This document shows, piece after piece, positions 1 to 64,000 of a stretch of DNA of 64,000 nt. The stretch's first letter is position 1, and every line of letters starts with the position of its first letter. Below the pieces are notes generated by a model, which made no database searches, had not been told where the DNA came from, and worked only from the letters and a program-made list of their open reading frames with translations. The stretch is from Candidatus Shapirobacteria bacterium (lineage in GTDB: Bacteria > Patescibacteriota > Microgenomatia > UBA12405). The DNA lies in the NCBI GenBank assembly GCA_030698565.1, contig JAUYJS010000005.1, forward strand, positions 90,497-154,496, in the 5' to 3' direction. The translations under genes were made by a program, and so were the position numbers.

Positions 1-276
1 TTGCTGGATAAAAAAGGTGGTGCGAAGCTCTTCTGTGGTAACTTTTCCCTTTTTTTGGATAAGAGCACCAGCCAGACCTATGTCTGAAAAATACCCTAAA
101 ATGCCTATTGATTCAGCAACAATCGCGAAAAGTCCAACCTCAGCCCTACCAAGTAAAAGCGTCAAAAGAAAGAAACCTAAAAACGAAACACCCTGAATGC
201 CAAAATTTCTTAAAGTTAAAAACAGAAGATTGTGAGTGGTTTTCTTTTTTATTTCTTGTAAATCGATTTGATCCAT
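1..276 (-). CDS. Partial CDS (N-terminus only, continues beyond window start): polysaccharide/oligosaccharide flippase (Wzx/MOP-family-like) membrane protein
   Basis: Minus-strand ATG at 274-276 gives MDQIDLQEIKKKTTHNLLFLTLRNFGIQGVSFLGFFLLTLLLGRAEVGLFAIVAESIGILGYFSDIGLAGALIQKKG..., open to the window edge. The N-terminus is typical of the polysaccharide-biosynthesis flippase family. It overlaps the stop of the downstream gene by 28 nt (operon-like). Confidence 0.45.
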   Translation of the reverse strand, partial: MDQIDLQEIKKKTTHNLLFLTLRNFGIQGVSFLGFFLLTLLLGRAEVGLFAIVAESIGILGYFSDIGLAGALIQKKGKVTTEELRTTFFIQQ

Positions 277-1988
277 AAGCCTCTAGAAATATAAATTAAA
301 ACAAAAACCCAAGTGGCAAGTGATAAGTAATTCGAGATAGTTCTAACAGGTGTATTATGGAGCTTTACATAAATTTGATGATCTCCAGTCTTTAGGCTTA
401 ATACAATTCTACCCAATTCGGGTTCGATAGAATAAGTTATAAGTTGGCCATTGTCGTAAACCATGAAATTAGGAAATGCTAATTGAGAAATAAAAACTTG
501 GCTGTCTTTATTTAAAGATAAATTAAAGAACATCCAGTCGGTTCCCTTTTTTTGGCCCCAAATTGAAGTAATAGTGTCCTCTGGTTCGGTTTTGTCGATA
601 TAATCCTTGGCTGGGTAAGAGGCTGCTTTTTGAGCGGTTTTAGGTAAATAATCATAAATACCTGAAGTAATTTGATTCCTCCAAGCTAATCCAGAAAATT
701 TTTGTTCATCGGATAATGGACCAGATTGGAGTGGACGAAAATAAATTGTATTTAGGACAACAACAGAGATAATTAACAAAATAGAAACAAATATTGAAAC
801 TTTGTTTTTAAATAATTTGTGGATAATATAGGGAAAAATTCCAGCCGATAAAGATAATAAGAAAGAAGCGTGGCTTAGGAATCTCCATGGAAATTGAATT
901 TTTTGAACCAATGGAATGGCATTCCAAATAAAAGTAGATTTGTTATGGGTCATAAAGACGGAAAACATACCAAGAAAGAAAATCATCACAGGTAAGGTTA
1001 ACTTGCGGTCTATTTTTTTATTCTTTATTGAATTTAAAATGAAATAGAAAAAGATTATTAAAGGAATTAGCCAATGTAGAAATCCAATGGAATAGGACAT
1101 GCCATCGTAGGGACCCCAGACGGATGGTCCGTCTCCCCAAAAACTGCTTAAAAATAGTTGAGAAACAGAGATAAAATGAACGGAAAAATAGTAGTAATTA
1201 GTAAACATGGACTCGATTTGGACGAATTTACTTTCTAATAAAACGGGAAGAGTAAAAAAGGCAGATAGAAATACAGCTAAAATACCAGAAAATAAGAGTT
1301 TTGAGTAAATATTTTTATTTTTTAGCAGATTCAAAATATTTTTAAATCCATATGTGTCAGCAAGCCAATAAGTGCACCAAATTAAAAAGAAAGGAGCAAA
1401 GGTTAGAGCCATGGGGTTGTGAGAAAGTAATAATCCTGTCCAAGATAATGAGAGTCCAATTATAAATCTAAATTCTTTGGTTTTGATTAATTTATATGCA
1501 AAATAAAATATTAAGGGGAAGAAAACGGATGCCCAGGCCTCGTTCATGGCTCCCCTAATATAAATATTTACAGCATGATAAGGACTTAATGTGTAAAAAA
1601 GGGCTGAGATAAGTCCCCCTAAATTGCCAAAAATGGCAGAAGCCAATATAAACATAAAAATGGCGGATAGAACAATTTGAACTAAGGCCGTAATTTTTAT
1701 GGTAGTGACAAAAGAAACGCCAGTGATTCTAATCACTTCTCCAACAAAGTACGGAAGTGGTGGATAAAAATTAAATAAAGGGTAGCCATAACCAAAACCA
1801 AGGTCTGGAGTCCAGCGGCAGGGTATTTGTCCGTCTAAAAGACATTTTTCCATCTCGAGTTGACGAACCATCTGCATATCATCGTGCATGTTGAAATAAT
1901 CATGGTTTAGAAAAAAAACAAAAGTTGGAGCAATTATTAGAATTAATAAAATAATCCAAAGTAGTTTGCTTTTCAAAAAGGAAATCAT
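249..1988 (-). CDS. Large polytopic membrane protein, putative GT-C-type (YfhO/ArnT-like) glycosyltransferase
   Basis: 579 aa with more than 10 predicted hydrophobic helices and an early luminal-loop acidic motif (HDDMQM). It sits in an operon with GT-C and GT2 genes. Confidence 0.5.
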   Translation of the reverse strand: MISFLKSKLLWIILLILIIAPTFVFFLNHDYFNMHDDMQMVRQLEMEKCLLDGQIPCRWTPDLGFGYGYPLFNFYPPLPYFVGEVIRITGVSFVTTIKITALVQIVLSAIFMFILASAIFGNLGGLISALFYTLSPYHAVNIYIRGAMNEAWASVFFPLIFYFAYKLIKTKEFRFIIGLSLSWTGLLLSHNPMALTFAPFFLIWCTYWLADTYGFKNILNLLKNKNIYSKLLFSGILAVFLSAFFTLPVLLESKFVQIESMFTNYYYFSVHFISVSQLFLSSFWGDGPSVWGPYDGMSYSIGFLHWLIPLIIFFYFILNSIKNKKIDRKLTLPVMIFFLGMFSVFMTHNKSTFIWNAIPLVQKIQFPWRFLSHASFLLSLSAGIFPYIIHKLFKNKVSIFVSILLIISVVVLNTIYFRPLQSGPLSDEQKFSGLAWRNQITSGIYDYLPKTAQKAASYPAKDYIDKTEPEDTITSIWGQKKGTDWMFFNLSLNKDSQVFISQLAFPNFMVYDNGQLITYSIEPELGRIVLSLKTGDHQIYVKLHNTPVRTISNYLSLATWVFVLIYISRGLWIKSIYKK

Positions 1989-1992
1989 TGTT

Positions 1993-3540
1993 TTATTTTA
2001 GCTGAAGAAGAAGTAATTTGTCGTTTAATGGTTTAGGATACTCGGCGATTAAATTCAATTTTCTAAATTCGACGTCTGTGAGTAATAAACGAGATTTATT
2101 CATTAAAATATAAACATCGTCACCATGCTGCCGAGCATCTATTAATTTATAAGGTATCTGTTTAAAATCTAGACCAACTCCAAATACTGTCAAATGGTCT
2201 ATTTGGTTGGTGTAAATCTGTAATCCGTCGGGCAGGGTACCAAAAGCGCCTTCAGTGCCAACAATTACATTGGCTGTTTGTGATTTTTGAATTAAATATT
2301 GACTGGCCTCTTTTATTCCCCATCCAGAAGTCCAGTCGGAGGTATACCCTGTTTCTGTAGACGGCAATTTTACTAAAAATGGATTAGTGGAAATTTTATA
2401 TATCCAAATGAAATTAAATGATGATATAAAAAGAAGAAAAAATATATAAAATAAATAATTTTTAAAGAACTTTTTTAGAGAAAACAATCCAAAGGAAATC
2501 AAAATTATAAGTGATGGTATGGTGTAAAGTATGTATCTGGCAGTAAAAACTTTTGCCATAGCAGCGTTGCTTAAGATAGGCAAAAAACACCAGAAAAAGA
2601 CAATTAAAAGAGATATATAATTTTTATGTTTATTATTGAAAATGTATACAATAAAACCAAATATTGCAGAAATCAAAATTGGAAGACTAATATACGCAAA
2701 ATATATTTGAAAAGTGTCTTTTAGGTGGGGTGTGAGGGGGTCTAGGGGATGTTTGATTATTTCAGATAGTGACCAAATATAATCTTTATTGCGAATAGCG
2801 ATCATGTGAAATTGAGGGCCAAGTCTTAAAATATTGTAAATGGCAAAGGCCAAAAGGGCGGAAATAGTTGGATAAAGTAAAAACTTGTAATTTATTTTTT
2901 TGATATTGATAAGAAAAAAGGTTAGATAAGAAAGTGCTATGAAATAAATTGCTGGGGATTTTGTTAACCAAGAAATTCCCAATATTCCACCTAAAACAAG
3001 AGAAATATCTAGTCTGGGAAAGTATGCGAGAAGGACAGAAAAAAACAAAGAAAGAATGCTAAAAAAAGAAAGAAGGTTGTCGGGAAGCGACATCCTGTCG
3101 AAAAAGAATGTGAATGGAAAAGAAAGATATAAAAAACAATTTAAAAATCCAAAATGATAATTTTTATATATGTTTTCTTGGATAAACAGAAGAGGATTTT
3201 TGTTCTTTTTTTCTGTCGGAAACAAAATAACAGAGAGAAAAAATATGCCAACAAGTGATCCAAAACCTGCAAAAACAGAAACCATTCTGCCGGCAATTAG
3301 TGGATCGTTGAAGAATTGAAAAATACCAGCAGTTAGCCACATGAAAAGAGGTTGTTTGCCGTCGGTTTGAGGGATAAATCTAAGTGTTTCAATGTTTTTA
3401 ATTATTTGTGACCAGCGAATATAAATAGCTTCATCTCCAAACACCGGTACGGAAGTCAGGTTTTGCAAACGAGAGAAGAAATATATAAAAATAAATAGTA
3501 ATGAAAGTAAACCAATTATCAGGTTCTTATTCTTGGTCAT
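1993..3540 (-). CDS. GT-C family glycosyltransferase (ArnT/PMT, family 39-like) using polyprenyl-phosphate sugar donors
   Basis: 515 aa polytopic membrane protein. N-terminal loop FGDEAIYIRWSQ has the DE motif characteristic of the ArnT/PMT superfamily. It overlaps the upstream GT2 by 14 nt. Confidence 0.6.
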   Translation of the reverse strand: MTKNKNLIIGLLSLLFIFIYFFSRLQNLTSVPVFGDEAIYIRWSQIIKNIETLRFIPQTDGKQPLFMWLTAGIFQFFNDPLIAGRMVSVFAGFGSLVGIFFLSVILFPTEKKNKNPLLFIQENIYKNYHFGFLNCFLYLSFPFTFFFDRMSLPDNLLSFFSILSLFFSVLLAYFPRLDISLVLGGILGISWLTKSPAIYFIALSYLTFFLINIKKINYKFLLYPTISALLAFAIYNILRLGPQFHMIAIRNKDYIWSLSEIIKHPLDPLTPHLKDTFQIYFAYISLPILISAIFGFIVYIFNNKHKNYISLLIVFFWCFLPILSNAAMAKVFTARYILYTIPSLIILISFGLFSLKKFFKNYLFYIFFLLFISSFNFIWIYKISTNPFLVKLPSTETGYTSDWTSGWGIKEASQYLIQKSQTANVIVGTEGAFGTLPDGLQIYTNQIDHLTVFGVGLDFKQIPYKLIDARQHGDDVYILMNKSRLLLTDVEFRKLNLIAEYPKPLNDKLLLLQLK

Positions 3541-4291
3541 ATATACCTTTTAGGTTGTTGGTTTTAACCCGCCAAATTTCTTGAAGCATAGAAATTGATT
3601 CTTTTTTAAATCGAGAAAGGTCGTCGCCTTTGGTAGTGCTAGTATCTTCCTGGTTCCAATTAACCTGAACTTCTTTTATTTTATATCCCCATTTTTGGGC
3701 CATAAATAATAATTCAACGTCAAAAGCTGAAACGCGCCAACCTTTTTTAATTCTTTTTTCTTTAAAAAATTGAAGGTGCGGAAATATTTTTTTTGCTACA
3801 TCGGTTTTAAAAGCCTTGAAGCCGCATTGGGTGTCGACAATCTTTGGTAATAAAATTAATCTTCGGCCAAAAAGAAAGGCGTGGGACATTATTAATCTTA
3901 AAAAAGAATTGCCTTCTCTGGCTGAACCCCTGGATCCAATAACTACATCATAATCTTGATCAAAAAAAGGGAGAAGTTTGTTTAGTTCCAATAAAGGGGT
4001 TGACTGATCCATGTCTGTAAATAAAATTAAAGGGTATTTGGCTGCTTGTATCCCTCCCCACACAGCTGAGGGTTTACCTCCGTGGGGAAGTTCTAAAACT
4101 CGAAAATTCTTGTGATTATTAACAAAATCTTTTATTAAATGTAGACTACTATCGGTGGATTCATCGTTGGCTATAATTACTTCCCAGTTATATTTTTGTT
4201 TGGATAAAAAGTCATATACATCATTTAATACTCCCCTTTTTAGGTTATTTTCTTCATTGTAACAGGGGATAATGATAGAAATTTCAGTCAT
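3527..4291 (-). CDS. GT2 family glycosyltransferase (polyprenol-phosphate sugar synthase, DPM1/GtrB-like)
   Basis: MTEISIIIPCYNEENNL ... IIANDESTDSS is the classic GT-A N-terminal signature with a DxS/DxD region. Confidence 0.8.
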   Translation of the reverse strand: MTEISIIIPCYNEENNLKRGVLNDVYDFLSKQKYNWEVIIANDESTDSSLHLIKDFVNNHKNFRVLELPHGGKPSAVWGGIQAAKYPLILFTDMDQSTPLLELNKLLPFFDQDYDVVIGSRGSAREGNSFLRLIMSHAFLFGRRLILLPKIVDTQCGFKAFKTDVAKKIFPHLQFFKEKRIKKGWRVSAFDVELLFMAQKWGYKIKEVQVNWNQEDTSTTKGDDLSRFKKESISMLQEIWRVKTNNLKGIYDQE

Positions 4292-4327
4292 AGATTTGAT
4301 TATACAATTATTATATTTTTAAATATT

Positions 4328-5824
4328 TTATTTCTTCCCGGTTTCGTTGGCCACTAGTTTAAAAATTTTAATTCCATTAAAATCCCATTCTTGATCTATT
4401 TTTGACCAGCCAAAGGCGGCAATTTCCCATAAAGGATTATTGATAGGTTGACAATCAATTTGCCATGGTTCGCAAATTACAAAAAGTTGATCGGTTATTT
4501 TGCTGTGTAAATCGACGATCGGAGAGTTTTTTTGATAAAAGAAATAGCGGTAGGCAGCGTCGGTATTTGATTTGGCGATTAAAGCTAAATTAAATGGCTG
4601 ATTGCCGGTTTTACTGTTTATGAAATTTACTATTTCTTGAGTATTACCTATTTGCTTATTTGGAGAATATTGAAAAGGATTTTCTTTTAGAGAAAAGTAA
4701 GCAAAAGAGATTATTAAAGATAAACCAATTAATTTACCGAGTTTTGGAATTAAAGATAAAGTGTAAATTGTATAGCTGGTGAGAATAAAGACTACTGGGA
4801 AAAGGAAGCCAAAATAATGATCGTAGATATGTTGTTTATATAAACCGAGACCAATTAACCCGAGTAGATACCAAAGAGAGCAGATAATAAAGTATTTATA
4901 TGATTTATTTTTTTTGTTAATTAAAAAGGAAAATAAGATTCCTAGAACCAAAATAATGCTAGCCGTAATTCCAAAAATTATATTTTTTCCGGCAATTAAA
5001 CTGGTGTTTATTTGATTAAATAATGGGGCTAATAAGGGTATGGATTTATAGGGCTTTATATTTACGGTTGTTTGTCGTTCAGAAAAAAATTTGATGAAGG
5101 CACCTGTGTTTTGACCGTTGTGCTTGATGTCAAAAAGGATTAAGGGGGTTAATGAAACTATAAATAAAACAATGGCCCAAATTGAATATTTTATAAATTC
5201 AGGCAATTTTTTGTCTTGCTTTTTTATTAAAAAATATAAGTGAATGAGCCAGAATAATCCGGCGAGTGGTAATAAAATTAAAGCTAAAAAATGTGAATTT
5301 ATGGCAAAGACAAACGAAAGAGATGCAAAAATTAAACTTTTATATTTTCGGTCATATAAAGCATTAAAGATGAAATATGTGAATAGTAATGCAAAAAAAG
5401 GCATGATGTTGGGATTCCAAGAAAAGCTAGAGTATTTAATGGCAACAGGAGAAATAGCATAAAGAAATGATGAGATAATGGCTACTGGTTTGCTAAACCA
5501 TTTGTTGGCCACAAAATATATTAAAAAAGCGGTAGCGACACCTAAAAGGGCAATAAAAATGGCCGGTCCAACCGGATTAAAGTTGGATAATAACAAGGAA
5601 GGAGCAATTAGGTAATAATAAAATGGCCCAAGATACATGTTGCCGATACTAGTTTGAGGTCCTATAAAAAATAACTCACCGTGTTTAAGAAAATCTCTGA
5701 CAATAATTACATCTCTACCCTGATCTCCTAAAAACTCTGCATAATCATATATACGATATAGTCGTAAAAAAGCAGCTAATAGTATTATAAAAATAAGAAA
5801 ATAATTCTTCTTTAAAAATTTCAT
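4328..5824 (-). CDS. GT-C family membrane glycosyltransferase (ArnT/PMT-like)
   Basis: 498 aa polytopic membrane protein with the RLYRIYDYAEFLGDQGRD loop motif. It is paired directly with the upstream GT2 by a 4-nt overlap. Confidence 0.6.
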   Translation of the reverse strand: MKFLKKNYFLIFIILLAAFLRLYRIYDYAEFLGDQGRDVIIVRDFLKHGELFFIGPQTSIGNMYLGPFYYYLIAPSLLLSNFNPVGPAIFIALLGVATAFLIYFVANKWFSKPVAIISSFLYAISPVAIKYSSFSWNPNIMPFFALLFTYFIFNALYDRKYKSLIFASLSFVFAINSHFLALILLPLAGLFWLIHLYFLIKKQDKKLPEFIKYSIWAIVLFIVSLTPLILFDIKHNGQNTGAFIKFFSERQTTVNIKPYKSIPLLAPLFNQINTSLIAGKNIIFGITASIILVLGILFSFLINKKNKSYKYFIICSLWYLLGLIGLGLYKQHIYDHYFGFLFPVVFILTSYTIYTLSLIPKLGKLIGLSLIISFAYFSLKENPFQYSPNKQIGNTQEIVNFINSKTGNQPFNLALIAKSNTDAAYRYFFYQKNSPIVDLHSKITDQLFVICEPWQIDCQPINNPLWEIAAFGWSKIDQEWDFNGIKIFKLVANETGKK

Positions 5825-6546
5825 CTATTAAAATTTATTTTAAAGAAAAGACCGAGAAGGTCTTTGAATCCGGCAATAATTACATTTAATTTAGCTCCAG
5901 TAGCTTCACCTTCTTGACGACTAAAATGGGTGACGCCGATTTCAACGATTTTAAATTTAAGTTTTTTGGCTTTAATAAGAAGTTCACTGGAAATGAATGG
6001 GCCCCTTTCGGCTTCAAGCCGGGGAATCGTATCTATTACCCTTTTGTTAATTAGTTTAAAAGCACAGTCAATATCTTTTACTTTTAAACCAAAAAGGACA
6101 AACACGGCTAACTGCCAGAGGTAAGATCCCCAGATTCGATAAAAAGGTACTTTTCGATTGATATAAAAGCCTATAACCATATCGGCTTTAGTTTGTTTTT
6201 GTTTATCAATAAATTTATTTATTTCAGAAAAATCAAATTGACCGTCTGAATCTGTAAAAACAATCCATTGGTATTTAGAATTATAAAAACCGCTTTTTAG
6301 AGCGGCACCATAACCTCTGTTGGGGTTGTGGGTAATAATTTTTATCTTGTCGGAGTATTTTTTTTGTAATTCTAGAGCAATATCTTTGGTTTTATCTTTT
6401 GAGCCATCGTTGACAATAATAATTTCCCATTTCTTGGCTATTTTATCGAGTATTGATATAGATTTACTTACCGTCTGAGAAATATTTTTTTCTTCGTTAT
6501 AACAAGGGAAGAATACAGATAATTCATCTATTTTTGACTCGGTCAT
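5821..6546 (-). CDS. GT2 family glycosyltransferase (DPM1/GtrB-like); start revised to the internal ATG
   Basis: The ELSVFFPCYNEEKNISQTV...IIVNDGSKDKT signature is present. A near-consensus sigma70 promoter (TTGTCA-16-TATACT) lies 7 nt upstream of the ATG at 6544-6546 (MTESKIDEL...). This argues that the 6603 start is an over-extension. Confidence 0.7.
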   Translation of the reverse strand: MTESKIDELSVFFPCYNEEKNISQTVSKSISILDKIAKKWEIIIVNDGSKDKTKDIALELQKKYSDKIKIITHNPNRGYGAALKSGFYNSKYQWIVFTDSDGQFDFSEINKFIDKQKQTKADMVIGFYINRKVPFYRIWGSYLWQLAVFVLFGLKVKDIDCAFKLINKRVIDTIPRLEAERGPFISSELLIKAKKLKFKIVEIGVTHFSRQEGEATGAKLNVIIAGFKDLLGLFFKINFNR

Positions 6547-6553
6547 ACAAATT

Positions 6554-6581
6554 AGTATAGCAATATTGATAGGTTTGACAA
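6554..6581 (-). promoter_or_regulatory. Putative sigma70-type promoter (TTGTCA-16nt-TATACT) giving a leaderless or near-leaderless GT2 transcript
   Basis: Read on the minus strand: TTGTCA at 6576-6581, TATACT at 6554-6559, then 7 nt to the ATG. Confidence 0.35.
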
Positions 6582-6648
6582 GGTTATGCTCGGTGATTGA
6601 CATTATAATAATTTGTATTATAATATCCTGTAATTATATTTATTTAAC

Positions 6649-7284
6649 ATGCAGGTGGAACACAAAATTATTTCTATTGGTTTTATAACGGTCGCTATGG
6701 CAATTTTATTATTGTCACTAATGAGGCCTTTTGGTGTCCGTGCTCAATATTATCAGCCAGGTGCTGCTAGTAAATCTATTGTGGTTGATAAAAAAGTAAG
6801 AGCCGTAAACCAAACTAATTATTTTGATAATTTAACTAGTAGTCAAAAGTTATTTTTTGACAACGATTTGATTGAATTTAGTATTACTATTCAAAATGGT
6901 GGTCAAGAAACCCTTCGAAATATTGATGTCAAAGATTTTTTACCAAAAAACTTAAGGTTGATCTTTAATCCTGGCACGTTTAATGCGAATGGAAATACTG
7001 TTGAATGGAAGATTGATCAACTAAATCCAGGGGAAAGTAAAAACTATTTGATTAGAGCTAAAATTATCGGAGTTGCTAATTTAAAACTTACTTCTAATTT
7101 GCAATTAACCAATACTGCATCGGCAAACGTTGATAATATTTCAGATCAAGATAGATCAAGCTATTTTATTGGTGTTCAGACTATCCCTAAGACTGGAAAT
7201 AATGACATATTGGTTAAAACAATTTTAATTTTGAGTGTTGCTGGTGGAAGTGTTTACTTGAGAAAAGTGGCCAGAGGATATTAA
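6649..7284 (+). CDS. Secreted DUF11 (conserved-repeat) surface protein with a C-terminal IPKTG sortase sorting signal
   Basis: The N-terminus has a hydrophobic signal/anchor. The central region resembles a DUF11 repeat. The C-terminus reads TIPKTGNND, then a hydrophobic stretch ILVKTILILSVAGGSVYL, then the basic tail RKVARGY. That is a classic LPXTG-type cell-wall sorting signal. Confidence 0.65.
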   Translation: MQVEHKIISIGFITVAMAILLLSLMRPFGVRAQYYQPGAASKSIVVDKKVRAVNQTNYFDNLTSSQKLFFDNDLIEFSITIQNGGQETLRNIDVKDFLPKNLRLIFNPGTFNANGNTVEWKIDQLNPGESKNYLIRAKIIGVANLKLTSNLQLTNTASANVDNISDQDRSSYFIGVQTIPKTGNNDILVKTILILSVAGGSVYLRKVARGY

Positions 7285-7286
7285 AA

Positions 7287-8492
7287 TTAATTTACCCTAA
7301 CTCTGTCAACTTTGTAGATTGCGGAAAGAGAGTACTTGGACGTAAAGGGAATATCGCGTCCGTTCTCCACATAAGGATCGTTCATAATATATTTTCCATT
7401 TTCTTTTGATTTTATTACTACAAAGTGCTCTCCATTATTCATTCTTATTCCAACGATAACTGGGTTATTAGAGTTTAATTCGGAATCGATACTCGATAAT
7501 GAGCTCCCAATTCTAGTACGAGTGATATGAATGTCATTTACACTGAATGATCCTTGTAGTAAGTAGGCGGTTCTTCCAAAAAAAGCATTGGAACTACCAG
7601 CAATATCTGAAGGTTTTATATTTTTACCATAATGAGATGCCACCATCGCTGTTGAAGTGATTAAACAGCCATATTCGGCAATAGAGTCAGATGAAAGGCC
7701 TATTGGGTAATTGCCCCATTGGGAATCTCGTTGATTATAATAACAGCCCCAGCTATTACATAAAGTTTGGTTATTTAAGAGAGAAGCGCCTCCTTGAGAT
7801 GTAATAAAGCTTCCAAAAGAAGCTAACTGTTGTTTAGCATCAGCCAACAACTGTTCATATTTTTTCTCATCATTTTTTGTTACCTCTAGAAGGTTATTTT
7901 TAGTAGCTTTTTGATTATTGAGATTGTTTTTTTGGCTAGCTAGAGTCTTTTGAAGTGTTTCTAGTTCTTGTTGTTTTTTGGTTTTTTCTTGTTTTTGAAG
8001 ATCGTAATTAGTCCGAGTGGTTTCTAAATTAATAAGACTATCTTGACTACTTTTTTGAATCATTGAAACATATTTATATTGTTGTAAGAACATATTCAGA
8101 TCTGAAGTTAAAAACAAAGAAATAAGCGGAACTCGTTTTTGAAGTTTATAGTTTTGAGTTATTTGATGGATATAAGCAGATGAAAGTTGGTTTAAATAAG
8201 AATCTAAACCGTTAATTTTGGCGGTAAGCAGGTCAATATCTTTTTCCAACGTATTTACGGAGTTTTCTGTCTGGTTTATTTTTAGAATATTTAGTTGTAT
8301 TTGAGAGTCCAATATTTTTATTTGATTAGCGAGGGTGTCTTTGGATTTTCCCAGTTCATTTAACTTTTGGGTGTATTCATTAATTTGATTTTGAATTTGA
8401 CCAGTGTCAATATTTTCGGCGACTAGAATTTTGGAGAAAATAAAAAAACTGGCTAGCAAGAGAAGTAGGGTTACGAATGATTTTTTAATCAT
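7287..8492 (-). CDS. Secreted coiled-coil protein with a C-terminal papain-like (C39_2/CHAP-like) cysteine peptidase domain; putative FtsEX-regulated peptidoglycan hydrolase (PcsB analogue)
   Basis: It has a signal peptide. About 220 aa are heptad-rich and Q/K/E/L-rich (coiled coil). The C-terminal domain contains NQRDSQWG...EYGCLITSTAMVASHYG (candidate nucleophile Cys) and a downstream GEHFVVI...MNDPY His/Asp. It lies 3 nt downstream of ftsX. Confidence 0.6.
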   Translation of the reverse strand: MIKKSFVTLLLLLASFFIFSKILVAENIDTGQIQNQINEYTQKLNELGKSKDTLANQIKILDSQIQLNILKINQTENSVNTLEKDIDLLTAKINGLDSYLNQLSSAYIHQITQNYKLQKRVPLISLFLTSDLNMFLQQYKYVSMIQKSSQDSLINLETTRTNYDLQKQEKTKKQQELETLQKTLASQKNNLNNQKATKNNLLEVTKNDEKKYEQLLADAKQQLASFGSFITSQGGASLLNNQTLCNSWGCYYNQRDSQWGNYPIGLSSDSIAEYGCLITSTAMVASHYGKNIKPSDIAGSSNAFFGRTAYLLQGSFSVNDIHITRTRIGSSLSSIDSELNSNNPVIVGIRMNNGEHFVVIKSKENGKYIMNDPYVENGRDIPFTSKYSLSAIYKVDRVRVN

Positions 8493-8495
8493 TCC

Positions 8496-9362
8496 TTAGT
8501 ATTTAATATATCTTTTAACACCAATAAAACTAGCAAAATAACCAATGGCTGTTCCGATTAATACCTGGCTAAAAAAGACAATTAAATAGAAATTAATATC
8601 GTTGTTGATAAAAGTTATTGGTTGAAAAAAGAAATTGATTCTTTTTTGAAAATAAAAAGCCAAGGTGAAACTTAAAAATGAGCCTAAAAAGCTGCCAATA
8701 AGTCCGTAAATGACACCTTCTATTAAAAAAGGTTTTTTTACATAAAACTTAGAAGCACCTAAAAGCCGACTGATTCTAATTTCTTCTTTGCGATTGGTTA
8801 TTTTCATACCAATAATCACGAATGTAATTAAAAACGAGGTTAGTGTTGTTACAGAAACTATAGAAAGACCTGTTTTTCTGGTTATATTAGTAAAATTCAA
8901 AATAGATTTGATTATGTCTTTTTGATAAATTATTTCATCAACAATATTGGTTTTGGTAGAAAATTCTTTGTCTATTTGGTCTAAAACCTTGGGGTCAGAT
9001 ACTGAAACTTCAAATGAAGCGGGGAGGATACTGGCTGTGACCATTTCGGTTAACATGGGATTGTCTTTGTTTTGTTCTTTATAAATATTTAAGGCTTTGT
9101 CTTTGGAAATATATTTGACTTCACGAACATTGGGATATTGGGATAAATTTTGATTAATTTCATTGATGTTTTTTTGATCTAAACCGTCTTTTAAAAAAAT
9201 AGTAATTTCCGGTTTGGTTTCAAAAAAATGAAGCACTGATGATAACCCAGAACTAATGATTAGGAAGACTGAGAGGGTGAAGAAACATATTGTCATCAAG
9301 AGAACAGCTATAAAACTTTGAAATGGTGACCTCCGAATGTGGTGCCAGGTGGTATTGATCAT
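8496..9362 (-). CDS. ftsX: Cell division ABC transporter permease FtsX
   Basis: Four-TM topology with a large extracellular loop and the conserved FtsX N-terminus MINTTWHHIRRSPFQSFIAV. It overlaps ftsE by 4 nt. Confidence 0.85.
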   Translation of the reverse strand: MINTTWHHIRRSPFQSFIAVLLMTICFFTLSVFLIISSGLSSVLHFFETKPEITIFLKDGLDQKNINEINQNLSQYPNVREVKYISKDKALNIYKEQNKDNPMLTEMVTASILPASFEVSVSDPKVLDQIDKEFSTKTNIVDEIIYQKDIIKSILNFTNITRKTGLSIVSVTTLTSFLITFVIIGMKITNRKEEIRISRLLGASKFYVKKPFLIEGVIYGLIGSFLGSFLSFTLAFYFQKRINFFFQPITFINNDINFYLIVFFSQVLIGTAIGYFASFIGVKRYIKY

Positions 9363-10054
9363 GTTTTTTCTGAATAATTATGGGTTTTTTGAGGAGTGTC
9401 GTTGACAATTGTGCCATTTTTGAGCCATATAGTTCGATTATTTAATGACTCGATTACGTCTTGGTTATGAGTCGTCATTATAATTGTAGTCTTATATTTT
9501 TCGTTAATTTCTTTGAGGAGTCTGATTAGATTCCATGAGTTTTCCACATCAAGGTTGCCTGTGGGTTCATCGGCCAAAATGAGTCCGGGTTCTACGGCCA
9601 AAGCTCTGGCTAAAGAGGTGCGTTGAAGTTCTCCACCAGATAGTTGGGAGGGAAAAAGAAAACGGCGGTTAATAAGACCGACCCTTTTTAAGACGTCGTC
9701 TATTTTTGAGATTATTTTTGCTTGAGGGTAAGTGACAATATCGAGTGCTAGGGCGATATTTTCTTCAATAGTTTTGTCGGGTATTAGTTGAAAGTCTTGA
9801 AAAATTACGCCAATTTTTTGTCTGATTTTGTCTGTTTGGTTTTTTTTGGTATCAGTTAAATTAATATCATCAATTAATATTTCACCTGAACTAGCCTTTA
9901 CTTGATTAAGAATTAATTTTAGTAGGGTTGACTTCCCAGCTCCAGAAGGACCAACAATAAAGACAAACTCGCCATTTTTAACCGTAAAATTTATGCTTTT
10001 TAGAGCACTTATCGCACCAAAACTCTTGTTGACATTATTGAACGCTATTTTCAT
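9359..10054 (-). CDS. ftsE: Cell division ABC transporter ATP-binding protein FtsE
   Basis: Walker A GPSGAGKST, ABC signature LSGGELQR and Walker B ILADEPTGNLD are all present. Confidence 0.9.
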   Translation of the reverse strand: MKIAFNNVNKSFGAISALKSINFTVKNGEFVFIVGPSGAGKSTLLKLILNQVKASSGEILIDDINLTDTKKNQTDKIRQKIGVIFQDFQLIPDKTIEENIALALDIVTYPQAKIISKIDDVLKRVGLINRRFLFPSQLSGGELQRTSLARALAVEPGLILADEPTGNLDVENSWNLIRLLKEINEKYKTTIIMTTHNQDVIESLNNRTIWLKNGTIVNDTPQKTHNYSEKT

Positions 10055-10062
10055 CTTTATGT

Positions 10063-10542
10063 TTATTCGAGTCTTTTAATACTACCAATATCCATTAACC
10101 AGCCTGTTTTGGTGGAGGCATTAGTTTGACCTTTTACTTCTACTTTTAATCCAACAAATAAGTCTAAATCAACAGCTGAAGAGGTTAGTGATACTCTTTG
10201 ACTAATTCCGCCGTCTCGATTCAAAATATGTGTACCCTCGCCGTTTATATTACCTTTTTCGATTGTTCCCGAGGCAGTATCTTGAAATGCCTTGCTAGAG
10301 TCTCCGTATATTTTCCCAACTTGAACATCATCTTTGTTTTTTAAACTATCTGCAGAAGCTGCGGTGTTCTTTTCAGAATTAGTATTGGAAACAGGTGAGG
10401 TAGATTTTTGAGAAGGAAAATAGCGTGATAACCAAAAACCACTGGTTACAGCCAGGACAGCAATTATTAGAATAACAGGCAATAAAGATTTTTTTTGAGA
10501 AACTTGATTAATATTACTGGCAGATAGATTTGGTATATCCAT
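10063..10542 (-). CDS. Hypothetical membrane-anchored protein
   Basis: It has an N-terminal TM helix and an S/T-rich linker. There is no recognisable catalytic motif. Confidence 0.4.
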   Translation of the reverse strand: MDIPNLSASNINQVSQKKSLLPVILIIAVLAVTSGFWLSRYFPSQKSTSPVSNTNSEKNTAASADSLKNKDDVQVGKIYGDSSKAFQDTASGTIEKGNINGEGTHILNRDGGISQRVSLTSSAVDLDLFVGLKVEVKGQTNASTKTGWLMDIGSIKRLE

Positions 10543-10565
10543 ATTAAAAATTAAATTTTAATAAT

Positions 10566-11609
10566 TCAGTATAGCAAAAAGTTGCTTTGAAAAAACTGAT
10601 GAAAGTTTTTATATTCTTTGTCGGCAGGAATAAACACCCATTGCTTATTTATAAAATTTTCTGGATGATAAATTTGTCCTTCTTTTTCATTGCTTCCAAT
10701 AGTTAATTCAATTTTTGTCAGTGAAATATTTTTAATTTGTTTTTGAAGAATAATTCCGATACTTGTTAAATTTTTGTCGGTTAAGTTGGTGTTTATTTGG
10801 TTGTGCCAAAAATTATATAATTTAATTAAATTGGAATAGTCTATTATAAATTCTTTGGTTTTAATTTTTTTGATAATAGCGTCAATCAGTGATTGTTGTC
10901 GTTCAATACGACCAATATCAGTTCCACCACCAATAGCAGTTTCGGCACTTTTTCGAGACCGAACAAACTCGGTAATATTTGATTCAGATAGATGGTTCCA
11001 ACCAGCGTCAAAAGATATGGTTTTGTATATTGGCGCCTTGGGGTTGGTTATATATTCGGGATTGGGATATTTATTGTCCATAAATACTTTGTCTAAAAAG
11101 ACATCAACTCCGCCAATAATTTCGACAAAGTCAATTAAATTTTGAGTGGTAAAAATAATAGTTTTTTCGATTGGAATTCCAGTTAGGCGGGAGAAATTAG
11201 TTTGGAGGAAATCAAAAGGTTGCTTATTACTTAAAGATAGTGGATAGATGTTGTTAATTTTGGTATTGAGTTGATAATCCCAGAGATCTCTAGGGATAGA
11301 AGTAATTTTAATTTGACCATTATTTAGATTTAAAAAAGCGATCATAATAGTGTCAGTTGTTTCGGTCTTTTCTAGTCTATCGTCGCGTTTGTCTAGTCCT
11401 AATATTAGAAAATTAATTGATTTTTGATTTTTAAATTCATTATTTTTAAGGGTTTGGTATGGTGTATTTAGTAAATATGAAACTGGTTGATTAATCTTTT
11501 TGGACAAAAATATTAAAGCCGCAGTGACTATAATCATTACCAAAAGTATTGCTGAAGTAAGTAATATTGAAAATATTTTTAGAATTTTTTTGAAATTTAT
11601 AAGATTCAT
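10566..11609 (-). CDS. LytR-CpsA-Psr (LCP) family cell-envelope glycopolymer transferase
   Basis: N-terminal TM, then [44 protein letters not shown], the LCP core motif. Confidence 0.8.
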
Positions 11610-12691
11610 ATTTTTAGTTCAGCCTCAATAAACGCATCTAAGTCCCCATCTAAAACACCATTTGTGTCTGATGTTTCATATCTGGTTCTTAAATCTTTGA
11701 CCATTTTATAGGGATGAAGTACATAAGATCGGATTTGGTGACCCCAGCCAGCAATCACATTTTCTCCTTTCACGTCTTTCTTCTCCTGGCTTTGTCTTTC
11801 TTCTTCGATTGCCCACAGCTTAGAGGAGAGCATTTGCATGGCTAACACTCTATTTTGTTCTTGAGATCTTTGGCTTTGACAGGAAACGGCGATGCCTGAA
11901 GGTTTATGAACGATTCTGACCGCAGTACTTACTTTGTTCACATTTTGACCGCCATGACCACCGGCCCTATATGCGGAAAATTCTATATCCGCTGGATTAA
12001 TTTTGACTTCAGTATCATTTTCAAAAAGCGGGGCAACTTCGACTTTGGCAAAAGATGTTTGACGAAGTTGGTCGGCATTAAAAGGCGAAAGTCGAACTAA
12101 TCTGTGAGTACCAGTTTCGCCACGAAGATAGCCATAAGCATATCGATGATTCACTTTAAAATATACAGATTTAATACCAGCTTCTTCACCTGGAACAAAA
12201 TCTAAAACTTCAAATTTCCAACCTTTTTTTTCAAAATATTTCATGTACATGCGGTGCAACATTGAAGCCCAATCCATGGCTTCGGTACCACCTTGGCCAG
12301 AGTGGACAGATAAAATAGCTGAATACGAATCATATTTACCTGAAAGGTAGGTTTTTAATTCAATTTCAGCTATTCTTTTTTCTATTTGATCAACATCATT
12401 TTCCAACTCTGTTGACATGGATTCTTCCGGATCATTTTTGAGAAGCTGAAACATTTCGACAGCGTTGGATATTTCTGTTTCGATTGATTCAATTTCTTGT
12501 GTAAGTTTTTGAAGTTCAGAAACCTTTTGGAGAAGATCTTGGGCTTGAGTGGGATTTTGCCATAAATCAGTTTTTTCTGATTCTAGTTTTAGAGTATTAT
12601 ATTCAGATTTAACTTGATCGTAATTTAATTTACTTTTTAATTGTTCAAATTTAGTTTTTATTTCGTTAATTCGATCCATTTTTGTTTTCAA
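11606..12691 (-). CDS. prfB: Peptide chain release factor 2
   Basis: SPF tripeptide (RLSPFNADQ), GGQ motif ([13 protein letters not shown]) and the N-terminal coiled coil are present. The ORF is contiguous over 361 aa, so no programmed +1 frameshift. Confidence 0.9.
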
Positions 12692-13079
12692 TATTTTTAA
12701 TCAGGTTGTCGTATATATTTTTGACAATCATTTTTTCGATATCGATTATTTGTTTTTGGGGAAAACCATTGGTTTGACCTTTTAGATATGTTATTTGGTT
12801 TTGTAGGTTTATTATAACTGAATTTTGGTTTAAAGTTTCCAGTGTTTGCCGACTTTTCGGTGGTATTAAATTATAAAGTGAATAAAAGGTGTTTTGGAAA
12901 TAATCGGGTATTTGAACATCAACGGTCTCATCAAAAGAGAGTGTAGAGTCGGACATTGATTTGGTTTGGGGTTTTGAGAAATATGAAATTAAGAAATAAA
13001 AAAAAACAAAAAATAAAATCAACCTCAAAAATGTCTGAAAGGTGAATTTGAAATTATCTTTTTTCTTTTTATGGAGCAC
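12666..13079 (-). CDS. Hypothetical membrane protein
   Basis: 137 aa with one TM helix. It overlaps the prfB start. No motif is recognised. Confidence 0.35.
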
Positions 13080-13097
13080 TATTTATTCTAACATCAA

Positions 13098-13487
13098 CTA
13101 TCTTTTAGTTATTTGTTGTTGAATGTAGTCGATTATAGGTGTGTCGCCAGAAATACAGGTATTGTCGATGTTGGAAAACGCTAGCGGCACCCCGCCTTTT
13201 TCATCGGCAGTTAAGGTGGTACATTTTTTTGTTATTTCGGTAAAATCCATCTGGTTTTGTTTATTGTAGAACACCTCTTTTTGTTTTATGGCTAATTTAG
13301 AATCAATTTTATTGTCGATTATGTATTTTTTAACCTTTTCACAATGAACACAGCCGTTGCCCCAAAAAAGAATAATATCTGCTTTGTCGTCGGCCAAACT
13401 GCTATTGATGTTTGGTTTATAGGAAACTAATTTATAGACTGCAAATACGACCAAGGCAATAATAAAGGCATAAATTATTTTTTTCAT
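13098..13487 (-). CDS. Membrane-anchored thioredoxin-fold (glutaredoxin/NrdH-like) CxxC protein
   Basis: N-terminal TM plus WGNGCVHCEKVKKY, a CxxC redox motif. Confidence 0.55.
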   Translation of the reverse strand: MKKIIYAFIIALVVFAVYKLVSYKPNINSSLADDKADIILFWGNGCVHCEKVKKYIIDNKIDSKLAIKQKEVFYNKQNQMDFTEITKKCTTLTADEKGGVPLAFSNIDNTCISGDTPIIDYIQQQITKR

Positions 13488-13488
13488 T

Positions 13489-14118
13489 TTATTTTTGGAT
13501 AATTTTAATTATTTTATCATAGATAATTATCTTTTGAACGTTGTCGAAGCCAGAAATTACCTCGCCAAAATTCACATAATCCCCCGTGAGTTGACTACAG
13601 GCTTCTGTAGTAAGACAGATAAAAAATTGACTATCATTGGATATGTCTTTATTGGCTGGGGTTCGAGCTAATCCAAGAGAACCTTTTTGAAATGGAATTG
13701 AATTTAATTCAGATTTAATGGAGCCACCGCCAGTACCAGTACCCAACGGATCACCACCTTGAACTACAAAACCGGGTTCGACTCGGTGAAAAGTTAAATT
13801 ATTATAAAAACCACTATTGGCTTTATTGATAAAATTAGCCACAGTATTGGGAGTTTCATTTTGATACAGTTTTATCAAAATATCGCCATATTTAGTTGTT
13901 AAATTAACAAGAGTATCTTTGTTTGGTTGGAGTGTGGGTGTGGTATTTATATTCAAAGTTGGATCGGGAATAATTGTGGGTGTAATTTGTTTGGTTGCTT
14001 GATTGCTAACTATATTAATATTTGTATCAGAGTTTTTGGGTGAACCGCAAGCGCTTAAAACAAAAGATGACAAAACTAATATAGAAATAAATAGGGCTGT
14101 TTTTTTAAATTTATTCAT
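13489..14118 (-). CDS. Cyclophilin-type peptidyl-prolyl cis-trans isomerase (lipoprotein)
   Basis: Lipobox LSACGS, then FHRVEPGFVVQGGDPLGTGTGG, the cyclophilin signature. Confidence 0.85.
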   Translation of the reverse strand: MNKFKKTALFISILVLSSFVLSACGSPKNSDTNINIVSNQATKQITPTIIPDPTLNINTTPTLQPNKDTLVNLTTKYGDILIKLYQNETPNTVANFINKANSGFYNNLTFHRVEPGFVVQGGDPLGTGTGGGSIKSELNSIPFQKGSLGLARTPANKDISNDSQFFICLTTEACSQLTGDYVNFGEVISGFDNVQKIIIYDKIIKIIQK

Positions 14119-14121
14119 TTT

Positions 14122-14883
14122 TTATTTTAGCAGAACCAACATATTTCTTGGTCCGGAATCAATATCTTCTTTAATATCACTTTTAGGGAAATCATGATTA
14201 CTTTCTAATAAAAGATTATAGGAATATTTAAAATAGGCACCAAATTGAGTGCCAACATCATGAACAATGAATTTCTGGATATTATCGTTATAACCCAAGA
14301 TGACAACGCTGTGATAATAAGGGCCGCCTGATTTAAAGTAACGATTTTCTTTATATAAAGTTTTCCCGTTTGCCGGAACAATAACTGGAATATTTTGAGA
14401 AATATATTTTTTAATTTCTTCAATTGTTGGATTAGTAACTATGTTGGTTTTATAATTTAAATAGTTGGAAGATAAAATGGCCATTTGAGTAGTATTAATA
14501 TCTTTGGCCCATCCCTGACTTTTTTCAAAATCTATCATTTTCAAAATATCGGTTTTGGTTTGGTCTAATGATGGCTGTTGATTTTTATAGTAATAATCTA
14601 CAGTTAAAAGTGCAGCTTCTTCGCAGGAATCTTGCCAAGGTTGATCCCAGTTTTTCTCGGGTGCTTGGGGAACAAAAACGGTGGAAATTAAATGTTTGTT
14701 GGGTAAACCATCGGGTAAGATTTTTGTAGGTTGAGGTAATAATATTTCTCCAATTTCTTCTGTTTTCTGAGTTAAATAAAATGTTTTGTTGTTTATTTTT
14801 TCTTGATTTTTTTTATTGAAAATAAAGAAAGTAAATATTAATAGAAAAATAAAACCAAAAAGATAAAATATTTTTTTGACCAT
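14122..14883 (-). CDS. Secreted papain-like (C39_2-like) peptidase domain protein
   Basis: Signal peptide plus QAPEKNWDQPWQDSCEEAALLTVDYYY (Q...C motif) and a downstream YYHSVVILGYND His. Confidence 0.5.
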   Translation of the reverse strand: MVKKIFYLFGFIFLLIFTFFIFNKKNQEKINNKTFYLTQKTEEIGEILLPQPTKILPDGLPNKHLISTVFVPQAPEKNWDQPWQDSCEEAALLTVDYYYKNQQPSLDQTKTDILKMIDFEKSQGWAKDINTTQMAILSSNYLNYKTNIVTNPTIEEIKKYISQNIPVIVPANGKTLYKENRYFKSGGPYYHSVVILGYNDNIQKFIVHDVGTQFGAYFKYSYNLLLESNHDFPKSDIKEDIDSGPRNMLVLLK

Positions 14884-14897
14884 TTAAATAGTTTACT

Positions 14898-15722
14898 TTA
14901 TTTAAATCTCTTGAGTTTGACTGTGGGAACTCTAAATTTACGATTTTCCCGATAATGCATTAATCCATAGATGCCTAATCGAATGCCTTCGGGTACAAAA
15001 AAGAAGGCAAGCCTTATTACTGCTTTTATGTCCCACTTGTCGCTCATGGCTCTGGTTTGGCCGGTAAGAATCGCCTCTTTTAGATCTTTGGCAGTTTTCC
15101 CTTCAAACATGGTGTAACCCTTGCCAATTCCTTTTAGAATATGGGCATCACTAGCACCTATTTCGGATTTAAAAAGAAGAGTGTGATTGATAAATTGAGC
15201 CATGTTGTTTTCCTTGACCATCATTACAGGAGTGCCGTTAATAACCTCGATTCCATGATAAAGATCTTTTTCTTTTATGGTGGCAATAATACCGACACCA
15301 CCCATGGTATTTTTGTTTTTGTCCAACATTTTTGTCTGATAAAAAGGGTGGGCAAGAATGGCAATTCCGCCTTGTTTTTTTATATTGAGAAGTGTGTCGT
15401 GGGCTGAAAGCCCAGGTGAGATTCTTTTTTTAATAAAAAGAGCAACGATATGACCTTCGATACTAGAAACCTCTTCTCCAATAATTATTTCAAATCTAAA
15501 TTTTCTTTTCTTGGCTATTTTTCGGGCTTTAAGTGCGCCTTTAATTGTGTCGTGATCAGTAATGGCTATAATATCTAATTCTGTTTTATTTTCTACATAA
15601 TCAAGAATTTTCTCTATTGATGGTTGGCCATCGGAAAAATTGCTGTGCATGTGTACATCGGCCTTGCCGAGTTTCTTGATATTCTCGTCGATTATCGTTT
15701 CCATCAGATTCTTATTATACAT
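14898..15722 (-). CDS. PHP-domain metal-dependent phosphoesterase
   Basis: KADVHMHSNFSDGQPS and IIAITDHD are PHP-family motifs. Confidence 0.75.
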   Translation of the reverse strand: MYNKNLMETIIDENIKKLGKADVHMHSNFSDGQPSIEKILDYVENKTELDIIAITDHDTIKGALKARKIAKKRKFRFEIIIGEEVSSIEGHIVALFIKKRISPGLSAHDTLLNIKKQGGIAILAHPFYQTKMLDKNKNTMGGVGIIATIKEKDLYHGIEVINGTPVMMVKENNMAQFINHTLLFKSEIGASDAHILKGIGKGYTMFEGKTAKDLKEAILTGQTRAMSDKWDIKAVIRLAFFFVPEGIRLGIYGLMHYRENRKFRVPTVKLKRFK

Positions 15723-15777
15723 TTAAATGTAAATTCATTGTAATTGTAATAATTACATCTTGTAGTACAATATACGG

Positions 15778-17625
15778 ATGCAAAAATACCAAGATATCCG
15801 AAATATAGCCGTAATCGCCCATGTTGATCATGGCAAAACTACCTTGGTTGATGCTTTATTGAAACAAACACACACTTTTAGGGAAAATCAGGAAGAAATG
15901 AATATTGACCGGATTATGGACAGTAATGATTTGGAAAGAGAAAAAGGTATAACTATTTTGTCAAAGAATACTTCGGTAATGTACAAGAATACAAAAATTA
16001 ATATTATCGATACTCCAGGGCATGCTGATTTTGGTGGAGAAGTAGAAAGAGTCTTGAATATGGCTGACGGTGCTTTGTTGATTGTCGATGCGGCTGAAGG
16101 TCCTTTGTCACAAACAAAATTTGTTTTAAAAAGAGCTTTGGATTATGGTTTGAAAGTAATTTTGGTTGTCAATAAAATTGATAGAAAAGATGCGAGAACT
16201 AAAGAAGTAATAATGGATACTGAAAATTTGTTTTTATCTTTGGCTGATGATCCGGAACTTTTAGATTTCCCAATTATTTATGCTATTGGTCGTGAAGGAA
16301 AGACTTTTTATAAAATGCCTGATTCTTTGGAAGAAATAGGCGATACTTCTCCCCTTTTTGAAACTATTTTAAAAGCTATTCCTTCGGCTGTTAAAAATGA
16401 AGATAAGCCATTCCAAATGTTAGTTTCTTCTTTTGAAAAGAACGAATACTTGGGTAGATTATCAGTAGGTAGAATCAATCAAGGAAAAATCAATAAAAAT
16501 GACACTATTTCTTTGGTAAGGCCGAGCAATGAAGTAATTGGAAATTTTAAAATTGAAAAAATGTATGTCAACGAAGGTATCAGTAAAGTGGAAACTGATA
16601 GCGCTGGCAGTGGTGAAGTTGTTTATTTGGCTGGAATTTCGGCAATAGAAATTGGACAAACACTAACCAGTACTGATTCTCAAGTAGCATTGCCAAATAT
16701 TGAAGTAAGTGAGCCAACATTAAAAGCTAGTTTTGGACCAAATACTTCTATTTATGCTCGAGATGAGTCAAAATATTTAACTAGCCGGGAATTGAAAGAA
16801 AGACTTTTCCAAGAAGCTGAGACTAACTTGGGATTGAAAGTTGAAGATGATCCTGAAGATAGTATTCGTGTTTTGGTTTCAGGCCGAGGTGAATTACATT
16901 TGGCTATTTTGATTGAAAAATTACGTCGCGAAGGTTATGCCATGGAAGTGGGGAAACCTGAAGTAATTTTGAAAACTATTGATGGAAAAGTTTGTGAACC
17001 ATTCAACGAACTAATTATTTTGTCTCCCGAAGAATATATGGGAACAATTACATCTGAATTAGGTAAAAGAAAAGCAGAAATGCAAGATATGCAAACAGAT
17101 GGAAAAGGCGGAATAAAGATGACTTACAAAATAAGCGAAAGAAATGCTTTGGGTTTGAGAAGTGTGTTAATGACAGAAACAAAGGGAACCATATCTTTAA
17201 ATTTCTTATTTTTGGGATATGAATTAAAACAACCAGAAACTAATAAGACCAGAAATGGTGTATTGATTGCTTCGGAATCAGGTAAAGCATTGTCGTTCGG
17301 ATTGGATTTAGCTCAAAAAAGAGGTATTACTTTCATCGAACCAACCGCTGGTGTTTACGAAGGACAAATTGTGGGTTTTAGACCAATGATTGGGGATTTG
17401 GAAATTAATATTTGTAAAGGAAAGCAACTAACAAATATGAGATCTTCGGGTAACGATGATTCGATTATGTTGGCGCCGCCAGTCAAATACAGTATTGAAG
17501 AGTCTTTGGATTTTATAAACAGTGATGAGTTAATCGACGTAACCCCAAAACAGATTAGATTAAGAAAGAAACAATTAAGCAAGGTCGACAGAATCAGATC
17601 CGAAAGAAAACAAAAAGTAAGCTAA
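15778..17625 (+). CDS. typA: Translational GTPase TypA/BipA
   Basis: AHVDHGKTTLVD, DTPGHADFGGEVER and NKID are present. At 615 aa it is co-linear with BipA. Confidence 0.9.
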   Translation: MQKYQDIRNIAVIAHVDHGKTTLVDALLKQTHTFRENQEEMNIDRIMDSNDLEREKGITILSKNTSVMYKNTKINIIDTPGHADFGGEVERVLNMADGALLIVDAAEGPLSQTKFVLKRALDYGLKVILVVNKIDRKDARTKEVIMDTENLFLSLADDPELLDFPIIYAIGREGKTFYKMPDSLEEIGDTSPLFETILKAIPSAVKNEDKPFQMLVSSFEKNEYLGRLSVGRINQGKINKNDTISLVRPSNEVIGNFKIEKMYVNEGISKVETDSAGSGEVVYLAGISAIEIGQTLTSTDSQVALPNIEVSEPTLKASFGPNTSIYARDESKYLTSRELKERLFQEAETNLGLKVEDDPEDSIRVLVSGRGELHLAILIEKLRREGYAMEVGKPEVILKTIDGKVCEPFNELIILSPEEYMGTITSELGKRKAEMQDMQTDGKGGIKMTYKISERNALGLRSVLMTETKGTISLNFLFLGYELKQPETNKTRNGVLIASESGKALSFGLDLAQKRGITFIEPTAGVYEGQIVGFRPMIGDLEINICKGKQLTNMRSSGNDDSIMLAPPVKYSIEESLDFINSDELIDVTPKQIRLRKKQLSKVDRIRSERKQKVS

Positions 17626-17632
17626 TTTTATT

Positions 17633-17929
17633 TTAGGGTTTTTGTGTGGGAATTATTTGCTCCCAATTAATTTGTGATGTGAGGTTTTGCACCCAAGTAT
17701 TTAAAGAATTGGTAAAATTGATTTGAGATAGAAAATATATAATTGCTGCCGCAACTACGACTGTACCAAAAAGGGAACCGAGAGAATGAAAAATTCCGGC
17801 AATAAAGTTGTAAAACGCAAATTTCCAAGGATTAGCAGTATAGACCATAAAATTACCTTTGGCACCAATCATGTCAATTCTTTTGTTGAGCTTTTTTAAT
17901 TCAAGAACTACTTTTTGGCTGGATTTCAT
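17633..17929 (-). CDS. Hypothetical small membrane protein
   Basis: 98 aa with two predicted TM helices. It overlaps the HIT gene by 4 nt. Confidence 0.35.
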   Translation of the reverse strand: MKSSQKVVLELKKLNKRIDMIGAKGNFMVYTANPWKFAFYNFIAGIFHSLGSLFGTVVVAAAIIYFLSQINFTNSLNTWVQNLTSQINWEQIIPTQKP

Positions 17930-18330
17930 TTATTTAAAAAATTAATAATTTTTTGGCTAATTTCGGTCATTTCATGTGGAGTATATTTTTCGTGATGAGA
18001 AAGATCTAATCCATTTTGATGAATATTGTTTAAAAATCTAGGGATGATGCGAATATGGGCATGGGGGACTTCGTAGCCAATAGTTAAAAAGGAAACGGAA
18101 TCGGCATTAAGGGCTTTTATTGAAGCTTCGGCTATTTTCTTGGAAGCTTCCCAGTAAAGACCAAATTCGGGAACATCATAGACCCAACGATAATGAATTT
18201 TTGGAATTAACAAAGAATTGCCCATACTTAGGGGATTAATATCTAAAAATCCAATAAAATTATCGTCTTCGTAAATTTGATATTTGGGTATTTTACCTGC
18301 GACTATTTTGCAAAATATACAATCGTCCAT
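17926..18330 (-). CDS. HIT-family (histidine triad) nucleotide hydrolase/transferase
   Basis: The N-terminal CIFCKIVAGKIP is a HIT zinc-ribbon-like start. It also carries a VPHAHIRIIPR histidine motif. Confidence 0.75.
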   Translation of the reverse strand: MDDCIFCKIVAGKIPKYQIYEDDNFIGFLDINPLSMGNSLLIPKIHYRWVYDVPEFGLYWEASKKIAEASIKALNADSVSFLTIGYEVPHAHIRIIPRFLNNIHQNGLDLSHHEKYTPHEMTEISQKIINFLNK

Positions 18331-18350
18331 ATTTTTAAATTAAATATTAC

Positions 18351-19370
18351 TTAAATTTTACCAAGTTCTGGATAAATCGTAGCAATTGTTTTGAGTAAAT
18401 ATTTTTTTGCTTCATCAAGTGGCTTGCTTATAAGGGCACCGGCGGCTGCTTTGTGACCACCACCTGTTCCAAGGGCTTGGGCTATTTTGGAGACATCATA
18501 GACGTCTGGTTTACGAGTTCTAAAACTAACTTTAACTTTTTCTGGTTGATATTCAATTAAACTAATACCGATATCCCAACCGACGACGGATTTTAACATA
18601 TTGGCAACATTGAGACTTTCGGATGCCTGTAAATTCAAATGGCTATCTTGGAGGATTTTTTGAGACACGGAGGCGATAGCGACTTGATCTTTAAAATAAT
18701 TTTCTATGGAACTTAAATATAGAGCCAACATTTTGAGTTTGTCGGGCGATTCGTTATTTTCAATTTCAAAAATGGTTTTTGGGAAATTGTCGTTGATTTT
18801 TGCGAGTTCGGCACAAATTTCAAATGTTTTACTGGTAGTACGGGGATATTTGAAACCGCCACTATCGGTGTACATACCCGTAAATAGACATAAAGCCATG
18901 TTTTCGTCGATTTTAATATTCCCCTGTTTATAAACCTCGTAAAGAATTTGGCAGGTGGCTGGAGAGTCTTTGTCGACTAAATTAATTTGAGCAAAGTTTA
19001 GATTGGTGTCGTGGTGGTCAATAATTATTGTTTTTAAATTTGAGGGAAATTTAATTTCACCCAAATTGGATATTAGATTTGGAGCGCTGGCATCTAAGAT
19101 TAAAAATAAATCAAATTTTTTGAGATCGATTTGAAATAAATTTTTATTTAAAATTTTGTCGGTGCCGGGTAAAGATAAGAGATTGGGAGGTAAACTAGAA
19201 TCACCGGAAATTAAGGTAACATTTTTTTTGAGATGTTTGAGAGCAAACATAAAAGACAAGGCACTACCGACGCTGTCACCATCGGGCCCTGGATGGAGAT
19301 GAAGAAGAATATTTTTGGAATTATGGATAATATCCCAAATTTTGATTATTTTTTGTGTATTGGTTTTCAT
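18351..19370 (-). CDS. nrnA: DHH/DHHA1 phosphoesterase (NrnA-like nanoRNase/pAp phosphatase)
   Basis: HLHPGPDGDSVGSALS, IIDHHD and C-terminal GGGHKAAAG are present. Confidence 0.8.
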   Translation of the reverse strand: MKTNTQKIIKIWDIIHNSKNILLHLHPGPDGDSVGSALSFMFALKHLKKNVTLISGDSSLPPNLLSLPGTDKILNKNLFQIDLKKFDLFLILDASAPNLISNLGEIKFPSNLKTIIIDHHDTNLNFAQINLVDKDSPATCQILYEVYKQGNIKIDENMALCLFTGMYTDSGGFKYPRTTSKTFEICAELAKINDNFPKTIFEIENNESPDKLKMLALYLSSIENYFKDQVAIASVSQKILQDSHLNLQASESLNVANMLKSVVGWDIGISLIEYQPEKVKVSFRTRKPDVYDVSKIAQALGTGGGHKAAAGALISKPLDEAKKYLLKTIATIYPELGKI

Positions 19371-19380
19371 TAATTTATTT

Positions 19381-19434
19381 TACCCGAACTTGGGATAACA
19401 ACATTTTTTTGAAATGACACAGGAAATGTAGACT
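19381..19434 (-). pseudogene. Startless fragment encoding ...KKCCYPKFG*, a copy of the SEC-C zinc-finger tail of secA
   Basis: On the minus strand, 19381-19412 aligns 25/32 nt with the real secA 3' end at 21059-21090, including a perfect 15-nt core TTGGGATAACAACA. In frame it reads TVYISCVISKKCCYPKFG-stop, preceded by an in-frame stop and no ATG. Confidence 0.45.
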
Positions 19435-19465
19435 GTTTAGATTTATCATTTCAAAAAGTTTTTTA

Positions 19466-19750
19466 TTAGAAATTATTATTATCTTTAATTTTGTTTAATA
19501 TTGATAAGGTGGCTTTTATGGAGGAATTATCTATGTTGCGTAGTTGAATCCGTTTACTAAATTGTTTACTAAGTGGAGTTAAAAATTCATCAGCCCATGA
19601 TGGAGTTAAAACTATAACACCTTCAAAGTCGATAATAACTTCTTCATTTTTATTAATTTGATTAAGCATTGGTCTGAAAGCTAATAAAGCCTCTTTTCCA
19701 GAAGGTCTTGATACTAAAGTAGTTCCAAATTTTTTAAGTTGTATAATCAT
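19466..19750 (-). CDS. Hypothetical protein, possibly DUF4325/STAS-like
   Basis: 94 aa starting MIIQLKKFGTTLVSRPSGKEALLAFRPML...IIDFEGVIVLTPSWADEF. The resemblance is weak and from memory. Confidence 0.35.
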   Translation of the reverse strand: MIIQLKKFGTTLVSRPSGKEALLAFRPMLNQINKNEEVIIDFEGVIVLTPSWADEFLTPLSKQFSKRIQLRNIDNSSIKATLSILNKIKDNNNF

Positions 19751-19769
19751 TGTGTTTTTTCAATTTTTA

Positions 19770-20075
19770 TTACAGCAAAACATCTCTGGTTTCGCAATAA
19801 ATTTGGGGATCTAATTCAAATCCGTTCTGAGATTGAACCCATTCAATCGCCATATTGCGGTAATTTGTTGCTGAATTCAATTTAGCTTCAACATCTGAAA
19901 ATTTATAAAATCGATGTCCATGTGGACCGGTCCTAACTGATGAAAACTTGCCTAATCTATCCCATCTTCTGAGAGTGTCTATAGAAATACCTAATAACTC
20001 AGAAACCTCTCCTATTTTTATTAATTTGGAACTCATAATTTTATTAATCTGTATAAATTTTATCAATCTATTCAA
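19770..20075 (-). CDS. MerR/excisionase-family helix-turn-helix DNA-binding protein
   Basis: KLIKIGEVSELLGISIDTLRRWDRLGKF is the HTH_17/MerR-type excisionase-family motif. Confidence 0.65.
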   Translation of the reverse strand: MNRLIKFIQINKIMSSKLIKIGEVSELLGISIDTLRRWDRLGKFSSVRTGPHGHRFYKFSDVEAKLNSATNYRNMAIEWVQSQNGFELDPQIYCETRDVLL

Positions 20076-20160
20076 ATCTGTGCAAGTTTACTATTAATCT
20101 ATATAAATCTATGCAAAATATATTAAAACTATGCAAATCTATGCAAAATTTAGACTTTTT
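20041..20160. repeat. Iteron-like cluster of short direct repeats (AATCTRTGCAAA x4 and TATTAATCTRTATAAAT x2)
   Basis: Read directly from the sequence: tattaatctgtataaat at 20042 and tattaatctatataaat at 20092; atctgtgcaag, atctatgcaaaa, actatgcaaa and atctatgcaaaa between 20076 and 20150. It lies immediately upstream of the excisionase-like HTH gene. Confidence 0.6.
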
Positions 20161-20249
20161 TTAAAAGTTGGAAATGTAAAGTTCGGGTATAAATGGGTTA
20201 AACTTCATAAATATTACTCATCTTATCTTTAATAAAGATATAATAAATT

Positions 20250-20468
20250 ATGAAAATATTAGTAATAGTTCATCCAAATTCAAAAAATCCAAGAGTTGAG
20301 AAAGATTTAGTAGAGATGTTGCATATTTATGTAAGTGCACCACCGTTGGAAGGAAAAGCTAACAAGGCTACAATCGAATCACTGGCTAAATTCTTGAAAG
20401 TTAAAAAATCGAAGATAATTTTAATACGAGGAGAAAAATCAAAGAATAAGGTATTTGAAATTGGTTGA
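20250..20468 (+). CDS. DUF167 (YggU/UPF0235) family protein
   Basis: 72 aa: MKILVIVHPNSKNPRVEKD...VSAPPLEGKANKATIESLAKFLKV matches the YggU-like family. Confidence 0.6.
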   Translation: MKILVIVHPNSKNPRVEKDLVEMLHIYVSAPPLEGKANKATIESLAKFLKVKKSKIILIRGEKSKNKVFEIG

Positions 20469-20506
20469 TTTTATAAAATTACTTGCTTTGTTGAAAGGAT
20501 TTAGAA

Positions 20507-20992
20507 CTAATTAATGTCATTTAAACTTTTAACAATATCTAAATCGTTTTTACCTCGTTTTTCTTTTCTGTAACCATCTTTAGAACTGAAAGTGTAGGCA
20601 TTAATAAAAGCTTGTTTATTCAGTGTTTTAATTAATATTCCTTCTTTGTGATGTATTTGAATATCCTTTTTTGGATCACAAATATTGTCCTTAATAAGAA
20701 TACTTTTTTTAGTAAAAGCAATTTTTAAATCCTGTTTATTTATAAATTCATGTTCTTTGCTGTCAATTAATTCAAAACCATTATTTTTCATAATTTTAAT
20801 CAGATCTAACCATTTATCGCTTAAATAAACATCCTCAACAAGAAGATCTATATCATCAAAATTTTTAAAATTACCAAGATAAATTGAAACTCCTAATGAA
20901 CCATACAAAATTGAATCTATTTTATTTTCTAATAAAAAATTATTTACTTTCTGATAGTTTTTTAAATCAACAGCCATGAGTGGATTATACAA
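20507..20992 (-). CDS. Minimal nucleotidyltransferase-fold protein
   Basis: GSLGVSIYLGNFKNFDDIDLLVED fits the GS-x(9-13)-DxD Pol-beta-type NTase signature. Confidence 0.5.
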   Translation of the reverse strand: MYNPLMAVDLKNYQKVNNFLLENKIDSILYGSLGVSIYLGNFKNFDDIDLLVEDVYLSDKWLDLIKIMKNNGFELIDSKEHEFINKQDLKIAFTKKSILIKDNICDPKKDIQIHHKEGILIKTLNKQAFINAYTFSSKDGYRKEKRGKNDLDIVKSLNDIN

Positions 20993-21058
20993 GAGTTTGA
21001 TTTCATTCTGAGGATAATCGTTTTGTTTACTTTGAATAAATTATTATTACGCTCTATT

Positions 21059-23719
21059 TTATCCAAGTTTGGGATAACAACACTTTTTATATTTTTTACC
21101 GGAACCGCAGGGACATGGATCATTGCGGCCGATGATTGATTTGTTTACTGGTGTCGTACTTTTCTTAGATATGCTTGTTTGATTTTCAGATTGATTAGCA
21201 TCATTTATGTCTCCCCTGCCCTCAACTATTGTTTCCGGAATTACATCGGTAGGCATTGAGATTGGTTCCAATCTAAATATTTTTCTGGCTAAATTATATT
21301 CAAATTGACGCATCAATTTTTGGAACATTTCATAACCTTCTTTTCTATATTCGATTAATGGATCTTTTTGAGCGTAACCTCGCAATCTGACACCGCTTCT
21401 TAAATCATCTAAAGCTGTTAAATGTTCCACCCAGAGTGGATCAAGAGTAGTAATAACTGCATAAGTTAAAATACTATTGGCAATATCTTTGCCAAAATAA
21501 GAAAGCCGTTGTTCCCATTGGTCTTTTATTGTTTTAGTCAAAAACTCATTAGGGTTTGGTTCATTTTGAAGTTGTTTTTTAATTTTTTGACGTTGATCGT
21601 CGTCCATGGGAAATATTTCAGAAAATTCCAAGGCTACTTTTTCAAAATTGATTGTGCCATCGGTATCTTCGAGACCGCTTTTCATTATGAAGTTAATTTC
21701 GGAAGAAAGATATTTACTAACTTCTTTCCAATTATTGTCGACCGAAAACTGACCATTATATAAAGACAAATCCCTTAGGGAATAAATTATTTTTCTTTGT
21801 TTATTGATAACATCGTCGTATTCGACCAAATTTTTACGGGCATCAAAATTAAAACCTTCGACTTTGACTTGAATTTGTTCGATGATTTTGGAAACTAGCG
21901 GATGAGTTAATGGAGCATCATCGGGCATATTGAACCGAGTCATCAGACCACTAATCTTTTCGCCACCAAAAATTCTCATTAAATCATCGTCAAGAGCGAC
22001 ATAGAATTGGGAAACACCCGGATCGCCTTGGCGGCCAGCACGACCTCTTAGTTGATTATCAATTCTTCGAGATTCATGTCTTTCGGTACCAATTACATAT
22101 AAACCACCTAAAGAAATTATTTTATCGTGATCTTTTTGCCACTCCTTTAGATCTACTCCATCTTTTGGTCCGCCTAAAATAATGTCAACGCCTCTACCGG
22201 CCATATTTGTGGCCACTGTTATGGCGCCAAATTTACCTGCTTTGGAAATTATTTTGGCTTCTGCTTGGTGATTTTTAGCGTTTAAAACTTGATAAGGCAG
22301 ACCTTTTTTTGCTAACAAAGAAGATATTGTTTCGTTTTTTTGAATAGAAGTAGTACCAATCAGTACTGGTTGGCCTAATTTGTGTAATTGTTCAATTTGA
22401 CTAACTATTGCCGTGTATTTGGCTCTTTGACTTTTGAAAATTAAGTCTTGAAAATCATTTCTCTGAATTAATCGTTGAGTAGGAATAGTAATTACATCAA
22501 GATTGTATATTTTTTTAAATTCTTCGGCTTCGGTCGCGGCAGTACCGGTCATGCCCGCTAATTTTTTATAAAGACGGAAATAATTTTGAAAAGTAATTGT
22601 GGCCCAAGTTTGAGATTCTCTTTGAACGGTAACATTTTCTTTGGCTTCAACTGCTTGATGAAGACCATCGGACCAGCGACGACCGTTCATAAGACGACCA
22701 GTGAATTCATCGACAATAATTATTTCATTGTCTTTGACAACATAATCTCTGTCTTTATGAAATAAAGCCGTAGCTTTGATAGCATTTTCAACATAATGGA
22801 TTGTCTCAAAAGATTCTTCGTATAGGTTTTTAACTCCTAAAATTCTTTCGATTTTCCTGATGCCATATTCAGAAAGAGTAGCTGATTTAGTTTTTTCATC
22901 AATTATATAATCAGTGGGCTGAAGTTGAGCCGCAATTTGGGCAAATTTATAATATTTATCGACTGGCTGATTGTTGGGTGAGGAAATAATTAATGGTGTT
23001 CTGGCTTCATCAATTAATACAAAATCGACCTCATCGACAACAGCAAAATTGTGGGGTCGCTGAACCATTTGATTAAAATCGGGCACCATGTGGTCGCGTA
23101 AATAATCAAAACCAAATTCATTGTTCGTACCATAAGTAATGTCAGTTTGATAAGCCTCTTTGCGAGAAACCGGCCTTAGGTGGGCCAAACGATCATCGAT
23201 TGTTTCGTTTGGATCAGTGAAATTGGGATCATAGATAAAAGATCCTTCGTGGATGATACAAGAAGTGCTAATTCCTAATTTCTGGAGTGCCTTTGGATAC
23301 CAACCAGCACCGACTCGGGTTAAATAATCATTTGGGGTAACAATGTGAACTCCCTGCCCAGAAAGCGAATTAAGATAAGCCGCAAAAACAACAGAATGAG
23401 TTTTACCTTCTCCGGTTCTTTGCTCGGAAATTGCTCCTTGGTGAAGTGAAATGGCCGACATCAATTGAACATCGTAAGCTCGTTCACCAATAGTTCTTTT
23501 AATGGTTTCACGGACAACAGCATAAGCTTCTGGAAGAATATCATCTAGGGTTTTGCCGTTATTTAATTGTTTTTTAAATTGGGTAGTTTTTTCGGAAAGT
23601 TTTTCATCACTTAAAGAAGAAAAATTTTTCTCTAAGCTATTTATTTTGTCGATAATCGCCTTATATGAGCTAATTCTTTTTCGATTTTCATCAAATAAAT
23701 TTTTTACGAAATTTAGCAT
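21059..23719 (-). CDS. secA: Preprotein translocase ATPase SecA
   Basis: DEAD-like motor motifs, 886 aa, and the C-terminal SEC-C zinc finger [14 protein letters not shown]. Confidence 0.95.
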
Positions 23720-23749
23720 ATTGATAATTATACCCTATTAAAATAGCCA

Positions 23750-23786
23750 GTCCCGACGGGCTCATTTGATTGAACCGAGTCGGGAC
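23750..23786 (-). terminator. GC-rich hairpin (GTCCCGAC ... GTCGGGAC) followed by a U-tract on the minus strand, between serS stop and secA start; candidate serS terminator
   Basis: An 8-11 bp inverted repeat with a roughly 21-nt loop, in an otherwise AT-rich spacer. On the minus-strand RNA it is followed by UGGCUAUUUUAAU. Confidence 0.4.
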
Positions 23787-23805
23787 GGGTGGCTCCTCTA
23801 ACAAA

Positions 23806-25068
23806 TTAAGTGGTTTCGATAATATCGAAACTGGTAAATGGTTGTAAGACTTTGGGAATACAAATACTGCCGTCTTTTTGTTGGTGATTTTCAATAATGG
23901 CGATTACTGCCCTGTCGGTAATTACTGTGGCATTGAGGATATGAACATATTCATTTTTACCTTCGATTTTGGTTTTTATGTTTAGTCTTCTAGCTTGATA
24001 ATCACCGCAGTTACTGCACGATTGAGTTTCTCTAAATGTATCTTGTCCGGGAAACCAAGAATTGATGTCGTACATGCGTCGGTTGGGTTGGGGTAAGTCT
24101 CCGGTGCATGCTTTGACGACTTGATAGGGAATTTCCAAAGATTGCATTATTTCTTCTTCAATAGAAAGTAATTCCAAACACATGGCGTCAGAAATTTTAT
24201 AATCAGGAGTAGAAAAAACATTCATTTCAACTTTATTGAAAGAATGAACTCTAAAAACTCCTCGAGTATCTTTACCATAAGTGCCGGCTTCTCGCCTAAA
24301 ACAAGTAGAATAATTTACATATTTAATTGGTAAATTTTTGGAGTCTAAAATTTCGTCCATATGGTATGGCACAACAGAATGCTCGGAACTACTGATAAAA
24401 ATTAAATCATCTTCGGGGAAAGAATAATAAGCATTGTCTAGATTTTTGTTGCTAGTATAGCCCATTTTTTCTTCTGATTCTATTTTGACCATGGCGGGTG
24501 GAATCATGCCAACAAAACCTTTTTGGATAAGTTTTTGGAAGGCAAAATTCATGACAGCCATTTCTAAAACTGCGCCTTTGCCCTTGAAATAACCAAATCG
24601 AGAACCGGAAACTTTGGCGGCTCTTTTGACATCAATAATGTCGAGTTTTTCCCCTAAATCAATATGGTCGAGTGGTTTGAAATCAAATTTTGTTGGTTGA
24701 CTAAACTCGTGAAATAAAACATTTTCTGAATCGTCTTTACCAACAGGAACATCGGAGGCAACCATGTTGGGAAGTTCTTTTAGAATATTATTTTGTTTTT
24801 CTTCAAGTTCTTTTAATTCAGTTTCTTGGACTTTTAATTTTCCTTTTAAATCGGTTGCTTCTTTTAATTGATCATCGGTGGGCTTGCCTTTGAAATTTTT
24901 GGCTAATAAATTTTGTTGAGATCTAAGTTCTTCGACTTGAGTCAAAACCGATCTCCTTAATTTATCGATTTCTAAAATTTGATCTACTAATTTAGGACTC
25001 CGTTGACGGTTTATTAAGTTCTGCTTAACTAATTCGGGTTGTTGTCTAATTAAATTTATGTCGATCAT
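23806..25068 (-). CDS. serS: Seryl-tRNA synthetase
   Basis: N-terminal coiled-coil arm (MIDINLIRQQPELVKQNL...) and a class II core (FRREAG..., motif 3 region). 420 aa. Confidence 0.9.
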   Translation of the reverse strand: MIDINLIRQQPELVKQNLINRQRSPKLVDQILEIDKLRRSVLTQVEELRSQQNLLAKNFKGKPTDDQLKEATDLKGKLKVQETELKELEEKQNNILKELPNMVASDVPVGKDDSENVLFHEFSQPTKFDFKPLDHIDLGEKLDIIDVKRAAKVSGSRFGYFKGKGAVLEMAVMNFAFQKLIQKGFVGMIPPAMVKIESEEKMGYTSNKNLDNAYYSFPEDDLIFISSSEHSVVPYHMDEILDSKNLPIKYVNYSTCFRREAGTYGKDTRGVFRVHSFNKVEMNVFSTPDYKISDAMCLELLSIEEEIMQSLEIPYQVVKACTGDLPQPNRRMYDINSWFPGQDTFRETQSCSNCGDYQARRLNIKTKIEGKNEYVHILNATVITDRAVIAIIENHQQKDGSICIPKVLQPFTSFDIIETT

Positions 25069-25152
25069 GAAACTAAGATAGTTTATCAGAATTTATGCAA
25101 AAAATTACCGTAAAATAAACGTAACTCGAAGTGTTTTATCGGTATCTTTTGT

Positions 25153-25713
25153 TTAGATATTTTTGTACATCAAAATACTATCGACAAATTTGTTTCTATG
25201 TTTTATGCCTTTTGGTAAGATGCCGTATTCCTTAAAACCGTTTTTTAAATATAATTTTTGAGCAATCGGATTGTTACTAAATACACTCAAAACTACTATT
25301 TTTAAGTTTATTAATTTTGCTTTGGCTTCTTTAAGTACGGTTTTTAGTAAAATGTTGCCAATACCCTCTCCACGACAACTTTTTGAAACTATAATTCCAA
25401 AACTTCCCACATGACTGGAAACATTGCCATCCATGTCGATACTACTGCTACCAACAATTTTATTGTCAATTAAAGCAAGTAAAAAAATAGACTTGTTGTT
25501 TAATATACCCTCGACTTTTGAATCAACATATTTTTGTTCTTCTTCTAAAGTCAACTGTTCTCCCTGAAAAATAACATATGTTTTTTCTTGAGAAATTAGA
25601 TTAATAAAATTTAGCTGATTTTCAGCATCTTTTTTATTTATATATCTGATGACTAAATCGTTTCCCTTTTTGGTTTTGCCTTGGTATAGAATTTGTTCTG
25701 ATATTTGTTTCAT
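25153..25713 (-). CDS. GNAT family N-acetyltransferase
   Basis: GIIVSKSCRGEGIGNILLKTVLKEAK is the acetyl-CoA binding motif A (R/Q-x-x-G-x-G/A). Confidence 0.8.
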   Translation of the reverse strand: MKQISEQILYQGKTKKGNDLVIRYINKKDAENQLNFINLISQEKTYVIFQGEQLTLEEEQKYVDSKVEGILNNKSIFLLALIDNKIVGSSSIDMDGNVSSHVGSFGIIVSKSCRGEGIGNILLKTVLKEAKAKLINLKIVVLSVFSNNPIAQKLYLKNGFKEYGILPKGIKHRNKFVDSILMYKNI

Positions 25714-25721
25714 ATAATTAT

Positions 25722-25991
25722 TTATAGTCCTAAATAGTGTTGGAGTTTAAGACTTTGCATTAATAAATATTCGGCTTTAACATTGGCTGTATCTGTGTTG
25801 TTTTTAAGATATTCGATATCTACAATTTCTGAAATTTTAGGATCAATTTTTGTTAATTTTGGAAAATTATTTAAAATATTTTGAATAAAAACACAATTTT
25901 TTGGATTATTATCCTGGCTTCTGACCAAAAACATAACTGATCTTTTTAAATCAGCGGAAATATTTAATAATTCTAGTTTTGATTTATCCAT
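25722..25991 (-). CDS. Hypothetical small protein
   Basis: 89 aa. It lies 8 nt upstream of the GNAT gene and overlaps the next gene by 8 nt. Confidence 0.3.
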   Translation of the reverse strand: MDKSKLELLNISADLKRSVMFLVRSQDNNPKNCVFIQNILNNFPKLTKIDPKISEIVDIEYLKNNTDTANVKAEYLLMQSLKLQHYLGL

Positions 25992-26328
25992 AAATAAATT
26001 CTGGAAAATATTTTTTAACTATACTTGTAAACTTTTCTCTAATTACCGGATCAAGTATTTCAGTGCTCGGATTTGAATCTGGTCTAATATTGGCAACGGC
26101 AGAGCATTCTATAATTTTAGAAACTAAATCGATTCCTCCTCCCCAAATATTTTTTTGCAGTGATCCAGAATCAATTAGTATTTTTTCAATATCAGCATGA
26201 AGTCGCGAGCCGCCATACAAAATTTCTTTATCAATATCTGCGACCAATTTTATATATCCATCGAATTCTTCGGTTAGTTTTTTTAGTTCGTTTGGAGTTG
26301 GTGAATGGTTGATTTTTAAAATAGCCAT
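25984..26328 (-). CDS. Hypothetical protein
   Basis: 114 aa, no motif recognised. Confidence 0.35.
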   Translation of the reverse strand: MAILKINHSPTPNELKKLTEEFDGYIKLVADIDKEILYGGSRLHADIEKILIDSGSLQKNIWGGGIDLVSKIIECSAVANIRPDSNPSTEILDPVIREKFTSIVKKYFPEFIYG

Positions 26329-26497
26329 TACGTTGATTATAATCCAATTTCTAGATTTATTTTATGTTTCGTCTTTTAAGACTCATCAGTATAGACAAAA
26401 ATCTATAAACATAAATTACCAAACTCTGAAGGGACCTACTAGTCAATACTCCGCATTGGAGTTAGCTAATAGATCCCTTATCGAGTTTGATTGTTAA

Positions 26498-26980
26498 CTA
26501 CCGGAAAGGTGAGCGGTAAATTTTTCGCCAAGTGAAGTCGATCTGGAGCACTTCAAACCACAAGGTTATCCCTGCGATTTGATAAACACCTTTTTTGGGT
26601 TTGTTGTCGGCAATGATAATTAACAGGATAGGGTCTCGTGCGCTACCCGCCCACAGTACTTTCTTCCTTGATCCAAACTTCTCTTTCGATACAAGACGAA
26701 GTGTCTGTGTAAAATGTGGCAACCGATGCAGAAAGGTGGACTTGAAAATCCAATAATATTCTCCATTTCCTATGGGCATAACCAGAAGCTCATCACCAGG
26801 TCTAGGTTCTTTAAGTATCTCAAAGGATATGTCGTTAATTCTGTTTAAAGCTACATAGTTCTGTATCTTTATTTCCTGCTCATCATTAGGAAAAACAATA
26901 ATGGTACCACCGAGACCAGATATCCAATTAACAACTCTCGCACTTCTCCAATCCAAATCACGCAACAAAAACACCTCCAT
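26498..26980 (-). CDS. Hypothetical protein encoded by a compositionally atypical (GC-richer) segment
   Basis: 160 aa ORF. Local GC is visibly about 40-45%, against about 30% in the flanks. It is W- and R-rich and flanked by non-coding spacers on both sides. Confidence 0.4.
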   Translation of the reverse strand: MEVFLLRDLDWRSARVVNWISGLGGTIIVFPNDEQEIKIQNYVALNRINDISFEILKEPRPGDELLVMPIGNGEYYWIFKSTFLHRLPHFTQTLRLVSKEKFGSRKKVLWAGSARDPILLIIIADNKPKKGVYQIAGITLWFEVLQIDFTWRKIYRSPFR

Positions 26981-27056
26981 AAAAATAAACTTTACCGTGA
27001 AAGTACAATAAAGTTTATCACACTAATTTCAATAATACAATTATATAGGATATATT

Positions 27057-27668
27057 TTATAGCCCAATTTCTAGAGCGATTTGTTGCATTGAGGTCAGAC
27101 AAATTTCGATGAATTTTTCGAGGGGAATGTTTAGGCCGGTTTCTAGTTCGCACATTTTGACTTCACCGCGACGGGTGCCGGCGGCAAATTTGGGTTCTTT
27201 TAAAAATCTTTTTAGAACTGACGAAGTTTTTACTTCGGCTAATTTCTTACTTGGATAAATCAAGGCGACGGCGGTAATGAGTCCAGTTAAACTATCGGCG
27301 CAAAAAATAGACCATTGGGCTAAATTTTCGGCTTTTACTCCAGTTAATTCTGGTGCATGAGCCTTGATAATAGAATCAACAGTGTCGTCAATTTCTAATC
27401 CATATTTTGCCAATACTTCTTTAGTTTTATTGGGATGATCATTTTTTGTATCGCCTGAATAATCGATATCATGGATTAATCCGGATAATAACCAGTCTTC
27501 TTTTGATGTTTCATTGTTGTCTAGTCGATTATTTTCTTTTAAATAATCATATAAACCACCCATACAGGCTTCCACCGACAAGGAGTGATAAAAAATATTT
27601 TTTTCGAGATTTGATTTAACTGCGTTTTGATAAGTTGTGCGATCGTAGGTCATAAAACTATTCTTCAT
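27057..27668 (-). CDS. HD-domain phosphohydrolase
   Basis: LSGLIHDIDYSGD contains the HD motif. It overlaps lysS by 11 nt. Confidence 0.7.
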   Translation of the reverse strand: MKNSFMTYDRTTYQNAVKSNLEKNIFYHSLSVEACMGGLYDYLKENNRLDNNETSKEDWLLSGLIHDIDYSGDTKNDHPNKTKEVLAKYGLEIDDTVDSIIKAHAPELTGVKAENLAQWSIFCADSLTGLITAVALIYPSKKLAEVKTSSVLKRFLKEPKFAAGTRRGEVKMCELETGLNIPLEKFIEICLTSMQQIALEIGL

Positions 27669-29118
27669 TCCTCATGGCAGGAAAAAAAATAACATCTTTG
27701 ATGGTTGCTTGGTCAGTTAGAAGTTGAGTAAATCGATCAATACCCATGCCCCAACCAGCTGTGGGCGGCATACCATACTCCAAAGCTCTAATATAATCCT
27801 TGTCTAGTTGCATGGCTGTTTCGTCGCCTTTTTTGGCTAAAGCTTCTTCTTCTATCCAACGGTCGTATTGGTCTTTTGGATCATTTAGTTCGTTATACGC
27901 CTTCATGAATTCCGCGCCACACACAAGAAGTTGAAACGAAGCAATCTTTTCAGGGTTATTTTCTTTTCTTTTGGCTAAGGCGATCATACAGGCCGGATAA
28001 TCAGTCACAAAGGTTGGTTGAACAATAAATGGACGAACAAATTCCTTGTAAAGTGCATCAAAATAAGCACCTAAACCATAGGTTTTTTTGAGATCTAATT
28101 TTAAATTATTTTGTTTTAGAACCGACTTGAAACCTTCTTCTGTTCTAATAGTATCGATATCAATTCCGATTTTCTCAAAAATAATATCTCTAAAGGTTAC
28201 CCGTTTAAATGGTAGATCAAAATTAAGTTCCGTGCCTTGATAAGAAAGCTTAAGGCCACCTTTGATTAATTTAATAATATGAGTAACTAGTTTTTCGGTA
28301 AATTTCATTAAAACATCGTAATCTACATAAGCCCAATAAAATTCAATTTGAGTAAATTCAGGATTGTGAAATTTGGAAACACCTTCGTTTCGAAAATCTT
28401 TGCTGACTTCGTATACTTTCTCTAATCCACCGACAATCAATCTTTTAAGATAAAGCTCATTGGAAATCCTAAGATACATATCCATGTCTAAAGTATTGTG
28501 ATAAGTTTTAAAAGGCTTAGCTGAAGCACCGCCATACAAAGGCTGTAATATTGGTGTCTCAACTTCCAAAAAACCATGATCGTCTAAAAATCGACGCATT
28601 TCGCGCAGTATCTTGGTTCTAGTTTCAAAAACTTGACGAACTTCTGGATTAACAATCAAATCAACATACCTTTGACGATATCTTTCTTCAATATCGGTCA
28701 GTCCATGAAATTTTTCAGGAAGTGCTCTAATATTTTTAGCTAGAATCTGAAAGGATTCAACATTTATGGTTATTTCGCCGGCTTGAGTTTTAAATACTTT
28801 TCCTTGAATAGAGATAATGTCGCCCAGATCTAATAATTTGGTAAATTCCATATTTTTTCCAAGAATACTTCCCTGAAAAAAAAGTTGTATTTTTCCTGTT
28901 CTGTCGTGTAAATCAGCAAATAAAATTTTGCCATGACCGCGGAGAGACATAATTCTGCCAGCAACTAAAACCGATTTGTCAATCATCTCCAAAACTTGGG
29001 CACAGGTTTGTTTGTCTTCTAGATTTGGTTGAGGATAGGGATTCAAACCAAGATTTTTAATCTTATCGAGTTTTTCTAACCTCTGTTTAGTGAGATCGTT
29101 TATTTTTGTATCCAACAT
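27658..29118 (-). CDS. lysS: Lysyl-tRNA synthetase (class II)
   Basis: An OB-fold N-terminus and class II motifs: FRNEG, EFTQIEFYWAY and the C-terminal GMGIDR. Confidence 0.9.
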   Translation of the reverse strand: MLDTKINDLTKQRLEKLDKIKNLGLNPYPQPNLEDKQTCAQVLEMIDKSVLVAGRIMSLRGHGKILFADLHDRTGKIQLFFQGSILGKNMEFTKLLDLGDIISIQGKVFKTQAGEITINVESFQILAKNIRALPEKFHGLTDIEERYRQRYVDLIVNPEVRQVFETRTKILREMRRFLDDHGFLEVETPILQPLYGGASAKPFKTYHNTLDMDMYLRISNELYLKRLIVGGLEKVYEVSKDFRNEGVSKFHNPEFTQIEFYWAYVDYDVLMKFTEKLVTHIIKLIKGGLKLSYQGTELNFDLPFKRVTFRDIIFEKIGIDIDTIRTEEGFKSVLKQNNLKLDLKKTYGLGAYFDALYKEFVRPFIVQPTFVTDYPACMIALAKRKENNPEKIASFQLLVCGAEFMKAYNELNDPKDQYDRWIEEEALAKKGDETAMQLDKDYIRALEYGMPPTAGWGMGIDRFTQLLTDQATIKDVIFFPAMRNEE

Positions 29119-29136
29119 AGAAGGATTTTACAATCT

Positions 29137-29604
29137 TTAGCAGAATATTGAAACTATTTTGTAGGTAATTTTGCCAACAGGTGCCTGAACTTCAATTTCA
29201 TCATTAACTTTCTTACCCATTAAGGCTTTACCAAGAGGAGATTGATCAGAAATTTTATTTTGAGTAGGATCGGTCTCTAATTGATTGACTATATTGAAAA
29301 CTTTCTCGGATTTACCTGATATTTTTACTTTAACTTTACAACCGACTTGAACAGTGTCTAATGTTTTATTATCGTTAGTAATTATTTGCGAAACCTCAAT
29401 AACTTCTTCAATATTGTCTATTTTTTCATTAACTAATTCCAATTCTTCTTTGAGTTGAGTAGCTAAACCGTCCTCTCCAGACTCGTCGGGTTGGGCCACA
29501 TCTTCTATTTTAGTGACTAAATGATCTTGTTTTAATTTTAGTTCATGGAGTTCATCTACTAGCTTGCGATAACCTTCTTTAGTTAGTAAAGTTTTATTAT
29601 TCAT
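29137..29604 (-). CDS. greA: Transcription elongation factor GreA
   Basis: N-terminal coiled coil (LTKEGYRKLVDELHELK) and C-terminal FKBP-like SPLGKALMGKKVNDEIEV. Confidence 0.85.
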   Translation of the reverse strand: MNNKTLLTKEGYRKLVDELHELKLKQDHLVTKIEDVAQPDESGEDGLATQLKEELELVNEKIDNIEEVIEVSQIITNDNKTLDTVQVGCKVKVKISGKSEKVFNIVNQLETDPTQNKISDQSPLGKALMGKKVNDEIEVQAPVGKITYKIVSIFC

Positions 29605-29731
29605 ATATATAAATCTAAAGAGGAGGATGCTTTTACATTTGTTAAAATAGAAATAGTAAAAGTAAGTCTCTTAAAATATCGTGTTTAATAATAAGATATA
29701 AAGGTTTTTTTGTCAATTAATTCACCAAGGT

Positions 29732-30433
29732 ATGATTGAGTTTTTTAAAATTACACCCAAAAAGAGAAAAGTAAAAATTAAATCTGGTTCAGGTATTATT
29801 TATAGTAATCCTTCTGGTTTTAAAAGATTTTTATTTTATTTTGGAAATTGTTTATTTGTTTTATCTTTTATTTACTTTGTGTATTTATACTGGCCTTTGA
29901 GTGTTTCTTTGGTCAAATATAAGTTAGCCTTAAATTCTTTTAATCCTCAAAAAGCAGAAACGGTGATTTATTCGGCACCAATTATTGATTCAAAAGTTTT
30001 TAATATTCAAATTCCAAAAATTTTGGCAACAGCCGATGTTGTGCCTAACGTATCCCCTTTTGATCAGAATGAATACATGAATGTTTTAAAAAATAATGTT
30101 GTAGCCCATGCCAAGTCAACCGCTTTTCCGGGAGATGGAAAAGGGAAATCAATCTATATTTTTGCCCACTCATCGGGTCAAGGTGTTGGAGGAGCCAGAA
30201 ATAATCCGGTGTTTTATCTTCTGGGGCAACTCAAAAATGATGACGAAGTATTTGTTAACTTCAAAGGTCAAGTGTTTACTTATCGAGTGTATGAACAGAA
30301 GATAGCCAAGCCAAGCGATATTGAATATCTGGCTTATAAAGATAATGAAAAAGAAGTTTTAATTTTACAAACATGCTGGCCGATTGGGACAGATTGGAAC
30401 AGGCTTTTAGTATTTACCCAAAGGGTTAAATAA
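29732..30433 (+). CDS. Sortase family transpeptidase
   Basis: N-terminal TM anchor, IYIFAHSSGQ (His), the active-site region VLILQTCWP (TLxTC-like) and a C-terminal Arg. Confidence 0.65.
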   Translation: MIEFFKITPKKRKVKIKSGSGIIYSNPSGFKRFLFYFGNCLFVLSFIYFVYLYWPLSVSLVKYKLALNSFNPQKAETVIYSAPIIDSKVFNIQIPKILATADVVPNVSPFDQNEYMNVLKNNVVAHAKSTAFPGDGKGKSIYIFAHSSGQGVGGARNNPVFYLLGQLKNDDEVFVNFKGQVFTYRVYEQKIAKPSDIEYLAYKDNEKEVLILQTCWPIGTDWNRLLVFTQRVK

Positions 30434-30459
30434 GCAATTGATATTGTTATAATACATTT

Positions 30460-31608
30460 ATGGAAAATTCCAAATTATCAATAGACCAAAAGATTGAATT
30501 AATTAGTAGGAATTGTCAGGAAGTTTTAACTCCTAAAGATCTGAGATATCTATTGGAAAGCAACACTCCACTTAATCACTACATTGGTTTTGAAATTTCG
30601 GGAATGGTGCATTTGGGAACTGGTTTAATTTCAATGGGAAAGATTGCTGATTTTTTGCAAGCAGGAGTTAGTTGTCAAGTTTTTTTGGCTGATTTTCATT
30701 CTTATTTGAATAATAAGTTGGGTGGAGATTGGGATAAAATTCGATGGGCAACCGAGAATTATTTTAAACAAGCTTTAATCGCTTCTTTAAAATGTTTTAA
30801 CGTCGATGAAGCGCAAGTCAAGTTTGTGATGGGAAAAGATTTATATGAAACTAACTTAGTCCATTGGGAAACATTTATGGAAGTGGGTAAAAATGTAACT
30901 TTATCTAGGAATTTAAGGTCAATTTCGATAATGGGGAAAAAGAAGGGTGCTGATATTGATATGTCTACTTTGTTTTACCCCCCACTTCAAGTAGCTGACA
31001 TTTTTACATTAAAGGTTAATCTAGTTCAAGCAGGCATGGATCAGAGAAAAGCACATGTCGTGGCTAGGCAAGTTGCTGAAAAATTAACGATCAATCCTCT
31101 CAGGGACAGTAAGGGTAATAAAATTGCACCAGTGGCTGTTCATCAAAATTTAATCGCAGGACTTTCAGGTCCAGAAGCGGTTGATTTGGGACAAAATAGT
31201 GAAGATGTTCAAATAGATTTAAAAATGAGTAAATCAAAACCAAACTCAGCAGTTTTTGTGCACGATACTCCTGACGAAATTAGAAATAAGGTGCGGAAGG
31301 CTTATGGTCCACCTAAAATTACAGAATATAATCCATTAATTAACTGGGTGCAGACATTAATTTTCTGGGGTCAAGAACAGGGCGAGTTTACAATAAATAG
31401 ACCGGATAGATTTGGGGGTAACGTTACTTATAATAGTGTCTCTGGACTAATAAAAGATTACCAAGATGAAAAACTTTATCCAACTGATTTGAAAAATGCT
31501 ATTTCTGATTGGTTGATTGAAAAGCTAGAACCAGCTAGAAAACATTTCGAAAATCCAATAGCAAAAGAAGGGTTGGAAAAAATGAAGGAGCTGATAAACA
31601 TAAAATAA
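30460..31608 (+). CDS. tyrS: Tyrosyl-tRNA synthetase, archaeal/eukaryal type
   Basis: HYIGFEISGMVHLGTG (HIGH-region analogue) and KMSKS are present. The C-terminal block INRPDRFGGNVTYNS...LYPTDLKNAISDWLIEKLEPARK is closely co-linear with archaeal TyrRS. There is no bacterial S4 domain. Confidence 0.85.
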   Translation: MENSKLSIDQKIELISRNCQEVLTPKDLRYLLESNTPLNHYIGFEISGMVHLGTGLISMGKIADFLQAGVSCQVFLADFHSYLNNKLGGDWDKIRWATENYFKQALIASLKCFNVDEAQVKFVMGKDLYETNLVHWETFMEVGKNVTLSRNLRSISIMGKKKGADIDMSTLFYPPLQVADIFTLKVNLVQAGMDQRKAHVVARQVAEKLTINPLRDSKGNKIAPVAVHQNLIAGLSGPEAVDLGQNSEDVQIDLKMSKSKPNSAVFVHDTPDEIRNKVRKAYGPPKITEYNPLINWVQTLIFWGQEQGEFTINRPDRFGGNVTYNSVSGLIKDYQDEKLYPTDLKNAISDWLIEKLEPARKHFENPIAKEGLEKMKELINIK

Positions 31609-31609
31609 T

Positions 31610-32167
31610 ATGGTTGAATCTATAAGAAATGATGCTGGAGTAATTGTTGGACAAATATATAATGGTGAATCAGAGGAATATTTAACTACAAAAGAAGCTT
31701 TGAGGGGAGGTTATGAATTAGATGATGATGATAATAAGATTAAAACAGAAGATAATTATCCTGGTGCGGAAGTTATAGTCAAAAAAAGAAAAGTCGAAAC
31801 TATTTCAGATGAAGATAATATTAGAATAGCGAATGAAATAGTCAGGGAGTTAAGGCTAGAGAAAGTAGGTATAAACCCAAAGATTGTAAGGGTTAAAACT
31901 GGAGCAAAAGTAATATTAGGCGGAAAAGAATGGTTTTTGCAAAAAAGTTTTAATGCGTTAAGACTGGACGTGAGTCTCATTGATGATCCGCATGCAAAAA
32001 AGTATCGTTACTATTCGGTTGAAAATATAAGTAGAAGTAATTTTTATAAAAATGATAGTACTTCCGAGAAAGATTTGTTGCCTGGAAAAAGATTTTCTGT
32101 AAATACTTGTTTTTTAAGAAAACCCTCTCTTGACGCTTTAAATTTACAAATAAAACTTCCTATTTAA
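31610..32167 (+). CDS. Hypothetical protein translationally coupled to tyrS
   Basis: 185 aa. It starts 2 nt after the tyrS stop. No motif is recognised. Confidence 0.4.
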   Translation: MVESIRNDAGVIVGQIYNGESEEYLTTKEALRGGYELDDDDNKIKTEDNYPGAEVIVKKRKVETISDEDNIRIANEIVRELRLEKVGINPKIVRVKTGAKVILGGKEWFLQKSFNALRLDVSLIDDPHAKKYRYYSVENISRSNFYKNDSTSEKDLLPGKRFSVNTCFLRKPSLDALNLQIKLPI

Positions 32168-33437
32168 GTGATCTTTTAATTAATTCTTGACGATAGTGAT
32201 TGGCAAAGCGATGGGCTTCGTCGCGGAGACGCTGAAGTAGACGAAGTGCTTCAGAATTTTTGGGTAAATTAACTTCTACCCAGTTTAGGGGTGTTTTGAT
32301 TACAATTGTTTCTTCTCTTTTGGCTAATCCAATTAGGGCGACGTCGGTAATATTTAAAATTGAAAAGAGTTTGTAAACAGAAGACACTTGAGGTTTACCA
32401 CCATCAACAAGAATGATATTTGGTAAAGTCCATTCTGGATGCTTAAATCTTCGCCAGACAACTTCTTTGATCATAAATTGATCATCTTGCATTACCTTAG
32501 TATATATTTTAAATTTTCGATATTCATTTTTTTCTATTCTTCCATTTTGATAAACAACCATCGATCCGACAAAATATTTACTTCCCAAGTTAGATATATC
32601 GTATGCTTCCATCCTATCGATATTGGTCAATTTGTTAAAATAAGGACCAAGAATTGTTTTAAGTTGATTTTCTGCTTTACTAATTTGATCTTCTTGTAAT
32701 TCAATTTGATCAAATAAATGATTTAAATTGTTCCAACCGGAGATTATATATTTAAGAGAAGCTAGTTGGTCGCGCTTGATAGTTGCTTGTTCATATTTTT
32801 CTGCTTTTGAACATTGATCCATTTCTTTATTAATTGATCTTATTAGGCCGCCTATTTTGCCGTTTAATATACTTTTAATTCGAGAAATATTTACTTTATA
32901 TTCATGATTATCTATATATGGTCCTGGGCATAATCCCAAATGACAATACAAACATTTTTTAGTTGGATGATGGGGCCCTGAGTAAAATGGAAAAATTCTT
33001 CTAATTGTTTTTAGCAGACTCTTTACAGCAGAGCTGTTGGGAAACGGTCCATAAAAATAAGAGTTGGGGTTGAGAGTAGATTTGAAAGCCGGTGAGACTA
33101 TAGGAAATTTATCCTTACTAATGGTTATATATATATAACTTCGGTCATCTTTTAATTGAGAATTATATTTGGGTTTATGTTTTTTAATTAAACTGGCTTC
33201 TAAAATTAAGGCTTCAATTTCAGAACCTACTAACTTCCAATCTATACTATCGATTTGAGATACTAATTGTTCTGTTTTTGGACCAAGAGCATCGTTACTT
33301 TGAAAATATTGAGCGACTCTTCTTTTTAGATTAATTGCTTTGCCAACATAAATAATCTCATTTAAAGAATTTTTATAAATATATACTCCAGGTGTCGTTG
33401 GTAGTTTCTTAACGATTTTTGGCAGTTGATTGTTCAT
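32160..33437 (-). CDS. uvrC: Excinuclease ABC subunit C (short form lacking the C-terminal HhH domain)
   Basis: GIY-YIG N-terminus (GVYIYKNSLNEIIYVGKAINLKRRVAQYF) and a Cys cluster CLYCHLGLC. It is 425 aa, against about 600 aa for canonical UvrC, and overlaps uvrA by 29 nt. Confidence 0.8.
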   Translation of the reverse strand: MNNQLPKIVKKLPTTPGVYIYKNSLNEIIYVGKAINLKRRVAQYFQSNDALGPKTEQLVSQIDSIDWKLVGSEIEALILEASLIKKHKPKYNSQLKDDRSYIYITISKDKFPIVSPAFKSTLNPNSYFYGPFPNSSAVKSLLKTIRRIFPFYSGPHHPTKKCLYCHLGLCPGPYIDNHEYKVNISRIKSILNGKIGGLIRSINKEMDQCSKAEKYEQATIKRDQLASLKYIISGWNNLNHLFDQIELQEDQISKAENQLKTILGPYFNKLTNIDRMEAYDISNLGSKYFVGSMVVYQNGRIEKNEYRKFKIYTKVMQDDQFMIKEVVWRRFKHPEWTLPNIILVDGGKPQVSSVYKLFSILNITDVALIGLAKREETIVIKTPLNWVEVNLPKNSEALRLLQRLRDEAHRFANHYRQELIKRSLK

Positions 33438-36114
33438 AAACAGCTTTTTTTAGATATTGGCCAGTATAACTTTTGGAGCAATCGATAATGTCTTGGACAG
33501 TACCAATAGCAACAACTTGGCCACCTTTTTCGCCACCTTCTGGACCCATATCGATAATCCAATCAGAATTTCTAATTACATCTAAATTATGTTCGATAAC
33601 TACAACAGTATTACCTTTTTCAACTAATTGTTTTAATACTTTAATTAATTTATCGACGTCATAAAAATGAAGACCAGTGGTGGGTTCGTCTAATATATAA
33701 AGTGTGTGATTTTTTGTGGTTTTAACTAATTCTCGACTTATTTTTAATCTTTGCGATTCACCGCCTGATAAGGTGTTTGATGATTGGCCTAATTCCAAAT
33801 AACCCAAACCGACTTCTTGAATTGTTTCTAGTTTCCTTTTTAATTTAGGAATGTTCTTGAAGAACTCGGCAGCTTCATCTATGGTTAATTTTAAAATTTC
33901 AGCAATATTTTTATCTTTATATTCGACTTCCAATGTTTCATCTTTGAATCTAGTGCCATGACACTCGTCACAGGTAACATAGATATCTGATAAAAATTGC
34001 ATTTCGATTTTAATTTGACCCTGGCCTTGGCAGACTTCGCAGCGGCCATTTTTGACATTAAAAGAAAACCTTCCTGCATCGTAACCTCGTATTTGGGCTT
34101 CGGTGGTTTTGGCAATTAGAGTTCTTATATCATCAAAAACTTTTGTATAAGTAGCTGGGTTACTTCTTGGTGTTCGTCCGATTGGTGATTGGTCGACAAG
34201 CAGTATATCGGATACAGATTGACAACCGTCGATACTATCATATTCCCCTATTGTTCCATAATAGCTACCTAATATACTTTTTCGAACACCTCCGTAAAGT
34301 GTGTCGTGAATCAAAGTAGATTTACCAGAACCAGATACGCCGGTTACAGAAATTAAATTATTTAAAGGGAATTCAACATTAATATCTTTGAGATTCCATT
34401 GACGACAACCTTTTATAACTATTTTTTTATTATCGATATTTAACTTTTTAACATGAGAGTCTAAAACTGACATTTTACCTGACATATATTTGCCGGTTAA
34501 TGATTTTGGATTCTTTATTATTTCTTCAAGAGTGCCTTCGGCAACAATTTCACCTCCGTTTTTACCAGCATATGGCCCAAAATCGACAATATGATCGGCA
34601 TTCTTTATAACATCTTCGTCGTGCTCAACTACAACCACAGTGTTGCCTAGGTGTTTTAATTTTCTGAGAGTTTGAATCAATCTGTCGTTATCGCGTGAAT
34701 GTAAGCCAATTGTTGGTTCATCTAAGATATATAAAACACCCGTAAGACCGGTTCCGATTTGACTGGCCAATCTAATTCTTTGGGATTCACCACTCGAAAG
34801 AGTACTGGCTTCCCTACCTAAACTTAGATAATCTAAACCAACAGCCAAAAGGAATTCAATTCTGGAATTAAGTTCTCTTTTTATGGGATTTAAAATTTCT
34901 TTCTCTTTGTCGCTACTTAAATTATCATTTAATGAACCGATCCAACTGTTTAATTTATCAATTGGTAATTTACAAACATAAGAAATATTTTTGCCTAAAA
35001 TAGTAATTGATAATGCGTCTGAATTTAATCTAGTTCCTTTGCAGGTAGGACAGCTTTTTTTGATCATGAATTTTTCTAATTCTTCCCGAACACCATCTGA
35101 AGGAGAGTTAACATATTTACTTTCGAGCATCCTGGCTTTCCACTCTGGAAATTTGCTTCGATCGATTTGAAATTTCGAACCTAGACCTTTACATTCTGGA
35201 CAAGCTCCTTGTGGTGAATTAAATGAAAATAATCGGGGTTCAATTTCTGGTAACGAAATATTGCAGATAGGACAGGCATAATTTTCCGAATAAAGCACGT
35301 CTTTCATAATCTCCGGATTATCGGGGAAATTAAAGGATTGATCTTCCACCTCTGAGGCAATTACTAAACCATTGGATAGTTTCATGGCTTGTTCAACATC
35401 GTCAATTAAACGAGTATAAATATCTTCTTTCTTTTTTAAAACTTCTTTGGAGACCGAAACACGATCGATGATAGCGTCAATATTGTGTTTGTTGGTTTTA
35501 AAAATGGTGTATTCGGAGTAAAGATCAATAACCCGATTGTCGACTCGGATCCATTTATAACCCTGTTTGCGTAAATTTTCAGTTAAACCTTTGAAATCAC
35601 CTTTTTTGTCCCTCACGACTGGCGACATAATAAAGAATCTATAATTAATAGACACGAGCGCACGTTCTTCGGCTTGATTAATTATTTGAGTAACTATTTG
35701 TTTACTAGTTTGAGGCGCGACTTCGCGGCCACAATTGGGACAACTAGGGTGACCGACTCTGGCAAATAACAGTCTTAAATAATCGTAAATTTCGGTTATG
35801 GTACCAATAGTTGACCTGGGATTGTGCGATATAGCTTTTTGGTTTATCGCAATAGATGGAGATAAACCTTCGATTAAATCGACGTCTGGTCGCTTCATAT
35901 TTCCTAAAAATTGACGGGCATAGGAAGAAAGACTCTCGACATATCGACGCTGACCTTCGGCAAAAAGAGTATCGAAAGCCATAGAGGATTTACCTGAACC
36001 CGATACACCAGTAAAAACTATTAGTTGGTTTTTATCGAACTCAAAGGAAACATTTTTTAAGTTGTTTTCCCTGGCTCCTCTAACTACTATTTTTCCGTTA
36101 TTAAATTGTTCCAT
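33409..36114 (-). CDS. uvrA: Excinuclease ABC subunit A
   Basis: Two ABC modules (GVSGSGKSS, and again at GVSGSGKST) with zinc-finger CxxC pairs. 901 aa. Confidence 0.95.
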   Translation of the reverse strand: MEQFNNGKIVVRGARENNLKNVSFEFDKNQLIVFTGVSGSGKSSMAFDTLFAEGQRRYVESLSSYARQFLGNMKRPDVDLIEGLSPSIAINQKAISHNPRSTIGTITEIYDYLRLLFARVGHPSCPNCGREVAPQTSKQIVTQIINQAEERALVSINYRFFIMSPVVRDKKGDFKGLTENLRKQGYKWIRVDNRVIDLYSEYTIFKTNKHNIDAIIDRVSVSKEVLKKKEDIYTRLIDDVEQAMKLSNGLVIASEVEDQSFNFPDNPEIMKDVLYSENYACPICNISLPEIEPRLFSFNSPQGACPECKGLGSKFQIDRSKFPEWKARMLESKYVNSPSDGVREELEKFMIKKSCPTCKGTRLNSDALSITILGKNISYVCKLPIDKLNSWIGSLNDNLSSDKEKEILNPIKRELNSRIEFLLAVGLDYLSLGREASTLSSGESQRIRLASQIGTGLTGVLYILDEPTIGLHSRDNDRLIQTLRKLKHLGNTVVVVEHDEDVIKNADHIVDFGPYAGKNGGEIVAEGTLEEIIKNPKSLTGKYMSGKMSVLDSHVKKLNIDNKKIVIKGCRQWNLKDINVEFPLNNLISVTGVSGSGKSTLIHDTLYGGVRKSILGSYYGTIGEYDSIDGCQSVSDILLVDQSPIGRTPRSNPATYTKVFDDIRTLIAKTTEAQIRGYDAGRFSFNVKNGRCEVCQGQGQIKIEMQFLSDIYVTCDECHGTRFKDETLEVEYKDKNIAEILKLTIDEAAEFFKNIPKLKRKLETIQEVGLGYLELGQSSNTLSGGESQRLKISRELVKTTKNHTLYILDEPTTGLHFYDVDKLIKVLKQLVEKGNTVVVIEHNLDVIRNSDWIIDMGPEGGEKGGQVVAIGTVQDIIDCSKSYTGQYLKKAVYEQSTAKNR

Positions 36115-36122
36115 TTTATTTT

Positions 36123-38117
36123 TTATTCAAATTTTTTTATTTTATTTCTAATTTTAATAGCTGCTTCGAAATTTAAATCAGAAGCGAATAAACGCATTTG
36201 TTTTTTGAGTTTAGTAATATGTTTTTTACGTTGCACTGGGGTTAATTCTAGTGGATCGGTTTCCATTATATCCTGATTTTTACTGGCATCCTCCAATATC
36301 TCTATGATTTTTGGACGAATTGATTTGGTTATAGTTTGAGGAATAATATTGTGAGTTCGATTATATTTCAACTGAATTTTCCGACGACGATTAACTTCTT
36401 GAATTGCGCCGACCATAGCCGGAGAAATACTGTCTGCATACAAAAAGACTTCACCGGATATGTGCCTTGAGGCTCGACCCATGATTTGAATTAATGAAGT
36501 TTTGGATCTTAAAAAACCTTGTTGATCGGCGTCTAAAACGGCGACCAAACTAACTTCAGGTAAGTCTAAACCTTCTCTCAAAAGATTGATACCAACTAAG
36601 ACGTCGTAATCACCAGATCGAAGACTATCCAAAATTGTTGATCTTTCTAGGGTAGCGATATCAGAATGTAGATAAGCAACTTTTAGCGGTATTTCGGTAT
36701 TATTTATATCGGAAAGATAAATAGACAGATCTTCGGCCATACGTTTTGTTATAGTAATTAACAAAGTTCTTTCTTTTTTGGCGACTCTTTTTTTAATTTC
36801 TGCAATTAGATCGGGAATTTGATTGTGACTACTTTTAACTTTAACAATGGGATCGATTAATCCAGTTGGTCTAATAATTTGTTCAATTACATTTTCCCCA
36901 GATTCTTTAATTTCGTATGGAGCTGGGGTGGCTGATACATAAATAGTTTTAGAAACACGAGAGTTAAATTCCTCGGCTTTAAGTGGTCGATTGTCTAGGG
37001 CCGATGGGAGTCTGAATCCAAAATCAATTAAAGTCTTTTTTCTAGCTTGATCACCAAAATACATGCCACCTATTTGGGGCATGGTGGCGTGTGATTCATC
37101 GATTACCGTCAAAAAATTATTACCCCAAATATGCTTAAAATAATCTACCATCGTGTAGGGTGGATCGCCTGGTTTGCGATTTTTTTCAAAATAAATAGAA
37201 TAATTTTCAATACCATTAACGTAATTTACTTCCTGCAGCATCTCCAAATCGTACTCAACTCTTTGTTGAATCCGATGAGCTTCTAAAATTTTATTTTGTG
37301 ATTTAAAAAATTCGACTTGTTTTTGACAATCAGATCTTATTTTTTTCAAAATTTCTTTATTATCAATTCCAGAGGCACCGACATATTGCTTGGCAGCATA
37401 AAGACGAAATGATTCTAAATTAAACTCATGACCGGAAAATGGATGTCGCTGAATTATTTTGGTTAATTTTTGATTATCAAATTCTAAAGCGATTATCCAA
37501 TCCTGATATGAAGGCCAAATTTCAATTACTTCACCCCTAACTCGAAAGGTTGATCGTTTAAATTCTAATTCATTACGTGTATAAAAAAGAGAAATAAAAC
37601 TTTCAAATAATTGACGACGAGGCCATTCTTGGCCAATTTTGAAGTCGATTACATGGCCACCAAATTCAATAGGATCACCAATGTTATAGATACAACTAAC
37701 CGAGGCGACCACGATATTGTCGTTGCCGGAAAATAAATTTGACGTAGCTTCTAGTCTTAGTTTGTCTATTAGATCATTTATTTCTACTTCTTTGGCAATA
37801 TAGGTATCAGTCGAAGGAATATAAGCTTCTGGCTGATAATAATCATAATAAGAAACGAAATATGAAACTTTATTATTGGGAAAAAGTTCTTTAAACTCTT
37901 GATATAGTTGACCTGCCAAAGTTTTATTATGGGAGATTACTAGGGTTGGCAACTGAGTCTTTTCGATAACATTGGCGATAGTAAAAGTTTTACCAGAACC
38001 AGTCACACCCAAAAGGGTTTGTTTGTCGACACCACGATTTAAATTAGAGACCAGTTTATCTATAGCCTGGGGCTGATCACCTGCCGGTAAAAATGATGAA
38101 TTTATCTTAAATGGCAC
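36123..38117 (-). CDS. uvrB: Excinuclease ABC subunit B
   Basis: LLGVTGSGKTFTIANVIEK helicase motif I and a C-terminal UVR domain. 664 aa. Confidence 0.95.
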   Translation of the reverse strand: MPFKINSSFLPAGDQPQAIDKLVSNLNRGVDKQTLLGVTGSGKTFTIANVIEKTQLPTLVISHNKTLAGQLYQEFKELFPNNKVSYFVSYYDYYQPEAYIPSTDTYIAKEVEINDLIDKLRLEATSNLFSGNDNIVVASVSCIYNIGDPIEFGGHVIDFKIGQEWPRRQLFESFISLFYTRNELEFKRSTFRVRGEVIEIWPSYQDWIIALEFDNQKLTKIIQRHPFSGHEFNLESFRLYAAKQYVGASGIDNKEILKKIRSDCQKQVEFFKSQNKILEAHRIQQRVEYDLEMLQEVNYVNGIENYSIYFEKNRKPGDPPYTMVDYFKHIWGNNFLTVIDESHATMPQIGGMYFGDQARKKTLIDFGFRLPSALDNRPLKAEEFNSRVSKTIYVSATPAPYEIKESGENVIEQIIRPTGLIDPIVKVKSSHNQIPDLIAEIKKRVAKKERTLLITITKRMAEDLSIYLSDINNTEIPLKVAYLHSDIATLERSTILDSLRSGDYDVLVGINLLREGLDLPEVSLVAVLDADQQGFLRSKTSLIQIMGRASRHISGEVFLYADSISPAMVGAIQEVNRRRKIQLKYNRTHNIIPQTITKSIRPKIIEILEDASKNQDIMETDPLELTPVQRKKHITKLKKQMRLFASDLNFEAAIKIRNKIKKFE

Positions 38118-38137
38118 AGCTTATATTTTATCAAAGT

Positions 38138-38800
38138 TTATCTCTTACTTGTGGCAAAAATTATATCAACAGCAGTACCTTTGACTCCAATCCCAGCATG
38201 ATCCCATCTTTGAGCTAATTGATTGTCATCGTGGGGTTTGTCGCCAGCAAAAACCCATTCAATTAAATGGACTCCAAAAACTTTATATCCAAAAGAAGAA
38301 TTTTCTCCTAGCCAGTTGTAACCAAGCTTATTATAGCCATCTTGATTTTCAATAAAATCTAGGAAGCCTTTGTGAGCATCAGTTTTGTTTACTAAAAAAA
38401 AGTAATCCGCACGGGATTGGGCATAATCAGCTAATGTGTTGTCCCAAACTAATAATTGGGAACCTTGTCTTTGTCGATATTCATTGAGTGCAACCAATAT
38501 TTCAGACGGAGTAGCCATGCGTGTATCGTTAGCAATTTTCATAGTCCAAGTATATTCACCAATTTGTTTGGCTACACCCCAAGGTTCTGTGTCTGGGGTA
38601 ACTTTTGGGATTAATTTTGGTTTATCTATGGTTTGAACGGGAGTTGGTTCTATTATTAGTGGTTTTGTGTCTTGAAAAATGGGTATAATTTCCTCGAAAA
38701 TATCGCTTTTTATTTTATTAATATCCGAATCTTTTAATAAGCCGGGGTTTAAGAAAAGAAAACCGATTAGACAAGAAAGTATAACTATAAGTCGAATCAT
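38138..38800 (-). CDS. Secreted CAP/SCP (PR-1-like) domain protein
   Basis: Signal peptide, then NEYRQRQG...LVWDNTLADYAQ...LGENSSFG...WDHAGIGV, which are CAP-domain motifs. Confidence 0.6.
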   Translation of the reverse strand: MIRLIVILSCLIGFLFLNPGLLKDSDINKIKSDIFEEIIPIFQDTKPLIIEPTPVQTIDKPKLIPKVTPDTEPWGVAKQIGEYTWTMKIANDTRMATPSEILVALNEYRQRQGSQLLVWDNTLADYAQSRADYFFLVNKTDAHKGFLDFIENQDGYNKLGYNWLGENSSFGYKVFGVHLIEWVFAGDKPHDDNQLAQRWDHAGIGVKGTAVDIIFATSKR

Positions 38801-38891
38801 TGCTCAATTTTATCACTATATTTTTGAATAATAGTTAAATTAGGACTAAATTAATACTGTATTATATATCACTATATGTTAAATTTGATAT

Positions 38892-40436
38892 GTGTTAACA
38901 AAGATTTTCAGCGTGGCAAGTATTGGACTAAAAGCGATTGATATCGATGTGGAAGTAAATGTGGCAGAAATGGGTTTTCCGGGATTTGGGATTGTTGGTT
39001 TAGCTAGTAAAGCGGTTGAAGAATCGAAAGAAAGAATTAAAACTGCGATCGTAAATTCGGATATTGAGTTTCCAAATAAAAAAATTACGATTAATTTGGC
39101 TCCAGCTGACATACCAAAAGAAGGCTCTTGCTATGATTTGCCCATGGCTATAGGAGTAATAGCGTCTACGGGTGAGGTTAGATTGCCAAGTGAAAAATCA
39201 TATTTTTATGGAGAACTTTCTTTGGATGGAGGTCTAAGACACACCAAGGGCGTATTTTTGTTAGCAATTTTAGCCAAAGAACAGGGAATTAAAAATATAT
39301 TTGTACCTCGTCTTTGCGCAAATGAAGCAAGTGTAATTGAAGGTATAAAAGTATTCCCGGTTGACAGTTTAAAAAGTCTTATTAGACATTTAAATGGCGA
39401 TAAATTAATTCAACCACTAATCACAATTGATAAAGAAGAGTTGATTTTTGAAGCCGAACCAGAATTTGATTTTAGTGAAATTTTGGGGCAAGAACAGGCA
39501 AAAAGAGCATTGGAAATTGCGGCGGCTGGAGGACATAACATTTTTATGATGGGGCCACCTGGATCAGGAAAAACAATGCTTTCCCGAGCATTACCAGGTA
39601 TTTTACCTATACTAACCGAAAAAGAAAGTTTGGAAGTTACTAAAATTTATTCTATTTCTGGAAACATTCCTCCAGGCGGTTCTCTGGTTCGTCGAAGACC
39701 GTTTAGATCACCCCATCATACAACTTCACAAATTGGATTAATTGGCGGTGGGAGTAACCCCAGACCTGGTGAAGTGTCTTTGGCTCACAGAGGCGTACTT
39801 TTTTTGGACGAATTTCCTGAGTTTAATCGGCATACTATCGAGGCTTTGAGACAGCCAATTGAAGATGGCAATATAAATATTTCCCGGGCTAGTGGATCGG
39901 TAAATTATCCAGCCCAATTTATGTTGGTAGCTTCGGCAAATCCTTGCCAGTGTGGGTTTTTGGGCGATACCAAAAAGGAATGCAAATGTAATGTTCACCA
40001 GATTCTAAATTATCAAAGAAAACTATCTGGACCAATTATGGACAGAATTGATTTGCATTTGAATGTACCAGCTGTAGATATAAATAAATTAATGATATTG
40101 CCGGATAAGAATGAAAATAGATCGGCTAAATCAAGTGATATTCGAAAAAAAGTGATGGATGCTCGTGAAATTCAAACACAAAGATTTAAAAATACTAATA
40201 ATCTTTACAGCAATTCTGATATGAAAAATATTCACTTAAAAGAATTTGCCAATATGACCAACGAAGCCAATTTATTATTAAAACAGGCAGTTAATAAATT
40301 TTCTCTGTCAGCCCGAGCTTATTTTAGATTGATAAAAGTGTCGCGAACTATTGCTGATTTGTCGGCTAGTGAAGCTATTTTAGATAAGCATGTGGCCGAA
40401 GCACTTCAATATAGAATCAGATCAGAAAGCGTATGA
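38892..40436 (+). CDS. comM: YifB/ComM family Mg-chelatase-like AAA+ ATPase
   Basis: N-terminal Lon-like domain (FSVASIGLKAIDIDVEVN) and an AAA+ core with Walker A and B, GGHNIFMMGPPGSGKTMLS ... LFLDEFPEF. 514 aa. Confidence 0.85.
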   Translation: MLTKIFSVASIGLKAIDIDVEVNVAEMGFPGFGIVGLASKAVEESKERIKTAIVNSDIEFPNKKITINLAPADIPKEGSCYDLPMAIGVIASTGEVRLPSEKSYFYGELSLDGGLRHTKGVFLLAILAKEQGIKNIFVPRLCANEASVIEGIKVFPVDSLKSLIRHLNGDKLIQPLITIDKEELIFEAEPEFDFSEILGQEQAKRALEIAAAGGHNIFMMGPPGSGKTMLSRALPGILPILTEKESLEVTKIYSISGNIPPGGSLVRRRPFRSPHHTTSQIGLIGGGSNPRPGEVSLAHRGVLFLDEFPEFNRHTIEALRQPIEDGNINISRASGSVNYPAQFMLVASANPCQCGFLGDTKKECKCNVHQILNYQRKLSGPIMDRIDLHLNVPAVDINKLMILPDKNENRSAKSSDIRKKVMDAREIQTQRFKNTNNLYSNSDMKNIHLKEFANMTNEANLLLKQAVNKFSLSARAYFRLIKVSRTIADLSASEAILDKHVAEALQYRIRSESV

Positions 40437-40807
40437 AACAACTTAATTATTTAAAAGGTAAAAATGGTGAGTTAATTGCCAAAAACTATCTTTTGGAAAA
40501 AGATTATAAATTTGTAGAGCAGAATTACAAAAATTATTTGGGCGAAATTGATTTGATTATGAGTTTTAGAGATATTTTAGTTTTTGTAGAAGTTAAATTA
40601 AAAGTCGGCAATAGATTTGGTTTACCAGAGGAAATGATTAACAGAAACAAAATTAGTAGAGTCAAAAGAGTGGCTGAAAGTTATTTGGTGTTGAATCCAA
40701 TAATATCTCAAAATTATAAAAAATACAGATTGGATGCGATTTGTGTGGTGGTCAATGAATTGAATTGTATCAAAAGAATTAATCACTACAAAAATATTGA
40801 ATTTTAA
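40433..40807 (+). CDS. yraN: YraN-family (UPF0102) endonuclease
   Basis: GELIAKNYLLEKDYKFVEQNYK...GEIDLIM...LVFVEVK is the YraN signature. It overlaps comM by 4 nt. Confidence 0.75.
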   Translation: MKQLNYLKGKNGELIAKNYLLEKDYKFVEQNYKNYLGEIDLIMSFRDILVFVEVKLKVGNRFGLPEEMINRNKISRVKRVAESYLVLNPIISQNYKKYRLDAICVVVNELNCIKRINHYKNIEF

Positions 40808-41693
40808 TATGAGATATTGGAAAAAATGGCCTATTAACCAGATCAATGTAGATGATGAAAGATTTCCGAAATATTTAAAATCGATTAAAACATGTCCTAA
40901 AAAATTATTTTTTAGAGGTAATTGGAACTCAAATATTTTTGAAAAAACTATTGGCGTGGTTGGCAGTAGACGAATTACCAGATATGGCCGTGATGTAATT
41001 GCAAAATTTGTACCAACTTTTGTCGGTAATAAAATTACAATAATTTCTGGATTCATGTATGGAGTCGACAGTGAAGCTCATAAAACATGTGTTGAAAACG
41101 GTGGAAAAACGATAGCTGTTTTAGGCGGTGGACTTAATTATATTTATCCTCCGGAAAATGATAATTTATATTCTTTGATTTTAGAAAACGGCGGATTAGT
41201 ATTGTCTGAATACGAAGCTGATTTTAAACCAACTTTATGGAGTTTTCCTCAAAGAAATAGAATTGTATCGGCCTTATCGACCATAGGAATTCTGGTTATT
41301 GAAGCTGGTTTAAATTCAGGCAGTTTAATTACGGCAAAAATTGCCAAAAAGCAGGGTAAAAAAATATTTTCAATTCCGGGTCAAATTAATTCTTCAACGT
41401 CTACTGGAACTAATTGGTTAATTAAAAATTATAATGGGATTCTGGTGAGCAGTCCTGATGATATTTTGGAGAGTAGTTTTAAAATTAACGCTACTCAAAT
41501 TGATTTGTTTGAGCCGGATTTAAGTGAGATTGAAAGAAAAATAATCGGTTTATTGAAGAGTGAAGAATTAAGCGTCGACGAATTGTCGATTAAATTAAAT
41601 TTAGCAATTGCTGATATTTCAATTAATTTATCAATGTTATTAATGAAGAATTTGATTGAGGAAGAAGCGGGGAAAGTTTATTTAAAAAATTAA
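40797..41693 (+). CDS. dprA: DNA processing protein DprA (Smf)
   Basis: The Rossmann core GVVGSRRITRYG...ISGFMYGVDSEAHKTCVENGGKTIAVLGGGLNYIYPPEN is present. It overlaps yraN by 11 nt. Confidence 0.85.
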   Translation: MNFNMRYWKKWPINQINVDDERFPKYLKSIKTCPKKLFFRGNWNSNIFEKTIGVVGSRRITRYGRDVIAKFVPTFVGNKITIISGFMYGVDSEAHKTCVENGGKTIAVLGGGLNYIYPPENDNLYSLILENGGLVLSEYEADFKPTLWSFPQRNRIVSALSTIGILVIEAGLNSGSLITAKIAKKQGKKIFSIPGQINSSTSTGTNWLIKNYNGILVSSPDDILESSFKINATQIDLFEPDLSEIERKIIGLLKSEELSVDELSIKLNLAIADISINLSMLLMKNLIEEEAGKVYLKN

Positions 41694-42830
41694 TTAAAGA
41701 TACGGTGCCCAATTAGCGATCGGGGCGACATTGCCAACAACAAAGTTGATGGCATATAGAATAATGGCTGGCAAAAGTAATAGAAAGACGACCTTGAAAT
41801 ATGTTTTGGTTAATGGGTTTTTGTAAGCTAAAAATAAGAAAGGGTAAACCGGAGCAATGTAGCGACTAATATCGCGATGAGCTACTAATAAAGTAGCAAA
41901 AGTAAAGACGACCGGATAAACGGCGATTATATCGAATTTATACTTTTTGATTAATCGATAGACACCATAAAGCGCCAAAAGATAAATATAAACTACATCC
42001 TCTAACCAAATAGTATTTATCCAAGATTTGGTGCTGATAAAAACTAAATATGGCAATTTGTTTAAATGAAAATTATCGCCACTATGAAAATAAGCCCAGA
42101 AGTCACCTGTTTCTAATTTGTAAAAGTAAAATATGCCAAGAACAGTCAATGGCATTAGAACGAACGCCCAATATTTTTTCAAGACCTGTGCAAGGTTTTT
42201 GGTTTTAATAAGTTCATAAATAGCTAAAATGCCATACGATATTAAAAGAAGGATTCCAGGACTTTTGAATAATTGACTCATGGCAGCAAAAACCGCCGCG
42301 AGAAAATATTTTTTATTTTTAAAATAGATGATCGAGGCTAAGGTACTAAATATAAACCAGCTTTCGGGAGCGCCGATTTGACGTAGGACAAATAATCTGG
42401 CGGGGAAGAAAATCAAAAGTGCGGCAAGCCAGAAAGCTTTTGATTCTTTCATAAACATTTTGAAAAATTCAAAACTGACCAATGAGAGAATGATAGAACC
42501 CAAAAGAGAAGAAAATAACATGGCTTTGGGGCCGGTGGTAAAGAGATTAAGGGCACTGATCAACAAGGGGAACCCGGGTAAATGGGCTGGGTAATATTCA
42601 AGAGGTTGGGGTAAAGAAAAATTTGGCCCGATACAGTTCTTGTCATAGCCGCACTTGGAAATGACCATGTAGTTGGGACCATCGTAATTAGCAAAGACAG
42701 TTTCCAAAGTAACATTGGGAAAACCAATTTTGGAAGGAATGTTTTTGTAGAAGATAAACCAGAATAAAAGTGTCGAAGTAAGAGTAATTAAGGCTAAGAC
42801 ATAATATTTTGAAAATTTGGTAAAATGCAT
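41694..42830 (-). CDS. Polytopic membrane protein, possibly a GT-C-like glycosyltransferase
   Basis: 378 aa with about 10 TM helices. No diagnostic motif is seen. Confidence 0.4.
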   Translation of the reverse strand: MHFTKFSKYYVLALITLTSTLLFWFIFYKNIPSKIGFPNVTLETVFANYDGPNYMVISKCGYDKNCIGPNFSLPQPLEYYPAHLPGFPLLISALNLFTTGPKAMLFSSLLGSIILSLVSFEFFKMFMKESKAFWLAALLIFFPARLFVLRQIGAPESWFIFSTLASIIYFKNKKYFLAAVFAAMSQLFKSPGILLLISYGILAIYELIKTKNLAQVLKKYWAFVLMPLTVLGIFYFYKLETGDFWAYFHSGDNFHLNKLPYLVFISTKSWINTIWLEDVVYIYLLALYGVYRLIKKYKFDIIAVYPVVFTFATLLVAHRDISRYIAPVYPFLFLAYKNPLTKTYFKVVFLLLLPAIILYAINFVVGNVAPIANWAPYL

Positions 42831-42851
42831 CTATCTGATTGTACAATATCT

Positions 42852-42923
42852 GGCCCCATCGTCTAGTGGTTCGGACACCAGGTTCTCATCCTGGTAACCG
42901 GAGTTCAATTCTCCGTGGGGTCA
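42852..42923 (+). tRNA. tRNA-Glu (anticodon CUC)
   Basis: Cloverleaf read manually: acceptor GGCCCCA/TGGGGTC, D-arm GTC-TAGTGGTTCG-GAC, anticodon stem CCAGG/CCTGG with loop TTCTCAT (CTC), T-arm CGGAG-TTCAATT-CTCCG, discriminator A. No CCA is encoded. Confidence 0.8.
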
Positions 42924-42986
42924 CACTTTTTTTTATAGGTCAAAAACGTGAAGATACCCTATATTTTGCTTATTTTCACGGTTATG

Positions 42987-43015
42987 TTGACAAAATCGTG
43001 AATAATCTCTATAAT
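42987..43015 (+). promoter_or_regulatory. Consensus sigma70 promoter TTGACA-17nt-TATAAT, 8 nt upstream of the Fic ATG (leaderless transcript likely)
   Basis: TTGACA at 42987-42992 and TATAAT at 43010-43015 with an exact 17-nt spacer. CGTGAA half-sites lie at about 42957 (inverted as TTCACG at about 42975) and 42997, overlapping the promoter. Confidence 0.5.
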
Positions 43016-43023
43016 TTGAGCAT

Positions 43024-43902
43024 ATGACTAAAATATCTAATGTTTTTAATAAAATAAATTCGCTTCGTCAAAGATATTATCAAGCTTTTAATGGTAAAGA
43101 TGCCCTTATTCAGCTTATTAGCGAGTCGGAAGTGGCTGAACAAGTTTATAATTCTAATGCTATTGAAAATAGTACTCTGACTCTTGAAGAAACTGAAAAA
43201 ATTCTTTTACAGATTGATTTGGACAGGTATATTACTGAACGGGAAATTTTTGAAGCTAAGAATTTGGCTCGAGTGGTTATTTATATAGATAAGAAAGCTA
43301 AAGAACAAGAACTTAATTTGGAGATGATTTTATCGCTTCATAAAATGCTGATTTCTAATATTCGAGATGATATTGCTGGAAGATTTAGAAAAGAAAATGA
43401 ATTTGTTCGAGTCGGTAGTTATATTGCTCCAAACCCAAAAGAAGTGATTGAGAGGCTTGAAAAAATGTTATCTGAATATAATGCCAGTAATAATGAAAAT
43501 ATTATTAAGCGTATTGCTCGTTTACATTTAACATTTGAATGTACTCATCCTTTTATTGATGGTAATGGTCGAATTGGTAGAGTTATTAATAACTATTTAT
43601 TAATAAGGGAGGGATTTGTACCTATAAATATAAAGTTTATTAATCGACAAAAATATTATGATGCTTTTAAGGAGTTTGAAGAAAAACAGACAACAACAAT
43701 TATGGAAGATATAGTAGGAAAAGCATTAACTAATAGTTATTATAAAAGATTAGCTTATTTAGAAGGTAAAAAAATCATCACTTTAATCGATTATGCTAAT
43801 AATAATAAACTTTCACACTCAAACCTTTTAAATAAGGCTGGTAGACAAACTATTGAAGCTTTTTTAGAAAAAAATGTTTGGAAAATTGGGGTTGATCAGT
43901 AA
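43024..43902 (+). CDS. Fic/Doc family protein (putative AMPylator) with an N-terminal autoinhibitory motif
   Basis: The canonical Fic motif HPFIDGNGRIGR, that is HxFx(D/E)GNGRxxR, is intact. The N-terminal SNAIEN matches the (S/T)xxxE(G/N) inhibitory-helix motif. Confidence 0.85.
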   Translation: MTKISNVFNKINSLRQRYYQAFNGKDALIQLISESEVAEQVYNSNAIENSTLTLEETEKILLQIDLDRYITEREIFEAKNLARVVIYIDKKAKEQELNLEMILSLHKMLISNIRDDIAGRFRKENEFVRVGSYIAPNPKEVIERLEKMLSEYNASNNENIIKRIARLHLTFECTHPFIDGNGRIGRVINNYLLIREGFVPINIKFINRQKYYDAFKEFEEKQTTTIMEDIVGKALTNSYYKRLAYLEGKKIITLIDYANNNKLSHSNLLNKAGRQTIEAFLEKNVWKIGVDQ

Positions 43903-43981
43903 AAACTTGTCCATTTTTCTGTATAAATTATATATACAATATTTTCGTTAATAAAATAAATAATTTCAAAATTAAATATTA

Positions 43982-44008
43982 GAGTTCGATTCTCCGTGGG
44001 GTCACACA
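43982..44008 (+). repeat. attR-like direct repeat of the tRNA-Glu 3' end
   Basis: GAGTTCGATTCTCCGTGGGGTCACAC (43983-44008) against GAGTTCAATTCTCCGTGGGGTCACAC in the tRNA (42901-42926), 25/26 identical. Confidence 0.65.
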
Positions 44009-44133
44009 TTGGGACTAAGGTACTACTAAATGGTGGTTTTATTCCTAAATATGGGGCTAATTTTGGAGTTCCAGAAGTTAAATCTGAGTATGTAGGTGGA
44101 CTATCAAAGATAAGACCAAAGAAGGCAGCTCTT

Positions 44134-45300
44134 TTAAGTAGCTGTTTTAAATTCGTTTAAGATGGTTTCCCTAACCATTTTTGAATTTTCATTATCAGCA
44201 CCTAAATGTGCTTGGTTATGCATAGAAAAAACCTTGTTCAAAATTCCACTTTTACGGTTTTTATTGGTGGTCCTTCTTAAATCACCGGGGAGTATTTGTC
44301 TTCCTCTCTTAACGAAATATCTAACCATTTTTAGAACTTCTTGGTCTTTATAATTTATTAAAATTGTTTTAATAACTCTTTCGATTTCGGCCGGTTCTCC
44401 TGTTCCTTTTGATCTTTGAATTTCCATGAAAGCCGTACTAATTAAAAGTTCAACAATGTCGATTGCCTTTTGTTCTCTTTCAATAATTTTCTTTACCCTA
44501 CCTTTGGCAATATCTATCTCTCCAACCTTTAATGTTATGTTTTCGGCTTCCATTTCTAATTTAAAAGCTTTTTCTTTCTTTACAATTTCAACCATTTGTT
44601 GATGCAAGGAATCTGTTCTTCTTTCTGACGGAGTAAGAATTATATCGGGAATATTTAGAACTGGATTTGAAACTTTCACTGCTTCTATTTCGGGGTGTTC
44701 TGAATCAGGTGTTGTCTTTATTGTTTCAGCATTTTGAAACATAACATCGCCTACGATGTCTCCTATTGGTCCAAATTGTTGGTGAACTGAGTCTATATAT
44801 TTTGTTTCCTCTGCAAGCGCCTGAAATCTATCTATCGCTTGTAATTTGGATGATCCAATTTTGTTTGCTGCAAAAATATCGGCAATAGCAATTCCTTTTG
44901 TGAGTATTTCAGGTTTTTTAATTACTATACCGTCTTTATATGGACCGTAATATTCGGATAGCCCGAGCCTTTCCACATTTACAGCAATTTCTTCTGGTGT
45001 GCCGCGTCGTCTCATAGGTTCTGCATGAAACACAAACCCTAATAATTTACCAAAATGATTTTTAGCCATACTTATAAAATCCTGTACATAATGATCGTCC
45101 CATTGTCTTAGGATCCTATCACCCCAAACATCTATTTTATCTATAAAACTAGAATGCATGTCGTAGACCAACTCGCCGTTTATGGTTTTCAGCTTTCCAC
45201 CGTAAACTCCAACTGTGCTCTCATAATCACTCGACGGAAGTGAATTTTTCATTAATTTATTTGATGCTTCTGAAATTCCTCTAGCTATTCTTTCTGCCAT
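44134..45300 (-). CDS. Hypothetical protein (388 aa), slightly GC-richer than its surroundings
   Basis: Long uninterrupted ORF with no recognisable motifs. It is adjacent to the Fic islet. Confidence 0.4.
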   Translation of the reverse strand: MAERIARGISEASNKLMKNSLPSSDYESTVGVYGGKLKTINGELVYDMHSSFIDKIDVWGDRILRQWDDHYVQDFISMAKNHFGKLLGFVFHAEPMRRRGTPEEIAVNVERLGLSEYYGPYKDGIVIKKPEILTKGIAIADIFAANKIGSSKLQAIDRFQALAEETKYIDSVHQQFGPIGDIVGDVMFQNAETIKTTPDSEHPEIEAVKVSNPVLNIPDIILTPSERRTDSLHQQMVEIVKKEKAFKLEMEAENITLKVGEIDIAKGRVKKIIEREQKAIDIVELLISTAFMEIQRSKGTGEPAEIERVIKTILINYKDQEVLKMVRYFVKRGRQILPGDLRRTTNKNRKSGILNKVFSMHNQAHLGADNENSKMVRETILNEFKTAT

Positions 45301-45381
45301 ATGATAGGTATTATACGATATAAAAATTAATTATCAAAATTAAATTTATTTATCTCTTCTTACTCGTTAGATATTTAATAT

Positions 45382-45843
45382 CTATTTTATGTTTATCAAC
45401 TCAACTTCGAATATTAGAGTGGCTTTGGGTGGAATTGCACCTGGGATACCGTTGTCTCCGTAGGCTAAATCAGAAGGGATGGTTAGTTTTCTTTTGCCAC
45501 CAATCTTCATACCAGGAACACCCTGATCCCAACCCTTAATTACTCGCCCAACTCCGATTTCAGTTTCAAAAGGTTGATTTCGGTCGTAAGAACTGTCAAA
45601 TTTTTGGCCATTTTCCAGAGTACCGCTGTAATGCATAACTACTGTATCACCTGATTCAACTTCTTGTCCCTCTCCGATTTTAATGTCTTCTATTTTTAAT
45701 TGATCCATATTTGTTTTAGTGGTTGGTGTAATTTGTAATTGTAAATTGTCTTTTTGAATTGTTTGGGGCTTGTTTGATAGTAATTTAAATAAGCTAGATA
45801 AAACTATTATAACGATAATTAATGCAATAATCTTTTTGGTCAT
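45382..45843 (-). CDS. FKBP-type peptidyl-prolyl cis-trans isomerase (secreted or membrane-anchored)
   Basis: N-terminal TM or signal, then [21 protein letters not shown]...[23 protein letters not shown]...LIFEVELI, the FKBP signature. Confidence 0.85.
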
Positions 45844-45904
45844 ATATTAAGTTTTATTTAAATAACAATTTAATATATTATCATTTTATTTTTTTCTTAC
45901 CAAC

Positions 45905-46402
45905 TTAATTTGATTTGGTTTTTTTTAGCCAAGAAATGTACTCGAACGAGATATTGTTTTTTTGATTCAAATATGGACCGTCTTTGTTTACAATTTTCCA
46001 GTTTTTGTTGTTAATATCGGGAAAAAAGGTGTCACCCTCAAAAGTAGCGTCGATTTTTGTAATATAAATTTTATCAGCGAAATTTATTGCTTGACTATAT
46101 ATTTCGCCGCCACCGGCTACAAATATTTCTTCACTATTAGTATCTATTAAATTCATTATCTCGTTCCATGAATGACAAACTGCCGCGTTTGTTGCTTTAT
46201 AATTTTTATTTCTAGTTAGAACTATTATTTTTCTATCTGGTAAATCATTTTTTAGGGTTTCAAAAGTCTTCCTCCCCATAACTACAAAATGACCGGTTGT
46301 TTGTTTTTTGAAATGTATTCTGTCTTCAACGATATTCCAAGGAATTTTATTATTGAACCCAATGACATTGTTTTTTGAAACGGCGGCAATCAATGAAATC
46401 AT
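45905..46402 (-). CDS. folA: Dihydrofolate reductase
   Basis: MISLIAAVSKNNVIGFNNKIPW...VVMGRKTFETL are DHFR motifs. It overlaps folC by 4 nt. Confidence 0.85.
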   Translation of the reverse strand: MISLIAAVSKNNVIGFNNKIPWNIVEDRIHFKKQTTGHFVVMGRKTFETLKNDLPDRKIIVLTRNKNYKATNAAVCHSWNEIMNLIDTNSEEIFVAGGGEIYSQAINFADKIYITKIDATFEGDTFFPDINNKNWKIVNKDGPYLNQKNNISFEYISWLKKTKSN

Positions 46403-47715
46403 TTCTGCTTTAAAATATTTAGAAATTCAGAAATCATGTATAAAGAGCCAGTGACCAAAATACCACAATCTTGACTTTTTTTACACAATTGCTGGGCTCT
46501 TTGATAAGCTTTTTTTAGATCTAATTCAATTATAAAATCTGATTCATTTATGATATTTTTATCTTCTGGATTATAGGTTTTATCCCAACCAAGATCACTA
46601 CTTTTTTTGGATCCAGTGATTATGATTTTTTGACTAATTGATTTTAGAATGCTTAAACTTTGATTAATATCCTCTCTTTTTTTATATCTAAAAATTATAA
46701 TAAATTTTTTGTCTGGATAATAATTTTTAATAGAATCAACAAGAGCTTCGAATTTATCTGGATTGTGAGCCCCATCAATAATACCCGGTGGCTTATCAGA
46801 AAATAATTGAAAACGGCCGGGAATTTTTGTTTTATTAATCCCTGACCTAATTACTTCATTTGAAATTTTTGGAAATTCTAATTTCATATTTAACGCCATA
46901 GCAATAGCTAAGGAAGAGTTGTTTATTTGAAATAAACCAGATAATTGAGTAGTAATACCTGTGAGTCGATTTGCGTCTAAGTCAAAATCAAACTTAGTAG
47001 GTAATATTTGTATATGTTTAATATAAAAATCACGATTTAATAAAAATAATTTGGATTTATTTGCTTCTATTTTTTTGTTCAATATATTGACAAGATCCGG
47101 TTCTTGTATCCCTGAAACTACAATAGAATTCGGTTTAATTATTTCCTGTTTATCTTGCAAAATTAATTCTTTGGTTCCGCCCAATATTCTAGTATGATCA
47201 AGACCAATGTTAGTAATAATTTGATAGTTGGATTTAATGATATTTGTTCCATCTAACTTACCCCCTAATCCAACTTCTAAAACTACGACATCACATTTTT
47301 CTTCAAAAAAATAGACAAAGGCTAATGCTAGTAAAATTTCATAATAAGAAGGTGGAACACCGTACTTTTCTTCAACTTTTTGAAAATTAGGTTGAATTTG
47401 TTTGTATATTTCTTTAAATCTTTTTGGTGAAATGTTGATACCGTTTATCTGAGCTCTTTCCCGAATAGTTATCACGTCTGGAGACAAATGAAGACCTGTT
47501 TTATAACCGGATTCTTTGAGAATTGAAGCTAAAAATGTTGATGTTGATCCTTTGCCGCTAGTTCCACCAACATGAACAAACTTTAAATTATTTTGTGGAT
47601 TACCTAAAATATCCATTAAGTATTTAAACCTGGATAAACCAATATTTTTATTCCATTTTCTATCGCCATGAGGAATAAATGTTTTTAGATACTTAACTAT
47701 TGAGCTATATTTCAT
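46399..47715 (-). CDS. folC: Folylpolyglutamate synthase / dihydrofolate synthase (Mur ligase family)
   Basis: HVGGTSGKGSTSTFLASIL is the Mur-ligase P-loop. 438 aa. Confidence 0.85.
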   Translation of the reverse strand: MKYSSIVKYLKTFIPHGDRKWNKNIGLSRFKYLMDILGNPQNNLKFVHVGGTSGKGSTSTFLASILKESGYKTGLHLSPDVITIRERAQINGINISPKRFKEIYKQIQPNFQKVEEKYGVPPSYYEILLALAFVYFFEEKCDVVVLEVGLGGKLDGTNIIKSNYQIITNIGLDHTRILGGTKELILQDKQEIIKPNSIVVSGIQEPDLVNILNKKIEANKSKLFLLNRDFYIKHIQILPTKFDFDLDANRLTGITTQLSGLFQINNSSLAIAMALNMKLEFPKISNEVIRSGINKTKIPGRFQLFSDKPPGIIDGAHNPDKFEALVDSIKNYYPDKKFIIIFRYKKREDINQSLSILKSISQKIIITGSKKSSDLGWDKTYNPEDKNIINESDFIIELDLKKAYQRAQQLCKKSQDCGILVTGSLYMISEFLNILKQK

Positions 47716-47717
47716 TT

Positions 47718-48920
47718 TTAGACAGTAAATTGGCCATCTTTATATATAATTATTGTTTCTTTATTATTTAAAGTGGCTGTAACCACCCTGTTTTTCGTAG
47801 AAATAATATCGGTATGTATGACTGAGTCGTTATAGCCCATAGATGTCCATTCTTTTTTGGAAACCTTAGTTAAGTCCCCAGTGTAAGATTCTTTATATGC
47901 CATGCCGAGCGCAATATGGGTATTACCAAACTCTCCCCCAAAGTTTTCATCAAAAAGTGTTTCGGCCATAAATTTATATATGTGAGACATCCTTTTGTCG
48001 GTCAAAGAAAATTCACCTATTTTGTTGGCATTCTTAACTTTAACCATTTCTTCAATTATTTTTTGGCCTTGCTTGGCTTCGACTTTAATTACTATTCCTT
48101 TTTTAAATTCCAACTTAATATCCTTAATTATATTTCCATAACGATAAAGCGGCATGTCAAATGAAATTTGACCTTCGGTTCGGCGCCAATCGGGCGATAT
48201 AAATACTTCAAAGCTAGGAATATTAAGGCCGTCACCACCAATCCAAGATCTATTTTTATCAACTCCAATAATTAAATCGGTTCCATTTGACTCAATATGT
48301 AAGTGGTCTATGTCTAAAGAATTAAGGCTTTTTTTGATGCGATTAATTTCATTTTTAGTATCCTGCCATTTTTTAATTGGATTTGAATCGTCTAAATAGC
48401 ATGCTTTTATAATCTGCTGCCAACATTCTTTGAGTGATAAGCCAGCTTCTTGGGCCATAGCTTCGGTAGCATATAGACCCAAAGTCCAAGTAAATTTATT
48501 TTCAAGTTCTTTTTTGTTACGCCAATCCATATATGGCTTGAGAGATCTGTTTCTCTCCATTATTTTTCTTGGGTCAATTCCCTCTAATTCATGTTTATTG
48601 GTCTCGGCTATTATTGAAATAAAATGATCAGCCTCTTTTATTTTTCCTTTTAAAAAAAAAGATGGGAAAAAAGCGATTTGATCGTCGCTAGCCAAATCAA
48701 AAAAATCCTTCATTAATTCATCTGGAATGTACTGAATAATTGGATGGGCTTCTGCTTTTAATACCGCTTTTTGAAGTGCAATTAATAATGGTTTAGCTGT
48801 CTCTGGAACCTGTAAAAAGACTGTTTCGTTTTTCTTTATACCAGCACCACTGTTTAAAGCATAGTTAACCAAAATATTGGCATAATTATTTAAAATGTTT
48901 TCACTCGGTTGATAAGACAT
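47718..48920 (-). CDS. Aminopeptidase, M29 (AmpS/PepS) family; start revised to the internal ATG
   Basis: MSYQPSENILNNYANILVNYALNSGAGIKKNETVF is a typical M29 N-terminus. The 43 codons upstream in the ORF track look non-native. Confidence 0.7.
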   Translation of the reverse strand: MSYQPSENILNNYANILVNYALNSGAGIKKNETVFLQVPETAKPLLIALQKAVLKAEAHPIIQYIPDELMKDFFDLASDDQIAFFPSFFLKGKIKEADHFISIIAETNKHELEGIDPRKIMERNRSLKPYMDWRNKKELENKFTWTLGLYATEAMAQEAGLSLKECWQQIIKACYLDDSNPIKKWQDTKNEINRIKKSLNSLDIDHLHIESNGTDLIIGVDKNRSWIGGDGLNIPSFEVFISPDWRRTEGQISFDMPLYRYGNIIKDIKLEFKKGIVIKVEAKQGQKIIEEMVKVKNANKIGEFSLTDKRMSHIYKFMAETLFDENFGGEFGNTHIALGMAYKESYTGDLTKVSKKEWTSMGYNDSVIHTDIISTKNRVVTATLNNKETIIIYKDGQFTV

Positions 48921-48993
48921 GGCTATATTATAAGTGAAAACTGAATCAAGATAAGCAGTTAAGCTATATTTAATATAAAATAGTTTTATATTT

Positions 48994-49161
48994 ATGCAAA
49001 ACTTAGACGAATTCTTTATTAAAATTAAATTAAATCCAGAACAGTCCACTGCCGTTAGAGAATTTATTATTGACTTACTGGTTGATAATTTAAAATTAAT
49101 GAAAGAAGAATATAACGGTGAAATTGATCGAGCTATTAAAGGTTTATTAGAAGCAAAGTAG
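48994..49161 (+). CDS. Possible small ORF (55 aa), not in the ORF track
   Basis: ATG at 48994 to TAG at 49159-49161 encodes MQNLDEFFIKIKLNPEQSTAVREFIIDLLVDNLKLMKEEYNGEIDRAIKGLLEAK. The composition is helical and charged, and it fills an otherwise empty 260-nt gap. Confidence 0.25.
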   Translation: MQNLDEFFIKIKLNPEQSTAVREFIIDLLVDNLKLMKEEYNGEIDRAIKGLLEAK

Positions 49162-49181
49162 CTTAGAAAATTTTATTCGCG

Positions 49182-50603
49182 TTAATCTAAACTTTCGACA
49201 TTTACCCCATAACCCCAATCCACTTCCGGAAATGAGTGTAATAATTTATGGATATAATTTTTTAGTTCGTTGTATTTTGTTTGATTACTTGATTCAAATT
49301 TTATAGTGAGATATGGACCATTTTGAGAATATCTGATTACAAACATAGAATCGGACATATCTAATCTAACTCCGTCACCAGCCCTTTCATCATCAATAAT
49401 TTTTGCATCAGGATAATCTTGCTTTAGTATTTGACTTACCTTTTCTGTTAGCGCAACTTTTTTGTCATCAGCACAGCCAACTTTAATTTCTGGGCTAGAA
49501 ATATATTTGGGTAAGGAGTTGACTGCTTGAGATAAAGTTTGATTGGTTCTAGATAAAAAATCCAGTAATCTCATGGTTGAATAAATACCATCGTCATGGT
49601 TATAAAAATCGGCAGAAAAGAAAAAGTGACCAGATAGTTCACCAATAAAAGCAGCTTTAACTTCTTGGTTTTTTTTCTTCAAAAAAGAATGGCCAGTTCT
49701 CCACATAAATGGAACGCCACCGTGCTTGATGATTGTGTCTTCAACTACTTTTGAACACAAAGTGTTGTACATAATTTTGTCACCGGCATGATGATCCAAA
49801 ACATCACTGGCGAATAAAGCAACTAAAACATCATTCCAAATAATGCCGCCTTTTTCATCGACGATACCAATACGGTCACCATCGGCATCGTAGGTAAAAC
49901 CAATATCAGCGCCGCTTTCTAAAACTTCTTGCGAAATTCTTTTAGCAACTTGAGATTCAGTAGGATCTGGGGTTCCTAGAGGAAACGACGAATCAATATT
50001 GCAATTTTTTTCGATAACTTCAAAACCGGCTTTTTTTAGAATTATAGGGACAAGTGCGCCGGCAGTAGTACAACTAGGATCAACCAAAACCTTCATAGAT
50101 TTAAAATTAGAAAATCTTTTTAAAATGTCATCAAAATAAGCTTCGTTTATTTCCTGAAAAGTAACGTTACCGATTTTCTCTCCCGCCAAATAATCTTCTG
50201 ATTCGACTAAACTATAAATTTCTTGGATACCGTCACTAACCAGCGTTTCTGAAAAATCAGCCGCTAATTTAAAACCGTTATATTCTGCTGGATTATGGGA
50301 AGCGGTAATAAATGCTCCACCCTTTCTGTTTAAATAATATTGAGCCCAATAAAAAGTTCCGACCATAGTCAAACCAATATTAATTACGTCTATTCCTGTC
50401 CAGTTAAGTCCTTTTATAAATGCATCTGAATATTCTTTGCTACTAGCCCGACAATCATAGCCAACAACGGCCTCGAAAATACCTCTTTTTTTTAGATATG
50501 TTCCGTGGGCTCTACCAATATGCTCCGCAATTTCTGAATTCAAATCTTGATTAACAATTCCTCGAATATCATAACCACGAAAAATACTTTTATTTACTTG
50601 CAT
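49182..50603 (-). CDS. Phosphoglucomutase/phosphomannomutase family (alpha-D-phosphohexomutase)
   Basis: Active-site TASHNPAEYNGFK and the four-domain, 473-aa length. Confidence 0.85.
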   Translation of the reverse strand: MQVNKSIFRGYDIRGIVNQDLNSEIAEHIGRAHGTYLKKRGIFEAVVGYDCRASSKEYSDAFIKGLNWTGIDVINIGLTMVGTFYWAQYYLNRKGGAFITASHNPAEYNGFKLAADFSETLVSDGIQEIYSLVESEDYLAGEKIGNVTFQEINEAYFDDILKRFSNFKSMKVLVDPSCTTAGALVPIILKKAGFEVIEKNCNIDSSFPLGTPDPTESQVAKRISQEVLESGADIGFTYDADGDRIGIVDEKGGIIWNDVLVALFASDVLDHHAGDKIMYNTLCSKVVEDTIIKHGGVPFMWRTGHSFLKKKNQEVKAAFIGELSGHFFFSADFYNHDDGIYSTMRLLDFLSRTNQTLSQAVNSLPKYISSPEIKVGCADDKKVALTEKVSQILKQDYPDAKIIDDERAGDGVRLDMSDSMFVIRYSQNGPYLTIKFESSNQTKYNELKNYIHKLLHSFPEVDWGYGVNVESLD

Positions 50604-50660
50604 GATTTTTTTTAACTATTTAATGTTGGTATTTTAAAATATATCACAAAAAAATATGGG

Positions 50661-51029
50661 TTGCTTATTTTTGGGGCAATTTTGTTAAAATCAGTCATGG
50701 AACAAATAGATTATGCCGATTTTGCCAAAGTTGAGTTTCAAATTGGTCAAATAATTGAGGCAGAGAAACTAGAAGCATCAGAAAAATTAGTTAAAATGAA
50801 GGTTGATTTTGGTGAAGCCGGAATTAAAACAGTATTCTCGGGAATTTATAAATGGTATAAACCGGAAGATTTATTGAATAAAAAATCTGTTTTCGTGGTC
50901 AATATTAAACCTTTAAAAATTGTGGGCGAATTGTCAGAAGCCATGATTTTTGCCGCTTCAGGTGAAGATGAAAGTGTCAGCTTATTACTTCTTGATAAAG
51001 ATTTACCTATTGGTTCAAAGGTATTTTAA
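50661..51029 (+). CDS. tRNA-binding domain protein (CsaA/Trbp111/EMAPII-like OB fold)
   Basis: DFAKVEFQIGQIIEAEKLEASEKLVKMKVDFGE...VVNIKPLKIVGELSEAMIF is the Myf-domain signature. It lies immediately upstream of argS. Confidence 0.75.
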   Translation: MLIFGAILLKSVMEQIDYADFAKVEFQIGQIIEAEKLEASEKLVKMKVDFGEAGIKTVFSGIYKWYKPEDLLNKKSVFVVNIKPLKIVGELSEAMIFAASGEDESVSLLLLDKDLPIGSKVF

Positions 51030-51030
51030 T

Positions 51031-52758
51031 ATGAACAATATTGTAAAGATAATATCTGATGACATATTCAAAGTTTGTGCAGAGTTAGGTATAAAAGTTA
51101 ATAAAGGTGAAATAAAATTAGAACATCCTGCTGATACTCAATTTGGAGATTATGCTACTAGTTTGCCTATGGGATTGGCTAAATCGGAACACAAAAGTCC
51201 AAACGAAATTGCTGGTAGTATAAAGGCGAGACTGGATAAAATTATTGATAAAGAAATAATTGAAAAAGTTGAAATTGCTGGGGCGGGATTTATAAATTTT
51301 TATTTGAAAAAAGAATTTTTAATCAAAGAGGCAGAAGTCTTAAATTATGAATTGGAATTCAAAAATAAGTTATCAGAAGTAGGACATGGAAAAACACTGG
51401 TTATTGATTACTCGGCACCAAATATTGCTAAGCCTTTTGGAATTGGTCATTTGAGATCGACTAATATTGGTCAATCTTTATATAACTTATATAAAATACT
51501 GGGTTGGAACACTATCGGAGATAATCATATCGGTGACTGGGGAACACAATTTGGAAAATTAATTGTAGCCATTAAAAGATTGGGTTCTGCAAAGCAGAAT
51601 TTAGATGATTTGACAATTGAGGATTTAGAAAAGCTTTATGTTAAATTTCACAAAGAAGCAGAAACTAATCCAGAATTAGTTGATGAAGGTAGAGACTGGT
51701 TTTCCAAACTGGAAAATGGCGACAAAGAAGCAAAAGAAAATTGGCAAAAATGTATTGATATTTCTTTTAAGGAATATGATCAAGTCTATGAATTGTTAGA
51801 TGTAAAAATTGACGAGATTCACGGAGAATCGTTTTATGCCAATATGCTACCTGAAATAATTGATGGGATTACTAAAAAGGGTATTACTAAAATAAGCGAC
51901 GGGGCACTTATTATTGAATTTGATGATATGCCGCCGGCCATGCTTAGAAAATCAAACGGAACAACTACGTATCTTACCCGTGATATGGCGACAATTAAAT
52001 ATCGAAAAGAAATATGGAACCCAGATATGGTAATTTATGAAGTTGGAGCTGACCAGCAATTGCATTTTAGACAAGTATTTAAAATAGCCGAACTTATGGG
52101 TTGGATGCCAAAAGAGGGTTTAGTACACGTGGCTCATGGATTAATTAGATGGCCAACTGGTAAATTTTCTACTAGAAAAGGTGACACTATTCATTTGTCC
52201 GATGTAATTGATAGGGCGATGGAAAAGGCAGAAGAAATTGCGAATAAAAGCCAAGTGAGTAAAGACTTATCGACAGAGGAAAAAAAGGAAATGATTAAAA
52301 ATGTAGCCATCGGGGCGATTAAGTTTAATGATTTGTCGTCAGACCCAAAAAGAGATATTGTTTTTGATTGGGATCAGGTAATGAGTCTAGAGGGAGATTC
52401 TGGCCCATACCTTCAATATACTTACGCTCGGTGTTGCAGTGTCCTTGATAAAACTAAAATTAAAGAACAGAAAAATATTAATAATTCAGCTGAAAACTTA
52501 AACCCAGAAGAATTGGCTTTGTTAAAAGAGTTTTATAAATTTGAAGAAAAAATAATTGAGGCGGCCACTCGATTCTCGCCTTCTGTTGTTGCTGAATATT
52601 TAATTAATGTTGCCAGAAAATATAATGAATTTTATGGGAAACATAGAATATTAGATCAGCCCGAGGAAAATTTTCGAATATTTTTAACTAAAACAACTTC
52701 TAGTATCTTGGAAATCGGCTTGAAACTTTTGGGAATCAAACCGATTGAAAAAATGTAA
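51031..52758 (+). CDS. argS: Arginyl-tRNA synthetase
   Basis: N-terminal Arg_tRNA_synt_N, HIGH-like PNIAKPFGIGHLRST and a C-terminal DALR anticodon-binding region ending KM. The start is set at ATG 51031, since the track ORF begins earlier inside the upstream gene. Confidence 0.9.
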   Translation: MNNIVKIISDDIFKVCAELGIKVNKGEIKLEHPADTQFGDYATSLPMGLAKSEHKSPNEIAGSIKARLDKIIDKEIIEKVEIAGAGFINFYLKKEFLIKEAEVLNYELEFKNKLSEVGHGKTLVIDYSAPNIAKPFGIGHLRSTNIGQSLYNLYKILGWNTIGDNHIGDWGTQFGKLIVAIKRLGSAKQNLDDLTIEDLEKLYVKFHKEAETNPELVDEGRDWFSKLENGDKEAKENWQKCIDISFKEYDQVYELLDVKIDEIHGESFYANMLPEIIDGITKKGITKISDGALIIEFDDMPPAMLRKSNGTTTYLTRDMATIKYRKEIWNPDMVIYEVGADQQLHFRQVFKIAELMGWMPKEGLVHVAHGLIRWPTGKFSTRKGDTIHLSDVIDRAMEKAEEIANKSQVSKDLSTEEKKEMIKNVAIGAIKFNDLSSDPKRDIVFDWDQVMSLEGDSGPYLQYTYARCCSVLDKTKIKEQKNINNSAENLNPEELALLKEFYKFEEKIIEAATRFSPSVVAEYLINVARKYNEFYGKHRILDQPEENFRIFLTKTTSSILEIGLKLLGIKPIEKM

Positions 52759-55140
52759 TTAGTTTAATGTCGGAGCCGCAAATAGTTGGCTGTATATTTC
52801 GTTATAATGTTCGACGGGAATAAATTTGATCCCATTTCTAACTTCCTTAGGTATTTCAACTAAAGATTTTTTATTATCTTTTGGTATAAAAATAGTTTTT
52901 AAACCAGCTCTGTGAGCAGCAATAGATTTTTCTTTTAATCCGCCGATTTCTAGGATATTACCCCGGATAGTTATTTCCCCTGTCATTCCAACATCTTTTG
53001 GTATGGTAGTTCCTTTTAGGGCTGAAATTAAAGAGGTGGTAATAGCTCCACCGGCTGATGGGCCATCTTTTGGAGTAGCGCCTTCGGGTACATGAATATG
53101 AATATCTATCTTGTGGAAATCTTGATTAATACCAAAATTTTTAGCTTGACTACGGACATAAGACAGGGCGGCTTGACAGGATTCTTTCATAACAGAGCCA
53201 AGTTTTCCAGTCAAAATTAATTGTCCTTTGCCGGGCATAATGTTTACCTCTATAAATAGAATATCGCCACCGACTGAAGTCCAGGCGAGACCAGTGGAAA
53301 TACCGATTTCGTCCTTTTTACCCTTTAGTTGGGAAGAGAACTTTTCCGGGCCCAAAAACTTTTTAATAGTTTTAATATTATTTAAGTCAACTTTTTTCGT
53401 GTTGGTAGTTACTATTTTTTTGGCTACTTTTCTAAAAAGAGTAGCTATGGTTCTTTCTAAACTTCGGACACCGGCTTCTCTTGTATATTTATCTATGATG
53501 AACCTCAAGGTGTTGTCTTTGATTTCATCTATATTTTTTTCATACAAACCATTGGCTTTTAATTCTTTTTTGATTAAATATTTTTTGGCAATATGGAACT
53601 TTTCGTCCTGAGTGTAACCAGAAAAATTAATAATTTCCAAACGATCACGTAATGGACCAGGAATAGTACTAATTTCATTGCCAGTTAGAATAAAAAATAC
53701 TTTAGATAAATCGATAGGAAAATCTAGATAATGATCAGCAAAATCCCGGTTTTGTTCTGGATCTAAGGTTTCCAAAAGAGCGGCCGATGGATCTCCTCGA
53801 TAATCAGCACCAATTTTATCAATTTCATCTAACATAAAAACAGGATTCATACTTTTAGCATCTTTTAGACCTTTAACAATACGGCCGGGCATGGCACCGA
53901 CATAGGTTCTTCGGTGACCCCTGATTTCTGCTTCATCGCGGATACCACCAAGAGATGCACGGACAAATTCTCTACCAAGTGCACTGGCAATAGATTTACC
54001 CAAAGAAGTTTTACCAACACCCGGAGGGCCAATGAAACACAAAATATTGGCGACGGAATGAAGTTCATCCTTGTCTTTTTTATTTTTATTTTTTAGAGTT
54101 AACACGGCTAAATATTCAAGGATTCTTTCTTTGACATCTTTTAAACCGTAATGATCGTCGTCTAATATTTGAGCAGCTTTAGAAAGCTTAATATCGAAAT
54201 TGGAGTATTTACCCCAAGGCATCTCAATAACAGTTTCTAGATAAGTTCTAATATAACTAGACTCTGGTGCCATGGCACCCATCTCAGTAAGACGGTTAAG
54301 TTCTTTTAACATTTTCTTTTTTATATCCTTGGGCATAGCTGATTTACGAATCTTGTTTTCCAAATCGCCAAACTCACTACTATCACTTCCATGACCAAGT
54401 CTTTTTAACTCTTTTTCGATTTGTCTTTTTCTTTCTTCAAGCACATTTCTTTTCATGCCAGTATTAAATTTCTCTTGAGTTTTTTCTTCGATCGACCGTT
54501 CTAGCTCAGCAATTTTCATTTCTTTAACTAAGTATTCAGTAGCTGATTTAAGTCTAAAGCTAACGAGCAAAGTTTCTAAAAGAATTTGTTTTTCGGCAAT
54601 TTTGGCTTCAATTGAAAAACAAACTTGATCAGCTAAATCACTACTCGATACACCAGTGCTTAACTGCATCATGGCTGGCAGATCAAATTGTCGACCCATA
54701 GCAAATGCTTTTTTTAGTTGGCTTAATAAGGCCTCAGCTGATTGTTGTATATCAGAAACTGGTTCGTTTATTAGTGGTAGGTCGACATATTCGACTAAAA
54801 AATGTGGTTCCGATTGAACTAATTTAACAATGTTTACGCGAGAAATTCCTTTGACAATAGCATGTAAACTACCGTCAGTTTGCAAAATATGTTCAATTTT
54901 TGCTAAAACCCCAACGGTATAAATATCGTCCATTTGGGGTTTTTCTGTTTTAGCATTTTGCTGGGTAGCAATTATTACCAATTTATTGGTATTATCGTAG
55001 GCGTAAAGAAGAGAGTTCATGGATTCTTTACGACCGAAAAATAATGAGGTTTCTACTGAAGGAAACAAGACCAAATTGCGAAGAGGAATTAAAGGTAAAA
55101 CCTTTCTAACTGGTTGGAGTGTTTTTGGATTATTTTTCAT
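52759..55140 (-). CDS. lon: ATP-dependent Lon protease
   Basis: LON N-domain, AAA+ GPPGVGKTSLGKSIA and protease-domain PKDGPSAGG (catalytic Ser). 793 aa. Confidence 0.95.
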   Translation of the reverse strand: MKNNPKTLQPVRKVLPLIPLRNLVLFPSVETSLFFGRKESMNSLLYAYDNTNKLVIIATQQNAKTEKPQMDDIYTVGVLAKIEHILQTDGSLHAIVKGISRVNIVKLVQSEPHFLVEYVDLPLINEPVSDIQQSAEALLSQLKKAFAMGRQFDLPAMMQLSTGVSSSDLADQVCFSIEAKIAEKQILLETLLVSFRLKSATEYLVKEMKIAELERSIEEKTQEKFNTGMKRNVLEERKRQIEKELKRLGHGSDSSEFGDLENKIRKSAMPKDIKKKMLKELNRLTEMGAMAPESSYIRTYLETVIEMPWGKYSNFDIKLSKAAQILDDDHYGLKDVKERILEYLAVLTLKNKNKKDKDELHSVANILCFIGPPGVGKTSLGKSIASALGREFVRASLGGIRDEAEIRGHRRTYVGAMPGRIVKGLKDAKSMNPVFMLDEIDKIGADYRGDPSAALLETLDPEQNRDFADHYLDFPIDLSKVFFILTGNEISTIPGPLRDRLEIINFSGYTQDEKFHIAKKYLIKKELKANGLYEKNIDEIKDNTLRFIIDKYTREAGVRSLERTIATLFRKVAKKIVTTNTKKVDLNNIKTIKKFLGPEKFSSQLKGKKDEIGISTGLAWTSVGGDILFIEVNIMPGKGQLILTGKLGSVMKESCQAALSYVRSQAKNFGINQDFHKIDIHIHVPEGATPKDGPSAGGAITTSLISALKGTTIPKDVGMTGEITIRGNILEIGGLKEKSIAAHRAGLKTIFIPKDNKKSLVEIPKEVRNGIKFIPVEHYNEIYSQLFAAPTLN

Positions 55141-55220
55141 ATTGAGAGTATATTTAGCAGTCTAGCATTTTGTTTGCTAAGTGTCAATTATAATTTTTAA
55201 ATTAAGTTAAAATACCAGAT

Positions 55221-56135
55221 ATGAATATAACAGAAAATATGCAAATTAAATTTGGTCGAGTGGTTTTAATGGGACGACCAAACACTGGCAAGTCAACTAT
55301 ATTGAATGCCATATTAAAACAAAAGGTAGCCATCACTTCCCCACTGCCACAGACAACCAGGAGAAATATGAGGGTAGTTTACTCCGATTCTAGGGGTAAA
55401 ATAGTTTTTTCAGATACTCCAGGAATTATTAATAAGGTGGACGATCTGATTGGCAAACAAGTTAATACTGAAGCACCAAAAGAAGTGGGTAGGGCTGATG
55501 TTGTTGTGTGCCTAGTGGATATATCGAGACCAAAAAGCGAAGAAGAAAATAAGGTATTAGGTCTAATTAGAAAGACAAACGCTAAAAAGGTTTTGGTGTA
55601 CAACAAAATGGATAAGGCTAGGGGTAGTAAAGATCATTTGGCTGAATATAAATATCTGGAAGATGAGTTTGATGATTTTATTGAAACAAGTGCTTTGAAA
55701 GAAAAAAATGTAGGTGGATTGTTGAATATAATTTTTGATTTATTACCAATTGGAGATCCAAAGGAAATTGAAAAGGACGTTGAAGTGTTGGAATCAAAGG
55801 GCGGTCCGTTAATTAGTATGGGTTCTAAGGAGTTTGTGGCGGAAATAATTAGAGAAAAAACTTACTTGTTTTTGAGAGAAGAGCTCCCATATACTATTTT
55901 TGTGGCAGTTGATGAAATAAAAGATAAAAGAAAGTTAATTTTAATTAAAGCGTCTATTTATACTAGTGGCGATAGATATAAAAAAATGATTATCGGAACT
56001 GCGGGTAAAAAAATAAAAGAAATCGGCTATAACGCTCGTAAAGAATTAGAATTAATGTCGCAAAGAAAAGTCTTCTTGGAACTAACAGTAAAAGTAGATA
56101 AACACTGGCAAGAAACAGAAACCTTGAACTATTGA
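55221..56135 (+). CDS. era: GTPase Era
   Basis: G1 GRPNTGKST, G2 PQTTR, DTPG, NKMD and a C-terminal KH domain. Confidence 0.9.
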   Translation: MNITENMQIKFGRVVLMGRPNTGKSTILNAILKQKVAITSPLPQTTRRNMRVVYSDSRGKIVFSDTPGIINKVDDLIGKQVNTEAPKEVGRADVVVCLVDISRPKSEEENKVLGLIRKTNAKKVLVYNKMDKARGSKDHLAEYKYLEDEFDDFIETSALKEKNVGGLLNIIFDLLPIGDPKEIEKDVEVLESKGGPLISMGSKEFVAEIIREKTYLFLREELPYTIFVAVDEIKDKRKLILIKASIYTSGDRYKKMIIGTAGKKIKEIGYNARKELELMSQRKVFLELTVKVDKHWQETETLNY

Positions 56136-56168
56136 CAAGGGTTTGGTTTTAAACTAGACTTATTTTAT

Positions 56169-56600
56169 ATGTCATCAAATTCATCAGGAAAATTTTTTGT
56201 AGCTGGTATTATTGGTGCTTTGGCCGGCGCGATTGGAGGCTTACTGTTGGCTCCTAAATCAGGTAAAGAAACTAGAAAAGAAATTACAAAATATGCTGAA
56301 AAATTAGCTAAATTGGTTAAAACAGAAACTGAAGAGACTGAAGATAGAGTTAAAGAAGTGTTTGGAAAGGTTACAGATACTTACCAAGAAAAATACAATG
56401 AGATTAAGTCAACTGTAACCCAAAAAATTGCTTCTTTAAAAACAGCTGGTAATGAAATTGATAAAGAAAAATATTTTTCGATCGTAGAATCGGTGGTTAG
56501 TGATTTTAAAGATGATCTAAAATCAGGTAAAAACGGAGCCATCAAAATGAGTAGTCAGCTTAAAAAAGACTGGGAAAAATTCAAAAAAGCTTTAGCTTAA
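56169..56600 (+). CDS. YtxH-like (DUF948) membrane-anchored coiled-coil protein
   Basis: The N-terminal hydrophobic stretch FFVAGIIGALAGAIGGLLLAPKSGKETRKE is typical of the YtxH family. Confidence 0.55.
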   Translation: MSSNSSGKFFVAGIIGALAGAIGGLLLAPKSGKETRKEITKYAEKLAKLVKTETEETEDRVKEVFGKVTDTYQEKYNEIKSTVTQKIASLKTAGNEIDKEKYFSIVESVVSDFKDDLKSGKNGAIKMSSQLKKDWEKFKKALA

Positions 56601-57542
56601 GTTCTTGGTAATTAAATCACTCAATTTTTTGATACTGTCACTATCTATTATAGAAACAAAGGCTTGGGGATTTAATTCTTTTTGAATTTTTTCTGCTGCA
56701 CCTTCAGGCAATAAATCAGACTTAGTTATAATTAAAATTTCTTTTTTTTCGGCTAATGTTGAAGAGTAATTTTCCATTTCAGTTCTGACAATTTTGTAAT
56801 CTGTTTTAAAATCAAAAGATTCGGCAGACAGACAGTGAACTATTATTTTTGTTTTTTCAATATGTTTTAGAAATTTATAGCCCAAACCTTTTCCCTCAGA
56901 AGCACCTTCAATTAAACCGGGAATATCGGCAATTATTTGTCCACCCTTGGTTACGCCTAAATTTGGTTCCAGTGTGGTGAAAGGATAATTGGCGATTTTA
57001 GCATCAGCAGATGTAAATTCATTTAAAAGACTGGTTTTCCCGGCATTGGGCAAACCAATTAAACCAACTTGAGCAATTAGTTTTAGTTTTAAAAATAAAT
57101 TTTTGGCGAGAGGTTTTTGACCGGGAGTTGATTCTAAAGGTGTCTGATTAGTTGAAGAACGATAATGGTGGTTACCATAACCACCTCGACCACCCTTGGC
57201 GATCATTTCGATTTGGCCAAGCTCAGTTAATTCAATCGAAGTACCGTTGTCAAAATTGATTATAGTGCCTACTGGTGCTTTTAAAATAAGATCTTCGCCA
57301 TTGGCACCCCTTCGATTATTGCGAGCGCCAGGAACGCCATTTGGTGCGGAAAATACCTTGGGAAAACGGAATTGATTTAATTTACTAATATCAGAAACGG
57401 CTTCAAAAAAAACAGATCCACCTTTACCACCGTCACCGCCGTCAGGACCACCCTTGGGCCGATGTTTGTCATGGTAAAAATGGACAACGCCATTGCCACC
57501 TTCTCCGGATTTGACTGTAATATAAACTTCATCAACTAACAT
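56592..57542 (-). CDS. obg: GTPase Obg (short form without C-terminal extension)
   Basis: Gly-rich Obg fold (GGNGVVHFYHDKHRPKGGPDGGDGGKGGSV) and G-domain GLPNAGKTSLL. 316 aa. Confidence 0.85.
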   Translation of the reverse strand: MLVDEVYITVKSGEGGNGVVHFYHDKHRPKGGPDGGDGGKGGSVFFEAVSDISKLNQFRFPKVFSAPNGVPGARNNRRGANGEDLILKAPVGTIINFDNGTSIELTELGQIEMIAKGGRGGYGNHHYRSSTNQTPLESTPGQKPLAKNLFLKLKLIAQVGLIGLPNAGKTSLLNEFTSADAKIANYPFTTLEPNLGVTKGGQIIADIPGLIEGASEGKGLGYKFLKHIEKTKIIVHCLSAESFDFKTDYKIVRTEMENYSSTLAEKKEILIITKSDLLPEGAAEKIQKELNPQAFVSIIDSDSIKKLSDLITKNLS

Positions 57543-57551
57543 ATTCGAGTA

Positions 57552-58595
57552 TTATATATTATTCTGGATAACTAATTGTCCACAGGCAGCATTTAATTCT
57601 TGACCAAAGGAGCGCCGAACAGAAAAGGGCATTCTTCTGCGGGTTAATTCTGATTCAAATTCTTTAAATTTTTGTTCAGAACTGGGTTCCATTCCGTCTT
57701 TGACTGGATTTAAGGGAATTAAATTAAGATAAAAAAGTTTATTGGATCCAATGAACTCAGATACTAGATCTATGTCTTTTGGTGAGTCATTGATACCCTT
57801 CATAAGGGCATATTCAAAAAATATTTGCCGGTTTGTTTTTTGAGTATAAATCTCGCAGGCTTTTTTTAACTCGTCTAGAGAAAACATCTTGGCAACCGGC
57901 ATTATTGACTCTCTTGTTTTTTGATTTGCAGAGTGAAGAGAAACAGCTAGATTAATCTGAGTGTCTAAATTAGCAAAATCGATGATTTTATCGGCGATGC
58001 CTGAAGTTGATACACTTATTTTTCTGGCACCTAAATTTAGACCTTCGGGTGAATTTATAATTTGTAAAGCTTCAATTAAATTATCCCAATTTAAAAACGG
58101 TTCACCCATACCCATAACTACAACACGACCAACGTACGGGATTGCTTCGTCACTTTGCTCCTCGCAATGACGCTTAAATAAAACATTGTTCCAAAATAAG
58201 ACCTGATCGACAATTTCTTCGGCAGTTAAGTTTCTTTTTAAACCCATTTTGCCAGTGGCACAAAAACTACAATTCATGGGACAGCCGACCTGACTAGAAA
58301 CACAAACTGTTAACCAATCGTCGTAATCCATTAAAACTGTTTCTATTTTTTGACCGTCTTTTAATTCCAACAATGCTTTTTGAGTGTATTGATCAGAAAC
58401 AACTTTATTCTGTTTTACTGAATAAAGAGATAAATTTTTATCTAAATATTCCCGTAATTGTTTGGGCAAATCGGTCATGGAATCGAACGAGCCAAATATT
58501 CCTTTAAAGTAATTTTTTAGAATCTGATTAAAGCGAAATTTAGGTTGATTAAAATCGTCTAAGGTTTTCTGAAGAAGGTTTATATCCATTAGCAA
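57552..58595 (-). CDS. rlmN: 23S rRNA/tRNA adenine-C2 methyltransferase RlmN (radical SAM)
   Basis: CVSSQVGCPMNCSFCATG is the CxxxCxxC cluster. The C-terminal Cys is in AACGQL. Confidence 0.85.
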   Translation of the reverse strand: MLMDINLLQKTLDDFNQPKFRFNQILKNYFKGIFGSFDSMTDLPKQLREYLDKNLSLYSVKQNKVVSDQYTQKALLELKDGQKIETVLMDYDDWLTVCVSSQVGCPMNCSFCATGKMGLKRNLTAEEIVDQVLFWNNVLFKRHCEEQSDEAIPYVGRVVVMGMGEPFLNWDNLIEALQIINSPEGLNLGARKISVSTSGIADKIIDFANLDTQINLAVSLHSANQKTRESIMPVAKMFSLDELKKACEIYTQKTNRQIFFEYALMKGINDSPKDIDLVSEFIGSNKLFYLNLIPLNPVKDGMEPSSEQKFKEFESELTRRRMPFSVRRSFGQELNAACGQLVIQNNI

Positions 58596-58910
58596 TTATT
58601 TGTTGACGGCGTTGACATAGTCCTGTTTTTGGCGAAAACCGACAAGTGTGTCTACAATTTGACCATTGTCAAATAATATGACGGTAGGGATGGAGGTAAT
58701 ACTGTATTTAATAGAAATATCATTTTCTTCATCAACATTGACTTTGACAACTTTTACTTTATCTTTCAGTTCTTCACTAACTTCTTCAATAATTGGTCCG
58801 AGCATTTGGCAAGGTCCACACCAGGGCGCCCAAAAATCAACTAAAACTTTACCCTTATAATCTAATACTTCACTTTGGAATGATTGAGTAGTTACATCTG
58901 TGTTTGCCAT
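58596..58910 (-). CDS. trxA: Thioredoxin
   Basis: WAPWCGPCQ active site. 104 aa. Confidence 0.9.
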   Translation of the reverse strand: MANTDVTTQSFQSEVLDYKGKVLVDFWAPWCGPCQMLGPIIEEVSEELKDKVKVVKVNVDEENDISIKYSITSIPTVILFDNGQIVDTLVGFRQKQDYVNAVNK

Positions 58911-58935
58911 TTGTTATTTAATTTATAAATTAGTT

Positions 58936-59334
58936 TTATTTGGTTTTAACCAATTTTGCTGTGTAGATTATCTGTCTTAGAATACCGTCTGGGCCTTCAA
59001 TTTGATTGGTTCCAGATAGTGCAACATATTGAGCTAAATAATCGGATAAAGCTGTTTTGAGTTCTTTCATTTGATATTGATGTTCTTTAATTTTTTCCAT
59101 TAACTGAACATTTTCCGGTTGTTTGACAAGTCTTTCTTTGGCAACACTTTTATTTTTAGCTGTTTTTTTACATTCCTTTAGGGCTTCTTGGTATTCGTCA
59201 TCGTTTTCCAATACGGAATTAATCATTTCTTTGTATTCTCTTAGTTCTTTTTGAATTTCTTCAACGCGAACAGTTGAGGTGTTGATTAATGATTCAACGT
59301 TTAAAAGATTTAAGGCTTGGTTTTGATCAGACAT
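58936..59334 (-). CDS. Hypothetical coiled-coil protein
   Basis: 132 aa, heptad-rich, no motif. Confidence 0.35.
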   Translation of the reverse strand: MSDQNQALNLLNVESLINTSTVRVEEIQKELREYKEMINSVLENDDEYQEALKECKKTAKNKSVAKERLVKQPENVQLMEKIKEHQYQMKELKTALSDYLAQYVALSGTNQIEGPDGILRQIIYTAKLVKTK

Positions 59335-59344
59335 AAGTTTAACT

Positions 59345-60397
59345 TTAGCAATTTAAAAATTCGCATTCAAGACTCAAAAGTTCATCAACAGATTTTAGCC
59401 TGATTAAATCTGCTCGAAGATGCTTGGCGTTGGTTAATCCGCTAGTATACAAAAGGAAATGTTTTCGAAGACTATCAAAACAGCGTTTTGGAAAAACATC
59501 GGAATATGTTTGAGTGTGCAACAACATAGCAGAAAATCTTTCCTGGGGCAAAGCAGTGTAATTAGTAAACACCCATGGATTGCCCATGGCGGCTCGACCG
59601 ATCAATACTCCATTAACTCCGTATTTTTGGGCCATTTCTATGGCTTGAGATTTTGATTGAATATCGCCATTTCCCCAAATTAGAGTTTTAGTATTTTTGG
59701 CTAATTTAACAGCTAAGGCAATATTGTCCCAATCAGCGATACCAGAGTAACCTTGTTTTAAGGTACGACCATGTAGAGTAATAAAATCTAAGTCATGCGA
59801 CAAAAGGTGAGGGAACCAGGACTCAACTGTGGGCTTATCGACTCCCAATCTGGTTTTTACTGATATGGTGGGTATAATTTTTTCTCGATCTGATTTTAGA
59901 CCAGTATATTTAAGGTTTCTCTCAATTACTTTTAATGTTTTTAAATTTAAGTCAATATCTTTTATTGTAATTTTATTTTCTAACCAATCAGAAACTGCTT
60001 TTTGAACAGATTTGATAATTTTTGAGGCTAATTCTGGCTGGTTTATTAGAGCGGCGCCACTTCCGTTTTGAGTGACAGTTTTGGCTGGGCAGCCCATGTT
60101 GACATCAACACCATCAAAACCCAAATGACATAAAACTAAAGCAGCCTTATAAAAACCTTCGGGATCCTTGCCAAATAGTTGCCCAATGATCGGCCTTTCT
60201 TCAGTTTTATACAGAAGAATGTCGTAAAGTTTTACTCCACCACGAGTTAATCCCTCGGCACTAGCAAATTCAGTGAAAGTAACATCGGGCTTGGCGATTT
60301 TGGTTTGGACCAAACGAAAAGGTTCGTCGGTTATACCATCCATTGGTGAGAGGCCAACAATAAAATTATCTTTAATAAATTCTTTAAAACTTTTCAT
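59345..60397 (-). CDS. dus: tRNA-dihydrouridine synthase
   Basis: TIM-barrel FMN motifs: LSPMDGITDEPFR, a catalytic Cys region (NMGCPA) and KTRLG. Confidence 0.85.
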   Translation of the reverse strand: MKSFKEFIKDNFIVGLSPMDGITDEPFRLVQTKIAKPDVTFTEFASAEGLTRGGVKLYDILLYKTEERPIIGQLFGKDPEGFYKAALVLCHLGFDGVDVNMGCPAKTVTQNGSGAALINQPELASKIIKSVQKAVSDWLENKITIKDIDLNLKTLKVIERNLKYTGLKSDREKIIPTISVKTRLGVDKPTVESWFPHLLSHDLDFITLHGRTLKQGYSGIADWDNIALAVKLAKNTKTLIWGNGDIQSKSQAIEMAQKYGVNGVLIGRAAMGNPWVFTNYTALPQERFSAMLLHTQTYSDVFPKRCFDSLRKHFLLYTSGLTNAKHLRADLIRLKSVDELLSLECEFLNC

Positions 60398-60406
60398 TTA
60401 TAAAAA

Positions 60407-60973
60407 TTATTTCTTCTTTTTAAATCTTGTTTTACTGGCAAACTTGGCACCGATTTTGGAACCGAAATGACGAGTGACATATACGGTCTGACGCACATGC
60501 TTGGCGGAAAAATTTTTGTCAACGGGTTTGTTTTTTTTGTCACCAGAAGACTTCTCTTTATTGAATCCAAAACGCGGTTTATAGTCTTCTTTGGGCCGAT
60601 CTGGGTTTTGAGCCAGACCACTTTCCGAACTAAAACTACTTTTGTGTTTTGTTTTTTTGTAGCGTTTCTGAACAGCTTCTTCATGACGCAACCTACCCTC
60701 TTCAGTTAAATAAGGATCGGGTTGAGCGTAGTCCACAATGATATTGAGATCACCTATTCTGGTATGATGATATTTTTCTTTGGCTCTGATGGCATCGTCT
60801 AAATTTTCATATTCAACGTAGCCCATTCCCCGACTTCTACCCCAGCGATTTTTGATGATTTGCACAGAAATCACCTTACCTTCGGTAATAAATAACGAAA
60901 GAAGTTCTCCTTCTGTGGTTTTATAAGGGATACTACCTATAAATAATCTTTTTTGTGGTGTGTTATTGCTCAT
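60407..60973 (-). CDS. RRM-domain RNA-binding protein with a basic C-terminal tail
   Basis: RNP2 LFIGSIP and RNP1 RGMGYVEY, followed by a K/R-rich low-complexity tail. Confidence 0.7.
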   Translation of the reverse strand: MSNNTPQKRLFIGSIPYKTTEGELLSLFITEGKVISVQIIKNRWGRSRGMGYVEYENLDDAIRAKEKYHHTRIGDLNIIVDYAQPDPYLTEEGRLRHEEAVQKRYKKTKHKSSFSSESGLAQNPDRPKEDYKPRFGFNKEKSSGDKKNKPVDKNFSAKHVRQTVYVTRHFGSKIGAKFASKTRFKKKK

Positions 60974-61027
60974 TAAGTTGATGTATTTTACTAAAAATAT
61001 TGTAATTTTGCTTGCTACAATAAATTT

Positions 61028-61681
61028 GTGGTTAATTTTATCAAATTAATTTTAGGATCACTGCAAACTAATTGTTATCTTCTTTTTGATGATGGGACAA
61101 AAAAATGCTTTATTATCGACCCGGCAAACGAGTCGGATCTTATTAGTGAAACAATAGAATTAAAGAAATTAAAACCTGTTGGGGTTTTGCTGACACATGG
61201 TCATTTTGATCATGCGATGGCGGCAATGGATCTAAAATTAATGTATAAAATTCCTATATACGCAAATGAAAAAGATTTGTTTTTGTTAAAAAGAATTAAA
61301 AAAACGGCTGAGTTTTTTTTGAAAATGCCGGTTGAGGTTTTGGATGTTGAAAAAGTAGATATTGATTTGGAAAAATTAAGCGAAATAAATTTGGGAGAAG
61401 AAAAAATTGAAGTAATTAAAACTCCGGGTCATACATCTGGTAGTGTTTGTTTTTATTCTGCAAAGCAGAATATTTTATTTTCAGGTGATACATTATTTGC
61501 TGAAGGTTTAAGAGGTGGAACGGATCACCAATATTCATCTACAAAAGATATTTATAAAAGTATTTATAAATTAATGCAATTGCCACGAGGCACAACTGTA
61601 CTGTCTGGTCACGGAGAGGAGACAACTATTGGTTCCGAATCGGAAAGGTACGTGTTTAAGGATGAGAATAAAGAAAATTAA
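61028..61681 (+). CDS. MBL-fold metallo-hydrolase (glyoxalase II-like)
   Basis: LLTHGHFDHAM is the HxHxDH motif. A downstream His/Asp is in GHTSGS. Confidence 0.8.
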   Translation: MVNFIKLILGSLQTNCYLLFDDGTKKCFIIDPANESDLISETIELKKLKPVGVLLTHGHFDHAMAAMDLKLMYKIPIYANEKDLFLLKRIKKTAEFFLKMPVEVLDVEKVDIDLEKLSEINLGEEKIEVIKTPGHTSGSVCFYSAKQNILFSGDTLFAEGLRGGTDHQYSSTKDIYKSIYKLMQLPRGTTVLSGHGEETTIGSESERYVFKDENKEN

Positions 61682-61830
61682 CGATTTTTTTCAATTTGAT
61701 TGTAATTGAGATATAATTTTGATATTCTTGCTCGGTTAAATAGTTACCAATACTCTATTGTCCCAAAAGAACACAAGCTTTGGTAATTATCCCCGTCGTC
61801 CCGCCAGGACTAGGGGTTTTGACAATTTAA

Positions 61831-61901
61831 TACCCCGTCGTCTAACGGTAGGACAGCTGGCTCTGAACCAGCTAATTGTGGTTCGAATCCATACGGGGTA
61901 A
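61831..61901 (+). tRNA. tRNA-Gln (anticodon CUG)
   Basis: Manual fold: acceptor TACCCCG/CGGGGTA (U1-A72, as in bacterial tRNA-Gln), D-arm GTC/GAC, anticodon stem GCTGG/CCAGC with loop CTCTGAA (CUG), T-arm TGTGG-TTCGAAT-CCATA, discriminator A. Confidence 0.7.
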
Positions 61902-61943
61902 CAACATTTTAATGTTTTAATAATTTTTAGGTAAAATGAATAT

Positions 61944-62351
61944 ATGTATAAAATATCCGTAAAAGTATCACCGTCAAGTATCGAAGGGGAAGGTGTATTT
62001 ACTAATGAAGACATACCTAAAAATAATATTGTTTGGATATATAAATCAGGATATGACTTAATAATGTCAAAAGAAGATTTTAAAAAATTACCTTCCGAAG
62101 AAAAGTCTCGGATAGAAAAAATCGGATACCTTTCACCTTGGTCTAATAGATGGGTTTTCCCTCCTGAAAATGATGCTGCACAATTTACTAATCACAGTAG
62201 AAAAAATAATTTATCAACAGTTTATAATAAAAAAATTTCTGAAGAACCCTATTTTATCGCTAATAGGGATATAAGAGCAGATGAGGAACTGACTAATAAT
62301 TATTACGAGTTTGATTTATTAATTCAAAAAACCAAGCCTGATTGGGCATAA
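61944..62351 (+). CDS. Minimal SET-domain protein (putative lysine methyltransferase)
   Basis: IEGEGVFTNEDIPKNNIV is the GxG SET-N motif, AQFTNHSRKNNL the NHS motif and ADEELTNNYY the ELxxxY post-SET region. At 135 aa it is the size of viral and bacterial minimal SET proteins. Confidence 0.75.
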   Translation: MYKISVKVSPSSIEGEGVFTNEDIPKNNIVWIYKSGYDLIMSKEDFKKLPSEEKSRIEKIGYLSPWSNRWVFPPENDAAQFTNHSRKNNLSTVYNKKISEEPYFIANRDIRADEELTNNYYEFDLLIQKTKPDWA

Positions 62352-62448
62352 ATAGTTCTAATGAACTAACCATTCGACTCCAAATTTTATATTTTAATTT
62401 GAATCTCCTCTTGCGAGAATTTCCGAAACTCTACTGAGTTTTTTCCTA

Positions 62449-62471
62449 CATACGGGGTAACTATTTTAATA
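62449..62471 (+). repeat. attR-like direct repeat of the tRNA-Gln 3' end
   Basis: 13-nt exact match CATACGGGGTAAC, plus downstream ATTTTAAT shared with the tRNA flank. Confidence 0.55.
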
Positions 62472-62505
62472 AAACTCAAATTAAATATGGTAAAATCCGA
62501 ACAAT

Positions 62506-63054
62506 ATGAGTAATTTGAGGGAATATGTGAATTGGTTGCCCTTACAAGCAACAGAATATATTCCATATATAAAACCAAATGCTGGAATCCCAATAGACAA
62601 CCAAAGAATTAACTTGTCTTTACTTTGCGGAAACGAAAGAAAGATATTAAAGACTCCAGTGGATGGTGATTATAGTTTGGTTTTACAATATAAAAGTAAA
62701 GAAGGAGCTGTGGTTAGTTTTAGTACAACAGAACCGGAAAACTTGTCGGTTCTACAAATACAAGGAGCGAGAAGTAAAGAAAGTTATAGAGTTTCAATTT
62801 GTATTTTATGGATCGAACTTTTTAGTAACCAAGTAGAAAAAATGGTCACCCATGAATTAAGTCCGTTTACAAGAATTACTATGCCTAAACTTGAAGAAAT
62901 CAGTGGGTTGTATGAGACGGGAACAGAAGCGGCAATTAAAAGATACCAATACTTTGCTGATATACTTAAGTTAAGATATTCACAAAGTGAGCGTCGATAT
63001 ATGAAAGAATTAAAAACACCAGATATTGTGATTCCAGTTACGAACTGGAAGTAA
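62506..63054 (+). CDS. Hypothetical protein
   Basis: 182 aa, no motif recognised. Confidence 0.35.
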   Translation: MSNLREYVNWLPLQATEYIPYIKPNAGIPIDNQRINLSLLCGNERKILKTPVDGDYSLVLQYKSKEGAVVSFSTTEPENLSVLQIQGARSKESYRVSICILWIELFSNQVEKMVTHELSPFTRITMPKLEEISGLYETGTEAAIKRYQYFADILKLRYSQSERRYMKELKTPDIVIPVTNWK

Positions 63055-63073
63055 TAAACTATAATACTTTTAT

Positions 63074-63814
63074 ATGGAACTTAAAAACAAAGTCGCCTTA
63101 ATAACCGGTGCTTCTAAGGGAATGGGGCAATCAATAGCTGTGGCGTTAGCTAAAGAGGGGTGCTCGGTGATTATTAATTTTAAATCGGATTCTGTTTCTG
63201 CTCGGGCAGTTTTAGAAGAATGTAACAAATACTCGAATGGTAATTTAGTTTTGCAAGCTGATGTATCTAACGAAATTGAAGTCAAAACAATGTTTGAAAA
63301 AATTAAAAAGACATTCAAACATTTGGATATATTAATAAATAACGCTGGAATTTTTGACGATAACGATTCTCCTAGTAATATTGATGCTTTTGAAAACATT
63401 TATAGAAATAATTTTTTAAGCAGCATTATCGTTACAAAATACGCCTTGAAATTATTGAAAATAGGGAAAATTGTCAATATGTCTTCAATCCATGGTCGGC
63501 TCGGATACGGAAGACCAACGGCTATCAGTTATTCTGCCTTTAAAGCAGCTCTTGAAAATTACACTAAAAATTTAGCTAAAGCCCTTGCTCCTAAAATATT
63601 AGTTAATGCGATTGCTCCCGGGAGGGTAATGACTTCTATGTGGGGAAAATTAAATAACAAAGAACAGCAAGAACTAGGAAAGGCACATTTAATTAAAAGA
63701 ATGATTAAGCCAGACGAAATATCGAATGGTGTTGTTTTTATATTAAAGAATGATGCGATTTGTGGAGAAATTTTGACCATAGACGGTGGATATAGTTTGC
63801 TAACATTAGATTAG
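63074..63814 (+). CDS. Short-chain dehydrogenase/reductase (FabG-like SDR)
   Basis: TGASKGMGQSIA is the TGxxxGxG motif. NNAG and the catalytic YSAFK (YxxxK) are also present. Confidence 0.85.
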   Translation: MELKNKVALITGASKGMGQSIAVALAKEGCSVIINFKSDSVSARAVLEECNKYSNGNLVLQADVSNEIEVKTMFEKIKKTFKHLDILINNAGIFDDNDSPSNIDAFENIYRNNFLSSIIVTKYALKLLKIGKIVNMSSIHGRLGYGRPTAISYSAFKAALENYTKNLAKALAPKILVNAIAPGRVMTSMWGKLNNKEQQELGKAHLIKRMIKPDEISNGVVFILKNDAICGEILTIDGGYSLLTLD

Positions 63815-63829
63815 GTCTGTTTAAATAAT

Positions 63830-64000
63830 ATGAAAATAAACGATAAAATTTATGGTGATATCGAGATAAAGAGCAAGGTAATAATTGATTTAATAAACAC
63901 TCCAGCATTCCAAAGATTGAAAAAAATTAGCCAAGACGGCGCACCGCATTATATTCAGCCAGTAAGAAATGTCTCGAGGTACGAACACTCAATTGGAGTA
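63830..64000 (+). CDS. Partial CDS (N-terminus): HD-domain phosphohydrolase, dNTP triphosphohydrolase-like
   Basis: MKINDKIYGDIEI...LINTPAFQRLKKISQDG...RYEHSIGV matches the N-terminal motif of HD superfamily dGTPase-like proteins. It runs off the window end. Confidence 0.6.
   Translation, partial: MKINDKIYGDIEIKSKVIIDLINTPAFQRLKKISQDGAPHYIQPVRNVSRYEHSIGV

Follow-up and report, generated by a model that had tools for sequence, protein, structure and literature searches.

The region 42852 to ~44150 of the window (the whole 64,000-nucleotide stretch of DNA that was analysed) is best explained, with a probability that we put at roughly 60%, as an attachment hot-spot of large serine recombinases (LSRs) at the 3' end of a tRNA-Glu gene, which would now comprise the tRNA, an islet carrying a toxin-like Fic cassette, a second copy of the attachment site (att) and the stump of an LSR gene. 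This reading is built on direct observations: the duplication of the tRNA end, an LSR stump in frame with the second copy, the intact version of the arrangement in a related locus (L110), a recombinase-less islet elsewhere and the overlap of LSR genes with tRNA genes. According to it, conjugative or mobilizable elements of Patescibacteria would integrate by means of an LSR into the 3' end of tRNA-Glu; the LSR element beside the islet would since have been lost by a deletion reaching as far as the adjacent 388-aa gene, leaving the LSR stump, and the Fic insert would be cargo that survived the decay of a conjugative element. The features of the region are:

42852–42924, + strand: tRNA-Glu(CUC) gene, intact; attachment target in the chromosome (ARAGORN; Rfam RF00005)
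42901–42926, + strand: att copy 1, the T-stem end, T-loop and acceptor 3' strand plus 3 nt beyond (pattern search)
42927–42940, + strand: islet left end, a T-run plus ATAGGT (start of homology among loci)
42941–43023, + strand: conserved operator/promoter region (motif positions; ~70 homologous loci)
42947–42952, + strand: putative operator box 1, CGTGAA (motif position)
42975–42980, + strand: putative operator box 2, TTCACG (in the family consensus, forms an 11-nt inverted repeat together with box 1)
42987–42992, + strand: -35 element TTGACA (12/12 promoter match)
42997–43002, + strand: putative operator box 3, CGTGAA (motif position)
43010–43015, + strand: -10 element TATAAT (17-nt spacer from the -35)
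43024–43902, + strand: Fic gene, 292 aa, class II (Pfam Fic, PDB, PADLOC)
43903–43981, no strand assigned: islet right spacer, 79 nt, ending ...AATATTA(G) (homologous loci)
43982–44007, + strand: att copy 2, a 25/26 copy of the tRNA 3' end (pattern search)
44008–~44150, − strand: LSR gene remnant, the last ~44 codons before att copy 2 (tblastn)
44134–45300, − strand: 388-aa chromosomal gene outside the element (no match in Pfam, NCBIfam or PADLOC)

The tRNA-Glu gene, its partial copy and the islet between

The tRNA-Glu(CUC) gene is intact, as the earlier note had it, according to both ARAGORN (42852–42924) and Rfam (RF00005, 42852–42923, 57.2 bits), and att copy 1 belongs to this functional tRNA. 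Its sequence, GAGTTCAATTCTCCGTGGGGTCACAC at 42901–42926, is repeated at 43982–44007 with a single A-to-G mismatch in the T-loop; the copy of the tRNA 3' end that the earlier note had described is thus real, its coordinates (43983–44008) being off by one. The two copies are 1081 nt apart from start to start, with 1055 nt in between. A pattern search for the repeat returned two matches in the window and none in 100 shuffles. That the repeat arose by chance or is the relic of a second tRNA gene, a caveat for which we found nothing beyond its mention in the earlier note, can be dismissed with near certainty: besides the outcome of the shuffles, neither Rfam at E<=1 nor ARAGORN finds a tRNA, degraded or otherwise, at att copy 2, the sequence to the left of this copy is homologous to the islet spacer at three other loci, and the junction is identical there. 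The repeat is therefore a duplication of the attachment site at the tRNA-Glu gene. An RNA-mediated origin of the tRNA fragment was likewise rejected because att copy 2 ends in genomic ...CACAC rather than in CCA.

The islet between the att copies spans 1055 bp, and the ORF list and Pfam bear out that Fic is its sole gene. Homology among the window and the loci L081, L107, L110, L001 and L003 begins at the islet left end (42927–42940), and the right spacer is homologous without indels in the window, L081, L107 and L110. The right junction, AATATTAG followed directly by RGTTCGA, is identical in these same four loci. As read from the sequences of the window and L081, the islet ends are not inverted repeats.

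The recombinase remnant and related loci

Whereas the earlier note saw no integrase, the 3' end of an LSR gene survives at 44008–~44150, just outside the coordinates that it covered. A tblastn search with the recombinase of L110 matched the window from 44138 to 43941 (68% over 66 aa, E=4e-22), and the remnant matches the intact recombinase P0213 at 83% over 59 aa. The surviving part to the right of att copy 2 amounts to ~130–150 nt; the LSR frame is open from 44156, and the deletion endpoint lies at ~44139–44156, adjacent to the stop of the 388-aa gene or overlapping it. We rejected the latter gene as a degraded recombinase, since comparison shows the two to be unrelated; its homologs sit among nucleotide-metabolism genes. 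The LSR frame runs through att copy 2, the minus-strand reading of which is CDPTENRT, and the minus strand of the right spacer extends it to a stop at 43896–43898 that overlaps the Fic stop.

An intact relative is found in L110, where a tRNA-Glu(CUC) occupies the orthologous position downstream of a 378-aa gene 65% identical to the left-flank gene of the window. It is followed, in order, by the Fic islet, a 24/24 att copy, an intact LSR, a T4 coupling protein and a Replic_Relax relaxase. The LSR is a 592-aa ORF with a Resolvase match of 34.3 bits against a Pfam cutoff of 23.3; its Recombinase and Zn_ribbon_recom matches are below their cut-offs, though they occur in the order of an LSR. The Resolvase, Recombinase and zinc-ribbon composition that defines LSR elements is thus represented by an intact gene in L110 and by a remnant in the window. 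Among the best 120 homologs of the LSR, at least 83 end in peptides that are antisense translations of a tRNA T-arm and acceptor (e.g., the C-terminal end ...DPTGNRTPISRMRICRPNH, which is antisense tRNA-Glu(CUC)), and most homologs read directly into the tRNA itself. That homologous LSR genes of Patescibacteria usually end in antisense-tRNA sequence indicates that tRNA 3' ends are their attachment sites.

These observations bear on the origin proposed by the earlier note, namely that a tyrosine integrase put an island into tRNA-Glu, with the islet being a satellite mobilised in trans by an integrase encoded elsewhere. A 24–26-nt direct repeat of a tRNA 3' end together with an intact tRNA, as found here, is the textbook signature of such an event (established knowledge; PMC5704250), and the islet in L081 is without any recombinase. 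However, screening every ORF of >=120 aa with a crude motif, and the ten unassigned ones with Pfam, revealed no tyrosine recombinase in the 64-kb window, and none lies between the repeats. Moreover, the LSR remnant abuts att copy 2 and is in frame with it, L110 has an LSR at that very place, and LSR genes overlap tRNA genes family-wide. With an LSR as the only recombinase footprint in both the window and its intact relative, a tyrosine-integrase origin is unsupported and quite improbable. The same repeat also counts against the LSR explanation: described serine-recombinase elements have very short flanking repeats and usually disrupt their target (PMC5704250), with ~2 bp of attP/attB identity, whereas the repeat here measures 24–26 nt and the tRNA is preserved.

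Alternatively, Fic, the spacer, an internal tRNA-like segment and the LSR could be the contiguous left end of one conjugative element starting after the tRNA, in which case att copy 2 would be an internal attP-like segment in the LSR ORF and Fic-only islets would arise by deletion or recombination there. This would account for the LSR ORF of L110, which runs without a break through the att copy and the spacer and at its end overlaps the Fic stop, and for the spacer frame, which is open at the same length in 4/4 loci. Yet substitutions are spread evenly over the codon positions of this frame, so that coding constraint on the spacer "tail" was rejected, and the direct run of most LSR homologs into the tRNA does not fit an internal segment. 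Furthermore, the segment reproduces the tRNA of the respective genome exactly or almost exactly (24/24 in L110, 25/25 in L081 and 25/26 in the window), which looks like a product of recombination rather than of coding constraint. We consider a single element of this kind rather improbable.

Sister islets occur at tRNA-Glu(UUC) in other genomes. In L081, such an islet lies in an unrelated gene context, with a Fic protein 95% identical to that of the window and homologous ends; its 25-nt repeat matches the tRNA of that locus perfectly, and an LSR is absent. Sister islets of this kind point to the islet as a recombinase-less, att-flanked unit resembling a CIME (cis-mobilizable element). Consistent with this, attL and attR are both kept in the window, L081 and L110, the Fic ORF stands alone between the copies without integration or transfer genes, and L110 displays an att specificity common with an autonomous element along with tandem accretion, for the islet-side end only. 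The islet would then have kept attL and attR while the genes for integration and transfer were lost; its probable origin is the end of such an element that lies away from the recombinase, and it may have been moved, or joined in tandem (accretion), by the LSR of a neighbouring or incoming element. Of the two fates between which the earlier note had left the choice, a decayed stump and a satellite mobilised in trans, each is partly borne out: the present locus is such a stump, and a discrete recombinase-less islet does exist at another tRNA-Glu (L081).

The explanation by an LSR hot-spot with a CIME-like islet has its own difficulties. In the window, L081 and L110, the two copies of the repeat match the tRNA of their own locus, though the tRNAs differ, so conservative recombination would need donors with near-identical tRNAs. 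L107 has a CUC-like fragment beside a UUC tRNA and 46 extra nt at the left end, which calls for a secondary rearrangement and counts against this explanation. Further, an LSR of this type is found within 6 kb of none (0/80) of the GTDB Fic loci, which limits the LSR link to this sub-lineage. We rejected the idea that the cassette generally targets tRNAs: a tRNA directly precedes it in few of the 80 loci, and in none of these few is there a repeat of the tRNA end.

Entry of the islet by a route that is not site-specific, be it transposition with an extended target-site duplication, or recombination, homologous or illegitimate, of DNA acquired by natural transformation with the tRNA as homology arm, would accommodate the match of both copies to the local tRNA in three genomes with different tRNAs. 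It would also be in keeping with the ComM-like, YraN and DprA genes immediately upstream, and with the many other Fic loci that are bracketed by 25–215-nt, 85–99% identical repeats of local gene ends. Nevertheless, four loci with two tRNA isoacceptors share the right junction nucleotide for nucleotide, the islet ends are not inverted repeats, the tRNA fragment of L107 mismatches its local tRNA, and a recombinase remnant adjoins the islet. This route is therefore very improbable.

The Fic protein and its travelling promoter

The 292-aa protein encoded by the islet has a Fic domain (PF02661, E=4.5e-23, 82.4 bits against a cutoff of 24). Its residues 175–186, HPFIDGNGRIGR, conform to the catalytic motif HxFx(D/E)GNGRxxR, with the H, P, F, D, G, N, G, R, I, G and R being invariant in 34 homologs. 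Also invariant in these homologs is SNAIEN (residues 44–49), which conforms to the inhibitory motif (S/T)xxxE(G/N) and lies in the same chain, N-terminal to the core. The best PDB match is human FICD, with SNAIEN aligned to TVAIEG; the profile search and this alignment uphold the earlier assignment to class II on the basis of the N-terminal SxxxE[GN], as the motif positions and their conservation uphold the reported pair of motifs. The protein is at most ~30% identical to any solved protein, and its structure model is poor (pLDDT 56). The C-terminal ~50-aa helical domain has no family match, i.e., no sequence match in Pfam or PDB. The best PADLOC matches are PDC-S04 (2.3e-34) and SoFic (5e-28), PADLOC models being without a curated cut-off, and the scores for the NCBIfam equivalogs fall short of their cut-offs (SoFic, 41.5 vs 550 bits; NmFic, 32.4 vs 230 bits). 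The cassette, made up of 83 nt of promoter plus the ORF, has no room for an adjacent small antitoxin of the FicT/FicA, VbhT/VbhA or Doc/Phd type. No conserved neighbour gene emerges across 80 loci, whose 139 nearest neighbours belong to 145 Pfam families; RhuM-Fic, AbiE, DNA methylases and restriction-modification genes are among the neighbours at other loci.

The promoter described by the earlier note, TTGACA-17-TATAAT (42987–43015), is the only 12/12 consensus match in the region. It is separated from the Fic ATG by 8 nt with no Shine-Dalgarno-like sequence, and the short or absent leader that the earlier note had proposed is conserved across ~70 homologous loci. The CGTGAA/TTCACG sites, which the note had likewise seen at the promoter, resolve into three boxes that flank and overlap the promoter, and the whole operator/promoter architecture is common to these ~70 loci from many phyla. 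In chlamydial copies the three boxes switch together to CGTTAA. That the operator travels and co-varies with the Fic gene calls for a binder encoded by the cassette. We propose that Fic is transcribed from its consensus promoter as a leaderless or near-leaderless mRNA and that the CGTGAA sites are operators, most simply bound by the C-terminal helical domain of Fic itself. The strong expression presumed by the earlier note is unsupported; the conserved operator argues for a repressed Fic promoter. The cassette (three-box operator plus Fic ORF) is found in nearly all Patescibacteria and in some intracellular bacteria at 70–95% identity. Past the Fic stop, no downstream end, attC-like site or terminal inverted repeat is conserved across 80 loci; an integron cassette is characterized by an attC after the ORF and an integron integrase, and no IntI was seen.

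A different role for Fic, the host-modifying form of which the earlier note had considered, would be that of an effector delivered by a type IV secretion system (T4SS) into the bacterial host of the episymbiont or into a recipient cell, with the C-terminal domain acting as a secretion signal instead of binding DNA. In L082 Fic borders a T4SS cluster, as it lies beside conjugation genes in L110; the C-terminal domain is of no recognisable DNA-binding family; and Fic toxins of conjugative systems with C-terminal translocation domains are known (VbhT; PMC5675462). On the other hand, most copies, judged by the 139 nearest neighbours in 80 genomes, are not beside secretion genes, the co-varying operator needs a binder within the cassette, and the best matches in the defence library are single-gene candidates. 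Such delivery thus appears rather doubtful. We infer Fic to be an autoinhibited, probably self-repressed, toxin-like AMPylase for addiction or defence. Action as a toxin-like addiction or abortive-infection module would explain how Fic outlived the rest of the element.

A broader proposal, which we advance tentatively and regard as unlikely, is that the 0.97-kb unit of operator plus Fic is a self-repressing selfish gene that recently swept via att-site elements through essentially all Patescibacteria and into Chlamydiae, Coxiellaceae and Bdellovibrionales (70–95% protein identity across phyla), persisting after the decay of these elements by addiction or phage protection. In parallel, the LSRs that carry it would have their att site inside the 3' end of their own gene, so that integration, excision or docking beside a Fic islet would swap the C-terminal tail of the enzyme, a possible built-in directionality switch.

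Alleles, carriers and comparable systems

An islet-free allele would read tRNA-Glu directly followed by ATTGGGACTAAGG or, in the sample of L110, by CAACGGGTACAAGG, and a circular form of the islet would read ...AATATTAG + tRNA 3' end + TTTTTTTTATAGG (extended, ...AAATATTAG + tRNA 3' end + TTTTTTTTATAGGTC). Two metagenome scans yielded no empty site, and neither an excised circle nor the far end of the L110 element was recovered. A database search has no identical Fic protein on record, and no relative of the downstream 388-aa protein exceeds 48% identity, a distance at which synteny is lost. Same-strain contigs end within Fic or within att copy 2, and L111 begins exactly where a branch after the tRNA would fall; these breaks are suggestive of alternative alleles but fit low coverage as well. 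With respect to carriers, cultured phage and plasmid collections hold nothing above 35% identity, viral contigs match neither Fic nor the recombinase, and the viral matches to the AT-rich right-end 21-mer are chance-like only.

Among the closest known systems are the CIMEs and their tandem accretion at att sites, for example in the ICESt1/ICESt3-related islands of Streptococcus thermophilus (definition and accretion scenario in PMC5704250). Like these, the islet is short, has attL and attR at its ends but no integration or transfer genes, occurs in tandem with a recombinase-bearing element (L110), and belongs to a setting in which decay leaves stumps and addiction- or defence-type cargo survives. 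Unlike the streptococcal CIMEs, which use tyrosine integrases, its associated enzyme is an LSR, and it is only 1.06 kb long with one gene.

Parallels also exist with the SCC and pseudo-SCC elements at orfX (rlmH) of staphylococci. Ccr large serine recombinases mobilise these elements, which insert at a conserved gene's 3' end and leave the gene undestroyed, are flanked by direct repeats of ~15–20 nt and form tandem arrays in which recombinase-less cassettes depend on Ccr in trans. A serine-recombinase element, a spared gene 3'-end target, direct repeats and recombinase-less tandem cassettes are thus shared by the two; in our case, however, the target is a tRNA, the recombinase gene itself crosses att into the tRNA, and the elements are conjugative (coupling protein, relaxase) and reside in Patescibacteria. 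In the archaeal fuselloviruses (SSV), the integrase gene, of the tyrosine recombinase type, contains its own attP and is split in two on integration. The location of att inside the recombinase reading frame, and the change in the 3' end of the gene with the integration state, recall this system, from which the present one differs in having a serine recombinase and in that only the last ~8–35 codons change.

The Fic protein resembles the single-gene defence candidates PDC-S04 and SoFic of PADLOC in being a single gene and often beside AbiE, RhuM-Fic and restriction-modification genes on mobile DNA; we know of no anti-phage activity for this Fic family. It shares the Fic fold, HPFx[DE]GNGRxxR, the N-terminal inhibitory helix and the lack of a separate antitoxin with class II proteins such as human FICD/HYPE, the Clostridium and Bacteroides Fic proteins and SoFic (PDB matches; PMC3667792). 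It is set apart from them by an identity of ~30%, scores far below the SoFic and NmFic cut-offs and its own ~50-aa C-terminal domain.

We found no description of the tRNA-overlapping LSR family or of the cross-phylum Fic cassette in the literature that we searched. On the reading favoured here, a lone gene between two repeats becomes a readable history, in which a conjugative element would have docked at tRNA-Glu and decayed while its Fic cargo stayed. Patescibacteria LSRs that use tRNA 3' ends, and whose genes overlap the tRNA, would offer a handle for finding mobile elements in genomes that are hard to study. Finally, the Fic cassette, highly similar across otherwise dissimilar phyla, is a candidate toxin or defence gene and may mark recent exchange of genes among episymbionts and intracellular bacteria.

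A tRNA-Glu-bounded islet with a lone Fic gene

The islet consists of 1055 nt enclosed by two copies (att copies) of the 3' end of a tRNA-Glu gene and carries a single gene, which codes for a Fic protein:

42852-42924, plus strand: tRNA-Glu(CUC), one gene on which ARAGORN and Rfam agree
42901-42926, plus strand: att copy 1, GAGTTCAATTCTCCGTGGGGTCACAC, the last 26 positions, tRNA-Glu(CUC) 3' end
42927-42940: left end of the islet, a T-run followed by ATAGGT
directly 5' of the Fic ORF: regulatory region, 83 nt
43024-43902, plus strand: Fic ORF, 292 aa
between the Fic ORF and att copy 2: AT-rich spacer, 79 nt
43982-44007, plus strand: att copy 2, differing from copy 1 by a single A to G change

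The 26-nt duplication described in the earlier note is thus confirmed at 25 of 26 positions, with coordinates corrected by one base, and shuffles of the window yielded no second match to the repeat. The lone mismatch, A in the functional tRNA (42907) versus G in copy 2 (43988), falls on an unpaired T-loop purine. In antisense, the A at 42907 creates a TGA stop in the frame of the recombinase gene considered below (CDPTEN*), and copy 2 stays open. That the second copy might be a degraded tRNA, a proviso raised at the outset, is ruled out by Rfam searches, which found nothing tRNA-like there even at E<=1.

Just upstream of this hot-spot (38892-41693, plus strand) lie genes for ComM/YifB-like (Mg_chelatase), YraN (UPF0102) and DprA proteins, which function in the handling of incoming DNA in natural transformation. 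On the other side, a 388-aa protein (44134-45300, minus strand) belongs to a Patescibacteria-only family without a match in Pfam, NCBIfam or PADLOC; since its homologue in comparison locus L088 has genes for thymidylate synthase, DHFR, dCTP deaminase and nucleoside kinase around it, the protein may have an uncharacterised function in nucleotide metabolism. It is unrelated to the recombinase, and we rejected it as a degraded form thereof. A 100% match to Q8P53_02015 places the window in a Candidatus Shapirobacteria MAG.

The adjoining serine recombinase and the sister islets

Comparison locus L110, from a relative of the window's organism, has a 378-aa gene 65% identical to that on the left in the window, followed at the same position by tRNA-Glu(CUC). 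Next come the islet with its Fic gene (P0101), a copy of the tRNA end that matches at 24/24 positions and a convergent 592-aa ORF, which matches Resolvase above the Pfam cutoff and, weakly, the Recombinase and zinc-ribbon domains, arranged as is usual for large serine recombinases (LSRs). This ORF crosses the att copy and then the spacer, its stop overlapping that of Fic, and is followed by genes for a TraG/VirD4-like coupling protein and a Replic_Relax relaxase. The L110 recombinase matches the minus strand of the window from 44138 to 43941 (E=4e-22, 68% across 66 residues), and the best intact relative, P0213, matches the same stump at 83% over 59 residues; on these matches, the window retains the last ~44 codons of an LSR gene directly right of att copy 2. 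From 44156 the stump's frame stays open across att copy 2, where it reads CDPTENRT, and on across the spacer, ending in a stop at 43896-43898. The remainder of the element is missing, with the break right against the 388-aa gene's stop codon, and a partial screen of the 64-kb window revealed no further recombinase.

The LSR family comprises 1687 matches at E<=1e-20. In at least 83 of the 120 best homologs (P0193-P0312), the protein tail is the antisense translation of a tRNA T-arm and acceptor stem: ...DPTGNRTPISRMRICRPNH corresponds to the tRNA-Glu(CUC) of L110 and ...DSSGSRTHDYLDESQVS to the tRNA-Glu(UUC) of L081. Such tails span several tRNA types and all three frames (e.g., ...GIRTHDL..., ...RGFEPL..., ...GNRTPIS...). 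The usual layout is therefore one in which a tRNA gene converges on, and is overlapped by, the LSR gene, and the tails indicate that this Patescibacteria family uses tRNA ends as attachment sites. Because the LSR genes overlap their targets, the integration state would alter the last 8-35 residues of the recombinase. In both L110 and the window, the Fic islet and one extra att copy are inserted between the tRNA and the LSR gene. In short-read data assembled independently from this strain or a related one, contigs end at window positions 43380, inside Fic, and 44002, in att copy 2 (L086, L087), and another (L111) exactly one k-mer before the first post-tRNA base (L110:2112); these breaks are compatible with multi-copy or polymorphic junctions, though low coverage may also account for them.

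The closest Fic homolog (P0001, 95% identity; locus L081) lies directly 3' of a tRNA-Glu(UUC) in an unrelated gene context. Its islet begins as in the window (TTTTTGTTTTATAGGTC...) and has a homologous 80-nt spacer (...AAATATTAG), followed by a perfect 25-nt copy of its own tRNA 3' end. In L107 (Fic 89% identical), the islet (2778-3983) starts 46 nt downstream of a tRNA-Glu(UUC), and after its spacer comes a tRNA fragment of CUC-like type, mismatched to the local tRNA; the likely cause is that islets rearranged with one another or that one jumped between tRNAs. The right junction, AATATTAG abutting RGTTCGA, is identical in all islets compared, and the sister islets mark out a discrete unit with fixed ends.

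Other close Fic homologs, at 93%, 92% and 90% identity, have quite different surroundings: one borders a type IV secretion cluster, one follows a 73-aa ORF within a tRNA cluster, and one is wedged between genes for MFS and DnaB proteins. At L082:5455-7104 and L092:3460-5031, in unrelated contexts, Fic (92-93% identical) is preceded by a 73-74-aa ORF lacking a Pfam match and is bracketed by copies of one ~46-92-nt sequence (GCTTGATAGGTTTCCATCAG...); in L082 the unit is found where a type IV secretion gene cluster ends, beside tRNA-Gln. Direct repeats bracket Fic in L003, L005, L006, L009, L012, L015, L022, L024, L029, L034, L042 and L082 (25-215 nt, 85-99% identical, the downstream copy starting 1-90 nt after the Fic stop). 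These repeats copy the 5' or 3' end of a local gene, often the 5' end of the next one (e.g., a GIY-YIG gene in L006 and a peptidase-like gene in L029). The collierbacterial L040:1015-5718 has three cassettes, AbiEii/AbiEi, Fic and AbiEi/AbiEii, separated by 56-82-nt copies of a radical-SAM gene 3' end (65-83% identical); it is a tandem array at a single attachment site, with no recombinase in view.

The Fic cassette

The Fic protein contains the Pfam Fic domain, and its closest solved structures are human and nematode FICD, to which it aligns with SNAIEN opposite the inhibitory TVAIEG. Both SNAIEN and HPFIDGNGRIGR are invariant in 34 homologs. The protein is therefore a Fic of class II, its inhibitory helix lying in the same chain, N-terminal to the core, as had been proposed from the SxxxE(N/G) motif. 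The protein scores far below the NCBIfam equivalog cut-offs for SoFic and NmFic; its top matches in the PADLOC defence library, which has no curated cut-offs, are PDC-S04 (2e-34) and SoFic (5e-28). The C-terminal ~50 residues are strongly conserved (ITLxDYAxNNKLSHSNLxNKAxRQTIEAFLEKNVWKIG) and match no Pfam family or solved structure; an AlphaFold model from a shallow alignment is poor (pLDDT 56), with three short C-terminal helices at low confidence.

The predicted TTGACA-17-TATAAT promoter (42987-43015) is indeed present as the region's only 12/12 consensus match, 8 nt before the ATG and with no Shine-Dalgarno-like sequence in the gap; the accompanying CGTGAA (42947, 42997) and TTCACG (42975) sites were likewise recovered. 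Boxes 1 and 2 are the arms of an 11-nt inverted repeat, with box 3 placed between the -35 and -10 elements. About 90 nt 5' of the ORF are conserved across comparison loci, with the consensus (C)AAAACCGTGAAAA, ~16 variable nt, TTTTCACGGTTATgTTGACAAAAcCGTGAAAAagnnTATAAT and then usually 8 nt and the ATG. In chlamydial copies all boxes switch jointly to CGTTAA/TTAACG, and residue 273 (window 43840-43842) is K in L066, L067, L069 and L070 as against N, G or T in the others; K273 is one of only four residues specific to chlamydial copies and sits in a conserved C-terminal helix. The joint change hints at a cassette-encoded operator binder, with residue 273 as a possible determinant of box specificity. 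The boxes are putative operators, most simply for Fic's own C-terminal domain, and the strong expression envisaged in the earlier note is not supported.

Fic searches returned at least 8000 matches, the best 120 at 82-95% identity, and a scan of one genome per species recovered Fic at 69-87% identity over a very wide range of lineages. The cassette, i.e., the three-box operator with the Fic ORF, is common to nearly all Patescibacteria classes (L001-L080), including Shapiro-, Collier-, Roizman-, Gottesman-, Magasanik-, Uhr-, Falkow-, Moran-, Yanofsky-, Komeili-, Kerfeld-, Peregrini-, Saccharibacteria and many more. Beyond these it occurs in bins labelled Chlamydiae, Coxiellaceae, Bdellovibrionales, Margulisiibacteriota, Fibrobacterota (one bin) and 'Gammaproteobacteria', some of these labels possibly being binning errors. 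Across comparison loci no sequence is conserved 3' of the terminal ...WKIG(V/I)(D/E), and the 139 nearest neighbouring genes represent 145 Pfam families with no recurrent recombinase or antitoxin; scattered among them are RhuM-Fic, AbiE, DNA methylases and PADLOC candidates. With its upstream region kept, its downstream region not and its neighbours mixed, the transferable functional unit is the operator plus the ORF. A tRNA adjoins the cassette in only a few loci of the L001-L080 scan, none of which has a tRNA-end repeat.

Origin of the islet and role of its cargo

We propose that tRNA-Glu serves as the attB of conjugative or mobilizable elements with a serine recombinase. Att-flanked elements without recombination or transfer genes are defined as CIMEs, and their tandem accretion with an autonomous element has been described (PMC5704250). 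The Fic islet, att-flanked and without such genes, therefore falls under this definition, and the tandem of islet and autonomous element in L110 follows that accretion pattern. The probable source of the islet is the end of such an element that lies away from the recombinase, a reading that fits two observations: the spacer closes the LSR ORF in frame, just as the far end would in a circularised element, and Fic lies at the end of the conjugation cluster in L082. In the window, the element beside the islet would then have been deleted down to the LSR stump.

Certain features fit less readily. In the serine-recombinase elements reviewed to date, flanking repeats are very short and the target is usually disrupted (PMC5704250), whereas these islets have repeats of 24-26 nt and an intact tRNA. 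In three genomes that differ in their tRNAs, both att copies correspond to the local one, L107 being the exception; under conservative recombination, this requires donors with near-identical tRNAs. Moreover, the spacer 'tail' of the LSR frame lacks codon-position bias, and searches that included two metagenome scans recovered no empty site, no circular junction and no far end of the L110 element. The earlier reading of a decayed element at a tRNA stands in part, but the adjoining remnant is a serine, not a tyrosine, recombinase gene. The locus is a decayed integrative element of a known kind, with surviving cargo at a tRNA gene, in an unusual variant: the serine recombinase gene overlaps the tRNA that it targets, the repeats are long, and the islet, of 1 kb, lacks a recombinase.

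The cassette has no partner gene and occurs in mobile- and defence-type neighbourhoods. Fic would be under double restraint, from repression and from the inhibitory glutamate, and once released may AMPylate an essential target as an addiction or abortive-infection toxin; a secreted effector is a possible alternative. The toxin role would account for both the persistence of Fic after decay of its carrier and its spread, and att-site elements that decay by shedding all but toxin-like cargo would explain other repeat-bracketed Fic loci such as L040. The cargo of this islet is a Fic cassette of remarkable reach across the Patescibacteria.

Follow-up and report, generated by a model that had tools for sequence, protein, structure and literature searches.

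Within a 64,000-nt window of a Candidatus Shapirobacteria genome, the whole stretch of DNA analysed here, the interval between a gene for an MBL-fold hydrolase and an SDR gene is probably a strain-variable insertion hotspot, in which integrase-less single-gene cassettes collect at a native tRNA-Gln(CTG) gene. The account that we favour, and consider likely as a whole, adds to this hotspot a laterally acquired cassette for a predicted SET-domain protein, an older junction marked by a 13-nt duplicate of the tRNA end, scars of earlier insertions, and an exchange of cassettes driven by recombination. The relatives used for comparison (L001, L067 and others) are all metagenome contigs, with L066 spanning just 1.66 kb, and exact look-ups of the window's SET and RRM proteins for more strain variants matched no record.

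On its left, the interval adjoins a conserved synteny block (Era-YtxH-Obg-RlmN-Trx-x-Dus-RRM-MBL), the final gene of which encodes the MBL-fold hydrolase (61028–61681, + strand; Pfam Lactamase_B, 2e-29). The block shares 95% nucleotide identity with L067 as far as window position 61720 (blastn), and its gene order is the same in L001, L174, L175 and L176; the content that follows the tRNA differs in each of these genomes and in L067. On the right, the SDR gene (63074–63814, +; Pfam adh_short) is common to the window and L067 (84% nucleotide identity by blastn, 91% amino-acid identity). Before it lies a cassette (62462–63054, +) with a 182-aa orphan gene (CDS 62506–63054), whose position is occupied in L067 by Peptidase_S51, and L067 homology restarts at window 63054, after this cassette (blastn). 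A single homolog of the orphan, at 56% identity, was recovered from a search of 5.8e9 proteins, and neither Pfam nor PADLOC gave a match; in NCBI the orphan has the locus tag Q8P53_02120, on a contig of 232 kb that also carries the SET gene. The spacer 5′ of the tRNA also varies, with 70 nt in the window (61721–61790, no strand assigned) corresponding to 686 nt in L067 that hold a 195-aa orphan ORF, for which searches of Pfam and PADLOC returned no match; the blastn break points are window 61720/L067 8695 and window 61791/L067 9382. An Rfam scan of the window interval and the L067 interval matched the tRNA alone, leaving the CATTCGACTC element discussed below without a family.

The tRNA-Gln(CTG) gene (61831–61902, +) is called by ARAGORN with an end at 61902 and by Rfam over 61831–61901 at 60 bits, confirming an earlier note on this DNA that had read a tRNA-Gln(CUG) ending at 61901. 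It is identical to its L067 counterpart at 72/72 positions, and its adjacency to the MBL gene is kept in L001, L174 and L176, with a GIY-YIG ORF separating the two in L175; judged from these alignments, the tRNA gene is native to its present position. Upstream lies a putative decayed partial copy of the same tRNA (61790–61819, +), comprising the 5′ acceptor strand, a D-arm-like hairpin and then GGGGTTT, which folds as a small hairpin (−12.3 kcal/mol; fold z-score just −1.3). The copy shares with the tRNA the 10-mer CCCCGTCGTC (61791–61800 and 61833–61842, tRNA positions 3–12), and this 10-mer starts at 61791, one base from the 61790 given in the earlier note. Taken alone this match is not significant, as chance matches to other 10–12-nt stretches of the tRNA are found at 31528, 35044 and 54156. 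The fragment gains support, however, because comparable ones recur in relatives: L067 has the same fragment ahead of its identical tRNA, with a match that extends to 12 nt, and similarly split 5′ copies of tRNA-Gln precede the tRNA in L175 and L176. A reading of the fragment as a terminator was rejected, given the low fold z-score and a terminator scan that made no call.

The SET cassette (61903–62370, +) is a 468-nt insert relative to L067, with 28.2% GC against 33.3% for the window, and begins at the first base past the tRNA. A 41-nt spacer, in which a TAAAAT box lies, leads into the SET coding sequence, and a 19-nt tail with the hairpin TAGTTC-TAAT-GAACTA follows. The empty site that the earlier note had proposed to look for is present in L067, a close relative without any SET gene at the locus, whose flanks match the window at 95% (left) and 84% (right) nucleotide identity: it reads ...GGGGTAAC|CATTCGACTCCAG, the tRNA end running straight into CATTCGACTCCA, which restarts at window 62371. 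The tRNA-Gln|CATTCGACTC junction was found in L067, L099, L119, L125 and L176, that is, in at least five genomes and with three tRNA variants. Because the SET-less L067 reads tRNA|CATTCGACTCC, and because this junction also occurs in several more distant genomes, the SET-bearing state is best read as an insertion. The comparison thus shows the predicted SET gene to form, together with the 41-nt leader and the 19-nt tail, a discrete single-gene cassette set at the last base of the tRNA; the notional junction of an excised circle would join ...TCTAATGAACTAAC to AACATTTTAATG....

As in tRNA-linked islands, this insert lies at a tRNA 3′ end and is missing from a close relative, but the direct tRNA 3′-end repeats usual for such islands (at least 13 nt) do not surround it. 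The tail ends in TAAC, the same four nucleotides found directly before the insert, and this sole bracketing repeat could be microhomology. Attachment sites typically start in the T-arm, and integrase cores are typically longer than 4 nt. Seven other tRNA-adjacent SET loci contained no tRNA 3′ repeat of at least 10 nt near the gene on its 3′ side. We also considered AGTTCTAATGAACTAAC, in the cassette tail, as a decayed T-arm and 3′ end of a tRNA, and did not rely on it, the ungapped identity being 9/17 apart from TAAC.

A second filled site comes from L001, which carries tRNA-Gln and SET at the same site and in the same synteny, without the 13-nt repeat. The cassette aligns to L001 3496–4025 at 88% nucleotide identity, compared with about 64% for the flanks, and the SET proteins are 86% identical, compared with 43–63% for Trx, orf132, Dus, RRM and MBL. 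At third codon positions, identity is 0.84 for SET and 0.42–0.48 for four flanking genes, and the fraction of conserved residues encoded by identical codons is 0.86 for SET and 0.44–0.56 for the flanks. The non-coding spacer matches at 34/41 positions and the tRNA at just 61/72; therefore, the tRNA is resident and the cassette starts at the tRNA end. Since a near-identical cassette stands at the same tRNA end in the far more distant L001, these alignments demonstrate lateral movement of the putative SET gene to the same site, and the codon data and the empty site in L067 uphold the horizontal acquisition put forward in the earlier note. Simple homologous replacement from an L001-like donor does not fit, because the L001 cassette has no CATTCGACTC element behind it. 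More broadly, SET genes lie directly 3′ of a same-strand tRNA in 7 of 33 CPR loci, behind six tRNA identities, as opposed to 8 of the 253 other ORFs of those loci (Fisher p = 5e-4).

Related loci offer further views of the hotspot. Small GIY-YIG ORFs stand immediately beside tRNA-Gln in L174 (6762–7082), L175, L106, L080, L119, L125 and L093, bracketed by a partial 3′ tRNA copy in L174, L106 and L080 and by a partial 5′ copy in L175. These ORFs encode 80–106 aa, apparently a nuclease domain only, with no obvious DNA-binding domain; no GIY-YIG ORF was found in window 61682–63073, although L174, L175, L106 and L080 each have one at the corresponding site. Other genomes contain single genes bracketed by tRNA-Gln 3′ repeats. 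In L126, two paralogous cassettes each follow the same 22-nt piece of the tRNA 3′ end and a 30-nt leader that does not differ between them, and in L116 the start of a cassette occurs in tandem repeats. The strain-variable content and the partial tRNA copies of these relatives bear out the repeated recombination at this locus that had been suspected from the window itself.

No integration genes came to light in the sequence covered, nor did any nuclease or circular intermediate for the SET cassette. SET is the sole ORF of the insert, no integrase or recombinase was found among the 30 window ORFs (64 kb), which are housekeeping genes, and no integrase or transposase family recurs among 137 SET neighbours at 27 loci. 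A search of IMG/VR for attP with the 20-mer of the tRNA-Gln 3′ end gave a single match, a phage-borne tRNA-Gln(TTG) on L140 and not an attachment site. The window does include the competence genes DprA and a ComM-like gene, as well as a Fic islet (PADLOC matches PDC-S04 and SoFic) in which a 27/29-nt tRNA-Glu 3′ repeat surrounds one gene. The region from tRNA-Gln to 62461, taken as a composite, resembles the Fic islet in having repeats at both ends and no integration or transfer genes, but the SET insert alone differs, so that of the shared architecture proposed in the earlier note the Fic repeat is real and the SET counterpart reduces to TAAC.

In our preferred reading, the partial tRNA copies (3′ downstream, 5′ upstream) would be scars that earlier insertions left, within the tRNA gene or beside it. 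The inserting elements would since have decayed, with trans-acting site-specific recombinases or small GIY-YIG nuclease cassettes as candidates. Present-day gain and loss of cassettes, including SET, would proceed by DNA uptake and homologous recombination, anchored on the conserved tRNA and the scar sequences. An alternative that dispenses with site-specific machinery altogether, in which tandem segmental duplication or unequal crossing-over inside the tRNA gave rise to the copies and cassette differences reflect allelic replacement after natural transformation, seems unlikely. The paralogous cassettes of L126, with their common 22-nt piece and 30-nt leader, are what tandem duplication predicts, the repeats in L116 point the same way, and both the competence genes and the lack of integrases are in its favour. 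Against it, the same SET cassette begins precisely where the tRNA ends in both backgrounds, and right-hand homology for replacement is missing because the L001 flanks are too diverged (about 64%) and the right side is unrelated; in addition, the repeats in the Fic islet and in L126 begin in the T-arm, as att sites do. More ambitiously, and as a tentative proposal that we hold to be rather improbable, Shapirobacteria and related CPR may have a system of single-gene cassettes that is anchored on tRNAs and works without integrases. Small GIY-YIG nucleases or a trans-acting recombinase would cut at tRNA genes or next to them and duplicate tRNA parts on either side, so that the tRNA end captures, stacks and exchanges cargo between distant lineages, to be expressed with the tRNA transcript. 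The cargo of such a system would comprise SET, Fic, orphan ORFs and glycoside hydrolases, and the enrichment of SET behind six tRNA species would be one of its footprints.

It is very unlikely that SET is instead ancestral at tRNA-Gln and vertically inherited, L067 having lost it by a precise microhomology deletion at TAAC. The 4-nt repeat at the indel edges fits such a deletion, and the distant L001 does show tRNA-Gln–SET in the same synteny and without the repeat, a pattern that the earlier note would have counted against an islet. The codon data nonetheless contradict vertical inheritance, since synonymous-site identity to L001 is 0.84 for SET while the four flanking genes are saturated at 0.42–0.48, and the tRNA|CATTCGACTC junction, with its spread over at least five genomes and three tRNA variants, speaks for the empty state as the older one. 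Moreover, SET followed none of 72 other metagenomic tRNA-Gln loci with the same 3′ half, and it is absent at this site in L174–L176.

In the alignments considered here, the SET insert does not end at the 13-nt repeat, which belongs to a separate and older junction. The proximal copy of the repeat (61890–61902, +) runs from the 3′ T-stem strand through the acceptor strand and the discriminator base to one base beyond, and its exact recurrence at 62449–62461 (+), as the earlier note had described, is confirmed: CATACGGGGTAAC has exactly two copies on both strands of the window. At up to 2 mismatches there are three matches compared with 0.47 expected, a count that 0/100 shuffles reach, and the distal copy is the sole match of at least 13 nt in the window to any part of the tRNA-Gln. 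By a hand estimate from base composition, the chance of an exact 13-mer is about 5e-9 per position and 6e-4 over both strands of the window. The sequence said to be shared beyond the repeat holds up only in part, in that ATTTTAAT follows both copies but in a shifted register, at a distance of 3 nt from the first and of 1 nt from the second; it is also AT-rich and nothing unusual, occurring once more at 62391.

The distal 13-mer is also present in L067 (11446–11458), 1955 nt past the tRNA, and in L066 (340–352), 5′ of the homolog of the 182-aa gene. Left of the 13-mer L066 and L067 are about 93% identical, and right of it they are unrelated; genomes thus differ in gene content beyond this point, with the 182-aa orphan in the window and L066 and Peptidase S51 in L067. 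Elsewhere the repeat tracks the local tRNA variant, reading ATAC in the window, L067 and L066, ATGT in L106, L080 and L174, and ATGC in L116, L126 and L102. Because the repeat copies the local variant in this way, the distal 13-mer is shown by comparison to be truly duplicated from the tRNA 3′ end, to belong to an older cassette, and to act as a breakpoint for downstream gene swaps. The cassette of L067 would represent the older state, as 1955 nt with a 174-aa ORF (no match in Pfam or PADLOC), GH130 and a gene fragment. A 78-nt stretch of the window (62371–62448, +) is a putative remnant of this cassette, on the basis of two good end matches to L067 (left end CATTCGACTCCA, 12/12; right end 19/23, with 0/300 shuffles as good) and a weak middle match (19/23, 12/300 shuffles as good).

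We consider it highly improbable that a single integrase-type event inserted 61903–62448 as one islet with SET, the two 13-mers being attL and attR. The two exact 13-mers do enclose SET and no other coding sequence, the Fic islet provides a canonical example of such a repeat around one gene, and single genes lie between tRNA-Gln 3′ repeats in other genomes. However, the SET-less L067 has both 13-mers with other genes between them, L066 has the distal repeat on a contig without tRNA or SET, the L001 cassette has no repeat at all, and the SET indel stops at 62370, 78 nt short of the distal copy. The 13-mers can thus no longer be taken as the ends of the SET insert, as the earlier note had done. 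That the distal 13-mer serves the 182-aa gene as a regulatory element or lies upstream of its promoter as part of it, resembling the tRNA by chance, is barely credible: it is kept 5′ of that gene in the window and L066 despite 56% protein identity, 29 or 19 nt ahead of a conserved TGnTAAAAT box, but it precedes the unrelated Peptidase_S51 in L067, it varies in step with the local tRNA elsewhere, its distance to the −10 box is not conserved, and the low chance estimate agrees with the shuffle control.

The SET gene (61944–62351, +) encodes a minimal, 135-aa SET-domain protein, as indicated by Pfam, motifs, PDB profiles and AF2/Foldseek. The Pfam profile (PF00856) matched at E = 4.3e-13 and 50 bits against a cut-off of 22.4, with residues 15–120 covering positions 1–104 of 105, and the three hallmarks recognized in the earlier note are in place as G15-x-G17, N83-H84-S85 and E115-L-T-N-N-Y120. 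Across 37 aligned family members G15, G17, N83, H84, T117 and Y120 never vary and S85 and E115 hardly do, with W31, Y62-x-S64, F123-D124 and a C-terminal P-x-W as further conserved features. PDB profile matches included the MLL and SETD8 SET domains (about 1e-8), with LegAS4 weak (3e-4), and the best 50 PDB matches of the AF2 model (pLDDT 92.7, pTM 0.83) in Foldseek were all SET domains (EZH2, Set7, SETD8, vSET and MLL among them), each at probability 1.00. By homology, the protein is a member of a large known family, with 135 close CPR homologs and 950 clusters at E ≤ 1e-10, widespread in CPR and especially in Saccharibacteria; the family is not rare.

With its catalytic motifs intact, the protein is predicted to be an AdoMet-dependent protein-lysine methyltransferase. 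Expression is probably driven by the cassette's TAAAAT box or by transcription that continues from the tRNA, and by analogy the substrate would most likely be bacterial, a nucleoid-associated or ribosomal protein, rather than a histone. Nothing favours the effector-like role suggested earlier: this is a bare 135-aa domain without a PADLOC match, housekeeping genes surround it in other genomes, and a search for a conserved partner gene of the close SET family found none. Secreted bacterial SET effectors (LegAS4/RomA, NUE) have extra targeting or secretion regions and a eukaryotic host association; the window protein is a SET domain only, in a CPR bacterium.

In the tiny genomes of CPR (Candidate Phyla Radiation) bacteria few mobile elements can be recognised, and few ways are known by which these organisms exchange genes. 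The locus described here is a case resolved to the base pair: the site is empty in L067 and filled both in the window and in the distant L001, and one accessory gene moved between lineages to the same tRNA end with no recombinase visible. If the link between GIY-YIG ORFs and partial tRNA copies is causal, it would explain how CPR build small arrays of accessory genes, and tRNA end repeats would offer a simple search key for such genes in CPR metagenomes. The predicted SET enzymes, at 135 aa, would also be a conserved and experimentally tractable family.

Among known systems, integron cassettes resemble the present units as promoter-poor single-ORF elements stacked beside a fixed anchor, with content that differs between close strains and junction sequences that outlive a lost gene. 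The locus is not an integron cassette array, however, as it has no IntI or attI, its cassette ends lack an attC-like imperfect inverted repeat (compared by eye), and the tRNA-derived repeat is the only common junction element. Other parallels are the tandem genomic islands and cis-mobilizable elements (CIMEs) at tRNA and tmRNA 3′ ends, such as the Dehalococcoides ssrA islands (PMC3146451) and ICESt1-type accretion (reviewed in PMC5704250). In both cases a strain-variable region lies directly 3′ of a small RNA gene, direct 3′-end repeats part successive segments, segments lack integration genes of their own, and synteny is kept on one side only. Here, in contrast, the units are single genes of 0.35–2 kb instead of islands of several kilobases, no integrase or integration module is present in the window or beside SET in 27 other loci, the newest insert (SET) gave TAAC only and no 13-nt repeat, and partial 5′-end copies also occur upstream of the tRNA.

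The GIY-YIG ORFs recall SegB, a free-standing homing endonuclease of phages T4 and T6 that reportedly causes a tRNA locus to be inherited preferentially and amplified segmentally (PMC2988022; PMC13096335). Small GIY-YIG ORFs likewise adjoin tRNA-Gln in relatives, between partial tRNA duplicates, and the window keeps matching scars; unlike the SegB case, the window interval has no GIY-YIG ORF, those of the relatives (80–106 aa) apparently amount to the nuclease domain, and the hosts are cellular CPR genomes and not phages. For the cargo, the comparison is with minimal stand-alone SET methyltransferases, namely PBCV-1 vSET, S. pombe Set7, P. falciparum PFL0690c, M. mazei Go1-SET and C. pneumoniae cpnSET (PMC3980110). 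The window protein has about 20–26% identity to any solved SET domain and conserved family features of its own, but shares with them a bare domain of about 120–140 aa with GxG, NHS and ELxxxY, and its predicted fold matches at a TM of about 0.6–0.75. Since Go1-SET and cpnSET methylate DNA-binding proteins of their own organisms (PMC3980110), these two enzymes offer the most plausible analogy for the SET protein of the window.

The tRNA-Gln(CTG) gene at 61831-61902, called by ARAGORN with Rfam in agreement, ends in the 13-mer CATACGGGGTAAC, which runs from the T-stem (3' strand) through the acceptor strand and discriminator to one base beyond, and which occurs as two exact copies (61890-61902 and 62449-62461) and nowhere else in the 64 kb. 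The sole ORF between the copies (61944-62351) encodes a 135-aa SET protein (Pfam SET, 50 bits), and the 10-mer CCCCGTCGTC at 61791 lies 42 nt ahead of the matching stretch within the tRNA; these four sequence observations were right as the earlier note reported them. An RRM protein and an MBL-fold hydrolase are encoded upstream, and downstream follow a family-less 182-aa ORF (62506-63054), then an SDR gene. Identical proteins (P0001, P0121) assign this DNA to a Candidatus Shapirobacteria (CPR) metagenome-assembled genome. This 182-aa ORF has no Pfam or PADLOC match and is nearly an orphan, with a single homolog among 5.8e9 proteins (56% identity, on the contig L066; L-numbers denote metagenome or viral contigs).

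Comparison with a close relative defined the limits of the insert. The 54-kb contig L067 carries a homolog of the MBL protein (93% identical), and blastn aligns window 59000-61720 with L067 5972-8695 (95% nucleotide identity) and window 63054-63999 with L067 12156-13139 (84%), with unlike content between these two flanks. L067 has an identical tRNA-Gln (72/72) and the same upstream fragment; SET is absent from its tRNA-Gln locus, where CATACGGGGTAAC is joined directly to CATTCGACTCCAGCTCG. In the window, CATACGGGGTAAC is joined to AACATTTT, and beyond SET TCTAATGAACTAAC is joined to CATTCGACTCCAAATTT, with CATTCGACTCCA located at 62371-62382. These junctions place the SET indel at 61903-62370 (468 nt), opening at the first base past the tRNA, with TAAC as its only bracketing repeat; its GC is 28.2%, that of the window 33% (33.3%). 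A single islet bounded by the two 13-mers, as first proposed from their exact match, is contradicted by SET-less L067, which has both 13-mers, and by the SET boundaries at 61903 and 62370; what stands of that interpretation is that SET forms a cassette which moves horizontally and sits at a tRNA.

Vertical inheritance of SET, with loss in L067, was considered next to insertion, and the distant relative L001 does encode SET in the same order as the window (Dus-RRM-x-MBL-tRNA-Gln-SET), followed by different downstream genes. However, the junction of tRNA-Gln with CATTCGACTC also occurs in L099, L119, L125 and L176, all with other tRNA sequence variants, so this junction predates the SET state, and SET was inserted. 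Codon comparison of the window with L001 also argues against vertical descent: SET has 86% amino-acid identity, third-codon identity of 0.84 and identical codons at 0.86 of conserved residues, whereas Trx, Dus, RRM and MBL range over 43-63%, 0.42-0.48 and 0.44-0.56, respectively (the fifth flanking gene, orf132, with 51% amino-acid identity, was left out of the codon comparison). A 41-nt non-coding spacer matches at 34/41 positions, and tRNA-Gln, normally the most conserved element, at just 61/72, with compensatory stem changes. Since identity in SET and the spacer is far above that of the flanks and the tRNA, the cassette is much younger than both host backgrounds. In both genomes it starts at the end of the resident tRNA, and L001 has no tRNA-end repeat at its SET locus.

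The 136-aa SET family is common in CPR (135 matches at 44-86% identity, chiefly Saccharibacteria and Parcubacteria; 950 clusters at E<=1e-10 in a profile search). SET lies directly 3' of a same-strand tRNA in 7/33 CPR loci (L016, L018, L019, L020, L022, L026 and L065, SET at about 4001), with gaps of 1-163 nt and behind tRNAs for Trp, Glu, Gln-TTG (twice), Asn, Ser and Leu, compared to 8/253 for other ORFs of the same loci (Fisher p=5e-4). Because gaps of 1-25 nt are too small for a promoter, they suggest co-transcription of SET with the tRNA. None of the 7 loci has a tRNA-end repeat downstream of SET, no neighbour gene is conserved in the close family, and 137 SET neighbours were housekeeping genes without a recurrent integrase or transposase. 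More distant minimal SET homologs (27-35% identity) are found on 33 IMG/VR viral contigs (L141-L173), several of them >300 kb.

The motifs G15-x-G17, N83-H84-S85 and E115-L-T-N-N-Y120 are kept among 37 family members. A PDB profile search retrieved the MLL and SETD8 SET domains (~1e-8), LegAS4 (3e-4) and vSET (5e-3), and structural matches to the AlphaFold model (pLDDT 92.7) were all SET domains, including minimal vSET, S. pombe Set7 and Plasmodium SET. The protein consists of the SET domain alone, lacking accessory regions, and PADLOC gave no match; the suggestion of an effector finds no support. By analogy with Go1-SET, which acts on MC1-alpha, and cpnSET, which acts on Hc1 (PMC3980110), the most plausible substrate would be a resident DNA-binding or ribosomal protein. 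Just 6-9 nt ahead of their start codons, SET (61932-61946), the 182-aa ORF (62488-62508) and a Fic ORF (43003-43026) carry a TAAAAT or TATAAT box, an arrangement that suggests leaderless or near-leaderless mRNAs; a simple promoter scan called none of these three sites.

The distal 13-mer marks an older event. In L067, the second 13-mer (11446-11458) lies 1955 nt past the tRNA copy, beyond a 174-aa orphan, a GH130 gene and a gene fragment, with Peptidase_S51 on its far side; neither this orphan nor a 195-aa ORF of L067 belongs to a family that we could find. ACATACGGGGTAACTA is also present upstream of the 182-aa homolog on L066, a contig with neither tRNA nor SET. In a three-way alignment, L066 and L067 share ~93% identity on the left side of the repeat and are unrelated on the right, while homology between the window and L066 is confined to the right side, and this switch identifies the repeat as a recombination junction. 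A regulatory motif, considered as a rival reading, is very unlikely: the repeat tracks the local tRNA variant across genomes (ATAC in the window, L067 and L066; ATGT in L106, L080 and L174; ATGC in L116, L126 and L102) and is thus a true duplicate of the tRNA end. From the end of the SET insert to the repeat, 78 nt (62371-62448) retain both ends of the 1955-nt L067 segment (left 12/12; right 19/23, equalled by 0/300 shuffles), with a weak middle match (12/300 shuffles as good), and can be read as the collapsed remnant of that older cassette.

Similar partial tRNA copies recur in relatives. The block Era-YtxH-Obg-RlmN-Trx-x-Dus-RRM-MBL-tRNA-Gln is kept in L067, L174 and L176; in L175, YtxH is missing and a GIY-YIG ORF separates MBL from tRNA-Gln, and the 5.4-kb L001 contig covers just Trx to SET. 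Gene content 3' of tRNA-Gln is unlike in every genome compared. In L174 (6724-7083), a small GIY-YIG ORF follows the tRNA and is closed by a 14-nt tRNA-end repeat, as in L106 and L080 (tRNA end +1 to +361), where the repeat contains the stop codon and, in L106, the last codons as well. The upstream ORF of L175 (6821-7215) has a split partial 5' copy (TGCTTCGTCGT ... CTAATGGTAGGACA) on one side and the intact tRNA on the other. Partial copies thus bracket these GIY-YIG ORFs (80-106 aa): downstream ORFs are flanked by copies of the tRNA 3' end, upstream ORFs by copies of the 5' end. The split 5' copy of L176 has no ORF with it and shares TTCGCTAAAGCT with the cassette start. L116 has a collapsed copy and then a tandem restart, and L126 a pair of paralogous cassettes, both with 22 nt of tRNA end in front. 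Directly after the intact gene, L075 (533-624), L129 and L139 carry ~60-nt partial 3' copies with ~32-nt hairpin inserts in the D-arm region; the L075 copy is of another tRNA-Gln sequence variant than its intact gene, and the L139 insert has CGTCGTCCCGCC in common with the window's upstream fragment. That fragment (61790-61819), present in L067 with the 195-aa orphan added further upstream, fits this two-sided pattern of scars, as does the distal 13-mer.

A repeated element is also found after tRNA-Gln, composed of (C)ATTCGACTC, a hairpin, then TCGCTCA[TGC]GGC[CT]ATAGCC. It occurs in L067 (9490-9570), just past tRNA-Gln in L099, L119, L125, L093, L137, L097 and L176, and at window 62371-62382; L137 has it in tandem copies, and in L119, L125 and L093 a small GIY-YIG ORF comes after it. 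The element matches no Rfam family, and its L067 copy folds with z=-2.65. Further right, a LytR-family gene lies ~4.7 kb past tRNA-Gln in L067 and, convergent, ~570 nt past it in L175 (7787-8911). Given these positions and the lower identity of the SDR flank to L067 (84% vs 95% on the left), the variable region may take in the SDR, HD and GIY-YIG genes too.

These comparisons show that the cassette is discrete, was inserted at an exact point and moved laterally, and that genes are swapped at older tRNA-derived junctions; no recombinase is encoded by 30 window ORFs. One less likely alternative is pure duplication, then homologous replacement. DNA uptake with homologous exchange is plausible because the window encodes DprA (40797-41693) and a ComM-like Mg-chelatase-family protein (38892-40436). 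Both are natural transformation components, and their genes, with a 124-aa ORF between them, form a close pair ~1 kb before the Fic islet (42852-44010, 27.2% GC). This islet, to which the SET locus had been likened, starts with tRNA-Glu(CTC) (42852-42924), carries Fic as its single ORF (43024-43902; Pfam Fic 4.5e-23, PADLOC PDC-S04 2e-34, SoFic 5e-28) and has a 27/29-nt repeat of the tRNA-Glu T-arm and 3' end at 42901-42929 and 43982-44010; the islet is real.

In the account we prefer, the partial tRNA copies would be scars of earlier insertions, and the tRNA and these scars would now anchor the recombination by which SET-like cassettes spread. The scars may have been made by trans-acting site-specific recombination, as for tandem islands and CIMEs (PMC3146451, PMC5704250), or by GIY-YIG cassettes, found at these exact positions in relatives, which can be compared with SegB in phage tRNA regions (PMC2988022, PMC13096335). 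The locus is thus a new variation on the familiar tRNA-linked variable region, with integrase-less single genes as its units and partial tRNA copies on either side of the tRNA gene.
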